From a virus (Duplodnaviria > Heunggongvirae > Uroviricota > Caudoviricetes): 10,013 bases of DNA. Below are positions 1 to 10,013 of this stretch, in pieces. How positions within the stretch are numbered: position 1 is the first letter of the stretch; the number at the start of each line of letters is the position of its first letter. The notes under the pieces are model-generated. The model had not been told where the DNA came from. It saw only the letters and a list, made by a program, of their open reading frames with translations, and ran no database searches. The position numbers and the translations under genes were made by a program. Location: IMG/VR virus record IMGVR_UViG_2740892372_000013, positions 1 to 10,013 of that record; one strand, given 5' to 3'.

Positions 1-85
1 GGTCTTTCCTCGTTACCAGTGCCGTCACTATGACGGTTAAACAGATGACGATCAGGGCGATTAGCATCGCCTTTTGCTGCTTCAT
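1..85 (-). CDS. hokD: Hok/Gef-family type I membrane toxin, 5' part only (first 28 codons; gene runs off the window start)
   Basis: Reverse complement of 1-85 translates from ATG (83-85) as MKQQKAMLIALIVICLTVIVTALVTRKD, the hydrophobic N-terminus typical of Hok/Gef peptides and matching my memory of HokD/RelF. AGGAG lies 9 nt upstream of the ATG. Paralog assignment is from memory; family assignment is firm. Confidence 0.7.
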   Translation of the reverse strand, partial: MKQQKAMLIALIVICLTVIVTALVTRKD

Positions 86-406
86 AGCCTGCTTCTCCTT
101 GCCTTTCGGCACGTAAGAGGCTAACCTACGTGTGTAGAGCATAGATATGGCCTCAGATTAATGTTAAGCGTCTTGCCGGACGCGTAATGTTAACTGGGGC
201 TTTTCTCTATCTGCCTTTTGGTGTTCATGCCTGAGACAGATAGCCTCAAGCACCCGCAGCAATTTTACTTAACTCCCCTTTTCCCACAAATCGTTTTTAT
301 CCCTATTGGTAATGTTCTCCCGATGTGGGATTCCCACATTGGAACGAATTCAATCAGTTAAAGACTCATCAGAATCTCACCTTTCTAAGTGCCCACAGGT
401 GAGGCA

Positions 407-435
407 TTGCAATAAAAATAGCAAACGTGTATAAA
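407..435 (+). promoter_or_regulatory. Candidate sigma70 promoter for the kinase/phosphatase operon
   Basis: TTGCAA (407-412), 17-nt spacer, TATAAA (430-435) preceded by TG. Predicted only by eye against the consensus. Confidence 0.25.
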
Positions 436-495
436 AGGAGGTAATGCATGTTTTTCCAGTCTTATCAATCCATTACTGAGAGTTAAGGGGGCGCC

Positions 496-1290
496 GTGGA
501 TCGGTGCGGTAATTATTTACTTAAAGATGGTCGCAGTTTAGGACAAGGGAGTTTTGGCGAAGTATTTAAGGTTGATGTCTATAACTTAACCCAGACCCAC
601 ATGACCACATATGCTCGCAAATACTTTTCACCTTGCCCGGACTTTGACAAGACCGCTATAAAAGAGTTGACTGATTTAAGACAGCGTTTTTTAGTTGAGA
701 TCAAAACACAATGCACTCTCAATAGAATAAACTATGATTCAATAGCGCCAATAGTTTTATTTAATACAAATGGTGATAAACCTTATTTTGTTATGGAATT
801 GGCAGAGTGTAACTTATATGAAGCCATCCGCAATGGTATGAACTACGCGGAGAGGAAGTCTGCTGTTACTCAGATTTTAAAAGGAATTATCACCATACAT
901 GAAAACAACTATATACATCGTGATTTAAAACCAGGAAACATACTTTATTATGCCGATGGAAAGTATAAAATATCTGATTTTGGTCTAGTAAAAGACAGAG
1001 ATACCTTACGGGCCGAAATCAAAACAAAATTTAAGCCTAATCACATGGGCACAGATGGATATCGAGCGCCCGAAATACATGATAGCGGTCTTTTTTCTTT
1101 TCAAAGTGACATATTTGCAGCAGGTAAAATTATCACTGATATATATCCCACAGAAAGAAGTGAAAAATTAAAAAGATTGATTGCAAAATGTTGCGCACAT
1201 TGGCCTGAAGAACGATATCAAAGCACACGGGAGTTACTGGAAGATTTTTTAAAAGTGACGGGGGAGGTAAATCATGAAGAACATAATTGA
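496..1290 (+). CDS. Eukaryotic-like (Hanks-type) Ser/Thr protein kinase, catalytic domain only, 264 aa
   Basis: GTG start with a GGGGG Shine-Dalgarno. Glycine loop LGQGSFGEV (res 15-23), beta3 lysine in YARK (K42), catalytic loop HRDLKPGN (141-148), DFG (161-163), and activation-loop GTDGYRAPE (APE 191-193). The gene is AT-rich relative to the flanking DNA. Confidence 0.85.
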   Translation: MDRCGNYLLKDGRSLGQGSFGEVFKVDVYNLTQTHMTTYARKYFSPCPDFDKTAIKELTDLRQRFLVEIKTQCTLNRINYDSIAPIVLFNTNGDKPYFVMELAECNLYEAIRNGMNYAERKSAVTQILKGIITIHENNYIHRDLKPGNILYYADGKYKISDFGLVKDRDTLRAEIKTKFKPNHMGTDGYRAPEIHDSGLFSFQSDIFAAGKIITDIYPTERSEKLKRLIAKCCAHWPEERYQSTRELLEDFLKVTGEVNHEEHN

Positions 1291-1990
1291 AATGGCATGT
1301 TTTAGCCTAAAACAACCCCAAAAAAAAGAAAATGAAGACTTTTATTTACCGCCATCTTTTGATAGCGATTTTAACATTGTCTTTGCAGTAGCTGATGGGG
1401 TTGGTTCCTCTGAACATTCAATGCTTGCATCTCATGCAGCCATTCGTGGCATTAGACACACGCTAGGCACTTCCTTTTTCTCAATTGAAAGTGCATTTCA
1501 TTCAGCTAAAAAAGAAATTGACAATTTAGATATTAGCACTGCCACAACCTTAACAATTGTTCAGATCAAAAAAAATGAAGTGTTAATTGGTCATTCCGGT
1601 GATTGCCGAGTATACTTCAATAAAAACAATAAACTAAATCAGTTAACCACTGATCAAACGAGATATCAAGAACTCCTTGATTCTGGTGAACATAAATTAC
1701 GTAATTTAAGAAATCATAAAGAACGGCTATCTTCAGTCCTAACGAATGCTTTATCAAATACAACGGATTTGAATTTTGAGTTAATGTCTTTTCCGATTAG
1801 CCAGCTAATTTATAATGGCTATCTTCAACTCTATGCAATGACTGATGGTGCCTATAAGCATTGGGATGTCAGACCAAGGTTTTCTGAGAAGACAATGCTC
1901 TCACCAACAGCTTTTGCGAGTAGTTTAAGAAAAAGGATTGAGAAAAACATAATGGATGATTACACCTTTATAGGCGTAAAAGTAACCTAA
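1274..1990 (+). CDS. PP2C-family (PPM) Ser/Thr protein phosphatase, 238 aa
   Basis: ATG preceded by GGGGAGGT at 5-nt spacing; overlaps the kinase 3' end by 17 nt. Motifs FAVADGVGS (D41-G44, PP2C motif 1), GHSGDCRVY (GDSR-like, D110), LTTDQT and YAMTDGAYK (D191-G192), in the same order as bacterial PP2C such as PrpC/Stp1. Confidence 0.8.
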   Translation: MKNIIEMACFSLKQPQKKENEDFYLPPSFDSDFNIVFAVADGVGSSEHSMLASHAAIRGIRHTLGTSFFSIESAFHSAKKEIDNLDISTATTLTIVQIKKNEVLIGHSGDCRVYFNKNNKLNQLTTDQTRYQELLDSGEHKLRNLRNHKERLSSVLTNALSNTTDLNFELMSFPISQLIYNGYLQLYAMTDGAYKHWDVRPRFSEKTMLSPTAFASSLRKRIEKNIMDDYTFIGVKVT

Positions 1991-2143
1991 TTTTAGATAT
2001 CCAAGATATTTACTCTAATTTAACCATAGTATTCCCAACCTCTTTTTATTGGGGGTTGGGTTCATTAAAGTCACCATTTTCTATTTCTTTCCCGTTAGAG
2101 GATATATTATTTCCAGATAAAGAAAGCAACTTCTTATGCAACT

Positions 2144-2248
2144 TCATATCACGCCATGCTTCCACCGCGGTAACTCTACATAGTCCATTAACAGTTCATG
2201 CCATTCTTCAAAATTGGCGTTATATTTAGTTGAAGCAAAATCAGCCAT
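2144..2248 (-). pseudogene. Truncated and diverged copy of the 58-aa small ORF (34 codons)
   Basis: MADFASTKYNANFEEWHELLMDYVELPRWKHGVI. The first ~26 codons align with copy B (3570-3746), then homology is lost at the junction with the AT-rich island. Confidence 0.3.
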
Positions 2249-2249
2249 T

Positions 2250-2423
2250 TTATTCTTCCTCTTCGTCTTTTATTTCGTGATATGAGTAATTGCAGTAGTT
2301 AAAGAAAATATCTTTTGCTTCGTCATGTATTTCATCAGGCGTCGCATCATCATCCACTTCGAATTCATCCTCGAAATCTCCACCGGCTATTCCCGTTTCA
2401 ATAATTATTTTGAACTTTCGCAT
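2250..2423 (-). CDS. Small highly acidic protein, copy A (57 aa)
   Basis: MRKFKIIIETGIAGGDFEDEFEVDDDATPDEIHDEAKDIFFNYCNYSYHEIKDEEEE. Differences from copy B are two synonymous changes plus a stop in place of Gln58. Confidence 0.5.
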   Translation of the reverse strand: MRKFKIIIETGIAGGDFEDEFEVDDDATPDEIHDEAKDIFFNYCNYSYHEIKDEEEE

Positions 2424-2470
2424 TTAACTACCGCCCTGCCGGACAGCCTCCTGATGTTCTGAGGGCGCCT

Positions 2471-2480
2471 CCCCCCCCCC
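2471..2480. repeat. Homopolymeric C10 tract (G10 on the coding strand) between ORF118A and acidic ORF A
   Basis: Ten consecutive C; the paralogous position in copy B (3969-3977) has nine. Confidence 0.9.
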
Positions 2481-2519
2481 TCCGGTTAAGGATTAAATTT
2501 TTAACAGAGCTAAATTTAA

Positions 2520-2876
2520 TTATTCAGTTCTGGATTTTGTCGCCCTGCGTATCCGCGCTTTCGCGTTACGCTCAATCTGAATTAGCTTTTCTATATTTTT
2601 TCGCCTTTCCCGCTCCTCCTGACGCAAGAGCCTTACATCATCTGCCAGTCTGGTTTCTCTTTTCGCCACAGAGAGCATCCAGTCAAATGGCTCCACAACT
2701 GCACCGCAGATTTTACAGCGGACCTGACGCTCTTTTTCGTCAACCCGGACAGAGGCGTGATGGCAATATGGTCTTTCCGATGGCTCATAGAGAAAATTAA
2801 CCTGATTACGTGGGTCATCCTCTTTTACCGGAAATAAAACGATATTGCTTAACTCATCTTCTGGTTTTATTTCCAT
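2520..2876 (-). CDS. Hypothetical prophage protein with Cys/His zinc-ribbon-like motif and basic coiled-coil tail, copy A (118 aa)
   Basis: GGAGAGGAG immediately 5' of the ATG. Motif C-H-H...C-x2-C (PYCHHASVRVDEKERQVRCKICG) and an Arg/Lys/Glu-rich C-terminus. Protein is identical to copy B; all 3 nucleotide differences are synonymous third-position changes. Confidence 0.7.
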   Translation of the reverse strand: MEIKPEDELSNIVLFPVKEDDPRNQVNFLYEPSERPYCHHASVRVDEKERQVRCKICGAVVEPFDWMLSVAKRETRLADDVRLLRQEERERRKNIEKLIQIERNAKARIRRATKSRTE

Positions 2877-3573
2877 GCTCCTCTCCTTTGATGCGAATGC
2901 CAGCGGCGCGGATTGCAGCGATGACTTCAGAAACTTTGTATGCCATTACCGTTTGGTAATCATCGTGAAAATCTGTTCGATGAAGCATGCTGCTACGTTC
3001 TGGGAGCGATATTTCCCGTGCTTCCAGTTCTGCAATGCGCTTCTCTGCGGATTCCAACGCCGCAACCAATTCGTCTACAGTTCCGGCAGCTTGCAGTGCG
3101 TAATCGGTAATAGCCATCTCATGATCAATTTCAGTACCGTTCTCATTCGTTGAGGTGATAGCAAAATAATCAGAGTCGATTTCGTTATCAGCTAAGTGGC
3201 GTAGCGTATCGGCAACAAGCCGGCCGTTTTCGATTAGCAGCTTCCCTTCCGTAAGCGCAATCTCCTCGTTCTCCTGGTCGCGTGATTTGATGTATTGCTG
3301 GTTTCTTTCCCGTTCATCCAGTAGTGCCAGCGCAACATTTGGATTAAAGGCAGCAATAAATTCAGCGTTTGCGTAAGCCTGAGCATCTGTTTCAACCAGG
3401 CAGTTAACATGACATTCTGCAATTACGCCACCGGGCTCTCCTTTCCATTTTTGACAAACAAAAACTCCTGTTATATTCCCATGCTGATTGCCCGATGTAT
3501 GCCCTACGATGTAGCATCCTTTAGTTGCTTTCTCTGCTGCTTCACGCAGCGCCTGATAGTCAATCTCGCTCAT
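2854..3573 (-). CDS. Ead/Ea22-like prophage protein (239 aa)
   Basis: N-terminus MSEIDYQALREAAEKAT and the segment DAQAYANAEFIAAFNPNVALALLDE resemble the conserved N-terminal region of Ead/Ea22-like lambdoid proteins (from memory). Central coiled-coil ELVAALESAEKRIAELEAR. Its ATG overlaps the stop of the upstream small ORF (ATGA). Confidence 0.6.
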   Translation of the reverse strand: MSEIDYQALREAAEKATKGCYIVGHTSGNQHGNITGVFVCQKWKGEPGGVIAECHVNCLVETDAQAYANAEFIAAFNPNVALALLDERERNQQYIKSRDQENEEIALTEGKLLIENGRLVADTLRHLADNEIDSDYFAITSTNENGTEIDHEMAITDYALQAAGTVDELVAALESAEKRIAELEAREISLPERSSMLHRTDFHDDYQTVMAYKVSEVIAAIRAAGIRIKGEEHGNKTRR

Positions 3574-3746
3574 TCATCGCCCCACTCATCACAATATGCT
3601 TCGACCGGATTTTTTCCTGCTTCATAATCATCACGCCATGCTTCAGCATCAGCAGCACTGCCACCACGTAACTCTGCATATTCCATTAACAGTTCATGCC
3701 ATTCTTCAAAACTGACGCTGTATTTAGTTGAACCAAAATCAGCCAT
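3570..3746 (-). CDS. Small acidic hypothetical protein (58 aa)
   Basis: MADFGSTKYSVSFEEWHELLMEYAELRGGSAADAEAWRDDYEAGKNPVEAYCDEWGDE. Start overlaps the end of acidic ORF B by 8 nt; stop overlaps the Ead-like ATG. Not in the ORF track (under 60 aa). Confidence 0.4.
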   Translation of the reverse strand: MADFGSTKYSVSFEEWHELLMEYAELRGGSAADAEAWRDDYEAGKNPVEAYCDEWGDE

Positions 3747-3921
3747 TTTGTTCTTCCTCTTCGTCTTTTATTTCGTGATATGAATAATTGCAGTAGTTAA
3801 AGAAAATATCTTTTGCTTCGTCATGTATTTCATCAGGCGTCGCATCATCATCCACTTCGAATTCATCCTCGAAATCTCCACCGGCTATTCCCGTTTCAAT
3901 AATTATTTTAAACTTTCGCAT
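3739..3921 (-). CDS. Small highly acidic protein, copy B (60 aa)
   Basis: ORF track entry; roughly 40 percent Asp/Glu. Conserved with copy A through synonymous-only changes except the C-terminal stop/Gln difference. Confidence 0.55.
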   Translation of the reverse strand: MRKFKIIIETGIAGGDFEDEFEVDDDATPDEIHDEAKDIFFNYCNYSYHEIKDEEEEQNG

Positions 3922-3968
3922 TTAACTACCGCCCTGCCGGACAGCCTCCTGATGTTCTGAGGGCGCCT

Positions 3969-3977
3969 CCCCCCCCC
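3969..3977. repeat. Homopolymeric C9 tract, paralogue of the C10 tract
   Basis: Nine consecutive C at the position equivalent to 2471-2480. Confidence 0.9.
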
Positions 3978-4016
3978 TCCGGTTAAGGATTAAATTTTTA
4001 ACAGAGCTAAATTTAA

Positions 4017-4373
4017 TTATTCAGTTCTGGATTTTGTCGCCCTGCGTATCCGCGCTTTCGCGTTACGCTCAATCTGAATTAGCTTTTCTATATTTTTTCG
4101 CCTTTCCCGCTCCTCCTGACGCAAGAGCCTTACATCATCTGCCAGTCTGGTTTCTCTTTTCGCCACAGAGAGCATCCAGTCAAATGGCTCCACAACTGCA
4201 CCGCAGATTTTACAGCGGACCTGACGCTCTTTTTCGTCAACCCGGACAGAGGCGTGATGGCAATATGGTCTTTCCGATGGCTCATAAAGAAAATTAACCT
4301 GATTACGTGGGTCATCCTCTTTTACCGGAAATAAAACAATATTACTTAACTCATCTTCTGGTTTTATTTCCAT
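4017..4373 (-). CDS. Hypothetical zinc-ribbon-like basic protein, copy B (118 aa; ORF track extends it to a GTG at 4430)
   Basis: Same protein as copy A. The ATG at 4373 has GGAGAGG directly upstream and is the start shared with copy A, so the 19-codon upstream extension is probably not translated. Confidence 0.7.
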   Translation of the reverse strand: MEIKPEDELSNIVLFPVKEDDPRNQVNFLYEPSERPYCHHASVRVDEKERQVRCKICGAVVEPFDWMLSVAKRETRLADDVRLLRQEERERRKNIEKLIQIERNAKARIRRATKSRTE

Positions 4374-4445
4374 GCACCTCTCCTTTGATGCGAATGCCAG
4401 CGGCAATTGAAGCCTGATAGCTAATTTCACTCACAGCACCACCTC

Positions 4446-4826
4446 CTAAAAATTCCCCTGACAGAACGCCAGTACACGCTGCATAACTTCGCTATTTCGG
4501 CACTCACTGCAAATTATGTTCTGATGCCTGTCATAGCGGCGTATTTCTCCGTCTGGTAACTTTCGAATCAATGTCTGGTCGGTTGTTTTCTCCGCTGCCT
4601 TACGCCATACGCGATACACCTGTTCTGATGCAAAAACACCGTATTTACCGGGCATGTATAAATCGCCACAAGCCAGTACATCCACAAGGCAACGTCTGAC
4701 TGAATGCCAGCCTGCTCCCGTCGCTCTCTCCAGTTGTGATATCGTCATGCGTTCATTTTTGCGTACCAGCCCGATAATTCGGGCCTTCAGTTCTTCACGC
4801 TGTTCGTGTGTAAAAGGTTTCGCCAT
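4446..4826 (-). CDS. Hypothetical prophage protein, possible winged-helix fold (126 aa from ATG; track lists a TTG start at 4841)
   Basis: ATG at 4826 preceded by GGAGG at 5-nt spacing. The stop of the upstream gene (4842-4844) lies in this ribosome-binding region, suggesting coupling. Confidence 0.6.
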   Translation of the reverse strand: MAKPFTHEQREELKARIIGLVRKNERMTISQLERATGAGWHSVRRCLVDVLACGDLYMPGKYGVFASEQVYRVWRKAAEKTTDQTLIRKLPDGEIRRYDRHQNIICSECRNSEVMQRVLAFCQGNF

Positions 4827-4841
4827 AAGCGCCTCCGGCAA

Positions 4842-5612
4842 TCACTTTTCCGACACAATACGACCGGATGAATCGACAATCTGCCGAACAATATCCCGGT
4901 GCTTGTTCAGCTCCCGCAGCGCGGCGCAGACACGCTCCCACTTCTGAACCTGACCTTTTGCCCGGCGCAGCTCGCGGTTAGCCACATGCAGCGATGGTAA
5001 AATCAGACCATCCGGATGTTTTCTGGTGAACAACGGCTGTGACTGCACTGTGACCGCCACACTTTCAGTTTTTATTTCTTCCTGTGTTGCGGCTTCCCGG
5101 ACTGGTAACGCAGCACCTGCTGGCTGAGGAAAGGCCTTACCATCATTTTCCGTTACCAGCGCGGCTTTCGGCTCTGCTGGTAAATTATCGCCCGGCATGC
5201 AGTAACGAAATCTACCGTTCTGATTAACGCGTGCCAGCCGCCCCGTTGCGGTTACCACCGCCAGCGTGGAAGCAACCTTGCGAGTACTGACACCGAACTT
5301 ACCCGCTATTTCTTCACAGGTTTTAGCCCCCTCCTGAGCGATAAACTCAATCATCATGTTAGCGCTAACTTTTGGAGCGACCTCTTCGGTCAGCATATCC
5401 TGTGTTTCAGATTTTACTGGCCGCTCTTCGGTTACCCGGGATTCACCTTCGACAGCCAGAAACCAGGTGTGACCCGTTTTATCAACAACGCCATTTTTTT
5501 TGAGCTCCCACAGTTCGTTGAGAACTTCTTCACGGCTGATATCAATTCGTGCCGCCAGTTCAACAGAATTGGCTTTACCCATCGCTTTCAGTGCATGCAA
5601 TACGGTTTCCAT
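4842..5612 (-). CDS. Hypothetical prophage protein with two predicted helix-turn-helix / winged-helix segments (256 aa)
   Basis: GGAGGA upstream of the ATG. Segments NSVELAARIDISREEVLNELWELKKNGVV and KTCEEIAGKFGVSTRKVASTLAVVTATG look like DNA-binding HTH. No family recognised with confidence. Confidence 0.65.
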   Translation of the reverse strand: METVLHALKAMGKANSVELAARIDISREEVLNELWELKKNGVVDKTGHTWFLAVEGESRVTEERPVKSETQDMLTEEVAPKVSANMMIEFIAQEGAKTCEEIAGKFGVSTRKVASTLAVVTATGRLARVNQNGRFRYCMPGDNLPAEPKAALVTENDGKAFPQPAGAALPVREAATQEEIKTESVAVTVQSQPLFTRKHPDGLILPSLHVANRELRRAKGQVQKWERVCAALRELNKHRDIVRQIVDSSGRIVSEK

Positions 5613-5645
5613 TAAAACTTCCTCCGGATAAAAATACTTCTCAAA

Positions 5646-6308
5646 TCAGACAAAACCAGCCGCTTTCCGGCGTTCATACTCCTGTTTCAGCAACTCAATT
5701 GGCGTTGGTCCCAACGGGCGTTTTGGTGCCGCCAGTTGTCGCCGTACTGGCGGAACGCTCATCCCGTTACCAACATGCTTTGCCCATTTCGTCAGTTGCC
5801 GTTCCGCAAGTCGTTTTAACTCGCCCTGCGTCATCTGGCGCTCAATCCCTCTGGTACGCATTTCGAGGCAGATGTGGTACAGCACAGGCTGTGGCCACGG
5901 GTATTTATCACTCCCGTCGTATCGCCAAGATTCATTGCGCCAGCGCCGATACTCTTCCATCACGGCATCCACCGTAAGACCAAATGGATTTGCCCCACTC
6001 TCCGAAATCAGCGCAACAAACTCAGCCAGGTCCGGGGGCCACGTTTCACCCGCCCGGCAGCGGTCCATGCACTGACGGCACACCAGACGGATTTGCTGTT
6101 CAGTCATCGCACCAATCTGGGCAATCCAGAGCTTCGAAGGTGCGGCCCCGTTCTTCTGAGTCCAGCGGTTCGAATACACCTCCCCCATGAGCTCCCACAG
6201 CTTCCAGGCCGTTTCCGTTGCTGATAAATCCGTTGTCACGTTCCCACTGTTCGCGTGCAGCCCGGATTTCCTGAACTGCCCGTGATGCCGTGCCACCTGA
6301 TGCTGCAT
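5646..6308 (-). CDS. Lambda P-like replication protein (helicase loader); start codon uncertain
   Basis: By-eye alignment to lambda P: WPPDLAEFVALISE versus FLPSPGQFVAWCRE, DKYPWPQPVLYHICLEM versus ESYPWKSNAHYWLVTNL, and the GELKRLAERQ...PPVRRQLA tail. The track start at 6308 has a GGGGGAAG ribosome-binding site but overlaps the O-like gene by 209 nt; in-frame ATGs at 6188 and 6107 are alternatives. Confidence 0.7.
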   Translation of the reverse strand: MQHQVARHHGQFRKSGLHANSGNVTTDLSATETAWKLWELMGEVYSNRWTQKNGAAPSKLWIAQIGAMTEQQIRLVCRQCMDRCRAGETWPPDLAEFVALISESGANPFGLTVDAVMEEYRRWRNESWRYDGSDKYPWPQPVLYHICLEMRTRGIERQMTQGELKRLAERQLTKWAKHVGNGMSVPPVRRQLAAPKRPLGPTPIELLKQEYERRKAAGFV

Positions 6309-7137
6309 GGCTTCCCCCCTTGCTGACTGGTTTTACCTGTGCCCTGACGTGCTGCACGTGGCGGGCAAATTTCTGCTCCCACTGAACCTGCGTGAAAACC
6401 TTCCCCTCCGCCATCCAGTAATCCCGGAATGCGGCAAGCTCAGCAGGTGTAAATTCCGGCTCAGGCAGAGCCATACCCCACACTGCTGCCCGTTGTCGAA
6501 AATCCGGCGACGGCTGCCAGACAGTAGTCATCGAAAATTTCCCGATCGGTTCGCTCAGGCCGTCCAGGTATTCAGGTTCGGCTGTCTGCAACGGCGCACC
6601 ATTCGACTCACTGGTCGGAATACTCTCGCGCGCGTTATGTGTGGGGTTTAATTCTGTATCTGTATCTGTATCTTTATCTGTCGTGACTTGTCGTGACAGA
6701 TGCGTGACACGTCGTGACTCATCGTGACAATCAGCATTATGTTTCCGCAGCTTTTCCCGCTCCCGCTGCGCTCTCTTGCGCTCTGCCGGGGATTTTGCCG
6801 TTTGCGAAACGTTACCATTGTCCTCTTTCAGCACCTGACGTTTTTCCCATCCGGAAATAAGGTCACCATCCAGAACCCGCCCCTGCATTGCATGCAAAAT
6901 TGAATCAATTACGTCTTCCGTCACATCAAGCGCACTTGCTAAATCTTCCGTCGTGACATCAATGTGACCACGTAGTGACACGCCGTGACATGTCGTGACA
7001 TTTCGTGACGCGCTCACCAGAAGATGGATATACACTGCCATCACTGTTGCGATTGGCTGTCCTGATACCCTGGCAATCGTTCGCCACTTGGGGTCATTTG
7101 GCATGTCATGCCACAATCTGAGCCAGGCATTAGCCAT
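6100..7137 (-). CDS. Replication initiator (O-like) protein, about 345 aa (track lists a GTG at 7143)
   Basis: Sits immediately upstream of the P-like gene. Has a low-complexity acidic linker (TDKDTDTDTE...) and two internal arrays of iteron-like repeats in its 5' half, as for ori inside lambda O. ATG at 7137 preceded by AGAGGTGA. Confidence 0.6.
   Translation of the reverse strand: MANAWLRLWHDMPNDPKWRTIARVSGQPIATVMAVYIHLLVSASRNVTTCHGVSLRGHIDVTTEDLASALDVTEDVIDSILHAMQGRVLDGDLISGWEKRQVLKEDNGNVSQTAKSPAERKRAQREREKLRKHNADCHDESRRVTHLSRQVTTDKDTDTDTELNPTHNARESIPTSESNGAPLQTAEPEYLDGLSEPIGKFSMTTVWQPSPDFRQRAAVWGMALPEPEFTPAELAAFRDYWMAEGKVFTQVQWEQKFARHVQHVRAQVKPVSKGGSHAASGGTASRAVQEIRAAREQWERDNGFISNGNGLEAVGAHGGGVFEPLDSEERGRTFEALDCPDWCDD
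6651..6728. repeat. Iteron-like array 1: three TCTGTA hexamers followed by five (T/G)CGTGAC heptamers at 10-11 bp spacing
   Basis: CGTGAC at 6682, 6692, 6703, 6713 and 6723. TCTGTA at 6653, 6659 and 6665. Confidence 0.8.
6951..7009. repeat. Iteron-like array 2: six GTGAC-core repeats at 10-11 bp spacing
   Basis: GTGAC cores at 6953, 6964, 6975, 6985, 6995 and 7005, all on the same strand. Confidence 0.8.
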
Positions 7138-7205
7138 ACTCACCTCTTCTGATACCGAACTTTACCCACGAACTTCCGAAAGAAATCCGGTATAAATATT
7201 GTTGG

Positions 7206-7631
7206 TCAATGCACAACAACTGCATTACCAGGCTGACCACCACTGTTAGTCAGGGTGCCCCAGGCGATCGCTACAGCGACAAAATCATCCACATCTTTCA
7301 CCAGCCGATCCCGTCGTTCGACGATCTCCCGGTAATATTCAGAACTGTGACTGCGCATACGGGCCACCAGCAAAGGCGGCATCGCCTTTTCGATCGCCGG
7401 TAACAGCGCCTGAATTTTTTCAACCGCATCAGGCGTATCCTTCTCCACCCAGCGGAAAATTTTCTGGGTATTACGGGCCAGGGCTTCCGGATGGCTGTCG
7501 TCGTACAGTTCCGGGAACGTCATCCCAAGTTCGAAATAAGTCCGGGCTATTTCAGCTGCAGGCACTTTCTCACCATCAGGATATGCCCAGGCATTCATCG
7601 CCATGCGGATGTGTTCATGTTTGATTTTCAT
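7206..7631 (-). CDS. YdaT-family prophage regulator (CII-position protein), 141 aa
   Basis: Starts MKIKHEHI and ends VVVH, as I recall for YdaT-family proteins. Lies directly downstream of the cro-like gene with an ATGA start/stop overlap, as in the ydaS-ydaT arrangement. Confidence 0.55.
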   Translation of the reverse strand: MKIKHEHIRMAMNAWAYPDGEKVPAAEIARTYFELGMTFPELYDDSHPEALARNTQKIFRWVEKDTPDAVEKIQALLPAIEKAMPPLLVARMRSHSSEYYREIVERRDRLVKDVDDFVAVAIAWGTLTNSGGQPGNAVVVH

Positions 7632-7855
7632 GAATCATTTTTCCTTTCGTTCGAGGTGTTATCCTTCTTTTTGTAAAGTTCTGGGTTCAACGATAATTTT
7701 CCCTTGGAGTATGCAACTGCTTCAGCAGCCCTCCCCTTGGGAACTATTTCGCCGGGACGCTTACGCCACATGTATATAGCTTCTCGGGTTACCCCATAAA
7801 AATCAGCGACTCTTTGGACAGAACCAAAAAACTGGACAAGTTCATCAACTCGCAT
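7628..7855 (-). CDS. Cro/DicC-like small HTH repressor (75 aa)
   Basis: Divergent from the cI-like gene. Motif FFGSVQRVADFYGVTREAIYMWRK is typical of Cro/YdaS/DicC HTH proteins. AGGAGA ribosome-binding site. Confidence 0.7.
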   Translation of the reverse strand: MRVDELVQFFGSVQRVADFYGVTREAIYMWRKRPGEIVPKGRAAEAVAYSKGKLSLNPELYKKKDNTSNERKNDS

Positions 7856-7954
7856 TTCGCTCTCCTTAAAACTAAGTATTTTTAGATTAAAGGGTAATTT
7901 TTTTTAGGTCAATACAATCTAAAATAATTTATATTCAATTCGCGGGAGAAAATA
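7856..7954. promoter_or_regulatory. Divergent promoter/operator region (OR-like) between the cro-like and cI-like genes
   Basis: TTGACC on the minus strand (7907-7912). 17-mer AAATAATTTATATTCAA (7922-7938) overlaps a TATATT -10 for cI (7930-7935). Inverted repeat TTTTAGATT (7880-7888) / AATCTAAAA (7916-7924). Confidence 0.5.
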
Positions 7955-8599
7955 ATGGAAAGCCTTGGCATTAGGCTTAAGAAACTCAGAAAAGACAAAG
8001 GTCTGACCCAAGTTGAACTTGGCAAGCTTTCTGGCGTAACTGGGGTAACAATAGGATACTGGGAGAAAGATCTAAACGAACCAGGTAGCAAAGCTCTTAG
8101 TAAATTAGCCCTAGCACTAGGCACTACTGAGTCCTATCTCCTGTATGGAGTATCATCACCTGAATCATCCCTTGTGCAGAAAAATCCAGGTACCCAAATC
8201 CCATACCTTTCTTGGGGAGAAGCGATTTCTTTCCTAATATTAAAAGGAGAGAAAACTATGGGAAATGTCGACAGGATCACCACATTCTTTGATGTCAAGG
8301 AGGGAGATTTTGCCGTTTCAATGCCTGATGATACTATGCACAATCCATCAGGGTCCCCAAGCATTCCAGTTGGAGCCACAGTGATCATGAGGCCTGGCGA
8401 AAAATATAAAAATGGTAGCATCGTCGCAGTAATAGTCCCAGATCCACTCACAAACGAACCATCCATGACTATAAAAAAATTAGTTATTGATGGAAAGCTC
8501 GTGTACTTAGCCCCCCTTAACCCACGCTATCAATCATCCTTACTTACACCGGAATGTAACATCGTTGCTGTAGCAAAAGGTGTTCAGTTCAGCCTCTAG
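7955..8599 (+). CDS. CI-like phage repressor (N-terminal XRE HTH plus C-terminal S24 LexA-type autopeptidase domain), 214 aa
   Basis: HTH LTQVELGKLSGVTGVTIGYWEK. S24 signature Ser in FAVSMPDD and Lys in TIKKLVIDG. Divergent to the cro-like gene. Confidence 0.85.
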   Translation: MESLGIRLKKLRKDKGLTQVELGKLSGVTGVTIGYWEKDLNEPGSKALSKLALALGTTESYLLYGVSSPESSLVQKNPGTQIPYLSWGEAISFLILKGEKTMGNVDRITTFFDVKEGDFAVSMPDDTMHNPSGSPSIPVGATVIMRPGEKYKNGSIVAVIVPDPLTNEPSMTIKKLVIDGKLVYLAPLNPRYQSSLLTPECNIVAVAKGVQFSL

Positions 8600-8650
8600 C
8601 TCCCGCTTTGCCCTGTAATCAGAGGTCGGCTTTGTCGGCCTTTTATCTTA

Positions 8651-8699
8651 AAAATATTTATATTCAACTTGACAGCAAAACTAAATATTCTTATATTCA
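8651..8699 (+). promoter_or_regulatory. PL-like early promoter with two flanking operator-like repeats
   Basis: TTGACA (8669-8674), 17-nt spacer, TATATT (8692-8697). AAAATATTTATATTCAA (8651-8667) and AAATATTCTTATATTCA (8683-8699) closely match the 17-mer at 7922-7938. Confidence 0.5.
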
Positions 8700-8872
8700 T
8701 TGCAACCCACCCCGCTTCACAGAATGCAGGGCAATACTTCGAGTTACCCGGCAGTGGTCAGGGGTTAAGTAGCCAGCCCGAGGCGTATGAACATGACGGC
8801 GGGAACACTTTGTATAACAGCGCAGCAGGTTTTTAGTTCCGCGACCCGGCGTTAAGGGGGAATGAGGTCAAC

Positions 8873-9025
8873 ATGGATACGCTCAATCTTGGCAACAACG
8901 AATCTCTGGTATGCGGCGTGTTTCCCAACCAGGACGGTACGTTCACCGCGATGACGTATACCAAAAGCAAAACGTTTAAAACTGAAGCTGGCGCGCGTCG
9001 CTGGTTAGCCAGAAACACTGACTGA
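8873..9025 (+). CDS. Small hypothetical early protein (50 aa)
   Basis: MDTLNLGNNESLVCGVFPNQDGTFTAMTYTKSKTFKTEAGARRWLARNTD. GAGGT ribosome-binding site 4 nt before the ATG; TGATG stop/start overlap with the next gene. Reminiscent of small YdfA/YdaF-type prophage proteins, from memory only. Confidence 0.45.
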   Translation: MDTLNLGNNESLVCGVFPNQDGTFTAMTYTKSKTFKTEAGARRWLARNTD

Positions 9026-9675
9026 TGAGGTTGACGATGGAATTTAAAGATTTACCTCCTTCAATCCAGGAGATTGCAGCACACACACTTCGTCATCGTC
9101 TGAACGAACTTGAATTGGAATCGGTAACGAAAAAAGACACTGATAATATGGCTCGTAATGTGCGCGATGCGTTTACCGGATTGTATTTCTGTGCGTCTAT
9201 AAATAAACACGACTCAGAGAGTATGGCAAATAAAATTGCAGAAACGACAGCGCAAAACATCAATACGAAACCAACGGAAGAAGAAATTGATCAGTTTGCT
9301 CATGATGCTGGTTTAAAAAACAAGAAAGAAAAATCGCCATATGCGGGGAACATGTTTGTTTATGACAATCTCATCAGAATTCGTGGCGAAATTCCGGCGG
9401 AATACCTGGCAAGAGTCCATCAGGCATTGCTTAAAAATTTGGAAACAGAATTATTTGATGGCAACACTAACGGTTTCTTCATGGTATCAGGCCTTGAGAA
9501 AGACTGGGATGCAGAAAAACGCTGGAATGTTGCTACATGGTTATTCAGTAACAGAGCCGCTGCACTGGAAGCTTCGGCATGTATTTGCGGCCTGTTCTTA
9601 ACAGACCACAAATATAATCTGGATGTGTACAGTTATATTTACGCTGAACACGGTCCACTCTGGATTGACTGGTAA
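9025..9675 (+). CDS. Hypothetical early-left operon protein (216 aa; the ATG at 9037 with GAGG upstream may be the true start)
   Basis: Long ORF, translationally coupled to the preceding small ORF. No recognisable motifs. Confidence 0.55.
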   Translation: MRLTMEFKDLPPSIQEIAAHTLRHRLNELELESVTKKDTDNMARNVRDAFTGLYFCASINKHDSESMANKIAETTAQNINTKPTEEEIDQFAHDAGLKNKKEKSPYAGNMFVYDNLIRIRGEIPAEYLARVHQALLKNLETELFDGNTNGFFMVSGLEKDWDAEKRWNVATWLFSNRAAALEASACICGLFLTDHKYNLDVYSYIYAEHGPLWIDW

Positions 9676-9885
9676 TTATAAGGAAACACCAGCAGGGCCG
9701 CGGCGACCAACAGAACGATTAAAATCAATAATGCCATTATAAAGGACATTATTTAATTTATCGTCGAATGCTGATTCTGTGAGCCTCAACTCTGAATGAG
9801 TTTTTAATAACCCTGATTGCCTGAGTTGATTTACCAGGCATTCAATCTGTTTTTCAATAAGCGGATTTCTTTTTTTGTTTGGCAT
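9676..9885 (-). CDS. Hypothetical small protein (69 aa from the ATG at 9885; track lists 73 aa from 9897)
   Basis: GGAGGA directly upstream of the ATG at 9885. Convergent with the 216-aa gene, with abutting stop codons (TAATTA). Confidence 0.45.
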   Translation of the reverse strand: MPNKKRNPLIEKQIECLVNQLRQSGLLKTHSELRLTESAFDDKLNNVLYNGIIDFNRSVGRRGPAGVSL

Positions 9886-10013
9886 TTTATCCTCCATTGA
9901 GGTTCTGGGTTAAAAATGGAGACCAACACGCTGTCACGTGTGGTCGTGCGCCGGACACGGATAAGAATCCGGTACTGACAGTTTACTGAAAGGATATTTC
10001 CCTGAAAAGTCAG

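Follow-up and report, generated by a model that had tools for sequence, protein, structure and literature searches.

[quoted passage not shown] It is from plasmid R1 that 3′ processing and the mok-dependent translation of hok are known (reviews PMC4147584, PMC1635323). A recent survey of Hok proteins describes mok as difficult to identify by sequence, and it cites the chromosomal hok loci of K-12-type strains (hokA, hokB and hokC) as unable to mediate post-segregational killing (bioRxiv 10.1101/2025.08.07.668861).

Here we describe a locus of this family at one end of a 10,013-nt stretch of DNA (the window) from a Caudoviricetes virus record (IMG/VR IMGVR_UViG_2740892372_000013). Positions 1–290 almost certainly represent the regulatory half and the first 28 hok codons of a complete hok/mok/sok type I toxin–antitoxin cassette, of the hokW or 'hokD-like' subfamily, within a lambdoid prophage of Shiga-toxin-type E. 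coli. The ATG that stands in frame upstream of hok opens mok, the established leader frame through which translation of the Hok toxin is controlled. The locus is already known in kind, with no departure from the hok/mok/sok family, and the only mildly new element of the analysis is a survey of the 57-, 58- and 56-nt frames in which mok precedes hok.

Reading frames, leader RNA and predicted Sok

The sequence and structure elements of the cassette, and their conservation, were identified directly. The hok toxin gene occupies the left edge of the window on the minus strand, where codons 1–28 (85..1, ATG 85..83) open with MKQQKAM; the hok ATG is followed by MKQQKAMLIALIVICLTVIVTALVTRKD, and the frame then leaves the window. 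The 3′ half of hok and a 3′ fold-back element lie outside the window and were taken from identical genomes. In E. coli O145:H28 RM12581, which is 100% identical over window 1–480, the hok CDS is intact at 51 aa, with 70 aa for the long ORF in frame with it; a break in the hok ORF just beyond the window, a possibility raised in an earlier note on this DNA, is therefore absent. The same note had drawn attention to an in-frame ATG at 140–142, 57 nt upstream of hok and with a GAGG of its own, and the sequence agrees with it, on the minus strand. From this ATG (142..140) the 5′ part of mok (142..86) runs as a 19-codon in-frame extension (MLYTRRLASYVPKGKEKQA) to the hok ATG, with the geometry of K-12 mokC/hokC and of phage mok/mokW; the 57 nt contain no stop in this frame, and the other two frames are closed. 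The mok Shine-Dalgarno sequence, GAGGC (154..150, − strand; GAGG 154..151), lies 8 nt before the mok ATG, and that of hok, AAGGAG (100..95, − strand), lies 9 nt before the hok ATG, both as read from the sequence. Immediately 5′ of the latter is a small conserved stem-loop, GCC GAAA GGC (110..101), whose C–G pairs 109–102 and 108–103 are conserved in an alignment of 61 leaders.

Since mok is in frame with hok, translation of mok itself would give an N-terminally extended Hok, as for K-12 mokC: Mok here consists of 19 aa followed by the entire Hok, 70 aa in total. On this product, which was completed from the identical genome and of which 28 Hok codons lie in the window, Pfam HOK_GEF (PF01848) scores 79.8 bits against a cut-off of 22, over residues 25–66.

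A search with cmscan placed the hok mRNA leader at 255..80 (− strand), where Rfam RF01794 ('sok') matches over its full model (1–157) with 117.1 bits against a gathering score of 59 (E 8.5e-27). This was the sole match above the gathering threshold; apart from sok, an E-value search of Rfam around the locus returned only sub-threshold chance matches (ceN48, sR2, CsrC). Though named 'sok', the family fits the hok-sense strand and ends at the hok AUG, and is in effect the hok leader, so that the match is by itself no demonstration that an antisense RNA is made. The mok identity of the upstream ATG follows from this 117-bit match together with the +57-nt geometry of K-12 mokC/hokC and the mok/mokW annotations of phages. 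The earlier note had left the presence of mok and Sok in doubt, and had set its reading of an extended hok frame against a canonical mok/sok arrangement in which the upstream ATG goes unused. The RNA-family search does return the canonical arrangement, but in the canonical model that ATG is used, as the mok start. On the first doubt, the mok ATG proves canonical by Rfam, by K-12 geometry and by phage annotation, and a Sok antisense RNA is predicted by homology to sokC.

Within the leader, the Rfam consensus structure places a hairpin around the mok start codon (154..117, − strand), closed by GAGGC pairing with GCCUC (121..117). This hairpin is predicted to sequester the mok translation-initiation region, which is also the Sok target region. 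In the alignment of 61 distinct leaders the 5′ helices are invariant, some pairs covary (for example AU/GC/GU/UA at columns 15/47), and GAGGC is nearly invariant and paired with GCCUC. RNAalifold on the MAFFT alignment of these leaders recovered the invariant helices only; the variable mok-start hairpin was lost through misalignment, and each variant was therefore folded separately. All 32 sequence variants of the GAGGC-to-GCCUC segment folded to a hairpin closed by GAGGC/GCCUC, at −7.7 to −15.5 kcal/mol, with the mok AUG inside the inner stem in nearly all of them despite many substitutions.

The leader starts with a tac-like 5′-terminal element, GGGUGCUUGAGGC (255..243, − strand), which pairs with the 3′ fold-back element outside the window. 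In the predicted minimum-free-energy fold of the full-length RNA, taken from an identical genome, nt 1–12 pair with nt 376–388, ~46 nt past the hok stop codon, whereas in a 3′-shortened RNA the 5′ end is predicted to refold into a local hairpin. The 5′–3′ end duplex (~−21.5 kcal/mol) is conserved across loci, at ~45–50 nt after the stop codon, and it covaries: GGGUGC/GCACCC in E. coli is replaced by GGGCGC/GCGCCC in Photorhabdus and Pantoea, a compensatory change from U/A to C/G. We take this end pairing to be the tac/fbi arrangement of R1.

As a separate observation, the predicted fold of the mRNA places the codon for Tyr47 of Hok (UAC) within a loop of 7 nt, CUACGAA, with UAGA/UCUG as its closing stem (L001 5938–5952, − strand, left of the window), and this loop resembles the TadA-recognised anticodon arm of tRNA-Arg. 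A-to-I recoding of Tyr to Cys has been reported for hokB and stated for hokC, hokD and hokE (bioRxiv 10.1101/2025.08.07.668861).

Upstream of the leader, a putative hok promoter (289..262, − strand) was placed from the sequence and from the conserved 5′ end of the leader, with a −35 hexamer TTGTGG (289..284), a 16-nt spacer, a −10 hexamer TAAAAT (267..262) and +1 near 255; homology to hokW-type phage loci extends to window 300. On the opposite strand, both ends of a predicted Sok antisense RNA of ~77 nt (134..210, + strand) were transferred by alignment from the annotated K-12 sokC; the predicted RNA is longer than sokC (59 nt) by an insertion of 18 nt at the tip of the hairpin. In its predicted fold (−31.8 kcal/mol) a single-stranded 5′ tail of 15 nt precedes a long hairpin, and the RNA ends in a UUUUCUCUAU tail. 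The 5′ tail is complementary to the mok start region, and the layout is that expected of Sok. A predicted sok promoter (99–127, + strand), read from the sequence, has a −35 hexamer TTGCCT (99–104), a 17-nt spacer, a −10 hexamer TAACCT (122–127) and +1 at G134, a position that agrees with the sokC-derived 5′ end. The Sok gene is thus a prediction well supported by homology. In a consensus promoter and terminator scan of window 1–500, the homology-inferred hok and sok promoters both fell below threshold and no terminator was flagged. The same scan returned a promoter-like site inside the leader (167..138, − strand); with 1 such site found against 0.6 expected by chance, it was treated as a chance occurrence.

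The elements identified at the locus, read alongside the R1 hok/sok paradigm, suggest how it would operate, and it is from these that we infer the transcript ends, the translational coupling and toxicity in this strain. A weak promoter (~262–289, − strand) would give a stable hok mRNA starting near 255, in which pairing of the 5′ end with the 3′ element and the locking of the mok ribosome-binding site (GAGGC 154..150) in its hairpin would render the full-length RNA inert. Trimming of the 3′ end would then allow the RNA to refold. Ribosomes could next start at the mok ATG (142..140) and, in reading toward hok, open the hok ribosome-binding site (100..95), so that translation of hok would depend on that of mok. 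An unstable antisense Sok RNA (~134–210, + strand) would pair through its 5′ tail with the mok start region and block mok, and hence hok, the resulting duplex being marked for RNase III.

Activity of this kind cannot simply be assumed, since chromosomal hok loci have been cited as incapable of post-segregational killing. The locus might be an inactive relic that owes its elements to descent and no longer regulates or kills, as proposed for the chromosomal hok loci of K-12. The weakness of the promoter hexamers would suit such a relic, as would the lack of post-segregational killing by hokA, hokB and hokC, as cited in the Hok survey (bioRxiv 10.1101/2025.08.07.668861). Against this, none of the elements is disrupted: hok and mok, both Shine-Dalgarno sequences, the structured leader, its pairing partner at the 3′ end and the Sok hairpin with its tail are all intact, as is the early region of the prophage. 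The Hok protein, moreover, does not differ from the one encoded by 933W-type Stx2 phages, a group that includes Sp5 with its active hokW-sokW. We consider decay to an inactive state very improbable, and retain the reading of a complete type I cassette.

Conservation of the mok start and variation of its frame

The mok start was surveyed by scripted analysis of loci that each encode a Hok relative, 47 of them taken from one-genome-per-species contigs and 80 from viral ones. Among the 84 distinct related loci with a recognisable leader, the distance between the mok and hok ATGs was always 56–58 nt, and the mok ATG was preceded by GAGGC; this conservation rules out a chance ORF extension as the origin of the upstream ATG. 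A distance of 57 nt, which places mok in frame and yields 19 aa plus Hok, was found in 67 distinct loci, including loci of Photorhabdus, Pantoea and Citrobacter at only 66–76% Hok identity. In 11 distinct loci the distance was 58 nt, giving an out-of-frame Mok of 68 aa (55–56 aa in two loci) that overlaps most of hok, and in the remaining 6 it was 56 nt, giving a Mok of 19 aa with a TGA stop that overlaps the ATG of hok (AUGA). The leader was wholly absent from seven further loci, the K-12-type relE junction among them. Examples of an out-of-frame mok are K-12 mokB (58 nt), the DUF5431/hok pair of a Klebsiella plasmid and the 11 fetched loci. The mok of plasmid R1 is likewise out of frame, at +58 nt, like K-12 mokB. 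An out-of-frame mok was expected in R1-type plasmid loci, but the one such locus that was fetched, an IncFII plasmid locus whose Hok is identical to the R1 Hok sequence used as the query, has its GAGGC-ATG mok start in frame, 57 nt upstream of hok.

Comparison of these sequences indicates that the mok start site and its RNA context are conserved, while the frame and the peptide of mok are free to vary in evolution. That the start is conserved and the frame is not agrees with the prevailing understanding of mok, in which its effect comes from its translation (reviews PMC4147584, PMC1635323).

The upstream ATG could also be read as a genuine alternative start, such that the 70-aa Hok, with its basic 19-residue N-terminal tail, would be a second functional isoform of the toxin with a role of its own. 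Ribosomes that start at an in-frame mok ATG necessarily make the 70-aa fusion, and most distinct loci (67 of 84) have mok in frame, as does the IncFII plasmid locus. Close relatives with nearly the same leader, however, have mok at +58 nt, encoding an unrelated 68-aa peptide, or at +56 nt, encoding 19 aa that end at the AUGA, and the 19-residue extension would therefore be dispensable as a protein. Overlap of its codons with the sok promoter, with the Sok target and with the stem-loop of the hok Shine-Dalgarno sequence explains why they are conserved at the RNA level. A separate role for the extended protein is on these grounds improbable; just as improbable, in our judgement, is the broader proposal that the +57, +58 and +56 spacings are three functionally different modes of coupling, with the in-frame 70-aa Hok a distinct isoform of its own activity or targeting. 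We therefore continue to treat the upstream ATG as the start of mok, and the distribution of spacings (57, 58 and 56 nt in 67, 11 and 6 distinct loci) as a compact argument that mok acts through its translation and not through its peptide. The conserved GAGGC-N6-9-ATG, 56–58 nt upstream of hok, could aid the identification of mok.

It was also observed that the nucleotides around and just after the mok ATG (window 128–148, − strand), the target of the Sok 5′ tail, form the most variable part of otherwise near-identical leaders (compared with L005, L069, L085 and others), with at least 32 variants. Up to 9–10 such loci occur per genome. At the level of sequence, variability of the target region would fit a diversification under which every Sok continues to recognise only the hok mRNA of its own locus.

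Prophage context and the absence of relBE

Window 1–480 is 100% identical in 16 complete genomes of Shiga-toxin-type E. coli (O145:H28, O103:H2, O45:H2, O121 and some O157:H7), and the window as a whole matches E. coli O145:H28 RM12581 at 99.8% identity over 93% of its length, in 2 pieces. The lambdoid prophage of RM12581 carries Cro/CI, YdaT, a DnaT-like O protein, P, DUF1627 and DUF977, all on the hok strand. Next comes a kinase/PP2C pair that is encoded on the opposite strand, and after it hok, a YgiW-like gene, DUF968 and the Q antiterminator. This order places hok within the nin region, with the replication genes on one side and the Q antiterminator on the other, and in the same direction as the early operon. 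A segment of ~1.5 kb (window ~2850–4450) is absent from, or different in, the RM12581 prophage, and the ORFs at 2854–3573 and 4017–4430 (both − strand) have no counterpart in its annotation. Directly after hok lies a gene of the YgiW/YdeI family with an OB fold (L001 5466–5810, − strand, left of the window), at the same distance as in the 933W-type Stx2 phages Stx2a_F422 and Min27; from this equal spacing the two genes seem to travel as one cassette.

The earlier note had placed hok beside a kinase island, and the upstream neighbour is indeed a kinase/phosphatase pair: a Ser/Thr protein kinase (496–1290, + strand; Pkinase 110 bits) overlaps by 17 nt a PP2C phosphatase (1274–1990, + strand), both on the strand opposite to the phage early operon. 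The junction of hok with the kinase is uncommon, at least 80% of window 1–480 being present in 33 of 5426 complete E. coli genomes. PADLOC defence models matched the kinase (mad6, 1e-37; PD-T4-6, 1e-32; Stk2, 3e-25), with no PADLOC match for Hok or for the PP2C protein, and the best homologue in deposited phages, in Escherichia phage Flotzy, is just 39% identical. More unusual than the hok locus itself, the pair is probably an anti-phage or moron cassette carried by the prophage.

Relatives of the locus were also seen under other names. A locus 95.7% identical over 300 nt occurs in 'Actinobacillus phage vB_Apl-pPE4' (PP818812.1), and Hok genes 91–100% identical are found on very small contigs (275–2995 bp) labelled Acinetobacter idrijaensis, Xanthomonas pisi and a Candidatus Scatousia MAG (L021, L029, L056), these contigs being probably E. 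coli contamination.

A tblastn search with the K-12 proteins detected no homologue of RelB or RelE (best E ≥ 1), whether in the window or, in the identical genome, across the 6 kb to the left of it. The interval that separates the hok leader from the kinase gene (496) contains only TTG-started ORFs, 32–47 aa long. The observation in the earlier note that no ORF of relE size lies beside hok is borne out by both results. Its comparison with K-12 was correct in that K-12 hokD follows relBE, but not in taking that order as the expected layout, relBE-hokD being a truncated minority form. The locus and the Qin prophage of K-12 can be aligned from the 3′ UTR as far as window 99, only 14 nt short of the hok ATG; further upstream, K-12 has the 3′ end of relE. 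With homology ending at this point, K-12 hokD is left without mok, the leader and the sok −10 hexamer, and keeps the 3′ fold-back element without its partner. Judged from this alignment, relBE-hokD of K-12 is a derived, truncated form, and the full-leader arrangement found here is the common and complete one: at least 80% of window 1–260 (the leader and the 5′ end of hok) is present in 4013 of 5426 complete E. coli genomes, against 1165 of 5426 for the relE-hokD junction.

The opposite derivation, in which the locus would be a rearranged relBEF-type operon that has lost relBE, making the hokD found here the derived form, takes its plausibility from the name hokD, which PGAP gives to the gene in many genomes, and from the position of K-12 hokD after relBE. 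Such an origin can scarcely be credited, given that K-12 homology stops at window 99 with the 3′ end of relE beyond, that K-12 retains the fold-back element while lacking mok, the leader and the sok −10, that the full leader outnumbers the relE-hokD junction in the genomes counted above, and that the leader also occurs in other genera.

These results have value for annotation and little as discovery. RefSeq/PGAP annotates the 51-aa Hok only, under the name hokD, and this name leads to the wrong expectation that relBE should stand upstream.

Comparison with known systems

The locus can be set beside hokW-sokW of 933W-type Stx2 phages, where the 51-aa Hok is 100% identical to that of Stx2a_F422 and Min27 and where DNA identity over window 1–300 is 94.7% to VT2-Sakai (Sp5) and to further Stx phage records of the 933W type. 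These phages have the same 70-codon in-frame mok and the same YgiW-like gene downstream. The two differ in the Sok-target segment that encodes the N-terminus of Mok, which reads ATGCTCTACACACGTAGG here and ATGCTGAACACATGTAGG in 933W-type phages (MLYTRR versus MLNTCR), and in their surroundings, as the locus described here has the kinase/PP2C pair upstream and the cassette in the nin region next to Q. Nested ORFs of 213 and 156 nt with a common stop are annotated in the phage genomes AP012531.1, KU052037.1 and NC_010237.1, where the 213-nt ORF is labelled 'host cell-killing modulation protein' (Stx2a_F422), 'mok, modulator of killing' (Rac-SA53) or 'mokW' (Min27).

Among chromosomal loci, hokC/mokC/sokC (gef) of K-12 has the same arrangement: mokC (16751..16960) and hokC (16751..16903) share a stop and start 57 nt apart in frame, sokC (16952..17010) overlaps the mokC start from the other strand, as the predicted Sok overlaps the mok start here, and the leader has the same 5′ end, GGGTGCTTGAGGC. 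It differs in that Hok identity is ~80%, that the locus described here has an extra 18 nt at the Sok hairpin tip, and that hokC is chromosomal with IS186 adjacent. relB-relE-hokD (relF) in the K-12 prophage Qin is nearer in its Hok, at 92% identity with 28 of 28 window residues matched by HokD, and has the same 3′ UTR with its fold-back element and the same downstream DUF968/YdfU-like and Q-like genes. There, however, relE replaces everything upstream of window 99, so that the mok start, the leader and the sok −10 hexamer are missing, all of which are present here. With hok/sok (parB) of plasmid R1 and F-type plasmids, finally, the locus shares its architecture and presumed mechanism, the context in R1 being that of plasmid stabilisation.

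Follow-up and report, generated by a model that had tools for sequence, protein, structure and literature searches.

What is a Hanks-type protein kinase, with a phosphatase gene directly behind it, doing in a prophage? The question arises at the left end of a 10,013-nucleotide stretch of DNA (the window, positions 1 to 10,013 of IMG/VR record IMGVR_UViG_2740892372_000013), where two overlapping genes, here called the cassette, are carried by a Rac/lambdoid prophage of E. coli. An initial annotation took the pair for a possible phage-exclusion or abortive-infection module, with the phosphatase as reset or antidote. The two genes are:

496 to 1290, + strand: a bare, RD-type, Hanks-type (eukaryotic-like) Ser/Thr kinase of 264 amino acids (from its reading frame, Pfam, motifs and an AF2 model)
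1274 to 1990, + strand: a Ser/Thr phosphatase of the PPM/PP2C family, 238 amino acids (from its reading frame, Pfam, motifs and an AF2 model)

The kinase gene (795 bp) begins with GTG, has the Shine-Dalgarno sequence AAGGGGG at 485-491, and ends with TGA at 1288-1290. Its product matches Pkinase (Pfam PF00069) at E = 1.4e-31, with 110.3 bits against a gathering cut-off of 31.7 bits. The G-loop, K42, HRDLKPGN, DFG and APE motifs claimed for it at the outset are all present, and in 25 homologues, with identity down to 31-34%, the residues G18 and G21 of the G-loop, K42, E68, H141-R142-D143, N148, D161-F-G163, A191-P-E193 and R240 are invariant. A Thr or Ser (T177 here) stands at the same site of the activation loop in 37 of 37 lineages. 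To judge from these residues, the kinase appears to be catalytically competent. The AF2 model (pLDDT 88, pTM 0.86) consists of one bare kinase domain, similar to solved kinases at a TM score of about 0.72-0.77. Pfam found only kinase-domain families in the 264 residues (no FHA, cold-shock, vWA or OB domain), and neither Pfam nor the model gave any sign of a C-terminal extension. Pfam and the AF2 kinase model likewise revealed no secretion signal, transmembrane segment or sensor domain in the kinase or the phosphatase, so that the first description of the kinase as free of sensor, transmembrane and regulatory parts was correct.

The phosphatase gene (717 bp) starts with an ATG at 1274 and has its own Shine-Dalgarno sequence, GGAGG, at 1263-1267. 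The protein matches PP2C_2 (PF13672) at E = 1.4e-10 (41.5 bits against a gathering cut-off of 24 bits), so both enzymes lie above the Pfam gathering scores in the profile searches that had been proposed. The predicted DGVGS, GDCR and TDG motifs are in place, and D22, D41-G42 (DGVGS), G109-D110 (GDCR), D191-G192 (TDG) and D228-D229 are invariant over the same 25 homologues. The model is confident (pLDDT 94, pTM 0.91) and resembles PstP, tPphA and Stp1 at a TM score of about 0.75-0.78; the two proteins, modeled singly, thus both take on canonical folds. By its motifs the phosphatase is a complete PP2C of the Mn/Mg-dependent type and appears to be catalytically competent. The phage profile phrog_5650 (565 positions) hinted at a fused form; the phosphatase matches its positions 273-517 only, and the kinase finds no match there.

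The two genes are tightly joined. As first noted, the ATG of the phosphatase gene (1274) lies within the 3' end of the kinase gene, an overlap of 17 nucleotides with the TGA at 1288-1290, and by this layout translation of the phosphatase is coupled to that of the kinase in one short operon. Two candidate signals bracket it:

407 to 435, + strand: candidate sigma-70 promoter, TTGCAA and TATAAA with a 17-nucleotide spacer (consensus match, by eye)
2034 to 2060, + strand: hairpin with a 10-bp stem, 44 nucleotides 3' of the phosphatase stop codon (RNAfold, -17.2 kcal/mol for 2026-2075)

A promoter scan of positions 1-2600 returned sites no more numerous than in shuffled sequence; it demanded that the -10 hexamer have T as its sixth base and hence did not list the site at 407-435. 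The hairpin is likely the terminator of the operon, with a weak T-tract after it, and related cassettes tend to have something like it: a terminator-like hairpin is found within 200 nucleotides downstream of the phosphatase gene in 28 of 40 lineages (clusters at 90% identity), as against 17.5% of random windows (p ~4e-13). A mini-ORF at 448-486 (MFFQSYQSITES, with a perfect Shine-Dalgarno sequence) was considered as a leader peptide and rejected, as it is unconserved even in relatives of 81-92% identity.

The surroundings of the operon bear on how it came to be there:

1 to 85, - strand: 5' part of hokD (type I toxin), left neighbor, outside the cassette
86 to 300, no strand assigned: hok/sok/mok regulatory flank, common to other Rac-like prophages and containing the left boundary of the cargo
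about 300 to 2158, + strand: AT-rich cargo block with the kinase-phosphatase operon, specific to this prophage type (base composition and phage alignments)

Read on the - strand from position 85, the toxin gene fragment gives MKQQKAMLIALIVICLTVIVTALVTRKD; hokD is annotated at the equivalent position of NC_013353, and the region corresponding to 86-300 is annotated in 933W with the SokW antisense RNA. To the right of the cassette, all on the - strand, are genes for DUF7167, DUF977, DUF1627, replication P/O-like proteins, YdaT and Cro. The other reading frames of the window are phage early genes, with no second kinase among them. The cassette is therefore antisense to the early operon and beside hok/sok, as the reading frames and annotation agree and as had been said at first, and, lying antisense, it needs a promoter of its own and would be expected to be expressed in the lysogen.

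The block is indeed AT-rich, with a GC fraction of 0.34-0.37 from 400 to 2200 and of 0.45-0.59 in the flanks. Its edges had been placed at 190 and 2140, too far out on the left and about 20 nucleotides short on the right. The window aligns to phage Rac over 1-272, to vB_EcoS-813R8 over 1-302, and to vB_Apl-pPE4 over 1-312, at 92-95% and then not at all, which puts the left edge at about 273-312; similarity to related phages picks up again at 2159. If a moron is taken to be an element that brings a promoter and terminator of its own, lies between genes that are neighbors in related phages, and deviates in base composition, then the cassette shows deviant composition in every lineage (AT-richer than its flanks in 40 of 40), an enrichment of downstream hairpins, and a promoter-like site by consensus only. 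The slot is not empty in related phages; it holds other small genes. The entire block is present in 33 of 5426 complete E. coli genomes.

Is the pairing of the two genes peculiar to this prophage? Evidently not. Relatives of the kinase were found on 112 IMG/VR viral contigs (confirmed by the kinase profile), and kinase and phosphatase each form a compact family of their own. In all 93 loci with a kinase of the family, a PP2C gene lies directly downstream on the same strand. Approached from the phosphatase, 73 of 78 loci have a full kinase gene upstream, one runs off its contig, and four retain remnants of a kinase. The junction is a 4-nucleotide overlap in 24 of the 40 lineages and falls between -28 and +7 nucleotides in all except one. 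Pairwise identities among the kinases and among the phosphatases are correlated (r = 0.84, a value reached in none of 2000 Mantel permutations). No third gene is conserved across the 40 lineages, the commonest other neighbor occurring in 10, and the median gap upstream of the cassette is 240 nucleotides. The survey of homologous pairs suggested at the start has thus borne out the pairing, both in co-occurrence and in correlated divergence: by this comparison of sequences, the pair is strictly co-conserved and behaves as a single unit.

When the unit decays, it is usually the kinase that goes. Truncated or frameshifted kinase genes accompany an intact phosphatase gene in lineages L095, L098/L177, L147, L220 and L221/L222, and the reverse is seen in L085/L175 only, with frameshifts in poly-A runs. 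The asymmetry amounts to about five events against one, some of which are possibly sequencing errors.

The unit also moves about. It is found after the antiterminator gene Q, after lysozyme/Rz genes, beside genes for S24 repressors or antirepressors, in the head module of a Mu-like phage, and in islets outside prophages. In most lineages it is oriented with the late genes, lying between Q and the holin gene or between the Rz and terminase genes. In three (L006, L012 and L099) it directly adjoins a gene for an S24 CI-like repressor, and in others KilA-N/P22 antirepressor genes. In Stutzerimonas, in a single instance outside a prophage, it adjoins the defense system Hachiman. These are hotspots of accessory and defense genes, which agrees with the first reading of the pair as prophage cargo. 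The hosts include Shiga toxin-producing and enterotoxigenic E. coli (STEC and ETEC; the E. coli genomes with the cassette are polylysogenic strains of these kinds), Vibrio, Photorhabdus, Xenorhabdus, and environmental Shewanella, Ferrimonas and Photobacterium.

Kinase-phosphatase systems active against phages are known, and one of the closest in kind is KKP (PfpC-PfkB-PfkA), found as modules of Pf6, P2, P4 and Mu-like prophages (Guo et al., Nat Commun 2024, PMC11341870). In KKP, a PF13672 PP2C serves as antitoxin to Hanks kinases, and inhibition of the PP2C by Gp59 of phage T4 triggers defense (PMC11341870). Like KKP, the cassette is encoded by prophages of temperate phages in Gram-negative bacteria and joins Hanks kinase to PF13672-type PP2C in a short operon; the proposed roles are also alike, kinase as toxin and phosphatase as both antitoxin and the point at which phage is sensed. 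However, KKP is made up of three genes, for the PP2C first and then for two kinases; the cassette has two, for the kinase first and then for the PP2C. Moreover, the KKP kinases carry a C-terminal cold-shock domain (PfkA-like) or an FHA domain (PfkB-like), and the cassette kinase carries neither. It is on this architecture, of genes and of domains, that the cassette is set apart from KKP. The KKP survey, the one published so far for kinase-phosphatase modules of prophages, used a length filter of 900-1300 bp, and since the cassette genes are shorter (795 and 717 bp), it could not have found this family. An origin from KKP kinases was considered and rejected: the family has a sharp edge, at which kinase scores fall from 136 to 86 bits, and the nearest kinases outside it (P0085-P0120) lack FHA and cold-shock domains.

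A second relative in kind is TerY-P. A TerY-P-like kinase with PP2C is a validated stand-alone anti-phage system (Gao 2020, as cited in PMC11090510), and the TerY-P triad goes back to Anantharaman 2012 (described in PMC11090510). By that account, TerY-P resembles the cassette in combining a PP2C with a Ser/Thr kinase and in occurring in defense contexts, but it depends on a TerY-like vWA protein and on a kinase that bears a zinc ribbon or OB fold at its C terminus, parts that the cassette lacks. No TerY-like vWA partner is conserved with the cassette in the 40 lineages, and none is found among the reading frames of the window. (A vWA-TerF protein encoded near the cassette of L002, and at that locus only, belongs to a separate ter operon.)

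The single-gene kinases PD-T4-6 (Vassallo 2022), Stk2 (Depardieu 2016) and 933W Stk also employ a Hanks-type kinase as anti-phage effector, but they are larger, with extra regions, and have no partner phosphatase. The last two had been named as precedents, and they are relatives at the level of the domain; closer kinship was not borne out. 933W Stk, like the cassette, is cargo of a lambdoid prophage, but it is only 27% identical to the cassette kinase, in the C-lobe alone (E = 5e-10), has HFD in place of HRD, and is encoded elsewhere, downstream of cI in the immunity region. By these comparisons the cassette kinase is not an orthologue of 933W Stk. Of the defense profiles, the best for PD-T4-6 (PDLC04047) matches the kinase at E = 1.2e-32, over positions 16-202 of 327 only. 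Its 111 bits and the 87 bits of Stk2, with both profiles covered in part, compare with 110 bits for generic Pkinase. The cassette kinase was never found alone in the 93 kinase loci.

The nearest solved structures come from housekeeping pairs of kinase and PP2C. PknB/PstP, Stk1/Stp1 and PrkC/PrpC share with the cassette their folds, their pairing in an operon, and a PP2C that reverses the activation-loop phosphorylation of an RD kinase. Their kinases, however, are receptors in the membrane that sense through PASTA or other domains, encoded by core genes of the chromosome, usually with the phosphatase gene first, all of which is unlike the cassette. The NCBIfam housekeeping families are far off (kinase 89 bits against a cut-off of 450, PP2C 68 bits against 230).

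The initial annotation did not recognize the pair as a named system. This is right for the two-gene form: database labels go no further than "serine/threonine protein kinase" and "PP2C family phosphatase", and literature searches (including WP_000373318, WP_000789359 and phage phiES15) turned up no published description of the family. The novelty was overstated, however, as KKP and TerY-P have already been validated. The cassette is real, an uncharacterized two-gene form of a known kind of kinase-phosphatase system.

What, then, might it do? By analogy with these systems, we give about an even chance to its being a self-contained two-gene phosphorylation switch, of the toxin-antidote style, by which temperate phages exclude other phages. 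In the lysogen, the PP2C would strip the kinase of its activating autophosphorylation, along with stray phosphorylation of substrates, keeping the cassette silent. Upon infection by another phage, some phage product would block or outcompete the PP2C or perhaps activate the kinase directly. The active kinase would then phosphorylate host proteins, phage proteins or both, on which replication, translation or division depends, whereupon growth would stop and the infection abort. The kinase would thus be the toxin and the PP2C both antidote and sensor, and the same switch could also sway the decision of the carrying prophage for or against lysogeny. The part of reset or antidote fits the PP2C because it is the kinase that decayed copies lose and because the kinase is of the RD type with a conserved activation-loop Thr/Ser. 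One kinase of KKP alone is neither toxic nor active, requiring FHA and cold-shock domains (PMC11341870), so a lone bare kinase may behave differently; and since this one has no sensor or target-binding domain, neither trigger nor target can be predicted. Counting against an exclusion role is the late-gene orientation in most lineages, which also fits a role in lytic growth. The showing of the defense models counts against it too: no PADLOC model matches the PP2C at E <= 0.1, and those for defense kinases do no better than generic Pkinase.

A bolder claim, plausible although we lean slightly against it, is that a bare Hanks kinase and a coupled PP2C would make up a complete toxin-antidote immune system, smaller than any other of its kind, in which the PP2C is a guarded sensor knocked out by incoming phages, spread by temperate phages in Gammaproteobacteria including STEC. 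Should the pair work in defense or as a toxin-antidote module, phosphorylation-based immunity would be able to dispense with the extra domains of KKP (FHA, cold-shock) and of TerY-P (vWA, OB fold/zinc ribbon), and two proteins of about 500 residues together would serve as a model for the sensing of infection by a phosphatase and for the substrates that a kinase has to hit if a phage is to be stopped. Competition among lambdoid prophages and their induction in STEC and ETEC control the biology of Shiga-toxin phages, and the cassette, as lambdoid cargo in these strains, could affect which phages superinfect or are induced. The lack of a PADLOC match to the PP2C indicates that defense-finding models appear to miss it.

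Perhaps the switch is instead directed inward. The balance of kinase and PP2C might set the phosphorylation of H-NS/StpA, or of a repressor or antirepressor, tuning induction and cross-talk between prophages. KKP acts in this way, controlling its prophage through MvaU, a protein of the H-NS family (PMC11341870); the cassette in some lineages adjoins the repressor or antirepressor genes noted above, and STEC, with their many lambdoid prophages, would offer occasion for cross-talk. A core regulator, however, would not ordinarily be so variable in position (after Q, by lysis genes, among Mu head genes, in islets outside prophages), and the cassette is dispensable, being missing from most related prophages and from all but those 33 E. 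coli genomes. We consider regulation of the life cycle unlikely as the function of the cassette, though it is a role compatible with defense.

Decidedly unlikely is a part in the lytic cycle, in which a kinase made from a late or early transcript would phosphorylate host proteins, including those of defense, to take over the cell, with the PP2C limiting damage or timing. The Q-holin and Rz-terminase slots speak for such a part, and the kinase of phage T7 disarms host defenses broadly by phosphorylation (PMC13645617). That kinase, however, belongs to an unrelated family and has no partner phosphatase (PMC13645617), and a takeover kinase would have no need of an obligatory antagonist, coupled stoichiometrically. 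Furthermore, the cassette of this window runs antisense to the early operon, most cassettes have a long upstream gap and a terminator-like hairpin of their own, and some lie outside prophages, as beside Hachiman.

Finally, it is very improbable that the pair is a bacterial signaling or virulence module (an effector kinase, say, or a stress-response pair) carried by prophages by chance: it does occur in pathogens (STEC, ETEC, Vibrio, Photorhabdus, Xenorhabdus) and bears a weak NCBIfam similarity to the effector kinase LegK1 and to Stk1/Stp1 pairs, but that similarity is at the level of the domain and far under the family cut-offs, the proteins are without signals for secretion, transmembrane parts or sensors, and the family extends to environmental Shewanella, Ferrimonas and Photobacterium and to many viral contigs.

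The AT-rich block described in the initial annotation, with overlapping kinase and PP2C genes placed opposite to the phage operon and next to hok, holds in every particular. Its GC fraction is 0.34-0.37 (positions 400-2200), as against 0.45-0.59 on both flanks, and the ATG of the phosphatase gene lies 17 nt ahead of the TGA of the kinase gene. The genes to the right of 2250 are all reported on the minus strand.

Features of the cassette and of the immunity region in the window
1-85, minus strand: hokD, 5' part
407-435: candidate promoter-like site, TTGCAA-17-TATAAA, by match to consensus
485-491, plus strand: kinase Shine-Dalgarno sequence, AAGGGGG
496-1290, plus strand: kinase ORF, GTG start, 264 aa
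1263-1267, plus strand: phosphatase Shine-Dalgarno sequence, GGAGG
1274-1990, plus strand: PP2C phosphatase ORF, ATG start, 238 aa
2034-2060: 10-bp hairpin, equivalent to the terminator-like hairpins that follow the phosphatase gene elsewhere
7206-7631, minus strand: YdaT-like gene
7628-7855, minus strand: Cro-like gene, divergent from the repressor gene
7955-8599, plus strand: S24 LexA/CI-like repressor, 214 aa

A mini-ORF just 5' of the kinase start (448-486, 12 codons, MFFQSYQSITES), with a perfect AAGGAGG Shine-Dalgarno sequence, is probably not meaningful, being unconserved even among the closest relatives.

The cassette belongs to a Rac/lambdoid prophage, which in E. coli O103:H2 12009 has its integration site at ompW. 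On one side of the cassette lie the replication genes and on the other the hok-nin-Q region, and its orientation opposes early rightward transcription. In O103:H2 12009, the annotation of the identical right-hand region reads DUF7167, DUF977, DUF1627, replication protein P, a DnaT-like protein, YdaT, and Cro, then a plus-strand repressor. Positions 7206-8599 constitute the immunity region of the prophage. At 214 aa, the repressor of the window exceeds its positional counterpart in O103:H2 12009 (annotated at 408 bp), which means that the window derives from a mosaic relative and not from that prophage itself.

Both proteins are canonical. The kinase matches Pfam Pkinase (1.4e-31), and the motifs named in the initial annotation are among the Hanks motifs invariant in an alignment of 25 homologues extending to 34% identity (G18/G21, K42, E68, H141-R-D143, N148, D161-F-G163, A191-P-E193, D205, and R240). 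By its HRDLKPxN and the GT of its P+1 loop, established marks of Ser/Thr specificity, it is a Ser/Thr kinase, and it is of the RD type. Its AF2 model (pLDDT 88, pTM 0.86; TM about 0.72-0.77 to solved kinases) is a single bilobal domain, disordered only in the activation loop (171-178) and the final six residues. The phosphatase matches PF13672 (1.4e-10) and, under the family cut-off, the Stp1/IreP PP2C model (8.6e-19). D22, D41-G42, T91-T92, G109-D110, D127, D191-G192, and D228-D229 are invariant among its homologues, and its model (pLDDT 94, pTM 0.91) resembles PstP, tPphA, MspP, and Stp1 (TM about 0.75-0.78). No space is left in either protein for a sensor, membrane, or regulatory domain, in agreement with what the initial annotation had said of the kinase. 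The best PHROG match of the PP2C, phrog_5650, is a 565-position profile aligned only over 273-517; the kinase gives no match to that profile.

Both families are compact. In the kinase family, bit scores drop from 136 to 86 at the edge. The phosphatase family comprises about 21 clusters (50% identity) at 189 bits or more among 1.84 billion representative proteins, and lower scores merge into a generic PP2C continuum. A kinase-anchored survey covered 161 loci: 80 from species-representative genomes, 80 from IMG/VR, and the reference E. coli region. A PP2C homologue lay directly downstream on the same strand in all 93 fetched loci with a family kinase (full-length match to the window kinase at 34% identity or more), and among the 68 generic kinases of more remote kinship, 66 had no PP2C downstream. 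The two exceptions, L018 and L025, have longer kinases. In L018 (5815-7847), a 438-aa kinase with an unassigned C-terminal extension of about 180 aa is followed, with a 4-nt overlap, by a 239-aa PP2C, and L025 is similar; kinase-then-PP2C coupling therefore reaches beyond the minimal family. From the phosphatase side, a full kinase was found upstream in 73 of 78 loci; of the other five, a contig end truncates one, and only a kinase remnant is left in four. Pairwise identities of the two proteins are correlated (r = 0.84; 0 of 2000 Mantel permutations as high). Clustering of the family loci with the reference region at 90% identity gave 40 lineages, 24 with a 4-nt overlap at the junction and all but one falling between -28 and +7 nt. 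No third gene is conserved among the 40 lineages, the next commonest neighbor occurring in 10. Similarity to profiles, conservation of catalytic residues, and co-conservation, the sequence-based points on which the initial annotation had staked its reading, all came out in its favor, and together they mark a real functional pair.

Phage genes recur as neighbors: lysozyme, Rz or DUF2514 spanin, holin, antiterminator Q, small terminase, and portal, also S24 CI-like repressor, KilA-N/P22 antirepressor, DUF968, RusA, and DNA methylase. Only a few cases lie outside prophages.

Positions occupied by the cassette
Directly 3' of Q, ahead of holin (e.g., inducible Cronobacter phage phiES15): the slot held by Stx in Stx phages
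Directly 3' of the lysis cassette, ahead of terminase
Adjoining a repressor or antirepressor gene
Within a Mu-like head module (locus L008)
Outside prophages, Stutzerimonas chloritidismutans (L013, 11586-16471): adjoining a complete Hachiman system (HamA with a Cap4-nuclease domain and HamB helicase), a defense-island setting
Outside prophages, Buttiauxella: beside a ter operon and an AAA_13 ATPase
Outside prophages, Actinobacillus: 3' of rpoBC
Outside prophages, Serratia: amid metabolic genes

In 40 of 40 lineages the cassette exceeds its flanks in AT content (mean difference -8.6 GC points). It has a median upstream gap of 240 nt, and in 28 of 40 lineages a terminator-like hairpin lies within 200 nt 3' of the phosphatase gene (vs 17.5% for random windows; p about 4e-13). 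Three related phages match both flanks of the window (left up to about 273-312, right from 2159) and carry other small genes in between, hence a variable cargo slot and not a simple insertion. Among 5426 complete E. coli genomes, just 33 have the complete block, and most of these are STEC or ETEC; the exact proteins, always generically named, are on at least 1000 contigs of a wider collection. Comparison of the loci shows a horizontally mobile, apparently autonomous unit that resides in the accessory slots of phages.

So far as sequence can show it, the pair consists of two intact, antagonistic enzymes, co-inherited and translationally coupled, the phosphatase being produced only upon translation of the kinase message. 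RD kinases generally need phosphorylation of the activation loop, a modification that PstP, Stp1, and other bacterial PP2Cs undo; because a Thr/Ser at one position of that loop is kept in 37 of 37 full-length lineages, control is probably exerted through this residue (T177 in the window). Until something tipped the balance, the phosphatase would keep the kinase off. In about five independent instances (L095, L098/L177, L147, L220, and L221/L222), the kinase is truncated or frameshifted while the phosphatase stays intact, a pattern of decay that favors the kinase as the harmful member of the pair. The sole reverse case, L085/L175 (IMG/VR UViG_2529292906_000015), has an intact kinase at 100% identity and a phosphatase with two frameshifts. 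Both frameshifts fall within poly-A runs and may reflect either sequencing errors or natural mutation with loss of the antidote. Because it runs antisense to the early operon in the window, the cassette must have its own promoter. Its expression would take place in the lysogen, and after induction early transcription would work against it, as expected of an exclusion gene. The remainder of the model follows the precedent of KKP, where a PF13672 PP2C is antitoxin to Hanks kinases that phosphorylate replication, translation, and division proteins, and where T4 Gp59 sets off defense through phosphatase inhibition (PMC11341870), and of TerY-P-like kinase + PP2C modules, which are stand-alone defense systems (PMC11090510).

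We put at about even the chance that the cassette is a toxin/antidote exclusion system, with kinase as toxin and PP2C as antidote. Control of lysogeny is considerably less likely; KKP plays such a role too (PMC11341870), and it is compatible with defense. Somewhat less likely again is lytic-cycle takeover or counter-defense, which draws support from the T7 kinase as a precedent (PMC13645617) and from the pair's sharing the orientation of the late genes in most lineages. That the cassette has nothing to do with phage is highly improbable.

As an exclusion system, the cassette may be likened to KKP and TerY-P in its working, but it is a member of neither. It lacks the PP2C-kinase-kinase triplet and the FHA and cold-shock domains by which KKP is defined, and likewise the vWA protein and the zinc-ribbon or OB-fold kinase that define TerY-P (PMC11090510). 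PADLOC models searched with the phosphatase gave no match. The precedents offered by the initial annotation, which are single-gene kinase defenses, share the kinase domain but are relatives only at that level: 933W Stk has 27% identity in the C-lobe only, and the Stk2 profile scores 87 bits with the window kinase, vs 110 bits for generic Pkinase. The same appears true of PD-T4-6, another single-gene kinase defense (111 bits). The KKP survey was filtered for triplets of 900-1300 bp genes (PMC11341870), so this family, with genes of 795 and 717 bp, was out of its reach. No description of the two-gene form was found in the literature searched, in keeping with the earlier failure to recognize a named system. 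The idea of a defense module was reasonable and the pair is real, but the kind is already established, and the cassette seems best regarded as a distinct, minimal variant of known kinase + PP2C prophage defense modules. Its interest lies mainly in offering a very simple model of phosphorylation-based immunity, and also in its being lambdoid-prophage cargo in STEC.

The window also carries a direct duplication of 749 bp (2159-2907 and 3658-4404, 97.6% identity), the first copy beginning exactly at the end of the cargo block. Each copy has a DUF7167-like ORF (57/60 aa) and a 118/137-aa ORF, and between them is a 239-aa ORF (2854-3573). In O103:H2 12009, where the region is identical in other respects, the annotation has only one copy of the duplicated genes. 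Within its intergenic stretch, each copy contains a poly-C tract (2471-2480 and 3969-3977; C10 in one, C9 in the other), which on the minus strand is a poly-G about 48 nt 5' of the DUF7167-like start codon and is possibly a slipped-strand variable tract.

Follow-up and report, generated by a model that had tools for sequence, protein, structure and literature searches.

Modular mosaicism of lambdoid phages is reportedly documented in the work of Hendrix, Juhala and Clark on HK97, HK022 and HK620, and the O157 strain Sakai carries many near-identical lambdoid prophages. Direct repeats also underlie gene 'accordions', for example the amplification of K3L in poxviruses. An early region with small genes between exo and xis, including ea22, has been described for lambda and Stx phages (PMC7093339, PMC10834534, PMC8614690), and a C-terminal domain sets lambda Ea22 apart from its homologs in Stx phages (PMC10834534).

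Here, we analysed a stretch of 10,013 nucleotides (the window; positions 1 to 10,013 of IMG/VR record IMGVR_UViG_2740892372_000013), which stems from a Rac/DicB-type lambdoid prophage of Shiga-toxin-producing Escherichia coli (STEC) and comprises the early-right arm of this prophage. Like the exo-xis/Ea22 region it contains an Ead/Ea22-family gene (PF13935) amid small ORFs, and the Stx2a phage ArgO145 has the same string (Ea22-118-hyp70-DUF7167-ORF3-Ea22) in its early-left region; unlike in the exo-xis region, the string of the window follows the replication genes in the rightward operon (cro/O/P strand) and is not located between exo and xis. As in lambdoid mosaicism, identity changes sharply at cassette boundaries (2907-2910, the spacer and the ends of Ea22), alleles that are 100% identical are common to otherwise different prophages and many alternative cassette orders are found. 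Unlike in the usual mosaicism, the exchange would have put the same cassettes in tandem, so that it looks like a duplication, and we know of no earlier description of this specific arrangement. The sequence comparisons described below indicate that the tandem is probably a recombination product of two related lambda-like prophage variants that share cassettes and not a young in-situ duplicate. Read in this way, the tandem is ordinary lambdoid mosaicism that leaves the current understanding unchallenged, and it provides a well-resolved case in which cassette shuffling between co-circulating STEC lambdoid prophages mimics gene duplication.

Gene content of the repeated string

The gene order in the window runs from a cI-like repressor via cro, YdaT, a DnaT-like O and P to DUF1627 and DUF977. 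Small accessory cassettes are tightly packed 3' of the replication genes on the minus strand and encode an Ea22-like protein, a protein of 118 aa, a DUF7167 protein and ORF3. The window has two tandem units of this four-cassette string, with a 1498-bp period. In the upstream unit, Ea22 is reduced to an in-frame relic of 27 codons (4351-4434, minus strand; VSEISYQASIAAGIRIKGEVHGNKTRR followed by a stop codon), identified by translation and by alignment to the ends of the full gene; what is left of the gene is its start region and ~18 codons at its end. The relic overlaps the start of 118-aa copy B by 23 nt and is also found in single-copy relatives. In the downstream unit, ORF3 is truncated at the junction with a kinase/PP2C module and only a frameshifted stub is left (2144-2248, minus strand; 34 codons, then a stop), whose homology to ORF3 stops near 2140, right at this junction. 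The repeat, which the sequence-only reading had described as a module of two genes, hence takes in parts of four.

The full Ea22-like gene (2854-3573, minus strand; 239 aa) represents the unique segment between the near-identical blocks and overlaps 118-aa copy A by 23 nt. Residues 2-114 match the Ead_Ea22 N-terminal domain (PF13935) with 117.6 bits (cutoff 27, E = 8e-34); a search of the protein against the PDB, including the structure of the lambda Ea22 C-terminal domain, gave no sequence match at E ≤ 0.1. The intact ORF3 (3570-3746, minus strand) encodes an acidic protein of 58 aa (phrog_519) and shares 4 nt with the start of Ea22. DUF7167 copy B (3739-3921, minus strand; 60 aa) overlaps the start of ORF3 by 8 nt and matches PF23768 (55.1 bits, cutoff 24.4) and phrog_1997 (E = 9e-31), and RefSeq annotates orthologues of this acidic ORF of 57/60 aa as DUF7167. 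Copy A (2250-2423, minus strand) has a TAA stop after 57 aa. The genes for the 118-aa protein are located at 2520-2876 (copy A) and 4017-4373 (copy B), both on the minus strand, and are separated from DUF7167 by non-coding spacers on the same strand (2424-2519 in A, 3922-4016 in B), a position that is occupied by a 70-aa gene (phrog_4659) in other prophages. The spacers contain a run of C10 (2471-2480) and C9 (3969-3977, G9 on the coding strand), respectively, and the overall length range of the G run is 8-11; RNA folding of the poly-G spacer revealed no special structure (z = -0.34).

By their position and their relatives, the cassette proteins may be early accessory proteins of the exo-xis/Ea22 kind that are expressed upon induction. 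A scan of 1900-4900 for promoters and terminators yielded no more candidates than expected from shuffled sequence. The sole Rfam match in the whole window is a sok antitoxin RNA at 80-255, and there is none in the repeat.

Comparison of the two repeat copies

The blocks at 2140-2907 (A) and 3625-4404 (B), which had been noted as near-identical, were confirmed by repeat search and alignment to be direct repeats with an offset of 1497/1498 bp, with 300-nt repeats at 100% and 97% identity. The well-conserved part was aligned exactly (2250-2907, 658 nt, against 3748-4404, 657 nt), which revealed seven substitutions (A/B: 2252/3750, 2286/3784, 2412/3910, 2790/4287, 2841/4338, 2847/4344 and 2879/4376) and, as the one homopolymer length difference, C10 against C9 in the spacers. 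The similarity of these segments is far above chance. A further weak repeat, 3551-3572 against 4412-4433, corresponds to the Ea22 start region.

The left end (2140-2248 against 3625-3746) is indeed more diverged, as had been claimed for the left ~100 bp, with seven substitutions in 89 aligned nt and indels of +1, -17 and -4 nt. A recombination boundary within the repeat had been deduced from this divergence. We attribute the divergence to relaxed constraint on the truncated ORF3 pseudogene; at 0.079 per site, it comes close to what the neighbouring genes show at synonymous sites. A clear recombination signal does exist inside the repeat, but at another place: a core of 377 bp (2413-2789, corresponding to 3911-4286) is identical between the copies, the C10/C9 length excepted. 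It has no substitution over ~149 neutral sites where ~12 are expected (P ~7e-6), although it takes in 96 nt of non-coding spacer, and a max-gap permutation test gave P = 0.02. This core probably represents the tract of an exchange (crossover) or of a gene conversion.

Selection on the repeated genes

All three differences in the 118-aa ORF are synonymous changes at third positions, and the proteins of copy A and B are identical. Two of the three differences in the acidic DUF7167 ORF are synonymous third-position changes as well, the third is TAA versus CAA (stop versus Gln). The five silent changes are all C<->T transitions on the coding strand; the probability that five of five are synonymous is 3.4e-4 with all substitution types and 3.5e-3 with transitions only. 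In the antisense ORFs the same changes lead to replacements (R to K in 2537-2800, E to K in 2325-2462). One plus-strand frame that shares the wobble positions is also silent at these sites, although stop codons close this frame. The claim of purifying selection on both genes therefore stands: in addition to the five of five silent changes in the window, comparisons within the families gave dN/dS values of ~0.02-0.1. For instance, copy A of the 118-aa gene and the upstream allele of L001-type loci (described below) differ by 14 synonymous (Sd) and one nonsynonymous change (Nd), with pS = 0.18 and pN = 0.004. By this evolutionary signature, two small ORFs that lacked annotation, the 118-aa ORF and DUF7167, are real, constrained genes. 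Since the two copies appear to be alleles that circulate separately, the silent differences between A and B would go back to old selection that acted in the gene pool of the phages.

Decay of copy A was considered as the cause of the Gln to stop change. The wide distribution of the 57-aa allele (4952 indexed blocks in the assembly collection) and its position next to an intact ORF3 and Ea22 elsewhere led us to reject this idea. To judge from these assemblies, the Gln/stop difference in DUF7167 is a common natural polymorphism.

Relatives of the window

With the repeat left aside, a single SNP in ~8.5 kb separates the window from E. coli O145:H28 RM12581, and the RM12581 sequence is shorter by 1499 bp. 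RM12581 and RM13514, the closest complete genomes, carry the prophage of the window minus exactly one 1.5-kb unit, in agreement with the earlier suggestion that deletion can use the repeat as its substrate. These single-copy ('S-type') relatives look like deletion products of the duplicated form when the A|B joints are compared: the joints differ between genomes and lie inside the core in YB14-1 and Balcarce but between 2252 and 2286 in RM12581, the latter being placed by two marker sites only, one of which is a 1-nt deletion and maybe a sequencing error. That the single copy of RM12581 is a collapsed assembly is unlikely, because this genome is devoid of any Ea22-ORF3 segment.

A second type of relative has Ea22-118 twice around DUF7167-ORF3 and is referred to as L001-type; such loci were seen in E. 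coli O157 FDAARGOS_293, O145 RM9872 and FWSEC0002. The segment 2930-3740 of the window (Ea22 and ORF3) is 100.0% identical to the L001-type loci of three complete genomes, and ORF3 as a whole as well as DUF7167 copy B are 100% identical to the L001-type alleles. Assemblies with the exact Ea22 allele account for ~400 index blocks. Unlike in the window, the repeated pair of the L001-type consists of the 118-aa and the 70-aa gene with copies that are ~95.5% identical, only one copy of DUF7167 is present and a neighbouring kinase/PP2C module is absent. The L001-type variant of RM9872 has the same chromosomal neighbourhood as the S-type variant of RM12581, with identical left-arm proteins. Each half of the arrangement is found separately in complete genomes: DUF977-118-spacer-DUF7167-ORF3-Ea22 in L003 and L019, and Ea22-118-spacer-DUF7167-kinase in L021, where homology to the window stops at 2910, the same boundary as that of the repeat.

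Two independent draft assemblies share the duplicated arrangement itself: GCA_000250155.2 (99.94% over 8.6 kb) and GCA_011860825.1, whose backbone differs from that of the window rightwards of position 4402. The A/B marker sites are not in the same state in all three assemblies with the duplication: copy A of L007 has the B state at 2412 and copy B of L016 has the A states at 3910, 4338, 4344 and 4376. Duplicated forms are rare, with 3 of ~108 sampled loci, and single-copy forms dominate. Not one of the 5,426 complete genomes shows the exact duplication, all three instances of which are draft assemblies or assemblies of unknown technology, and none of 80 IMG/VR loci encoding the 118-aa protein has the double arrangement of the window. 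In the phage genome collection no entry covers at least 80% of 2000-4900, but the cassette string is present in Stx2a phages.

Origin of the tandem arrangement

Adjacent copies in the same orientation that are 98.8% identical, differ by silent changes only and share a conversion-like identical core are what one would expect from a tandem duplication in situ, as implied by the sequence-only reading, by unequal crossing-over or replication slippage, with divergence under purifying selection and later conversion of the core. However, the copies are mutually closest only in the 377-bp core and not over their whole length. The variable part of each is identical to alleles found elsewhere: DUF7167 copy A is the widespread S-type allele, 118-aa copy B is the allele of S-type prophages, and copy A of the 118-aa gene is a mosaic according to the table of variable sites, with sites 30, 36 and 87 in the 5' part like the L001-downstream allele and sites 247-335 in the 3' part like the S-type. 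Also, a middle segment that is 100% identical to another prophage type is hard to reconcile with copies that differ by ~0.08 per neutral site. Duplication in situ is disfavoured by these comparisons and we regard it as unlikely.

Since the variable parts of each copy are alleles that circulate separately in other prophages, the copies probably did not diverge in place. The closest relative switches abruptly at cassette boundaries and the parental arrangements are found separately, as is characteristic of lambdoid mosaic exchange. We propose that homologous recombination between two variants of one prophage family made the arrangement; one parent would have been S-type, with one unit adjoining the kinase/PP2C module as in RM12581, the other L001-type, and different pre-existing alleles would thereby have been brought side by side. 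Either order of events would fit: an S-type prophage may have received an insertion, or a duplicated ancestor may have undergone deletion. At one junction that this scheme requires, where the L-type 5' end of DUF7167 meets the S-type spacer, the shared sequence in the window amounts to only ~24 nt. This is short for a RecA-type exchange, and the true parent may therefore have been a variant outside the sample. Comparison of the assemblies suggests that the direct repeats of 660 bp would then recombine, leading to patchy conversion and to deletion back to one unit. The prophage has exonuclease/recombination genes of its own. That such repeats drive deletion and conversion matters for prophage typing and for short-read assembly of STEC genomes.

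Two known prophage types match the window at ~100% identity, one in the flanks and the other in the middle, and the identical core is longer than typical k-mers. A short-read contig could therefore have been threaded through the shared cassettes of an S-type and an L001-type prophage in one genome, and the absence of the arrangement from all 5,426 complete genomes would fit such an assembly artefact. Against this, the arrangement occurs in three assemblies, one with a different backbone, that differ at marker sites inside the repeat; the L001-type has the 70-aa gene at the position of the spacer, so that a chimeric contig would have had to switch within ~24 nt at the junction of DUF7167 copy B and spacer; and the complete lack of the Ea22-ORF3 segment in RM12581 shows that single and double forms are real alternatives. 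We consider an artefact very unlikely.

The locus resembles accordion and repeat-deletion systems in having a tandem unit, long direct repeats and single-copy derivatives with differing crossover points. Both copies of both genes are intact with identical or near-identical proteins and related prophages often carry repeated Ea22-118 cassettes, which would be in line with a second 118-aa/DUF7167 pair being kept because a doubled dose benefits the phage or the lysogen. Unlike in accordions, the copies are of different ancestry and neither copy numbers above two nor dosage selection were seen; with the rarity of the duplicated form among the sampled loci and its absence from complete genomes, selected amplification appears highly improbable. 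A broader view would take the string as a dynamic cassette array with recombination-driven copy number and homogenisation by conversion, in which Ea22 and the 118-aa protein are partners and extra copies are transiently selected to tune the early phage-host interaction (lysogeny decision or counter-defence); this we rate as highly unlikely. Within this view, the partnership of Ea22 and the 118-aa protein is suggested by the conserved 23-nt overlap of their genes and by natural in-frame Ea22::118 fusion proteins.

Properties of the encoded proteins

PDB sequence searches with the 118-aa, DUF7167 and Ea22-like proteins gave no significant match, searches of NCBIfam with the module proteins gave no matches, and the 118-aa, DUF7167, ORF3 and Ea22 proteins had no match to PADLOC defence models at E ≤ 0.01; the neighbouring kinase matches the PADLOC models PD-T4-6, mad6 and Stk2. 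The 118-aa protein belongs to phrog_1621 (E = 1.8e-56 over residues 1-117) and occurs across Enterobacterales. Its match to the TFIIB-type zinc ribbon (PF08271) reaches 21.6 bits at a cutoff of 29. An AF2 model predicts beta-hairpins followed by a helix of 55 residues, and the top match of this model in a Foldseek search against the PDB is the TFIIB N-terminal domain, which with E = 0.14 is not significant (none at E ≤ 0.001). This putative zinc-ribbon protein and DUF7167 are reasonable candidates for functional work on early phage genes. In 39 homologues of the 118-aa protein C38, H40, C54 and C57 are invariant, and the C-terminal helix is almost invariant.

The repeat unit comprises four gene cassettes

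The region belongs to a Rac/DicB-type lambdoid prophage, of which it forms the rightward early arm. The gene for a LexA/cI-like repressor (7955-8599, plus strand) is accompanied by cro (7628-7855), YdaT (7206-7631), a DnaT-like replication protein (6100-7143), replication protein P as the next in gene order, DUF1627 (4842-5612) and DUF977 (4446-4841), downstream of which lie four small cassettes. These encode an Ead/Ea22-like protein (PF13935, E=8e-34), a 118-aa protein (phrog_1621; copy A 2520-2876, copy B 4017-4373), an acidic DUF7167 protein (PF23768, phrog_1997; copy A 2250-2423, copy B 3739-3921) and the acidic, 58-aa ORF3 (phrog_519). All genes of the repeat region are on the minus strand, so copy B of the repeat (3625-4404) is upstream of copy A (2140-2907). 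The cassettes overlap by 8 nt (DUF7167/ORF3), 4 nt (ORF3/Ea22) and 23 nt (Ea22/118-aa gene), and the only spacer, of 95-96 nt, is found at the 118-to-DUF7167 junction.

The sequence-only reading had described a duplicated two-gene module. A gene string is indeed present twice, but the unit is the string of four cassettes with a period of 1498 bp, and the gene pair is its well-preserved middle. The upstream unit (copy B) starts with an in-frame Ea22 relic of 27 codons (4351-4434, minus strand), in which the first 8 codons are fused to the last ~18 codons of Ea22, and the last element of the downstream unit (copy A) is an ORF3 stub with a shifted frame (2144-2248, minus strand); the diverged left 100 bp of the repeat is this truncated third gene. 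The Ea22 relic has kept its Shine-Dalgarno sequence, GTG start, frame and 23-nt overlap with the 118-aa gene and is identical across every single-copy relative examined; it may be kept for translational coupling or as a micropeptide.

Silent substitutions and a substitution-free core

A repeat search of the window revealed 300-nt direct repeats with identities of 100% and 97% and a spacing of 1497/1498 bp. Exact alignment of 2250-2907 (658 nt) with 3748-4404 (657 nt) bore out the near-identity of the blocks, with only 7 differing positions and one homopolymer (C10 at 2471-2480 versus C9 at 3969-3977). As had been claimed, all three differences in the 118-aa ORF are silent and at third positions, as are two in the acidic ORF, where the remaining one is TAA versus CAA. 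The five silent substitutions are all C/T transitions on the coding strand, and the probability that five of five are synonymous in these codons is 3.4e-4, or 3.5e-3 with transitions only. Purifying selection was rightly proposed for both genes: besides the silent changes, strong constraint is confirmed by family-level comparisons, for example of 118-aa copy A with the upstream allele of L001-type prophages, which carry Ea22-118 twice around DUF7167-ORF3 (Sd=14, Nd=1). The same substitutions were said to be non-synonymous in antisense, and in those antisense ORFs that the ORF finder listed they are indeed replacements. One plus-strand frame, which has its wobble positions in common with the genes, is also silent, but stop codons close it. 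The TAA/CAA difference separates a DUF7167 allele of 57 aa, followed by a 1-nt gap, from one of 60 aa with the 8-nt overlap. Copy A is the 57-aa allele of S-type prophages, which have a single unit beside the kinase/PP2C genes, and since this allele is very common and stands upstream of intact ORF3 and Ea22 in other prophages, the Gln/stop difference is a normal polymorphism.

The left end (2140-2248 versus 3625-3746) is diverged as described, with 7 substitutions in 89 aligned nt and indels of +1, -17 and -4 nt. Six of the seven changes in the ORF3 stub are replacements, which together with the frame-breaking indels reads as the signature of a pseudogene. Since the stub diverges (0.079 per site) about as much as its intact neighbours do at synonymous sites (0.07 in DUF7167, higher at the 5' end of the 118-aa gene), relaxed constraint suffices to account for this end, and a recombination boundary is not needed there. 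A recombination signal within the repeat was nevertheless found, in the core 2413-2789: it has zero substitutions despite 96 nt of non-coding spacer and ~61 synonymous sites, where ~12 are expected at a pooled neutral divergence of 0.08 (P ~7e-6; largest-gap permutation test, P=0.02). From this pattern, the core is a putative tract of crossover or conversion. A junction between cassettes is marked by the spacer, in whose place a 70-aa gene (phrog_4659) stands between the same short flanking sequences in L001-type prophages and the Stx2a phage ArgO145. Some 45 nt before the DUF7167 start, the spacer homopolymer (2471-2480 and 3969-3977; a run of G when read on the coding strand) is 8 to 11 long among 14 spacers of 11 loci. 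Even the two copies of one genome differ in its length, and it may be a hypervariable tract or a hotspot of sequencing errors.

Probable join of two allelic cassette strings in one prophage

The closest complete genomes are those of E. coli O145:H28 RM12581 and RM13514, which differ from the window outside the repeat by one SNP (position 9223) in ~8.5 kb. They are 1499 bp shorter and have one unit, DUF977-relic-118-spacer-DUF7167-ORF3 stub-PP2C-kinase; this single-copy S-type locus is also found in O157:H7, O103:H2, O45:H2, O121 and other strains. Window 2930-3740 (Ea22 and ORF3) is 100.0% identical to L001-type prophages (O157 FDAARGOS_293, O145:NM FWSEC0002 and O157:H7 146N4), and DUF7167 copy B and ORF3 are each 100% identical to that type. 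The 118-aa copy A is a mosaic that agrees with the downstream L001 allele at gene sites 30, 36 and 87 and with S-type at sites 247-335. In O145 RM9872, the L001-type variant has the same chromosomal surroundings that the S-type variant has in RM12581, and left-arm proteins of both (DicB, DUF1482, the DUF1391-adjacent WP_000394548.1 and WP_001133037.1) are identical by accession; therefore, both parents are variants of a single resident family of prophages. Complete genomes contain each half of the arrangement separately: DUF977-118-spacer-DUF7167-ORF3-Ea22 in two loci, and Ea22-118-spacer-DUF7167-kinase in a third, whose homology to the window ends at 2910, the exact end of the repeat. Among 108 loci surveyed, more than 25 distinct cassette orders were found. 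A mosaic join is the best reading of the "duplication": homologous recombination would have brought two allelic cassette strings into one, and the repeats so formed would then have undergone conversion and deletion between each other. Among lambdoid prophages of EHEC/STEC, joins of this kind are well known and are described in the phage-mosaicism literature; the particular arrangement of the window appears undescribed, yet unremarkable.

Alternatively, the duplicated arrangement could be an assembly artefact, a chimeric contig. Neither any of the 5,426 complete RefSeq E. coli genomes nor any of 80 IMG/VR loci contains it, and both the flanks and the middle match known prophage types at ~100% identity, as expected of a chimera. 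However, a chimeric path must switch within ~24 nt at the junction of DUF7167 copy B and the spacer, and for this reason we regard an artefact as improbable. The duplication is present in two independent draft assemblies besides the window, GCA_000250155.2 (99.94% over window 1-8575) and GCA_011860825.1 (99.86% over 1-4402, beyond which the backbone changes and has a 153-aa Ea22, DUF4406 and a divergent DUF977). The three instances are unlike at the sites that distinguish the copies: position 2412 of copy A is in the B state in one of the other assemblies (L007), and in the other (L016) positions 3910, 4338, 4344 and 4376 of copy B are in the A state, which is what exchange between real copies would give. 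Furthermore, the A/B joint of single-copy genomes varies, being between 2252 and 2286 in RM12581 and within the core in YB14-1 and Balcarce; these joints are consistent with independent deletions. A collapsed assembly as the source of the single copy of RM12581 was judged unlikely because the Ea22-ORF3 segment is entirely absent from this genome. RM12581 also has a 1-nt deletion exactly at the A/B polymorphic site inside DUF7167 (L004 3750-3908, corresponding to window 2412), which cuts the annotated protein to 52 aa and is probably a homopolymer sequencing error of the reference genome.

Proteins of the cassettes

The 118-aa family occurs in Enterobacterales (Klebsiella, Kluyvera, Serratia, Erwinia, Yersinia and Salmonella) with 45-73% identity; C38, H40, C54 and C57 are invariant and the C-terminal segment LR.EE..RR.NIEKLIQIERNAKARIR is almost invariant. 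In the AlphaFold2 model (mean pLDDT 73) the N-terminus is disordered, a small beta-hairpin knuckle resembles a zinc ribbon, and a helix of 55 residues has pLDDT >90. Since the match to Pfam Zn_Ribbon_TF was under the cutoff and the best Foldseek match, a TFIIB ribbon (E=0.14), was not significant, the protein is a likely, though not established, zinc ribbon. The C-terminal helix (residues 84-110 of the protein) hardly varies from Escherichia to Yersinia, Serratia and Erwinia, in contrast to a freely variable N-terminus; this suggests a conserved host or nucleic-acid target. DUF7167 is largely limited to Escherichia, and no cassette protein matched a PADLOC defence model.

The Ea22-like protein had no sequence match in the PDB, although this includes the solved C-terminal domain of lambda Ea22. 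In published work, Ea22 of lambda and Stx phages has a prolysogenic role and is encoded in the exo-xis region (PMC7093339, PMC10834534), whereas the gene of the window is in the rightward operon; by analogy, we infer that it might share this function. Natural in-frame Ea22::118 fusions were found in three proteins from E. marmotae and E. coli (P0002, P0004 and P0043), with the Ea22 N-terminus or coiled coil joined to the 118-aa protein at ...AELEAREI/KPEDE..., which corresponds to window ~2870 and ~3010; the short microhomology GGAAATA apparently mediated the join. As Rosetta-stone sequences they weakly hint that both proteins may work together, and thereby at a cassette array that is dynamic and under selection, in which Ea22 would partner the 118-aa protein; we consider such an array very unlikely.

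Neighbouring modules and the cassette string elsewhere

Two convergent genes of low GC content (0.33-0.38; 496-1990, plus strand) abut the repeat; they encode a 264-aa Ser/Thr protein kinase and a 238-aa PP2C phosphatase. The kinase matches the PADLOC models mad6, PD-T4-6 and Stk2 (E 1e-38 to 1e-25), and by sequence the pair looks like a prophage-borne kinase defence or moron that comes with a phosphatase of its own. At 80-255 (minus strand) lies a sok antitoxin RNA of full length (Rfam RF01794, 117 bits), and hok/hokD is annotated immediately left of sok in relatives; this is a type I toxin-antitoxin system adjoining the kinase module. The inducible phage ArgO145 carries Ea22-118-hyp70-DUF7167-ORF3-Ea22 (L017, 3132-5780) in its early-left region, whereas the string of the window is in the rightward operon after the replication genes; therefore, the string moves between operons as a block.

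Follow-up and report, generated by a model that had tools for sequence, protein, structure and literature searches.

As the distribution of both families shows, the zinc-ribbon-like protein (ZnR) and the small hyperacidic DUF7167 protein that are encoded side by side in the window (i.e., the whole stretch of 10,013 nt that was analysed) are independent accessory cassettes of a mosaic early region. The original prediction had considered them a possible charge-complementary pair. This is not supported, since each family is widespread without the other, the two genes lack translational coupling, and some genomes have a third gene between them. That is, a shared DNA block is the sole reason why both genes travel together in E. 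coli lineages. With moderate confidence, we favour a joint explanation, which combines such independent cassettes with a role of ZnR as a nucleic-acid- or partner-binding factor and of DUF7167 as an acidic decoy or inhibitor.

The window represents the early rightward operon of an E. coli lambdoid prophage of the Rac/Qin type and is closest to O145:H28. It shows 99.8% identity to a prophage of E. coli O145:H28 RM12581, which is ordered cro, ydaT, O, P, DUF1627, DUF977, ZnR, DUF7167, kinase/PP2C moron, hok, and Q; the RM12581 genome carries a single copy of the ZnR-DUF7167 pair. Within phage ArgO145, the same genes are located between exo and int. The features of the window are as follows.

2147..2248, minus strand: truncated remnant of the a58 gene 3' of copy A with 33 codons and a stop codon (the homology ends at 2170)
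2170..2907, no strand: direct repeat, copy A (partner 3668-4404)
2250..2423, minus strand: DUF7167, copy A, 57 aa (an earlier stop removes QNG)
2520..2876, minus strand: ZnR, copy A (protein identical to copy B)
2854..3573, minus strand: Ead/Ea22-like protein, 239 aa (Pfam Ead_Ea22 at 8e-34)
3570..3746, minus strand: a58, 58-aa acidic protein (ORF; C-terminal part of phrog_519 at 1e-21)
3668..4404, no strand: direct repeat, copy B (partner 2170-2907)
3739..3921, minus strand: DUF7167, copy B, 60-aa hyperacidic protein (PF23768; phrog_1997 at 9e-31)
3922..4016, minus strand: non-coding spacer between ZnR and DUF7167, 95 nt, mosaic junction (sense-strand G-run)
4017..4373, minus strand: ZnR, copy B, 118 aa, putative zinc ribbon plus long basic helix (ORF; phrog_1621)
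4446..7855, minus strand: upstream genes of the early (PR-type) operon, i.e., cro-like, YdaT-like, DnaT-domain O, P, DUF1627, and DUF977 (Pfam matches and RM12581 RefSeq annotation)

Both predicted ORFs (118 and 60 aa) are thus present on the minus strand. By its 3' end, the Ead/Ea22-like gene extends 23 nt into the start of ZnR copy A, and an Ea22-like gene immediately upstream of ZnR is recurrent in E. coli loci and is also found in Enterobacter phage Tyrion. On the other side, the start of a58 (net charge -12) and the stop of DUF7167 share 8 nt. The a58 gene follows DUF7167 in essentially all E. coli-type loci that encode DUF7167, i.e., in E. coli the linkage of DUF7167 is tighter to a58 than to ZnR.

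Across divergent lineages, we observed no co-occurrence of the two families as it would mark an obligate module. No DUF7167 gene is encountered within 4 kb of ZnR at the six distant loci (Kluyvera, three Erwinia, Pantoea, and Photorhabdus); ZnR is flanked there by NinG/RusA/DUF1364-type genes and Q-type antiterminators. According to the annotation, DUF7167 is also missing beside ZnR in Klebsiella phage ST15-VIM1phi2.1 (order NinE-NinG-ZnR-YlcG-Q), Serratia phage Parlo, and Enterobacter phage Tyrion. Outside the E. coli block, ZnR was found near DUF7167 in 0/31 IMG/VR loci and in 0/~10 other contexts examined. DUF7167 occurs without ZnR in a Klebsiella prophage, a Pseudomonas element, P22-like early-left regions, and E. 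coli phage Rac 442/2 as well as in Guernseyvirinae phages and Enterococcus Herelleviridae phages.

A similar picture is obtained within E. coli. Here, 1820 of the 5426 genomes match the pair region and just 1236 show both genes adjacent to each other; about one third of the E. coli genomes with either gene lack an intact adjacent pair. Each gene is also found solo in many E. coli genomes and in phage-plasmids, and for ~13 of the 77 evaluable IMG/VR loci a 99-100% identical ZnR is followed by a different gene. Adjacency of ZnR and DUF7167 is limited to sequences with more than ~90% nucleotide identity and thus reflects shared descent. We also considered a location in plasmid leading regions and rejected it. 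In conjugative plasmids of Klebsiella, DUF7167 is part of an integrated prophage rather than of a leading region, and the E. coli plasmid copies of ZnR reside among phage-type accessory genes (as in pO111_2).

Neither tight physical nor translational linkage of the two genes was found, i.e., ZnR and DUF7167 are separated by the 95-nt spacer, and a 70-aa gene (a70) sits between them in ArgO145 and O145:NM FWSEC0002. The spacer shows no promoter- or terminator-like site, no Rfam match, and no unusual RNA fold (z -0.28). Its G-run, which is a C-run on the plus strand, spans 9 nt in copy B (3970-3978) and 10 nt in copy A (2471-2480).

The pair was described as duplicated and under purifying selection, and both statements hold. 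Both genes recur within a direct repeat of ~738 bp, the two copies of which differ by 15 substitutions and one 1-nt indel. For ZnR, these comprise 3 synonymous and 0 non-synonymous differences, while the DUF7167 copies show 2 synonymous differences and a stop/Gln change at codon 58. The pN/pS ratio is 0.037 for ZnR (19 E. coli alleles) and 0.118 for DUF7167 (10 alleles). Related arrays contain two ZnR copies that flank a70-DUF7167-a58-Ea22, and double-ZnR arrays are also found in finished genomes. Given the mapped repeat boundaries, the allelic differences, and these related arrays, the double copy most likely originates from recombination between two accessory blocks. That is, the blocks DUF977-ZnR-DUF7167 and DUF7167-a58-Ea22-ZnR would have undergone homologous recombination with the ZnR gene as shared homology. 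Because the exact two-pair arrangement is absent from the best-matching complete E. coli genomes inspected, the double copy might in principle be a chimeric assembly of two prophages; the copies however differ at 15 positions.

ZnR copy B, which the RefSeq annotation of RM12581 lists at this position as a 'hypothetical protein' of 118 aa, is preceded by an AAGGAG Shine-Dalgarno sequence 7 nt 5' of its ATG (read from the sequence). The protein matches phrog_1621 over its full length (E 1.8e-56) and is conserved across Enterobacterales. It contains the anticipated C-H-H...C-x2-C motif (C38-H39-H40...C54-x2-C57). Within the family alignment of 25 sequences, C38, H40, C54, and C57 are invariant while H39 is variable, such that the predicted ligand set is CxH...CxxC. 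Alignment and model together place these four conserved putative ligands in two knuckles on beta-hairpins, as in a zinc ribbon. The AF2 model shows a beta-hairpin at 43-54 (strands 43-46 and 51-54) followed by a helix at 63-117, with a pLDDT of ~90 across the C-terminal portion of the helix and hydrophobic residues in 10/16 of its a/d heptad positions. With regard to the Pfam zinc ribbon PF08271, ZnR stays below the gathering threshold (21.6 vs. 29 bits), and weak matches are found in 10 of the 25 family members. A fold search of ZnR returned generic long helices only.

The strongly basic C-terminal tail expected for ZnR is found in residues 85-118 (13 K/R vs. 6 D/E; net +8 for 85-117) but does not extend to the protein as a whole, which has an acidic N-terminus, a pI of 8.9, and a net charge of just +3. 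The proposed resemblance to nucleic-acid-binding proteins is supported, as the combination of a predicted zinc ribbon with a basic helix makes binding plausible; the low overall charge counts against it. We consider ZnR as probably nucleic-acid-binding. Beside the N-terminal E..L.N...FP, the helix segment NIEKLIQIERNAKARIRR is invariant in the family alignment, whereas identity drops to ~45% elsewhere. The protein would hold one zinc by C38/H40/C54/C57 in a small ribbon and probably dimerise via its 55-residue helix, whose invariant basic end probably contacts nucleic acid or a conserved partner. As such, ZnR might serve as a small regulatory or DNA/RNA-binding factor in early phage development.

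The 60-aa protein is a member of DUF7167, as it exceeds the Pfam gathering threshold of PF23768 (E 7.9e-15, 55.1 bits, cut-off 24.4), with residues 2-53 aligned to profile positions 1-60 of 60, and is a stand-alone protein of the family's ~50-60 aa with the FEV-[ED]-DDAT core. It is genuinely hyperacidic (net -15, pI 4.05), as had been noticed from the sequence. Its Asp/Glu content was overestimated at about 40 percent, i.e., it amounts to 33% (20/60) and to 35% in the 57-aa copy. The statement that it has no basic patch is correct except for a single basic cluster, the N-terminal MRKFK. Acidity is a family-wide property, with net charges from -3 to -17 and a mean of -10.4 among 109 representatives. 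The AF2 model (pLDDT 89) predicts with confidence a small beta-beta-alpha fold (beta 2-8, beta 17-23, helix 29-43).

The DUF7167 family comprises 736 clusters at 50% identity, nearly all of them stand-alone proteins of 50-60 aa, and is present in phages with either Gram-negative or Gram-positive hosts, temperate as well as virulent ones. Usually, its genes reside in replication/recombination modules, where they often overlap exonuclease or SNF2-helicase genes; one case is an opposite-strand moron within a tail module. A location in such modules fits a helper of phage enzymes equally well as an inhibitor of host enzymes. Our literature search returned no relevant paper on DUF7167, PF23768, the protein accession numbers, or LygF.

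A role as stand-alone decoy or inhibitor is a possible function of DUF7167. The protein would form a self-contained acidic beta-beta-alpha domain of 50-60 aa that acts alone, and its likeliest role would be that of a decoy or inhibitor which covers the basic surface by which a host or phage enzyme of DNA metabolism (nuclease, restriction, or recombination type) contacts DNA. A more far-reaching reading, which we regard as doubtful, takes DUF7167 as a hitherto unnoticed and very common family of stand-alone phage inhibitors, in which a minimal acidic beta-beta-alpha domain blocks the surface by which a host nuclease, restriction, or recombination enzyme binds DNA. If true, these inhibitors would add a novel fold class to the DNA-competitive anti-defence proteins.

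We weighed these roles against a charge-complementary complex, in which the acidic protein masks or regulates the basic helix or both proteins act as one unit. Such a complex would agree with the adjacent, equally oriented genes in the 1236 E. coli genomes and in most close IMG/VR loci, with the opposite local charges (+8 for ZnR 85-117 vs. -15 for DUF7167), and with their joint duplication in the window. We nevertheless consider it very unlikely, since every distant lineage examined has one family without the other and identical ZnR proteins are observed both with and without a nearby DUF7167. The solo occurrences in many E. coli genomes, phage-plasmids, and phage Rac 442/2 point in the same direction, as do the uncoupled 95-nt spacer that can accommodate a third gene and an adjacency that is confined to more than ~90% nucleotide identity, i.e., to shared descent. 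Even less credible is the view of the ORFs as non-functional debris of a decaying prophage and of their duplication as an assembly artefact, to which we assign next to no probability. While many database homologues are truncated or frameshifted and the best-matching complete E. coli genomes inspected lack the two-pair arrangement, both genes are under strong purifying selection and are kept over long distances (ZnR across Enterobacterales, DUF7167 across Gram-negative and Gram-positive phages). Furthermore, the DUF7167 model is confident and the ZnR helix well predicted, similar double-ZnR arrays exist in finished genomes, and 15 differing positions plus an indel are unlike the outcome of collapsed or duplicated reads.

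Two further readings concern the individual proteins. ZnR might target a conserved host protein (RNA polymerase, a replication or a division factor) via its helix and N-terminal peptide instead of nucleic acid. In favour of this, NIEKLIQIERNAKARIRR and E..L.N...FP are invariant among otherwise diverged sequences, and other small zinc proteins of the same phage regions, such as lambda Orf73/TraR, act on RNA polymerase (PMC9239242, PMC8614690). We regard this as unlikely, given that ZnR matches neither TraR/DksA nor another characterised family and shows a single long helix after the ribbon rather than a coiled-coil hairpin before a 4-Cys finger; an arginine-rich helix end is equally typical of nucleic-acid binders. 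A comparably low probability is assigned to DUF7167 being an accessory subunit or chaperone of the phage replication/recombination machinery, which would, e.g., bind a phage exonuclease, helicase, or SSB in the manner of an acidic tail-like module. It is in line with DUF7167 genes that overlap or abut the exonuclease gene in Klebsiella Guernseyvirinae and Enterococcus Herelleviridae as well as SNF2 helicase genes, that adjoin SbcD/Mre11-like, VRR-NUC, or DNA polymerase genes, or that reside inside Erf/SSB/Dam or RecT/exo modules. Yet the adjoining enzyme varies between phages, such that there is no constant partner, and neither the window nor many lambdoid prophages have a replication or recombination enzyme beside DUF7167. 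The isolated opposite-strand moron in a tail module does not fit such a role either.

With independent cassettes as the preferred reading, ZnR and DUF7167 are ordinary lambdoid 'dark matter', i.e., two already catalogued families in a highly mosaic accessory region. The value of this result is mostly negative: the equation of 'basic plus acidic' with a pair stems from linkage in E. coli prophages and should be kept out of annotation. DUF7167 belongs to the broader small acidic phage families, and since it is broad, self-contained, and confidently folded, it could be included at low cost in screens for anti-defence proteins or nuclease inhibitors. The ZnR gene provides recurrent homology for the swapping or duplication of cassettes in such prophages and illustrates how accessory arrays grow.

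Finally, we compared both proteins with known systems. With respect to PF23768/PHROG 1997, the 60-aa protein is a full-length member that shares the F-E-V-[ED]-D-D-A-T-x-[ED]-E-I core as well as the family's acidity; no difference was found. ZnR is a full-length match of phrog_1621 and resembles PF08271 in its predicted two-knuckle zinc site on a beta-hairpin. In contrast to the TFIIB-type PF08271, its first knuckle is CxH instead of CxxC, a 55-residue basic helix follows the ribbon, and the score is sub-threshold. Profile searches of the PDB gave nothing significant for ZnR and DUF7167, and neither protein has a match in PADLOC or NCBIfam.

DUF7167 resembles DNA mimics and other acidic inhibitors (Ocr, ArdA, TifA) in being small, phage-encoded, and strongly electronegative, i.e., its 33% of acidic residues compare to 29% for Ocr and 21% for TifA (PMC11322646). 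Unlike that group, it is not located at the first-entering end of the genome, and it shows no sequence or fold similarity to known DNA-mimic or anti-restriction families. TifA itself, the type IV restriction inhibitor of enterococcal phage phi47, is an acidic non-mimic with an SH3-like fold (PMC11322646). A link to it was dismissed, as the Enterococcus DUF7167 proteins are from Herelleviridae phages of ~90-150 kb and not from phi47. A search for the FEVEDDAT pattern yielded 9 loci with the match just upstream of an S-adenosylmethionine lyase (a known anti-restriction enzyme). This association was discarded as well, since the pattern there is located in the C-terminus of an unrelated ~720-aa protein and not in a stand-alone DUF7167.

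On visual inspection, DUF7167 had resembled T7 Gp2 and lambda Orf55 in its KF..IE(T/S)...FEV pattern and in its order of beta-beta-alpha elements; Orf55 was modelled as Gp2-like (PMC8614690). We rejected such a relation based on hhalign probabilities of 0.09% (Gp2) and 0.16% (Orf55) and the absence of both from the results of the fold searches. A relation of ZnR to TraR/DksA (lambda Orf73) found no support either, i.e., none of 25 members matches zf-dskA_traR at E up to 1, and the architecture differs. Lambda Ea8.5, a homeodomain/zinc-finger hybrid, is a zinc protein encoded after ea22 with a local CRHH..V.VDE match; hhalign dismisses it as a ZnR relative (6.6%, 23 columns). Overall, no homology to lambda accessory proteins was detected for ZnR and DUF7167 (hhalign vs. 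Ea8.5 and Orf55; Pfam for TraR/DksA). Nonetheless, both occupy the same niches as the lambda nin/exo-xis accessory genes (Ea22, Ea8.5, Orf73/TraR, Orf55, NinH). Several members of this set, for which an action on transcription was proposed, are zinc proteins or small acidic proteins of the alpha/beta type. Like these genes, ZnR and DUF7167 are small, early-expressed, mosaic, and located beside Ead/Ea22-like genes.

Both the 118-aa zinc-ribbon protein (ZnR) and the 60-aa hyperacidic protein are encoded by real genes under selection. The match of ZnR to phrog_1621 is full-length, and the acidic protein matches Pfam DUF7167 (PF23768, used as its name here) well above threshold as well as phrog_1997. 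Among the E. coli-type alleles collected, pN/pS is 0.037 for ZnR (19 alleles, 5 protein variants) and 0.118 for DUF7167 (10 alleles); a58, i.e., the gene of a 58-aa acidic protein 3' of DUF7167, has 0.218. The purifying selection of the original prediction is thus borne out. The window shows a lambdoid prophage in reverse orientation, namely its immunity and early-right region, with the following features:

80-255, minus strand: sok antitoxin RNA (Rfam RF01794, 117 bits)
496-1990, plus strand: eukaryote-type Ser/Thr kinase gene (264 aa) overlapping a PP2C phosphatase gene (238 aa)
2147-2248, minus strand: truncated remnant of the a58 gene, 3' of copy A of the ZnR/DUF7167 genes
2854-3573: Ead/Ea22-like gene, between the repeat copies
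3570-3746, minus strand: a58, between the repeat copies
3739-3921, minus strand: DUF7167, copy B
4017-4373, minus strand: ZnR, copy B
7955-8599, plus strand: LexA-type repressor gene
Minus strand: other early genes (cro-like, YdaT-like, DnaT-domain O, P, DUF1627, DUF977)

The prophage of E. coli O145:H28 RM12581/RM13514 is 99.8% identical to the window. There, the early genes are followed by ZnR and DUF7167, then by a Ser/Thr-kinase/PP2C moron in convergent orientation, and then by hok/sok and the Q antiterminator; given this order, ZnR and DUF7167 occupy the position of lambda's nin region. The RF01794 match places a type I toxin-antitoxin module (hok/sok) at the window's left end. The kinase/PP2C pair is GC-poor (33-38%) and runs convergently to the early operon, i.e., it has a moron layout; since the kinase matches the PADLOC models mad6, PD-T4-6 and Stk2, the pair may serve the prophage in defence or exclusion, with a phosphatase of its own. 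The a58 protein (net charge -12) corresponds to the C-terminal part of phrog_519. Its gene overlaps the DUF7167 stop codon. Practically all E. coli-type loci have it 3' of DUF7167, so that the two are linked more tightly than ZnR and DUF7167.

The observation behind the original prediction is confirmed with small numerical corrections. Its interpretation is partly supported: the protein types and the selection are upheld, but not the charge-complementary pairing. No DUF7167 gene lies within 4 kb of distant ZnR genes (Kluyvera, three Erwinia, Pantoea, Photorhabdus), which are flanked by NinG/RusA/DUF1364/HNH-type genes on one side and a Q-type antiterminator on the other. DUF7167 is also missing next to ZnR in Klebsiella phage ST15-VIM1phi2.1 (NinE-NinG-ZnR-YlcG-Q), Serratia phage Parlo, Enterobacter phage Tyrion (Ea22-like gene, then ZnR) and, mostly, P1-size E. 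coli plasmids. Conversely, ZnR is absent from the DUF7167 loci of a Klebsiella prophage, a Pseudomonas element, a Yersinia prophage, lambdoid exo-xis regions, P22-like early-left regions (Erf-SSB-Dam-DUF7167-theta-xis-int), phage Rac 442/2 (DUF977-DUF7167-a58) and a tail module in which DUF7167 is an opposite-strand moron. DUF7167 overlaps an exonuclease gene in Klebsiella Guernseyvirinae, an "exonuclease" gene in Enterococcus Herelleviridae and a SNF2 helicase gene in a podovirus-like contig, again without ZnR, and none of 31 IMG/VR DUF7167 loci shows a ZnR match.

Even within E. coli the two genes separate. The pair region is matched in 1820 of 5426 complete genomes, both genes being adjacent in only 1236 and the remainder having ZnR only or DUF7167 only. 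ZnR proteins with 99-100% identity to that of the window precede quite different downstream genes. Overlaps join DUF7167/a58, a58/Ea22 and Ea22/ZnR, whereas ZnR and DUF7167 lie 95 nt apart and are not coupled; ArgO145 and other genomes have a further gene, a70 (70 aa), at exactly this point, which makes this the loosest junction of the block. Adjacency was observed solely in sequences above about 90% nucleotide identity, i.e., it is linkage by descent.

The duplication of both genes was correctly noted: a direct repeat (2170-2907 vs 3668-4404) holds ZnR and DUF7167 twice. Its copies are 15 substitutions apart, plus one base in a plus-strand C-run of the ZnR-DUF7167 spacer (10 C at 2471-2480 vs 9 C at 3970-3978). 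This run is a slippage-prone, non-coding site, and a search for an RNA structure or signal there detected none. The ZnR proteins are identical and the sole protein difference is that DUF7167 of copy A ends three codons earlier; the five differences between the coding copies within the window are all synonymous, more likely because two alleles came together than because the copies diverged once duplicated.

In the closest finished genome the pair is present once, and the 1.5 kb between the copies is missing. Two-ZnR arrays exist in other finished genomes and IMG/VR contigs (including loci L081 and L092), e.g., Ea22-ZnR-a70-DUF7167-a58-Ea22-ZnR-a70 in O145:NM FWSEC0002 (L119). In these three loci, a70-DUF7167-a58-Ea22 lies between two ZnR copies. 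In such prophages, ZnR seems to be the homology used repeatedly when cassettes are gained or duplicated, and the simplest reading of the duplication is unequal homologous recombination of two prophage blocks sharing ZnR (and DUF7167), which is ordinary for mosaic prophage regions. The two-pair arrangement could, less likely, be a chimeric assembly, as its exact form was not found among the best-matching complete E. coli genomes inspected; the repeat copies are, however, clearly distinct alleles. We are highly confident that ZnR and DUF7167 are independent genes and that the duplication is of mosaic origin.

We also examined the Ea22/ZnR junction (window 2854-2907 and 4374-4404; loci L022, L086, L110, L119). 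The Ead/Ea22-like gene ends 23 nt inside ZnR in copy A, many E. coli loci and Tyrion, and the 31 nt upstream of copy B (4374-4404) resemble a relic of the same 3' end. Ea22-ZnR fusion proteins are present in databases (P0002, P0004, P0043), and this adjacency holds over greater divergence than that of ZnR and DUF7167.

ZnR homologues are found only in Enterobacterales and their phages (Escherichia, Shigella, Salmonella, Klebsiella, Kluyvera, Yokenella, Serratia, Erwinia, Pantoea, Yersinia, Pluralibacter, Photorhabdus; weaker matches in Hafnia, Providencia, Morganella and Cronobacter phages). Across 25 sequences with identities down to 45%, C38, H40, C54 and C57 of the predicted C-H-H...C-x2-C motif are invariant while H39 varies, so the predicted zinc site is CxH-x13-CxxC. 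An N-terminal motif E..L.N...FP is likewise invariant and the C-terminal stretch LR.EE..RR.NIEKLIQIERNAKARIR almost wholly so. In the AlphaFold2 model (pLDDT 75 overall, about 90 in the C-terminal part of the helix), the N-terminus is disordered and is followed by a small ribbon formed by a beta-hairpin and a single helix of 55 residues with plausible heptads (hydrophobic at 10/16 a/d positions). The predicted basicity applies to the end of this helix (net +8 in the last 33 residues), the whole protein being only +3. The nearest named family, the TFIIB zinc ribbon, scores below threshold, and comparison with PDB sequence profiles and folds was uninformative. This architecture suggests a dimeric zinc-ribbon/coiled-coil protein that would bind nucleic acid or a conserved partner via the basic helix end; a nucleic-acid-binding or regulatory role is our best, if tentative, guess.

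DUF7167 is hyperacidic as predicted (copy B: net charge -15, pI 4.05), with 33% Asp/Glu (20/60) rather than roughly 40 percent. Acidity is a family trait (net -3 to -17, mean -10.4 for 109 representatives). An exhaustive profile search (E up to 1e-3) yields 736 clusters at 50% identity, almost throughout stand-alone 50-60 aa proteins with few tandem duplications and incidental fusions, sharing the core F-E-V-[ED]-D-D-A-T-x-[ED]-E-I. The confident AlphaFold2 model (pLDDT 89) shows two strands, a helix and a variable acidic tail. Sequence and structure searches gave no significant match to Ocr, ArdA, Ugi, p56, Gp2, Arn, anti-CRISPRs or other solved structures, the best matches being weak and beta-grasp-like, and our literature search found no paper mentioning DUF7167. 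At L115/L116 (3501-3668), a lone DUF7167 gene lies on the opposite strand within a tail-gene cluster, a moron layout, which shows that it can work by itself.

Since DUF7167 is self-contained, acidic family-wide, broadly spread across phages of unrelated hosts and usually located in early DNA-metabolism or accessory regions, we rank that of a decoy or inhibitor acting alone on a DNA-binding enzyme as its single most likely role, although even this is possible rather than probable. Next comes an accessory to the phage's own recombination/replication enzymes, which we consider somewhat less likely. The sole lead worth keeping is DUF7167 as a widespread and inexpensive candidate in screens for anti-defence proteins or nuclease inhibitors. 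A 223-aa homologue (P0363) combines DUF7167 with a zinc ribbon (CxxC...CxxC) at the N-terminus and a poly-acidic/proline tail of roughly 100 residues; its ribbon is apparently unrelated to ZnR, given its ligands, and a Pfam search at E up to 0.01 assigns it to no family.

Several resemblances failed on testing, i.e., ZnR to Ea8.5 and TraR/DksA, and DUF7167 to Orf55, Gp2, Ocr and TifA. A link of DUF7167 to SAM lyase, an anti-restriction enzyme, was a false positive of the pattern search. In a group of IMG/VR phages (L125, L128, L140, L153, L157, L158, L163, L169, L171), the gene directly upstream of an S-adenosylmethionine lyase gene encodes a protein of some 720 aa. It has a C-terminal FEVEDDAT motif with a weak match to the DUF7167 profile but is not a stand-alone DUF7167. 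ZnR and DUF7167 are members of catalogued families of unknown function and an ordinary lambdoid prophage feature. They fall into the same "dark matter" class as the lambda nin/exo-xis genes (Ea22, Ea8.5, Orf73/TraR, Orf55), several of which have proposed roles in transcription and the lysis-lysogeny decision (PMC8614690, PMC9239242).

Follow-up and report, generated by a model that had tools for sequence, protein, structure and literature searches.

The replication-initiator gene of this prophage most likely carries an origin of replication within its own coding sequence, made up of iterons in two parts and an unwinding element beside them. The window, that is the whole stretch of 10,013 nucleotides that was analysed, contains two arrays of short repeats at helical spacing and an AT-rich run that directly adjoins one of them. 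The arrangement appears to be a variant of the plan known from phage lambda and from oriL of phage SPP1, with a different initiator protein and different repeats, and it is apparently unannotated and unstudied. A candidate iteron origin of lambda plan inside the initiator gene had been proposed in a sequence-only reading of the window, and this proposal is supported by selection on the repeat cores, by core classes that are shared between the arrays, by the AT-rich run and by the constancy of the N-terminal domain (N-domain) of the initiator. The features are, with their positions in the window:

5646-6308, minus strand: lambda-P-like helicase-loader gene (Pfam Phage_lambda_P, E=1.4e-15; PHROG 109 'P-like helicase loader')
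6100-7143, minus strand: replication-initiator gene, an open reading frame of 347 amino acids (PHROG 1408/3729 'replication initiation protein')
6647-6680, minus strand: hexamer run (GATACA/GATAAA)n, encoding DKDTDTDTE (codons 156-164); candidate DNA-unwinding element
6681-6728, minus strand (gene strand): array 1, five direct GTCACG cores with a coding-strand spacing of 10, 10, 11 and 10 nt
6733-6789, minus strand: codons of the basic helix (amino acids 119-137, AERKRAQREREKLRK), between the arrays
6920-6924, plus strand: lone inverted core, GTCAC on the plus strand and GTGAC on the coding strand (codons V74-T75)
6951-7009, minus strand: array 2, six direct GTCAC(G/T/A) cores with a coding-strand spacing of 10, 10, 10, 11 and 11 nt
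7206-7631, minus strand: YdaT/CII-like gene (Pfam and PHROG matches)
7628-7855, minus strand: Cro-like gene (Pfam and PHROG matches)
7955-8599, plus strand: divergent CI/S24 repressor gene (Pfam and PHROG matches)

Read on the plus strand, array 1 consists of (T/G)CGTGAC at positions 6681, 6691, 6702, 6712 and 6722 (spacings 10, 11, 10 and 10 nt) and array 2 of GTGAC cores at 6953, 6964, 6975, 6985, 6995 and 7005 (spacings 11, 11, 10, 10 and 10 nt); for both arrays, positions and spacings agree exactly with the sequence-only reading. The three TCTGTA hexamers that had been described beside array 1 are present at 6653, 6659 and 6665: on the plus strand, the hexamer run reads TCTGTA three times (6653-6670), followed by TCTTTA and TCTGT. 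In the direction of the gene, the order is array 2 (codons 45-65), the inverted core (V74-T75), array 1 (codons 139-154) and the hexamer run (codons 156-164). Array 2 codes for the last part of helix 3 and for the loop between helices 3 and 4, and array 1 codes for C139-T154, from just past the basic helix into the start of the disordered linker. Array 1 had been thought to overlap the codons of the acidic linker, but it only abuts and precedes them; it is the hexamers that encode DKDTDTDTE. Array 2 is the array nearer the promoter, 134 nt into the initiator gene and 229 nt from the AT-rich run. The inverted core sits 33 nt downstream of array 2, within the 229 nt of coding sequence that lie between the arrays.

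Chance is excluded as the source of the arrays. On the plus strand, 11 of the 17 copies of GTGAC in the window fall into the two arrays, as do all nine copies of CGTGAC. The periodicity that had been noted in the sequence-only reading stands up to a statistical test: ten pairs of GTGAC separated by 5 or 6 nucleotides were observed, nine of them within the arrays, while 0.01 were expected from dinucleotide-preserving shuffles. For CGTGAC, the count was 11 observed versus 3.0 expected.

The coding-strand core GTCACG occupies all three reading frames, as GTC-ACG (V-T), xGT-CAC-G (C/G-H) and xxG-TCA-CG (S-R), and the codon data indicate that selection acts on the DNA of the cores and not on the encoded protein. 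Shuffles of synonymous codons that kept both protein and codon usage gave between 1.2 and 4.2 copies of GTCAC, compared with the 6 to 12 observed in 25 loci; the observed count was reached by at most 9 of 2000 shuffles in any locus, and by none in 19 of the 25. Valine in the V-T dipeptides of the arrays is encoded by GTC 70 times, by GTG 20 times and never by GTA or GTT, while elsewhere in the genes GTC accounts for 21% of valine codons. GTG-AC in a V-T dipeptide reads as an inverted core. Serine in front of R or Q is encoded by TCA in 47 of 54 cases within arrays, versus 56 of 364 elsewhere. A peptide repeat is excluded as the explanation.

Variation among close relatives shows the same pattern. 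An IMG/VR scan yielded 46 distinct sequences, close relatives only (87-100% identity), which were used for polymorphism and kept out of the diversity analysis. Among them, 4 of 66 columns are variable in cores versus 15 of 39 in spacers (p=1e-4), and 2 of 22 third-codon positions are variable inside cores versus 66 of 128 elsewhere (p=1.4e-4). The number of repeats changes in in-frame steps of 21 bp, equal to two units or seven codons, and one such difference leaves array 2 with four copies in close relatives. In one lineage, the 11-nt spacing has been relocated by compensating 1-bp indels. Array 1 has invariant cores and variable spacers among the relatives, and three to five copies in distant loci. 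In the protein alignments, there is no variation at residues V49, T50, G59, V63, T64 and S143 and very little at H60, H140 and R144.

More distant relatives were taken from contigs of one genome per species, which gave 47 loci. About 25 of these keep two GTCAC arrays, in genomes of 34-70% GC from gamma- and beta-proteobacteria: hosts include Escherichia, Serratia, Rahnella, Entomomonas, Pseudomonas and Gilvimarinus, as well as Bordetella, Castellaniella, Acidovorax, Aquitalea, Chromobacterium and Pseudothauera. The arrays of this class are found at the same gene offsets across loci, with hardly any GTCAC elsewhere in 3.4 kb. In a total of 154 units, GTCAC is followed by G in 134 and the spacers are nearly information-free; the units are spaced by 10 nt 85 times and by 11 nt 28 times. 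Two further classes have a different core: GTAACG in both arrays of L014, L034, L037 and L046, and CGAACGC in both arrays of L041-L045, L048, L053 and L054 (in L052 in the array 2 zone only). Arrays are unclear or only partial in L035, L040, L047, L049-L052 and L055-L057, with L055 and L056 being too short to contain the array 1 zone.

When the top helically phased 5-mer was determined for each zone separately and without supervision, both zones returned the identical word in 30 of 44 loci, and in several more they returned overlapping words of the same 7-mer. The change of core is also visible at individual codons: for the same V-T dipeptides, GTAAC-class loci use GTA-ACG (14 of 18) or GTT-AC, the inverted form of that core. 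At the position of the lone inverted core, V-T is always GTG-AC in GTCAC-class loci (five loci of the class have no V-T there), whereas L037, which belongs to the GTAAC class, has GTTAC at V74-T75, the inverse of its own core. Both arrays share a core and switch it jointly, and it is therefore likely that one factor reads both, with a specificity that differs between elements. The GTCAC and GTAAC classes are both found in Enterobacterales, which makes a conserved host factor unlikely. The distance between the arrays differs among loci (219, 227, 229, 238, 239 and 247 nt) without clear phasing; the 229 nt of the window were considered as evidence for looping or helical phasing and rejected, as this distance follows from the conserved length of the protein and varies.

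Downstream of the initiator gene, the likely start of the loader gene is the ATG at position 6107, which overlaps the initiator stop codon (ATGACTGA); a longer reading frame from 6308 is also open. The annotation of Sakai has an 8-nt overlap of the initiator and loader genes. The control region upstream (7206-8599) would drive transcription through the candidate origin, and between 6500 and 8000 no antisense or internal promoters and no terminators were found above shuffle expectation. These neighbours are not constant where the core is GTCAC: besides P-like loaders, there are loaders of IstB/DnaC-like type or without a known family downstream, and the place upstream is taken by a YdaT-like or lambda-CII-like gene, a methylase, NinB or a RecA-dependent nuclease; the C-terminal domains (C-domains) of the initiators vary too. 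Loci with the same core thus differ in their neighbouring genes, leaving the N-domain as the sole constant partner of the arrays. The specificity factor is probably encoded by the element itself, with the N-domain as the only constant candidate. This joint occurrence proves less than it appears to, because the arrays are located inside the N-domain's own coding sequence and are therefore inseparable from it by recombination.

The protein is classed as an initiator by its genomic context and its PHROG families. It consists of the N-domain (amino acids 1-103), the basic helix (119-137), a disordered linker (147-200) and a DnaT-like domain that binds single-stranded DNA (203-269). The latter provides the only Pfam match of the protein (DnaT DNA-binding domain PF17948, amino acids 203-269, E=2.9e-17, 62.6 bits at a cut-off of 25), and in Foldseek searches the C-domain matched the DnaT structures 4ou6 and 6aeq at 54-58% identity with target-normalised TM-scores of 0.82-0.91. 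The protein is not a full-length DnaT equivalog: its score with NCBIfam NF002770 is 94.5 bits versus a cut-off of 201, and amino acids 196-271 alone align. The description of the gene as O-like is appropriate for its position and role but not for homology, as no member of the family matches Phage_rep_O and an hhalign comparison of the family profile with lambda O returned a probability of 0.1%. The name 'phage replisome organizer' is given to the initiator by sequence sources only. The N-domain was also considered as a PF09681 domain (SPP1 G38P type), which was rejected: two of 59 family members match, with a best E of 0.067, and the protein of the window is without a match. Profiles of DnaD and Phage_rep_O gave no significant match to the N-domain either; there were weak matches to winged-helix families such as PCI and HTH_Crp_2. 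Likewise, Foldseek searches of the PDB returned weak winged-helix matches only, and there is no solved relative in complex with DNA. We tentatively describe the N-domain as uncharacterised and winged-helix-like.

In an AlphaFold model of the initiator, built on an alignment of 59 sequences, the N-domain is helical with a beta-hairpin and the loop of amino acids 48-64 has low confidence (low pLDDT). According to this model, the segments that the two arrays specify fall in a loop or in a disordered part of the protein and are thus under low structural constraint. The basic helix reads ERKRxQRER in the GTCAC class, ER(A/V)Rx(Y/F)RE in the GTAAC class and (E/D)R(A/G)(K/R)x(W/Y/F)R in the CGAAC class, the class-specific changes being K123 to A/V/G and Q126 to Y/F/W. 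This is a hint that the helix is a possible DNA-contact element; the class differences are not independent evidence, because the iteron classes are also clades.

In the window, the AT-richest 30 nt of the initiator gene are the hexamer run. The same was examined in 35 loci from all three classes, with a gene GC content of 0.41-0.69: in 33 of them, the AT-richest 30-nt stretch of the gene lies within 45 nt downstream of the final core of array 1. The run is also purine-rich on the coding strand, and it is still AT-rich in a genome of 70% GC (L029). The run, (GATAAA/GATACA)n, is translated as DKDKD or DTDTD, while some loci have the same DNA (CAGATAAGAGAAGAA, with CAGATAA) in another frame, where it is read as QIREE. 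These sequence features make the run a candidate for an unwinding element adjoining array 1.

The main alternative to an origin is that the repeats are operator-like sites for the initiator or for another phage regulator, serving as an autoregulatory roadblock or in copy control by handcuffing and not as the start of replication. DNA-level selection fits any protein-binding role, and array 2 in particular, just 134 nt into the gene and 229 nt from the AT-rich run, is well placed for an operator. There is also precedent in the incA iterons of P1, a second iteron cluster that serves control and not initiation. We nevertheless consider it unlikely that this is the whole function, as the AT-richest tract of the gene directly adjoins array 1 in 33 of 35 loci, which is the signature of an origin and not of an operator, and as the regulators encoded beside the gene differ among loci with the same core. 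An operator role could well hold for array 2 alongside an origin role, and would be compatible with array 1 as the origin.

A second alternative, slightly less probable still, concerns the hexamer run, which could be mainly a recombination joint, offering micro-homology for the exchange of N- and C-terminal modules, and not an unwinding element. The gene is indeed a mosaic: in its C-half (6100-6678) it shares about 88% identity with ydaU of phage Rac-SA53 and in its N-half (6653-7200) about 85% with the E. coli phages 606R7, 640R1 and Evi, so that the joint between the Rac-SA53-like and the 606R7/Evi-like half (6653-6677) is inside the hexamer run. Moreover, YdaU of Rac-SA53 shares the NKDTDTD run despite an unrelated, DUF1376-type N-domain. 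What a joint does not account for is that the run keeps its AT-richness when the genome has 60-70% GC and when it is read in a different frame, and that it is invariably the element immediately after the last iteron. A recombination joint could at the same time be an unwinding element.

That the arrays are a centromere-like site, or a site for some other protein such as a ParR-type partition adaptor, a host nucleoid protein or a packaging factor, is very unlikely. They do resemble parC of plasmid R1, which has two sets of direct repeats of about 11 bp at helical spacing. However, Pfam scans of the open reading frames of the window and the flanks of 10 relatives revealed no partition gene, the elements are integrated prophages, and the core differs between elements of related hosts (GTCAC and GTAAC in Enterobacterales), which argues against a conserved host factor. 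A partition site would also leave both the AT-rich tract and the location in the initiator gene unexplained. Finally, the idea that the repeats have no DNA function and are a by-product of a peptide repeat of seven residues (seven codons correspond to two repeat units) or of the conserved V-T, G-H and S-R motifs, whose residues are indeed invariant or nearly so, can be dismissed: one 6-bp word is used in three frames and is not reproduced by synonymous shuffles, synonymous sites within the cores are frozen, the same V-T changes from GTC-ACG to GTA-ACG between classes, in both arrays alike, and the segments that the arrays encode are predicted to be a loop and a disordered region.

If the region is an origin, initiation may proceed as follows. 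One N-domain would bind each 6-bp core, and the bound initiators would be arranged head-to-tail on one face of the helix, since the cores recur every 10-11 bp. The DNA between the arrays may loop, uniting both arrays in a wrapped complex similar to the O-some of lambda. Strain, together with transcription from the Cro-side promoter, would melt the adjacent AT-rich run, the C-terminal DnaT-like domain could hold the opened strand, and this domain and the P-like loader would recruit the host DnaB helicase.

The closest parallel in layout is the origin of lambda, including those of the Stx phages 933W and P27. In lambda, a purine- and AT-rich tract (ACACAAAAGACACTATTACAAAAGAAAAAAGAAAAGATTA, coding strand of O) comes after the iterons, and lambda and Stx phages have four or six iterons, the number being varied by in-frame indels that add residues to the initiator (PMC7466680). 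The candidate origin described here is likewise inside the initiator gene, in codons of a poorly constrained segment, with iterons followed in transcription direction by an AT-rich and purine-rich tract and with a P-type helicase-loader gene immediately downstream, in a module that would be transcribed from the Cro-side promoter. The number of iterons also changes by in-frame indels, with four or six in array 2 and three to five in array 1. In contrast to lambda, the initiator is not homologous to O and has a DnaT-like C-domain. The repeats are different too, as had already been recognised from the sequence alone: lambda has internally symmetric iterons of 18-19 bp about 20-24 bp apart in one cluster, whereas here direct repeats with 6-bp cores recur every 10-11 bp in two arrays 229 bp apart, and the first of these is inside the coding sequence of the DNA-binding domain itself.

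In SPP1, oriL is inside gene 38, and the gene product G38P binds direct repeats in its own gene beside an AT-rich unwinding element; the loader gene follows (PMC6316719). The candidate origin shares with oriL the direct repeats and the AT-rich element inside the initiator's own gene as well as the separate loader gene next to it, but there is no significant PF09681 match, the hosts are Gram-negative, and the second repeat set of SPP1 (oriR) is about 13 kb away, whereas the second array here is 229 bp away in the same gene. Origins inside replisome-organizer genes, as in SPP1 oriL, are also found in the lactococcal phages TP901-1 and Tuc2009. Satellite phage P4 likewise has a cis element in two parts (ori and crr), in which clustered short iterons (octamers) are bound by the phage's own initiator. 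The P4 clusters are kilobases apart, and the initiator, alpha, is a primase-helicase unrelated to the initiator described here. The DNA-binding domain of E. coli DnaT corresponds to the C-domain (amino acids 203-269), but the likeness is limited to this one domain, and DnaT is not an initiator that binds origins, its role being in PriA-dependent restart.

Copies of the module are frequent: region 6600-7200 is present in 1804 of 5426 complete E. coli genomes (about a third), with up to five copies per genome, counted at a threshold of at least about 84% identity to the 601-nt origin region. Strain 2013C-3492 carries a copy with 100% identity. O157:H7 Sakai has three copies, of which the one in prophage Sp11 is 98.2% identical, and EHEC prophages are thus among the carriers. 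The gene is found in 24 phage records, none of them a classical model phage. Among plasmids, no natural mini-replicon based on the module was identified, the carriers being large plasmids or circular phage-like records of about 51 kb. No published description of these repeats was found among the more recent, freely accessible papers, PMC8044961 included.

Whether all of this amounts to an undescribed and very widespread class of phage origins is, in our estimate, evenly balanced: such a class would be defined by two-part, phased 6-bp iterons that run through three frames of the sequence encoding the initiator's DNA-binding domain, by invariant V-T, G-H and S-R residues that are dictated by the DNA sites, and by a specificity that changes through concerted switches of one or two bases in all copies of both arrays. 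The principle is textbook knowledge; what makes the system worthwhile and easily testable is the overprinting in three frames, together with class switches that occur in concert and a very wide distribution. It would show clearly how a DNA-binding code can be overprinted on a protein in all three frames, and the overprinting would explain residues in a loop and a disordered linker whose invariance is otherwise puzzling. The class switches would provide a natural specificity-swap system for an uncharacterised DNA-binding fold, and the module is a potential compact new replicon part. If such a class of origins exists, the core classes would be replication-specificity groups among the prophages of one cell, and one induced prophage could fire the origins of others with the same core. 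The origin together with its specificity classes would then allow the prediction of which co-resident prophages replicate via one another's initiators, and this would bear on the amplification of prophage-borne virulence genes after induction.

At the left end of the window, the prophage carries a kinase/phosphatase pair whose genes overlap (region 496-1990), and further to the right an Ead/Ea22-like gene is flanked by two almost identical direct copies of a ~600-bp segment (2170-2771 and 3668-4268, 1497-1498 bp apart):

496-1290, eukaryote-type protein kinase gene, left end of the window
1274-1990, PP2C-like phosphatase gene, left end of the window
2250-2423 and 3739-3921, duplicated DUF7167 gene, within the ~600-bp repeat
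2520-2876 and 4017-4430, zinc-ribbon gene, likewise copied by the ~600-bp duplication

One further GTGAC-N6-GTGAC pair is present outside the two iteron arrays, at 5039-5054 within the DUF1627 gene, and shares their strand.

The last 69 codons of the initiator gene and the first 68 of the long P-like open reading frame, which starts at 6308, share positions 6100-6308 in differing frames. When the P-like protein is aligned to its Pfam and PHROG families, the matches reach into this overlap, and one family, PHROG 15931, covers both the initiator and the P-like protein. The annotation of E. coli O157:H7 Sakai instead implies that the P-like protein starts with the ATG at 6107; the overlap would then be ATGACTGA. 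A long overlap, a frameshift or the relic of a fusion could each account for this arrangement.

Several relatives have no clear arrays. In L049 and L057 (loci of a Serratia MAG and of Pantoea; gene offset ~330-480), the same N-domain as in the array-bearing initiators (WLRLWHDMPNDPKWR...) is joined to a different C-part (YVYYV...GISRNPWAR) and no iteron arrays were seen; this domain may be used outside the origin context. Recognisable phased repeats are also absent from the low-GC Entomomonas/Ventosimonas loci L035, L040 and L047, despite which L035 and L047 have kept the DKDK hexamer run. The same is true for the phased repeats of the four gene copies of a single beta-proteobacterial MAG: in L050 and L051 the position of array 1 is occupied by GTGCCC-type hexamers (PVPVPV), and L055 and L056 do not have the length to cover this zone. 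In L010 (E. coli OkiPb01709), the copy of the initiator gene has an internal stop and is annotated as a pseudogene, and the last core of array 1 is degraded to CGTGGC; this decay fits relaxed selection after loss of the initiator.

A different combination is found in ydaU of the phage Rac-SA53:

L004 2071-2148, minus strand, ydaU region with the hexamer run and its own repeats

The Rac-SA53 YdaU has an N-domain of the DUF1376 type, unrelated to that of the window initiator, and its gene contains no GTCAC arrays. Despite the unrelated N-domain, YdaU shares the NKDTDTD run (GATACA), and directly upstream of this run ydaU has repeats of its own, GGTGTTCAAACA and GGTGTTTGAACA. The constant part of the initiator genes seems to be the AT-rich run with the DnaT-like half, while the N-domain and its repeats seem to be swapped between initiator genes as one unit.

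Follow-up and report, generated by a model that had tools for sequence, protein, structure and literature searches.

The element that recurs in the intergenic regions on both sides of the repressor gene of this prophage most probably represents the operators of its CI/Cro immunity switch, in the form of 20-bp imperfect palindromes around a variable, A/T-rich centre of 4 bp; judged from the sequence comparisons presented here, we put the probability of this reading at roughly 80%. The window, i.e. the whole analysed stretch of 10,013 nt, belongs to a lambdoid prophage of E. coli and is 100% identical to strain 2014C-3051. Its segment 7600–8900 is found with at least 80% coverage in 474 out of 5426 complete E. 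coli genomes, O157:H7 strains included. On the minus strand lie the genes for a DnaT-domain replication protein (6100–7143; gene list and Pfam), a YdaT-family protein (7206–7631; Pfam PF06254) and a Cro-like protein of 75 aa belonging to the P22_Cro family (7628–7855; Pfam). A gap of 99 bp separates the cro gene from the divergently oriented gene for a CI-like repressor of 214 aa (7955–8599, plus strand), in which Pfam recognizes an N-terminal HTH_3 and a C-terminal Peptidase_S24-like domain. Further downstream a ydfA-like gene (DUF1391; 8873–9025, plus strand; Pfam and annotation of relatives) is the first in the PL-like operon. This gene order is the cro-PR/PRM-cI-PL layout which the first-pass annotation had assumed. 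YdaT is the functional equivalent of CII (PMC9986795, PMC8630535). The "Cro" controlling the LEE locus of EHEC was considered as a counterpart of the Cro-like protein and rejected, as it is the OI-45 protein, a different one.

The promoter and terminator scan reported one signal here, the PL-like early promoter (8669–8697, plus strand). It consists of TTGACA at 8669–8674, a spacer of 17 nt and TATATT at 8692–8697, and matches the consensus in 11 of 12 positions. The -35 has been conserved in relatives. This promoter is predicted to drive ydfA, from which it is separated by a leader of about 170 nt, together with the downstream genes. Two weaker promoters, which remained below the threshold of the scan, and the terminator of cI were assigned by eye. 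The inferred, PR-like promoter of cro (7884–7912, minus strand) has TTGACC at 7912–7907 and TAATCT at 7889–7884, separated by 17 nt, and both hexamers are conserved in the E. coli relatives. The inferred, PRM-like promoter of cI has a -10 element TATATT at 7930–7935 (plus strand), which is invariant in the E. coli relatives. It lacks a good -35, and this suggests that it depends on an activator. Transcription is predicted to start near 7877 (minus strand) at PR, near 7942 at PRM and near 8704 at PL. The cI transcript would end at an intrinsic terminator (8623–8649, plus strand) with the stem AGGTCGG/TCGGCCT, the loop CTTTG and a T-rich tail. This stem is imperfect in the window, but perfect in relatives, where AGGTCGG/CCGACCT is followed by T7-9.

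In the first-pass annotation the shared element had been described as a 17-mer recurring at the cI/cro switch and at the PL-like promoter. All four copies are present in the sequence: AAATAATTTATATTCAA at 7922–7938, AAAATATTTATATTCAA at 8651–8667, AAATATTCTTATATTCA at 8683–8699 and, as a weak copy, AAGTATTTTTAGATTAA. The first three had been placed correctly, whereas the weak copy, given as 7873–7889, is off by one base and extends from 7874 to 7890. Their reported placement over the -10 elements of cI, cro and PL and just upstream of the PL -35 holds as well, with the PL-like hexamers coming from the scan and the cI and cro -10 elements from reading by eye. Flanked by CI-like, P22_Cro-family and YdaT genes, the element would thus stand in the layout expected for immunity operators, as had been proposed. 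When up to three mismatches are allowed, the 16-mer core matches three times in the window compared to 0.23 expected, a count reached by none of 200 shuffles, although one of the matches (9038–9053) is probably due to chance. Exact copies of the short core TATATTCA are limited to the places of the three stronger copies. As written, the 17-mers stand in two registers 1 nt apart, the first two starting at position 7 of the 20-bp site defined below and the other two at position 6. They omit the outer left half-site AAWCT and include a 3' CAA which is not conserved. Repeat finding extends two of the copies, those on the cro side and at the -10, leftward as AAAACTAAGTATTTTTAGATT and AAAACTAAATATTCTTATATT, and relates TTTTAGATT and AATCTAAAA inversely to each other.

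The correct register is that of a 20-bp dyad-symmetric site of 8 + 4 + 8 bp with the consensus AAWCTAAA-N4-TTTAGWTT. The dyad AAWCTAAANNNNTTTAGWTT, with up to three mismatches, matches three times in the window, where 0.26 matches are expected. In the cI/cro region, the predicted OR-a (OR1-like), AAACTAAG-TATT-TTTAGATT, covers 7869–7888 and lies over the cro promoter, at its -10 and start region. It is kept in all E. coli lineages, and equivalent dyads exist in Arsenophonus and Xenorhabdus. The predicted OR-c (OR3-like), AATCTAAA-ATAA-TTTATATT, is located at 7916–7935, its right half containing the cI promoter -10 TATATT; 19 of its 20 positions are invariant across 26 distinct E. coli upstream sequences, and position 1 reads G in one variant (L052). 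Between the two a weak middle site (OR2-like), AGGGTAAT-TTTT-TTTAGGTC, which the first-pass annotation had missed, is predicted at 7891–7910 over the cro promoter -35. It has two mismatches to the inner core CTAAA-N4-TTTAG, its centre lies at about -41.5 from the inferred start site of cI, and Xenorhabdus has a better dyad, ATCCTAATTTCATTTAGATC, at this position. Overlap of the OR sites with promoters is stated here relative to the hexamers assigned by eye.

At the early-left promoter, the predicted OL1, ATCTTAAA-AATA-TTTATATT (8645–8664), ends 5 bp upstream of the PL-like -35, and the predicted OL2, AAACTAAA-TATT-CTTATATT (8678–8697), covers the spacer and the -10. The two are spaced 33 bp apart and flank the -35. 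OL1 has four mismatches to the consensus, with its right half and the inner TAAA conserved in relatives; its counterpart in Arsenophonus is AAACAAAATATATTTAGTTT. Since the left half doubles as the T-run of the cI terminator, it is degenerate. OL2 corresponds to zero-mismatch dyads in relatives, with TACT, TAGA, TTAT or TTAA as the central 4 bp, and in one lineage its half-sites are fully complementary. The sites at 7869, 7916 and 8678 have one or two mismatches to the consensus and those at 8645 and 7891 are weaker. The left half of OL1 and the middle OR site match so poorly that these two may not be full sites, and among the five the middle site at 7891–7910 is the least certain.

The first-pass annotation had called the motif not obviously palindromic and had considered asymmetric or direct-repeat binding sites. 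Such a model, in which the repressor recognizes an asymmetric 17-bp element or direct repeats instead of a palindrome, has a precedent in the C repressor of phage P2 (PMC2995052). It would also fit that all sites have the same orientation with a consistent difference between the left (AAACTAAR) and the right half (TTTAKATT), and that the symmetry is weak here, since the right halves mostly have T at position 17. Indeed, T instead of G stands at this position in three of the four stronger right halves, which makes the palindrome less obvious than in relatives; both OL sites carry T17 in the lineage of the window, but G17 in most relatives. However, a matrix built from 26 unique strong sites has high information at positions 1–8 and 13–20 and low information at 9–12 and in the flanks. 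The left half and the reverse complement of the right half are similar with a cosine of 0.95, whereas shifted axes yield at most 0.63, so that the mirror axis is sharp. This statistic is partly circular, as the sites found with the E. coli consensus had also served to build it, and the sites of other genera were first located with a palindromic pattern. The circularity is reduced, though not removed, by an unbiased k-mer count and by the use of 17-mers which omit the outer left half. In the k-mer count over three clades, ATCTAA/TTAGAT and AACTAA/TTAGTT rank top, and CTAA and TTAG are repeatedly found 10 bp apart. The outer left AAWCT lies outside of the 17-mer, yet is conserved and mirrors the outer right AGWTT, while the 3' CAA belongs to the 17-mer and is not conserved. 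Several relatives have zero-mismatch dyads, AAACTAAATACTTTTAGATT and AAACTAAATAGATTTAGTTT, and the half-sites of AAACTAAATAGATTTAGTTT are fully complementary. Furthermore, the DNA-binding domain is homologous to that of P22 c2, a dimeric binder of symmetric sites. We therefore consider the asymmetric model very unlikely and reject it on the mirror conservation seen in the footprint, the matrix and the k-mers; the sites are 8-4-8 dyads once they are read in the right register.

Relatives of CI were gathered from viral and genome collections. The E. coli lineages with a CI 91–100% identical to that of the window differ sufficiently in their intergenic DNA to be of use for a footprint, with 26 distinct sequences upstream of cI and 33 downstream of it. 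In this set the half-sites have been conserved, in contrast to the central 4 bp and the flanking bases, which vary. The centre of OL2 alone reads TATT, TACT, TAGA or TTAT among the E. coli prophages, and the bases 3' of the right half, which include the CAA of the 17-mers, vary freely. Prophages of Arsenophonus, Phlomobacter and Xenorhabdus, with CI proteins 46–53% identical, have the same dyads upstream of cI and also a pair of dyads, 33–35 bp apart, downstream of it. The distance of this pair from cI changes from +44/+77 in E. coli to +137/+172 and +784/+819 in two Xenorhabdus prophages. The recognition helix GV(T/S)GVT(I/V)GYWEKDLNEP is invariant in the CI proteins of E. coli, Arsenophonus, Phlomobacter and Xenorhabdus. 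The lineages with a CI of 93–94% identity have the same helix-turn-helix motif (recognition helix) as the window type, and on this ground they are predicted to be homoimmune with it. Cro homologues adjoin the CI homologues in the prophages of other genera (Arsenophonus, Xenorhabdus). The motif is present with every CI homologue examined, and in every lineage examined CI and Cro homologues co-occur with it. A consensus derived from Arsenophonus and Xenorhabdus only, AAACTAARNNNNYTTAGWTT, matches in the 10-kb window just at 7869, 7916 and 8678, each time on both strands.

The recurrence might also come from promoter composition, with the element as a generic AT-rich promoter feature made up of -10-like hexamers and UP-like tracts; that the motif also occurs at unrelated promoters had been named in the first-pass annotation as the finding that would speak against operators. 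The right half-sites do coincide with the -10 hexamers TATATT at 7930 and 8692, the G+C content of both intergenic regions is only 20–25%, and TATATTCA with one mismatch is not enriched in the window (15 matches versus 10.2 expected). But when the AT-rich intergenic DNA is shuffled 3000 times by dinucleotides, the consensus of the other genera finds on average 0.015 matches, and not one of these shuffles reaches the observed count. The OL1 copy lies upstream of the -35, and its TATATT belongs to no assigned promoter; likewise, the conserved C4 and G17 are no promoter features. The motif also follows the CI type across genera and in spite of the changed distances from cI. Homology between the window and heteroimmune prophages sets in at about 8686–8718. 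As heteroimmune controls three loci were chosen, Rac (RacR), a prophage of E2348/69 and a locus of the CP-933P type, which has a toxin-antitoxin pair. These three share the sequence from about 8705 onward, and their homologous PL promoters drive the same leader. When up to four mismatches were allowed, the motif was found in none of the three; each has its own, different repeats around the promoter. It is therefore absent from heteroimmune promoters with the common leader and belongs to the immunity module and not to the promoter type. Judged by the local shuffles, the heteroimmune loci and the co-travel across genera, a generic promoter feature is extremely improbable and was rejected. The refuting condition of a generic feature, named in the first-pass annotation, is thereby answered. 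Symmetry, conservation and repressor-type specificity of the sites, like the sites themselves, are direct observations.

The leader itself, at 8705–8860, is almost invariant across heteroimmune prophages, and more than 3400 E. coli genomes match the window only in this leader downstream of the PL-like promoter. We considered it as a structured or put-like antiterminator RNA, but rejected this on the results for folding, covariation, Rfam and HK022. The folding energy of 8705–8860 is no better than that of shuffles (z = +1.16), no Rfam family was matched, and no nucleotide similarity to HK022 was found. There is essentially no covariation within it, because the sequences are nearly invariant.

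Comparison with known phages places the operators next to those of P22 with regard to architecture. The nearest solved structure for the N-terminal domain of CI is the N-terminal domain of P22 c2 (E about 1e-6), and for the C-terminal domain it is that of lambda CI. The window resembles P22 by the c2-like N-terminal domain, the Cro of the P22_Cro family and the conserved half-sites around a variable, A/T-rich 4-bp centre; the c2 homology, the 8-4-8 dyads and the low information at positions 9–12 correspond to operators of the P22 c2 type. With regard to immunity specificity the two differ: the recognition helix deviates at several aligned positions, with the residues VTGVTIGYWEKD here versus VSNVAISQWERS in P22, and the half-site is AAWCTAAA in the window and ATTTAAG in P22. 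Furthermore, the window has five sites (3 + 2) instead of six, CII is replaced by YdaT, and neither the catalytic Ser nor the Ala-Gly site is found in the peptidase domain of CI. P22 has six operator sites of 18 bp with rotational symmetry, bound by a dimer of the c2 repressor, which contacts their outer bases but not their central 4 bp (PMC4267663).

The DicA/DicC system of the Qin prophage of E. coli K-12 is similar in that a PL-type promoter, which drives ydfA...dicB, lies downstream of the repressor gene. The operator Oc of DicA is a 20-nt inverted repeat of the same 8-4-8 form, TTGTTAGT-CATA-ACTAACAA (PMC3441716), but its half-site sequence is unlike that of the window. DicA represses dicC and activates dicA from Oc, which is the only one among the sites shown to bind DicA. 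Unlike the CI of the window, DicA is a protein of 135 aa which lacks an S24-like domain at its C-terminus (PMC10448788). In CP-933P of E. coli O157:H7 the repressor PaaR2 and the Cro-like YdaS are encoded divergently, together with YdaT, operators are repeated at PR/PRM and PL, a YdaT site is located at the ydaS/ydaT junction and the same conserved leader follows PL. Its operators, which number four in the intergenic region, were footprinted (PMC8630535) and are 18-bp palindromes with the half-site GTTTAGTAA, whereas those of the window are predicted from sequence. Consensus and spacing differ as well, and the motif is absent from the CP-933P-type locus described above, in which a toxin-antitoxin pair comes after the repressor gene. 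Identity with the operators of CP-933P or DicA was therefore rejected, as the sequences differ. Rac and CP-933P have the accessory set, consisting of YdaT and the conserved PL leader, in common with the window.

The overall arrangement is that of lambda, with three sites over the divergent PR/PRM, more at PL and the middle site at the position for PRM activation, and the C-terminal domain of CI is homologous. The operators of lambda have 17 bp with an odd central base and a sequence unrelated to that of the window, and lambda Cro belongs to a different fold family. The divergent CI and Cro genes, dyads at the promoters, further copies beyond cI and specificity to the immunity type place the window among the lambdoid OR/OL systems. 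No exact match to the operator strings was found in the literature searched. We regard the window as a normal lambdoid OR/OL layout with a new predicted sequence specificity within a well-known kind.

As the N-terminal domain is c2-like and the site architecture is that of P22 c2 and DicA, most likely one CI-like dimer would bind per site, with one helix-turn-helix per half-site, and these sites would most likely be shared by the P22_Cro-type Cro protein, following the example of P22 and lambda. In the prophage state, cro, ydaT and the replication gene would be shut off by CI bound to OR-a and the middle site, and the early-left operon beginning with ydfA by CI bound to OL1 and OL2. CI may at the same time sustain its own expression, as the middle site is located at about the distance at which lambda CI activates PRM, and Cro at OR-c would have the reverse effect. 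From these comparisons we infer the binding protein, the order in which the sites are occupied, PRM activation and any cooperativity or looping between OR and OL. The dyads might also be real binding sites of a single protein, i.e. Cro only, CI only, a host factor or YdaT, and then form no shared switch. In favour of this, in CP-933P the footprints of PaaR2 and YdaS overlap, with the exact bound sequences left open (PMC8630535). YdaT was rejected as the binder, as it is known to recognize another dyad, TTGATTN6AATCAA, at another place: the 10-kb window has a single near match, TTGATTTTCATGAATCAT at 7621–7638 with one mismatch, which is a candidate YdaT site at the cro/ydaT junction, the same place as that of the footprinted OM site of CP-933P (PMC9986795). 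Moreover, both CI and Cro homologues accompany the motif, and in lambda, P22 and CP-933P sites arranged in this way over PR, PRM and PL are common to CI and Cro. Binding by one of these proteins only is therefore unlikely, and operators common to CI and Cro remain the preferred reading.

The C-terminal domain of CI deserves attention with regard to induction. Ser149 of lambda CI aligns with a Thr (DDTM) in the CI of the window, while Lys192 is kept; at the position of Ala111-Gly112 an ungapped extension of the alignment reads Ala-Ile. The combination of a Ser-Lys dyad and an Ala-Gly scissile bond, which marks SOS-cleavable repressors of the CI/LexA type (Peptidase S24), is thus missing here, and the Xenorhabdus homologues have kept the Ser, but read Ala-Leu. 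In the operators, the -10 hexamers of PRM and PL coincide with right half-sites, and the T-run of the terminator with the left half of OL1. Tentatively, these features might mean that the peptidase-like domain is no longer self-cleaving and that the operators are fused to promoter and terminator signals, with T17 strengthening the promoter and weakening repressor binding; we consider this possible, but doubtful.

For the immunity type present in the 474 E. coli genomes, the results provide a testable predicted consensus, AAWCTAAA-N4-TTTAGWTT, together with a map of sites, which can be used for the annotation of prophage switches, for the prediction of homoimmunity and for the design of reporter or EMSA probes. 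The general understanding of such switches is unchanged, as P22 and DicA have the same architecture and lambda has the same layout. If the fusion of operator and promoter is true, a single exchange of G17 to T, turning TAGATT into TATATT, would strengthen the promoter and weaken repressor binding together. If CI is indeed not self-cleaving, prophages of this type would be induced by an antirepressor or another route, and not by RecA-stimulated cleavage.

In the window lineage the right half-sites of both putative 20-bp operators at the PL-like promoter, OL1 (8645-8664) and OL2 (8678-8697), read TATATT (8659-8664 and 8692-8697, respectively). In most relatives (L002, L041 and L066 were compared) TAGATT, TAGTTT or TAGATC is found at the OL right half-sites. 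With T at operator position 17, the window lineage has a better -10 hexamer at PL and a site that matches the operator consensus less well. The left half of OL1 is degenerate and is also the T-run of the cI terminator. This terminator (8623-8649) consists of a hairpin (AGGTCGG-CTTTG-TCGGCCT) followed by a T-rich tail. Its stem contains two G-U pairs in the window and is perfect in relatives (AGGTCGG/CCGACCT, then T7-9); an automatic terminator scan of the window missed it.

Between the PL-like promoter and ydfA lies a leader (8705-8860) that is nearly invariant among heteroimmune prophages, that is, those with other repressor types (Rac, E2348/69, CP-933P-type). Sequence from the leader/ydfA-start region matches 3460 of the 5426 complete E. 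coli genomes. For the leader no Rfam family was found, blastn gave no similarity to HK022, its folding was no better than that of shuffled sequences (z = +1.16), and the nearly invariant heteroimmune-prophage sequences offered no usable covariation.

A motif search across the whole window yielded a sole near match to the YdaT dyad TTGATTN6AATCAA, the candidate site TTGATTTTCATGAATCAT at 7621-7638, which has one mismatch and is located at the cro stop and ydaT start. Footprinting in CP-933P mapped OM, the principal YdaT site, to the equivalent place at the cro-like/ydaT junction (PMC9986795).

A match to the sok antitoxin RNA at 80-255 on the minus strand (Rfam RF01794, 117 bits) indicates a putative hok/sok-type module at the left end. 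On the plus strand at 496-1990, a PP2C-family phosphatase gene overlaps one for a Ser/Thr protein kinase of the eukaryotic type (Pkinase, E = 1e-31); the two look like a prophage accessory (moron-like) pair. Further downstream a segment is duplicated (2250-2876 and 3739-4430), with the copies about 1.5 kb apart and an Ead/Ea22-like gene between them; the two copies encode nearly identical versions of two proteins, one acidic (57-60 aa) and one with a zinc ribbon (118 aa).

Alignment of the CI-like protein of the window (7955-8599; its residues about 88-130 and 172-176) with lambda CI places Thr at the catalytic Ser149 of the S24-like domain (DDTM vs GNSM), and extending the alignment without gaps puts Ala-Ile at the Ala111-Gly112 cleavage site; the equivalent of Lys192 is retained. 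Xenorhabdus CI homologues possess the Ser (NDSM) and have Ala-Leu at the cleavage-site position. The CI-like repressor of the window may be non-cleavable by RecA. If so, an antirepressor-driven induction would be indicated.
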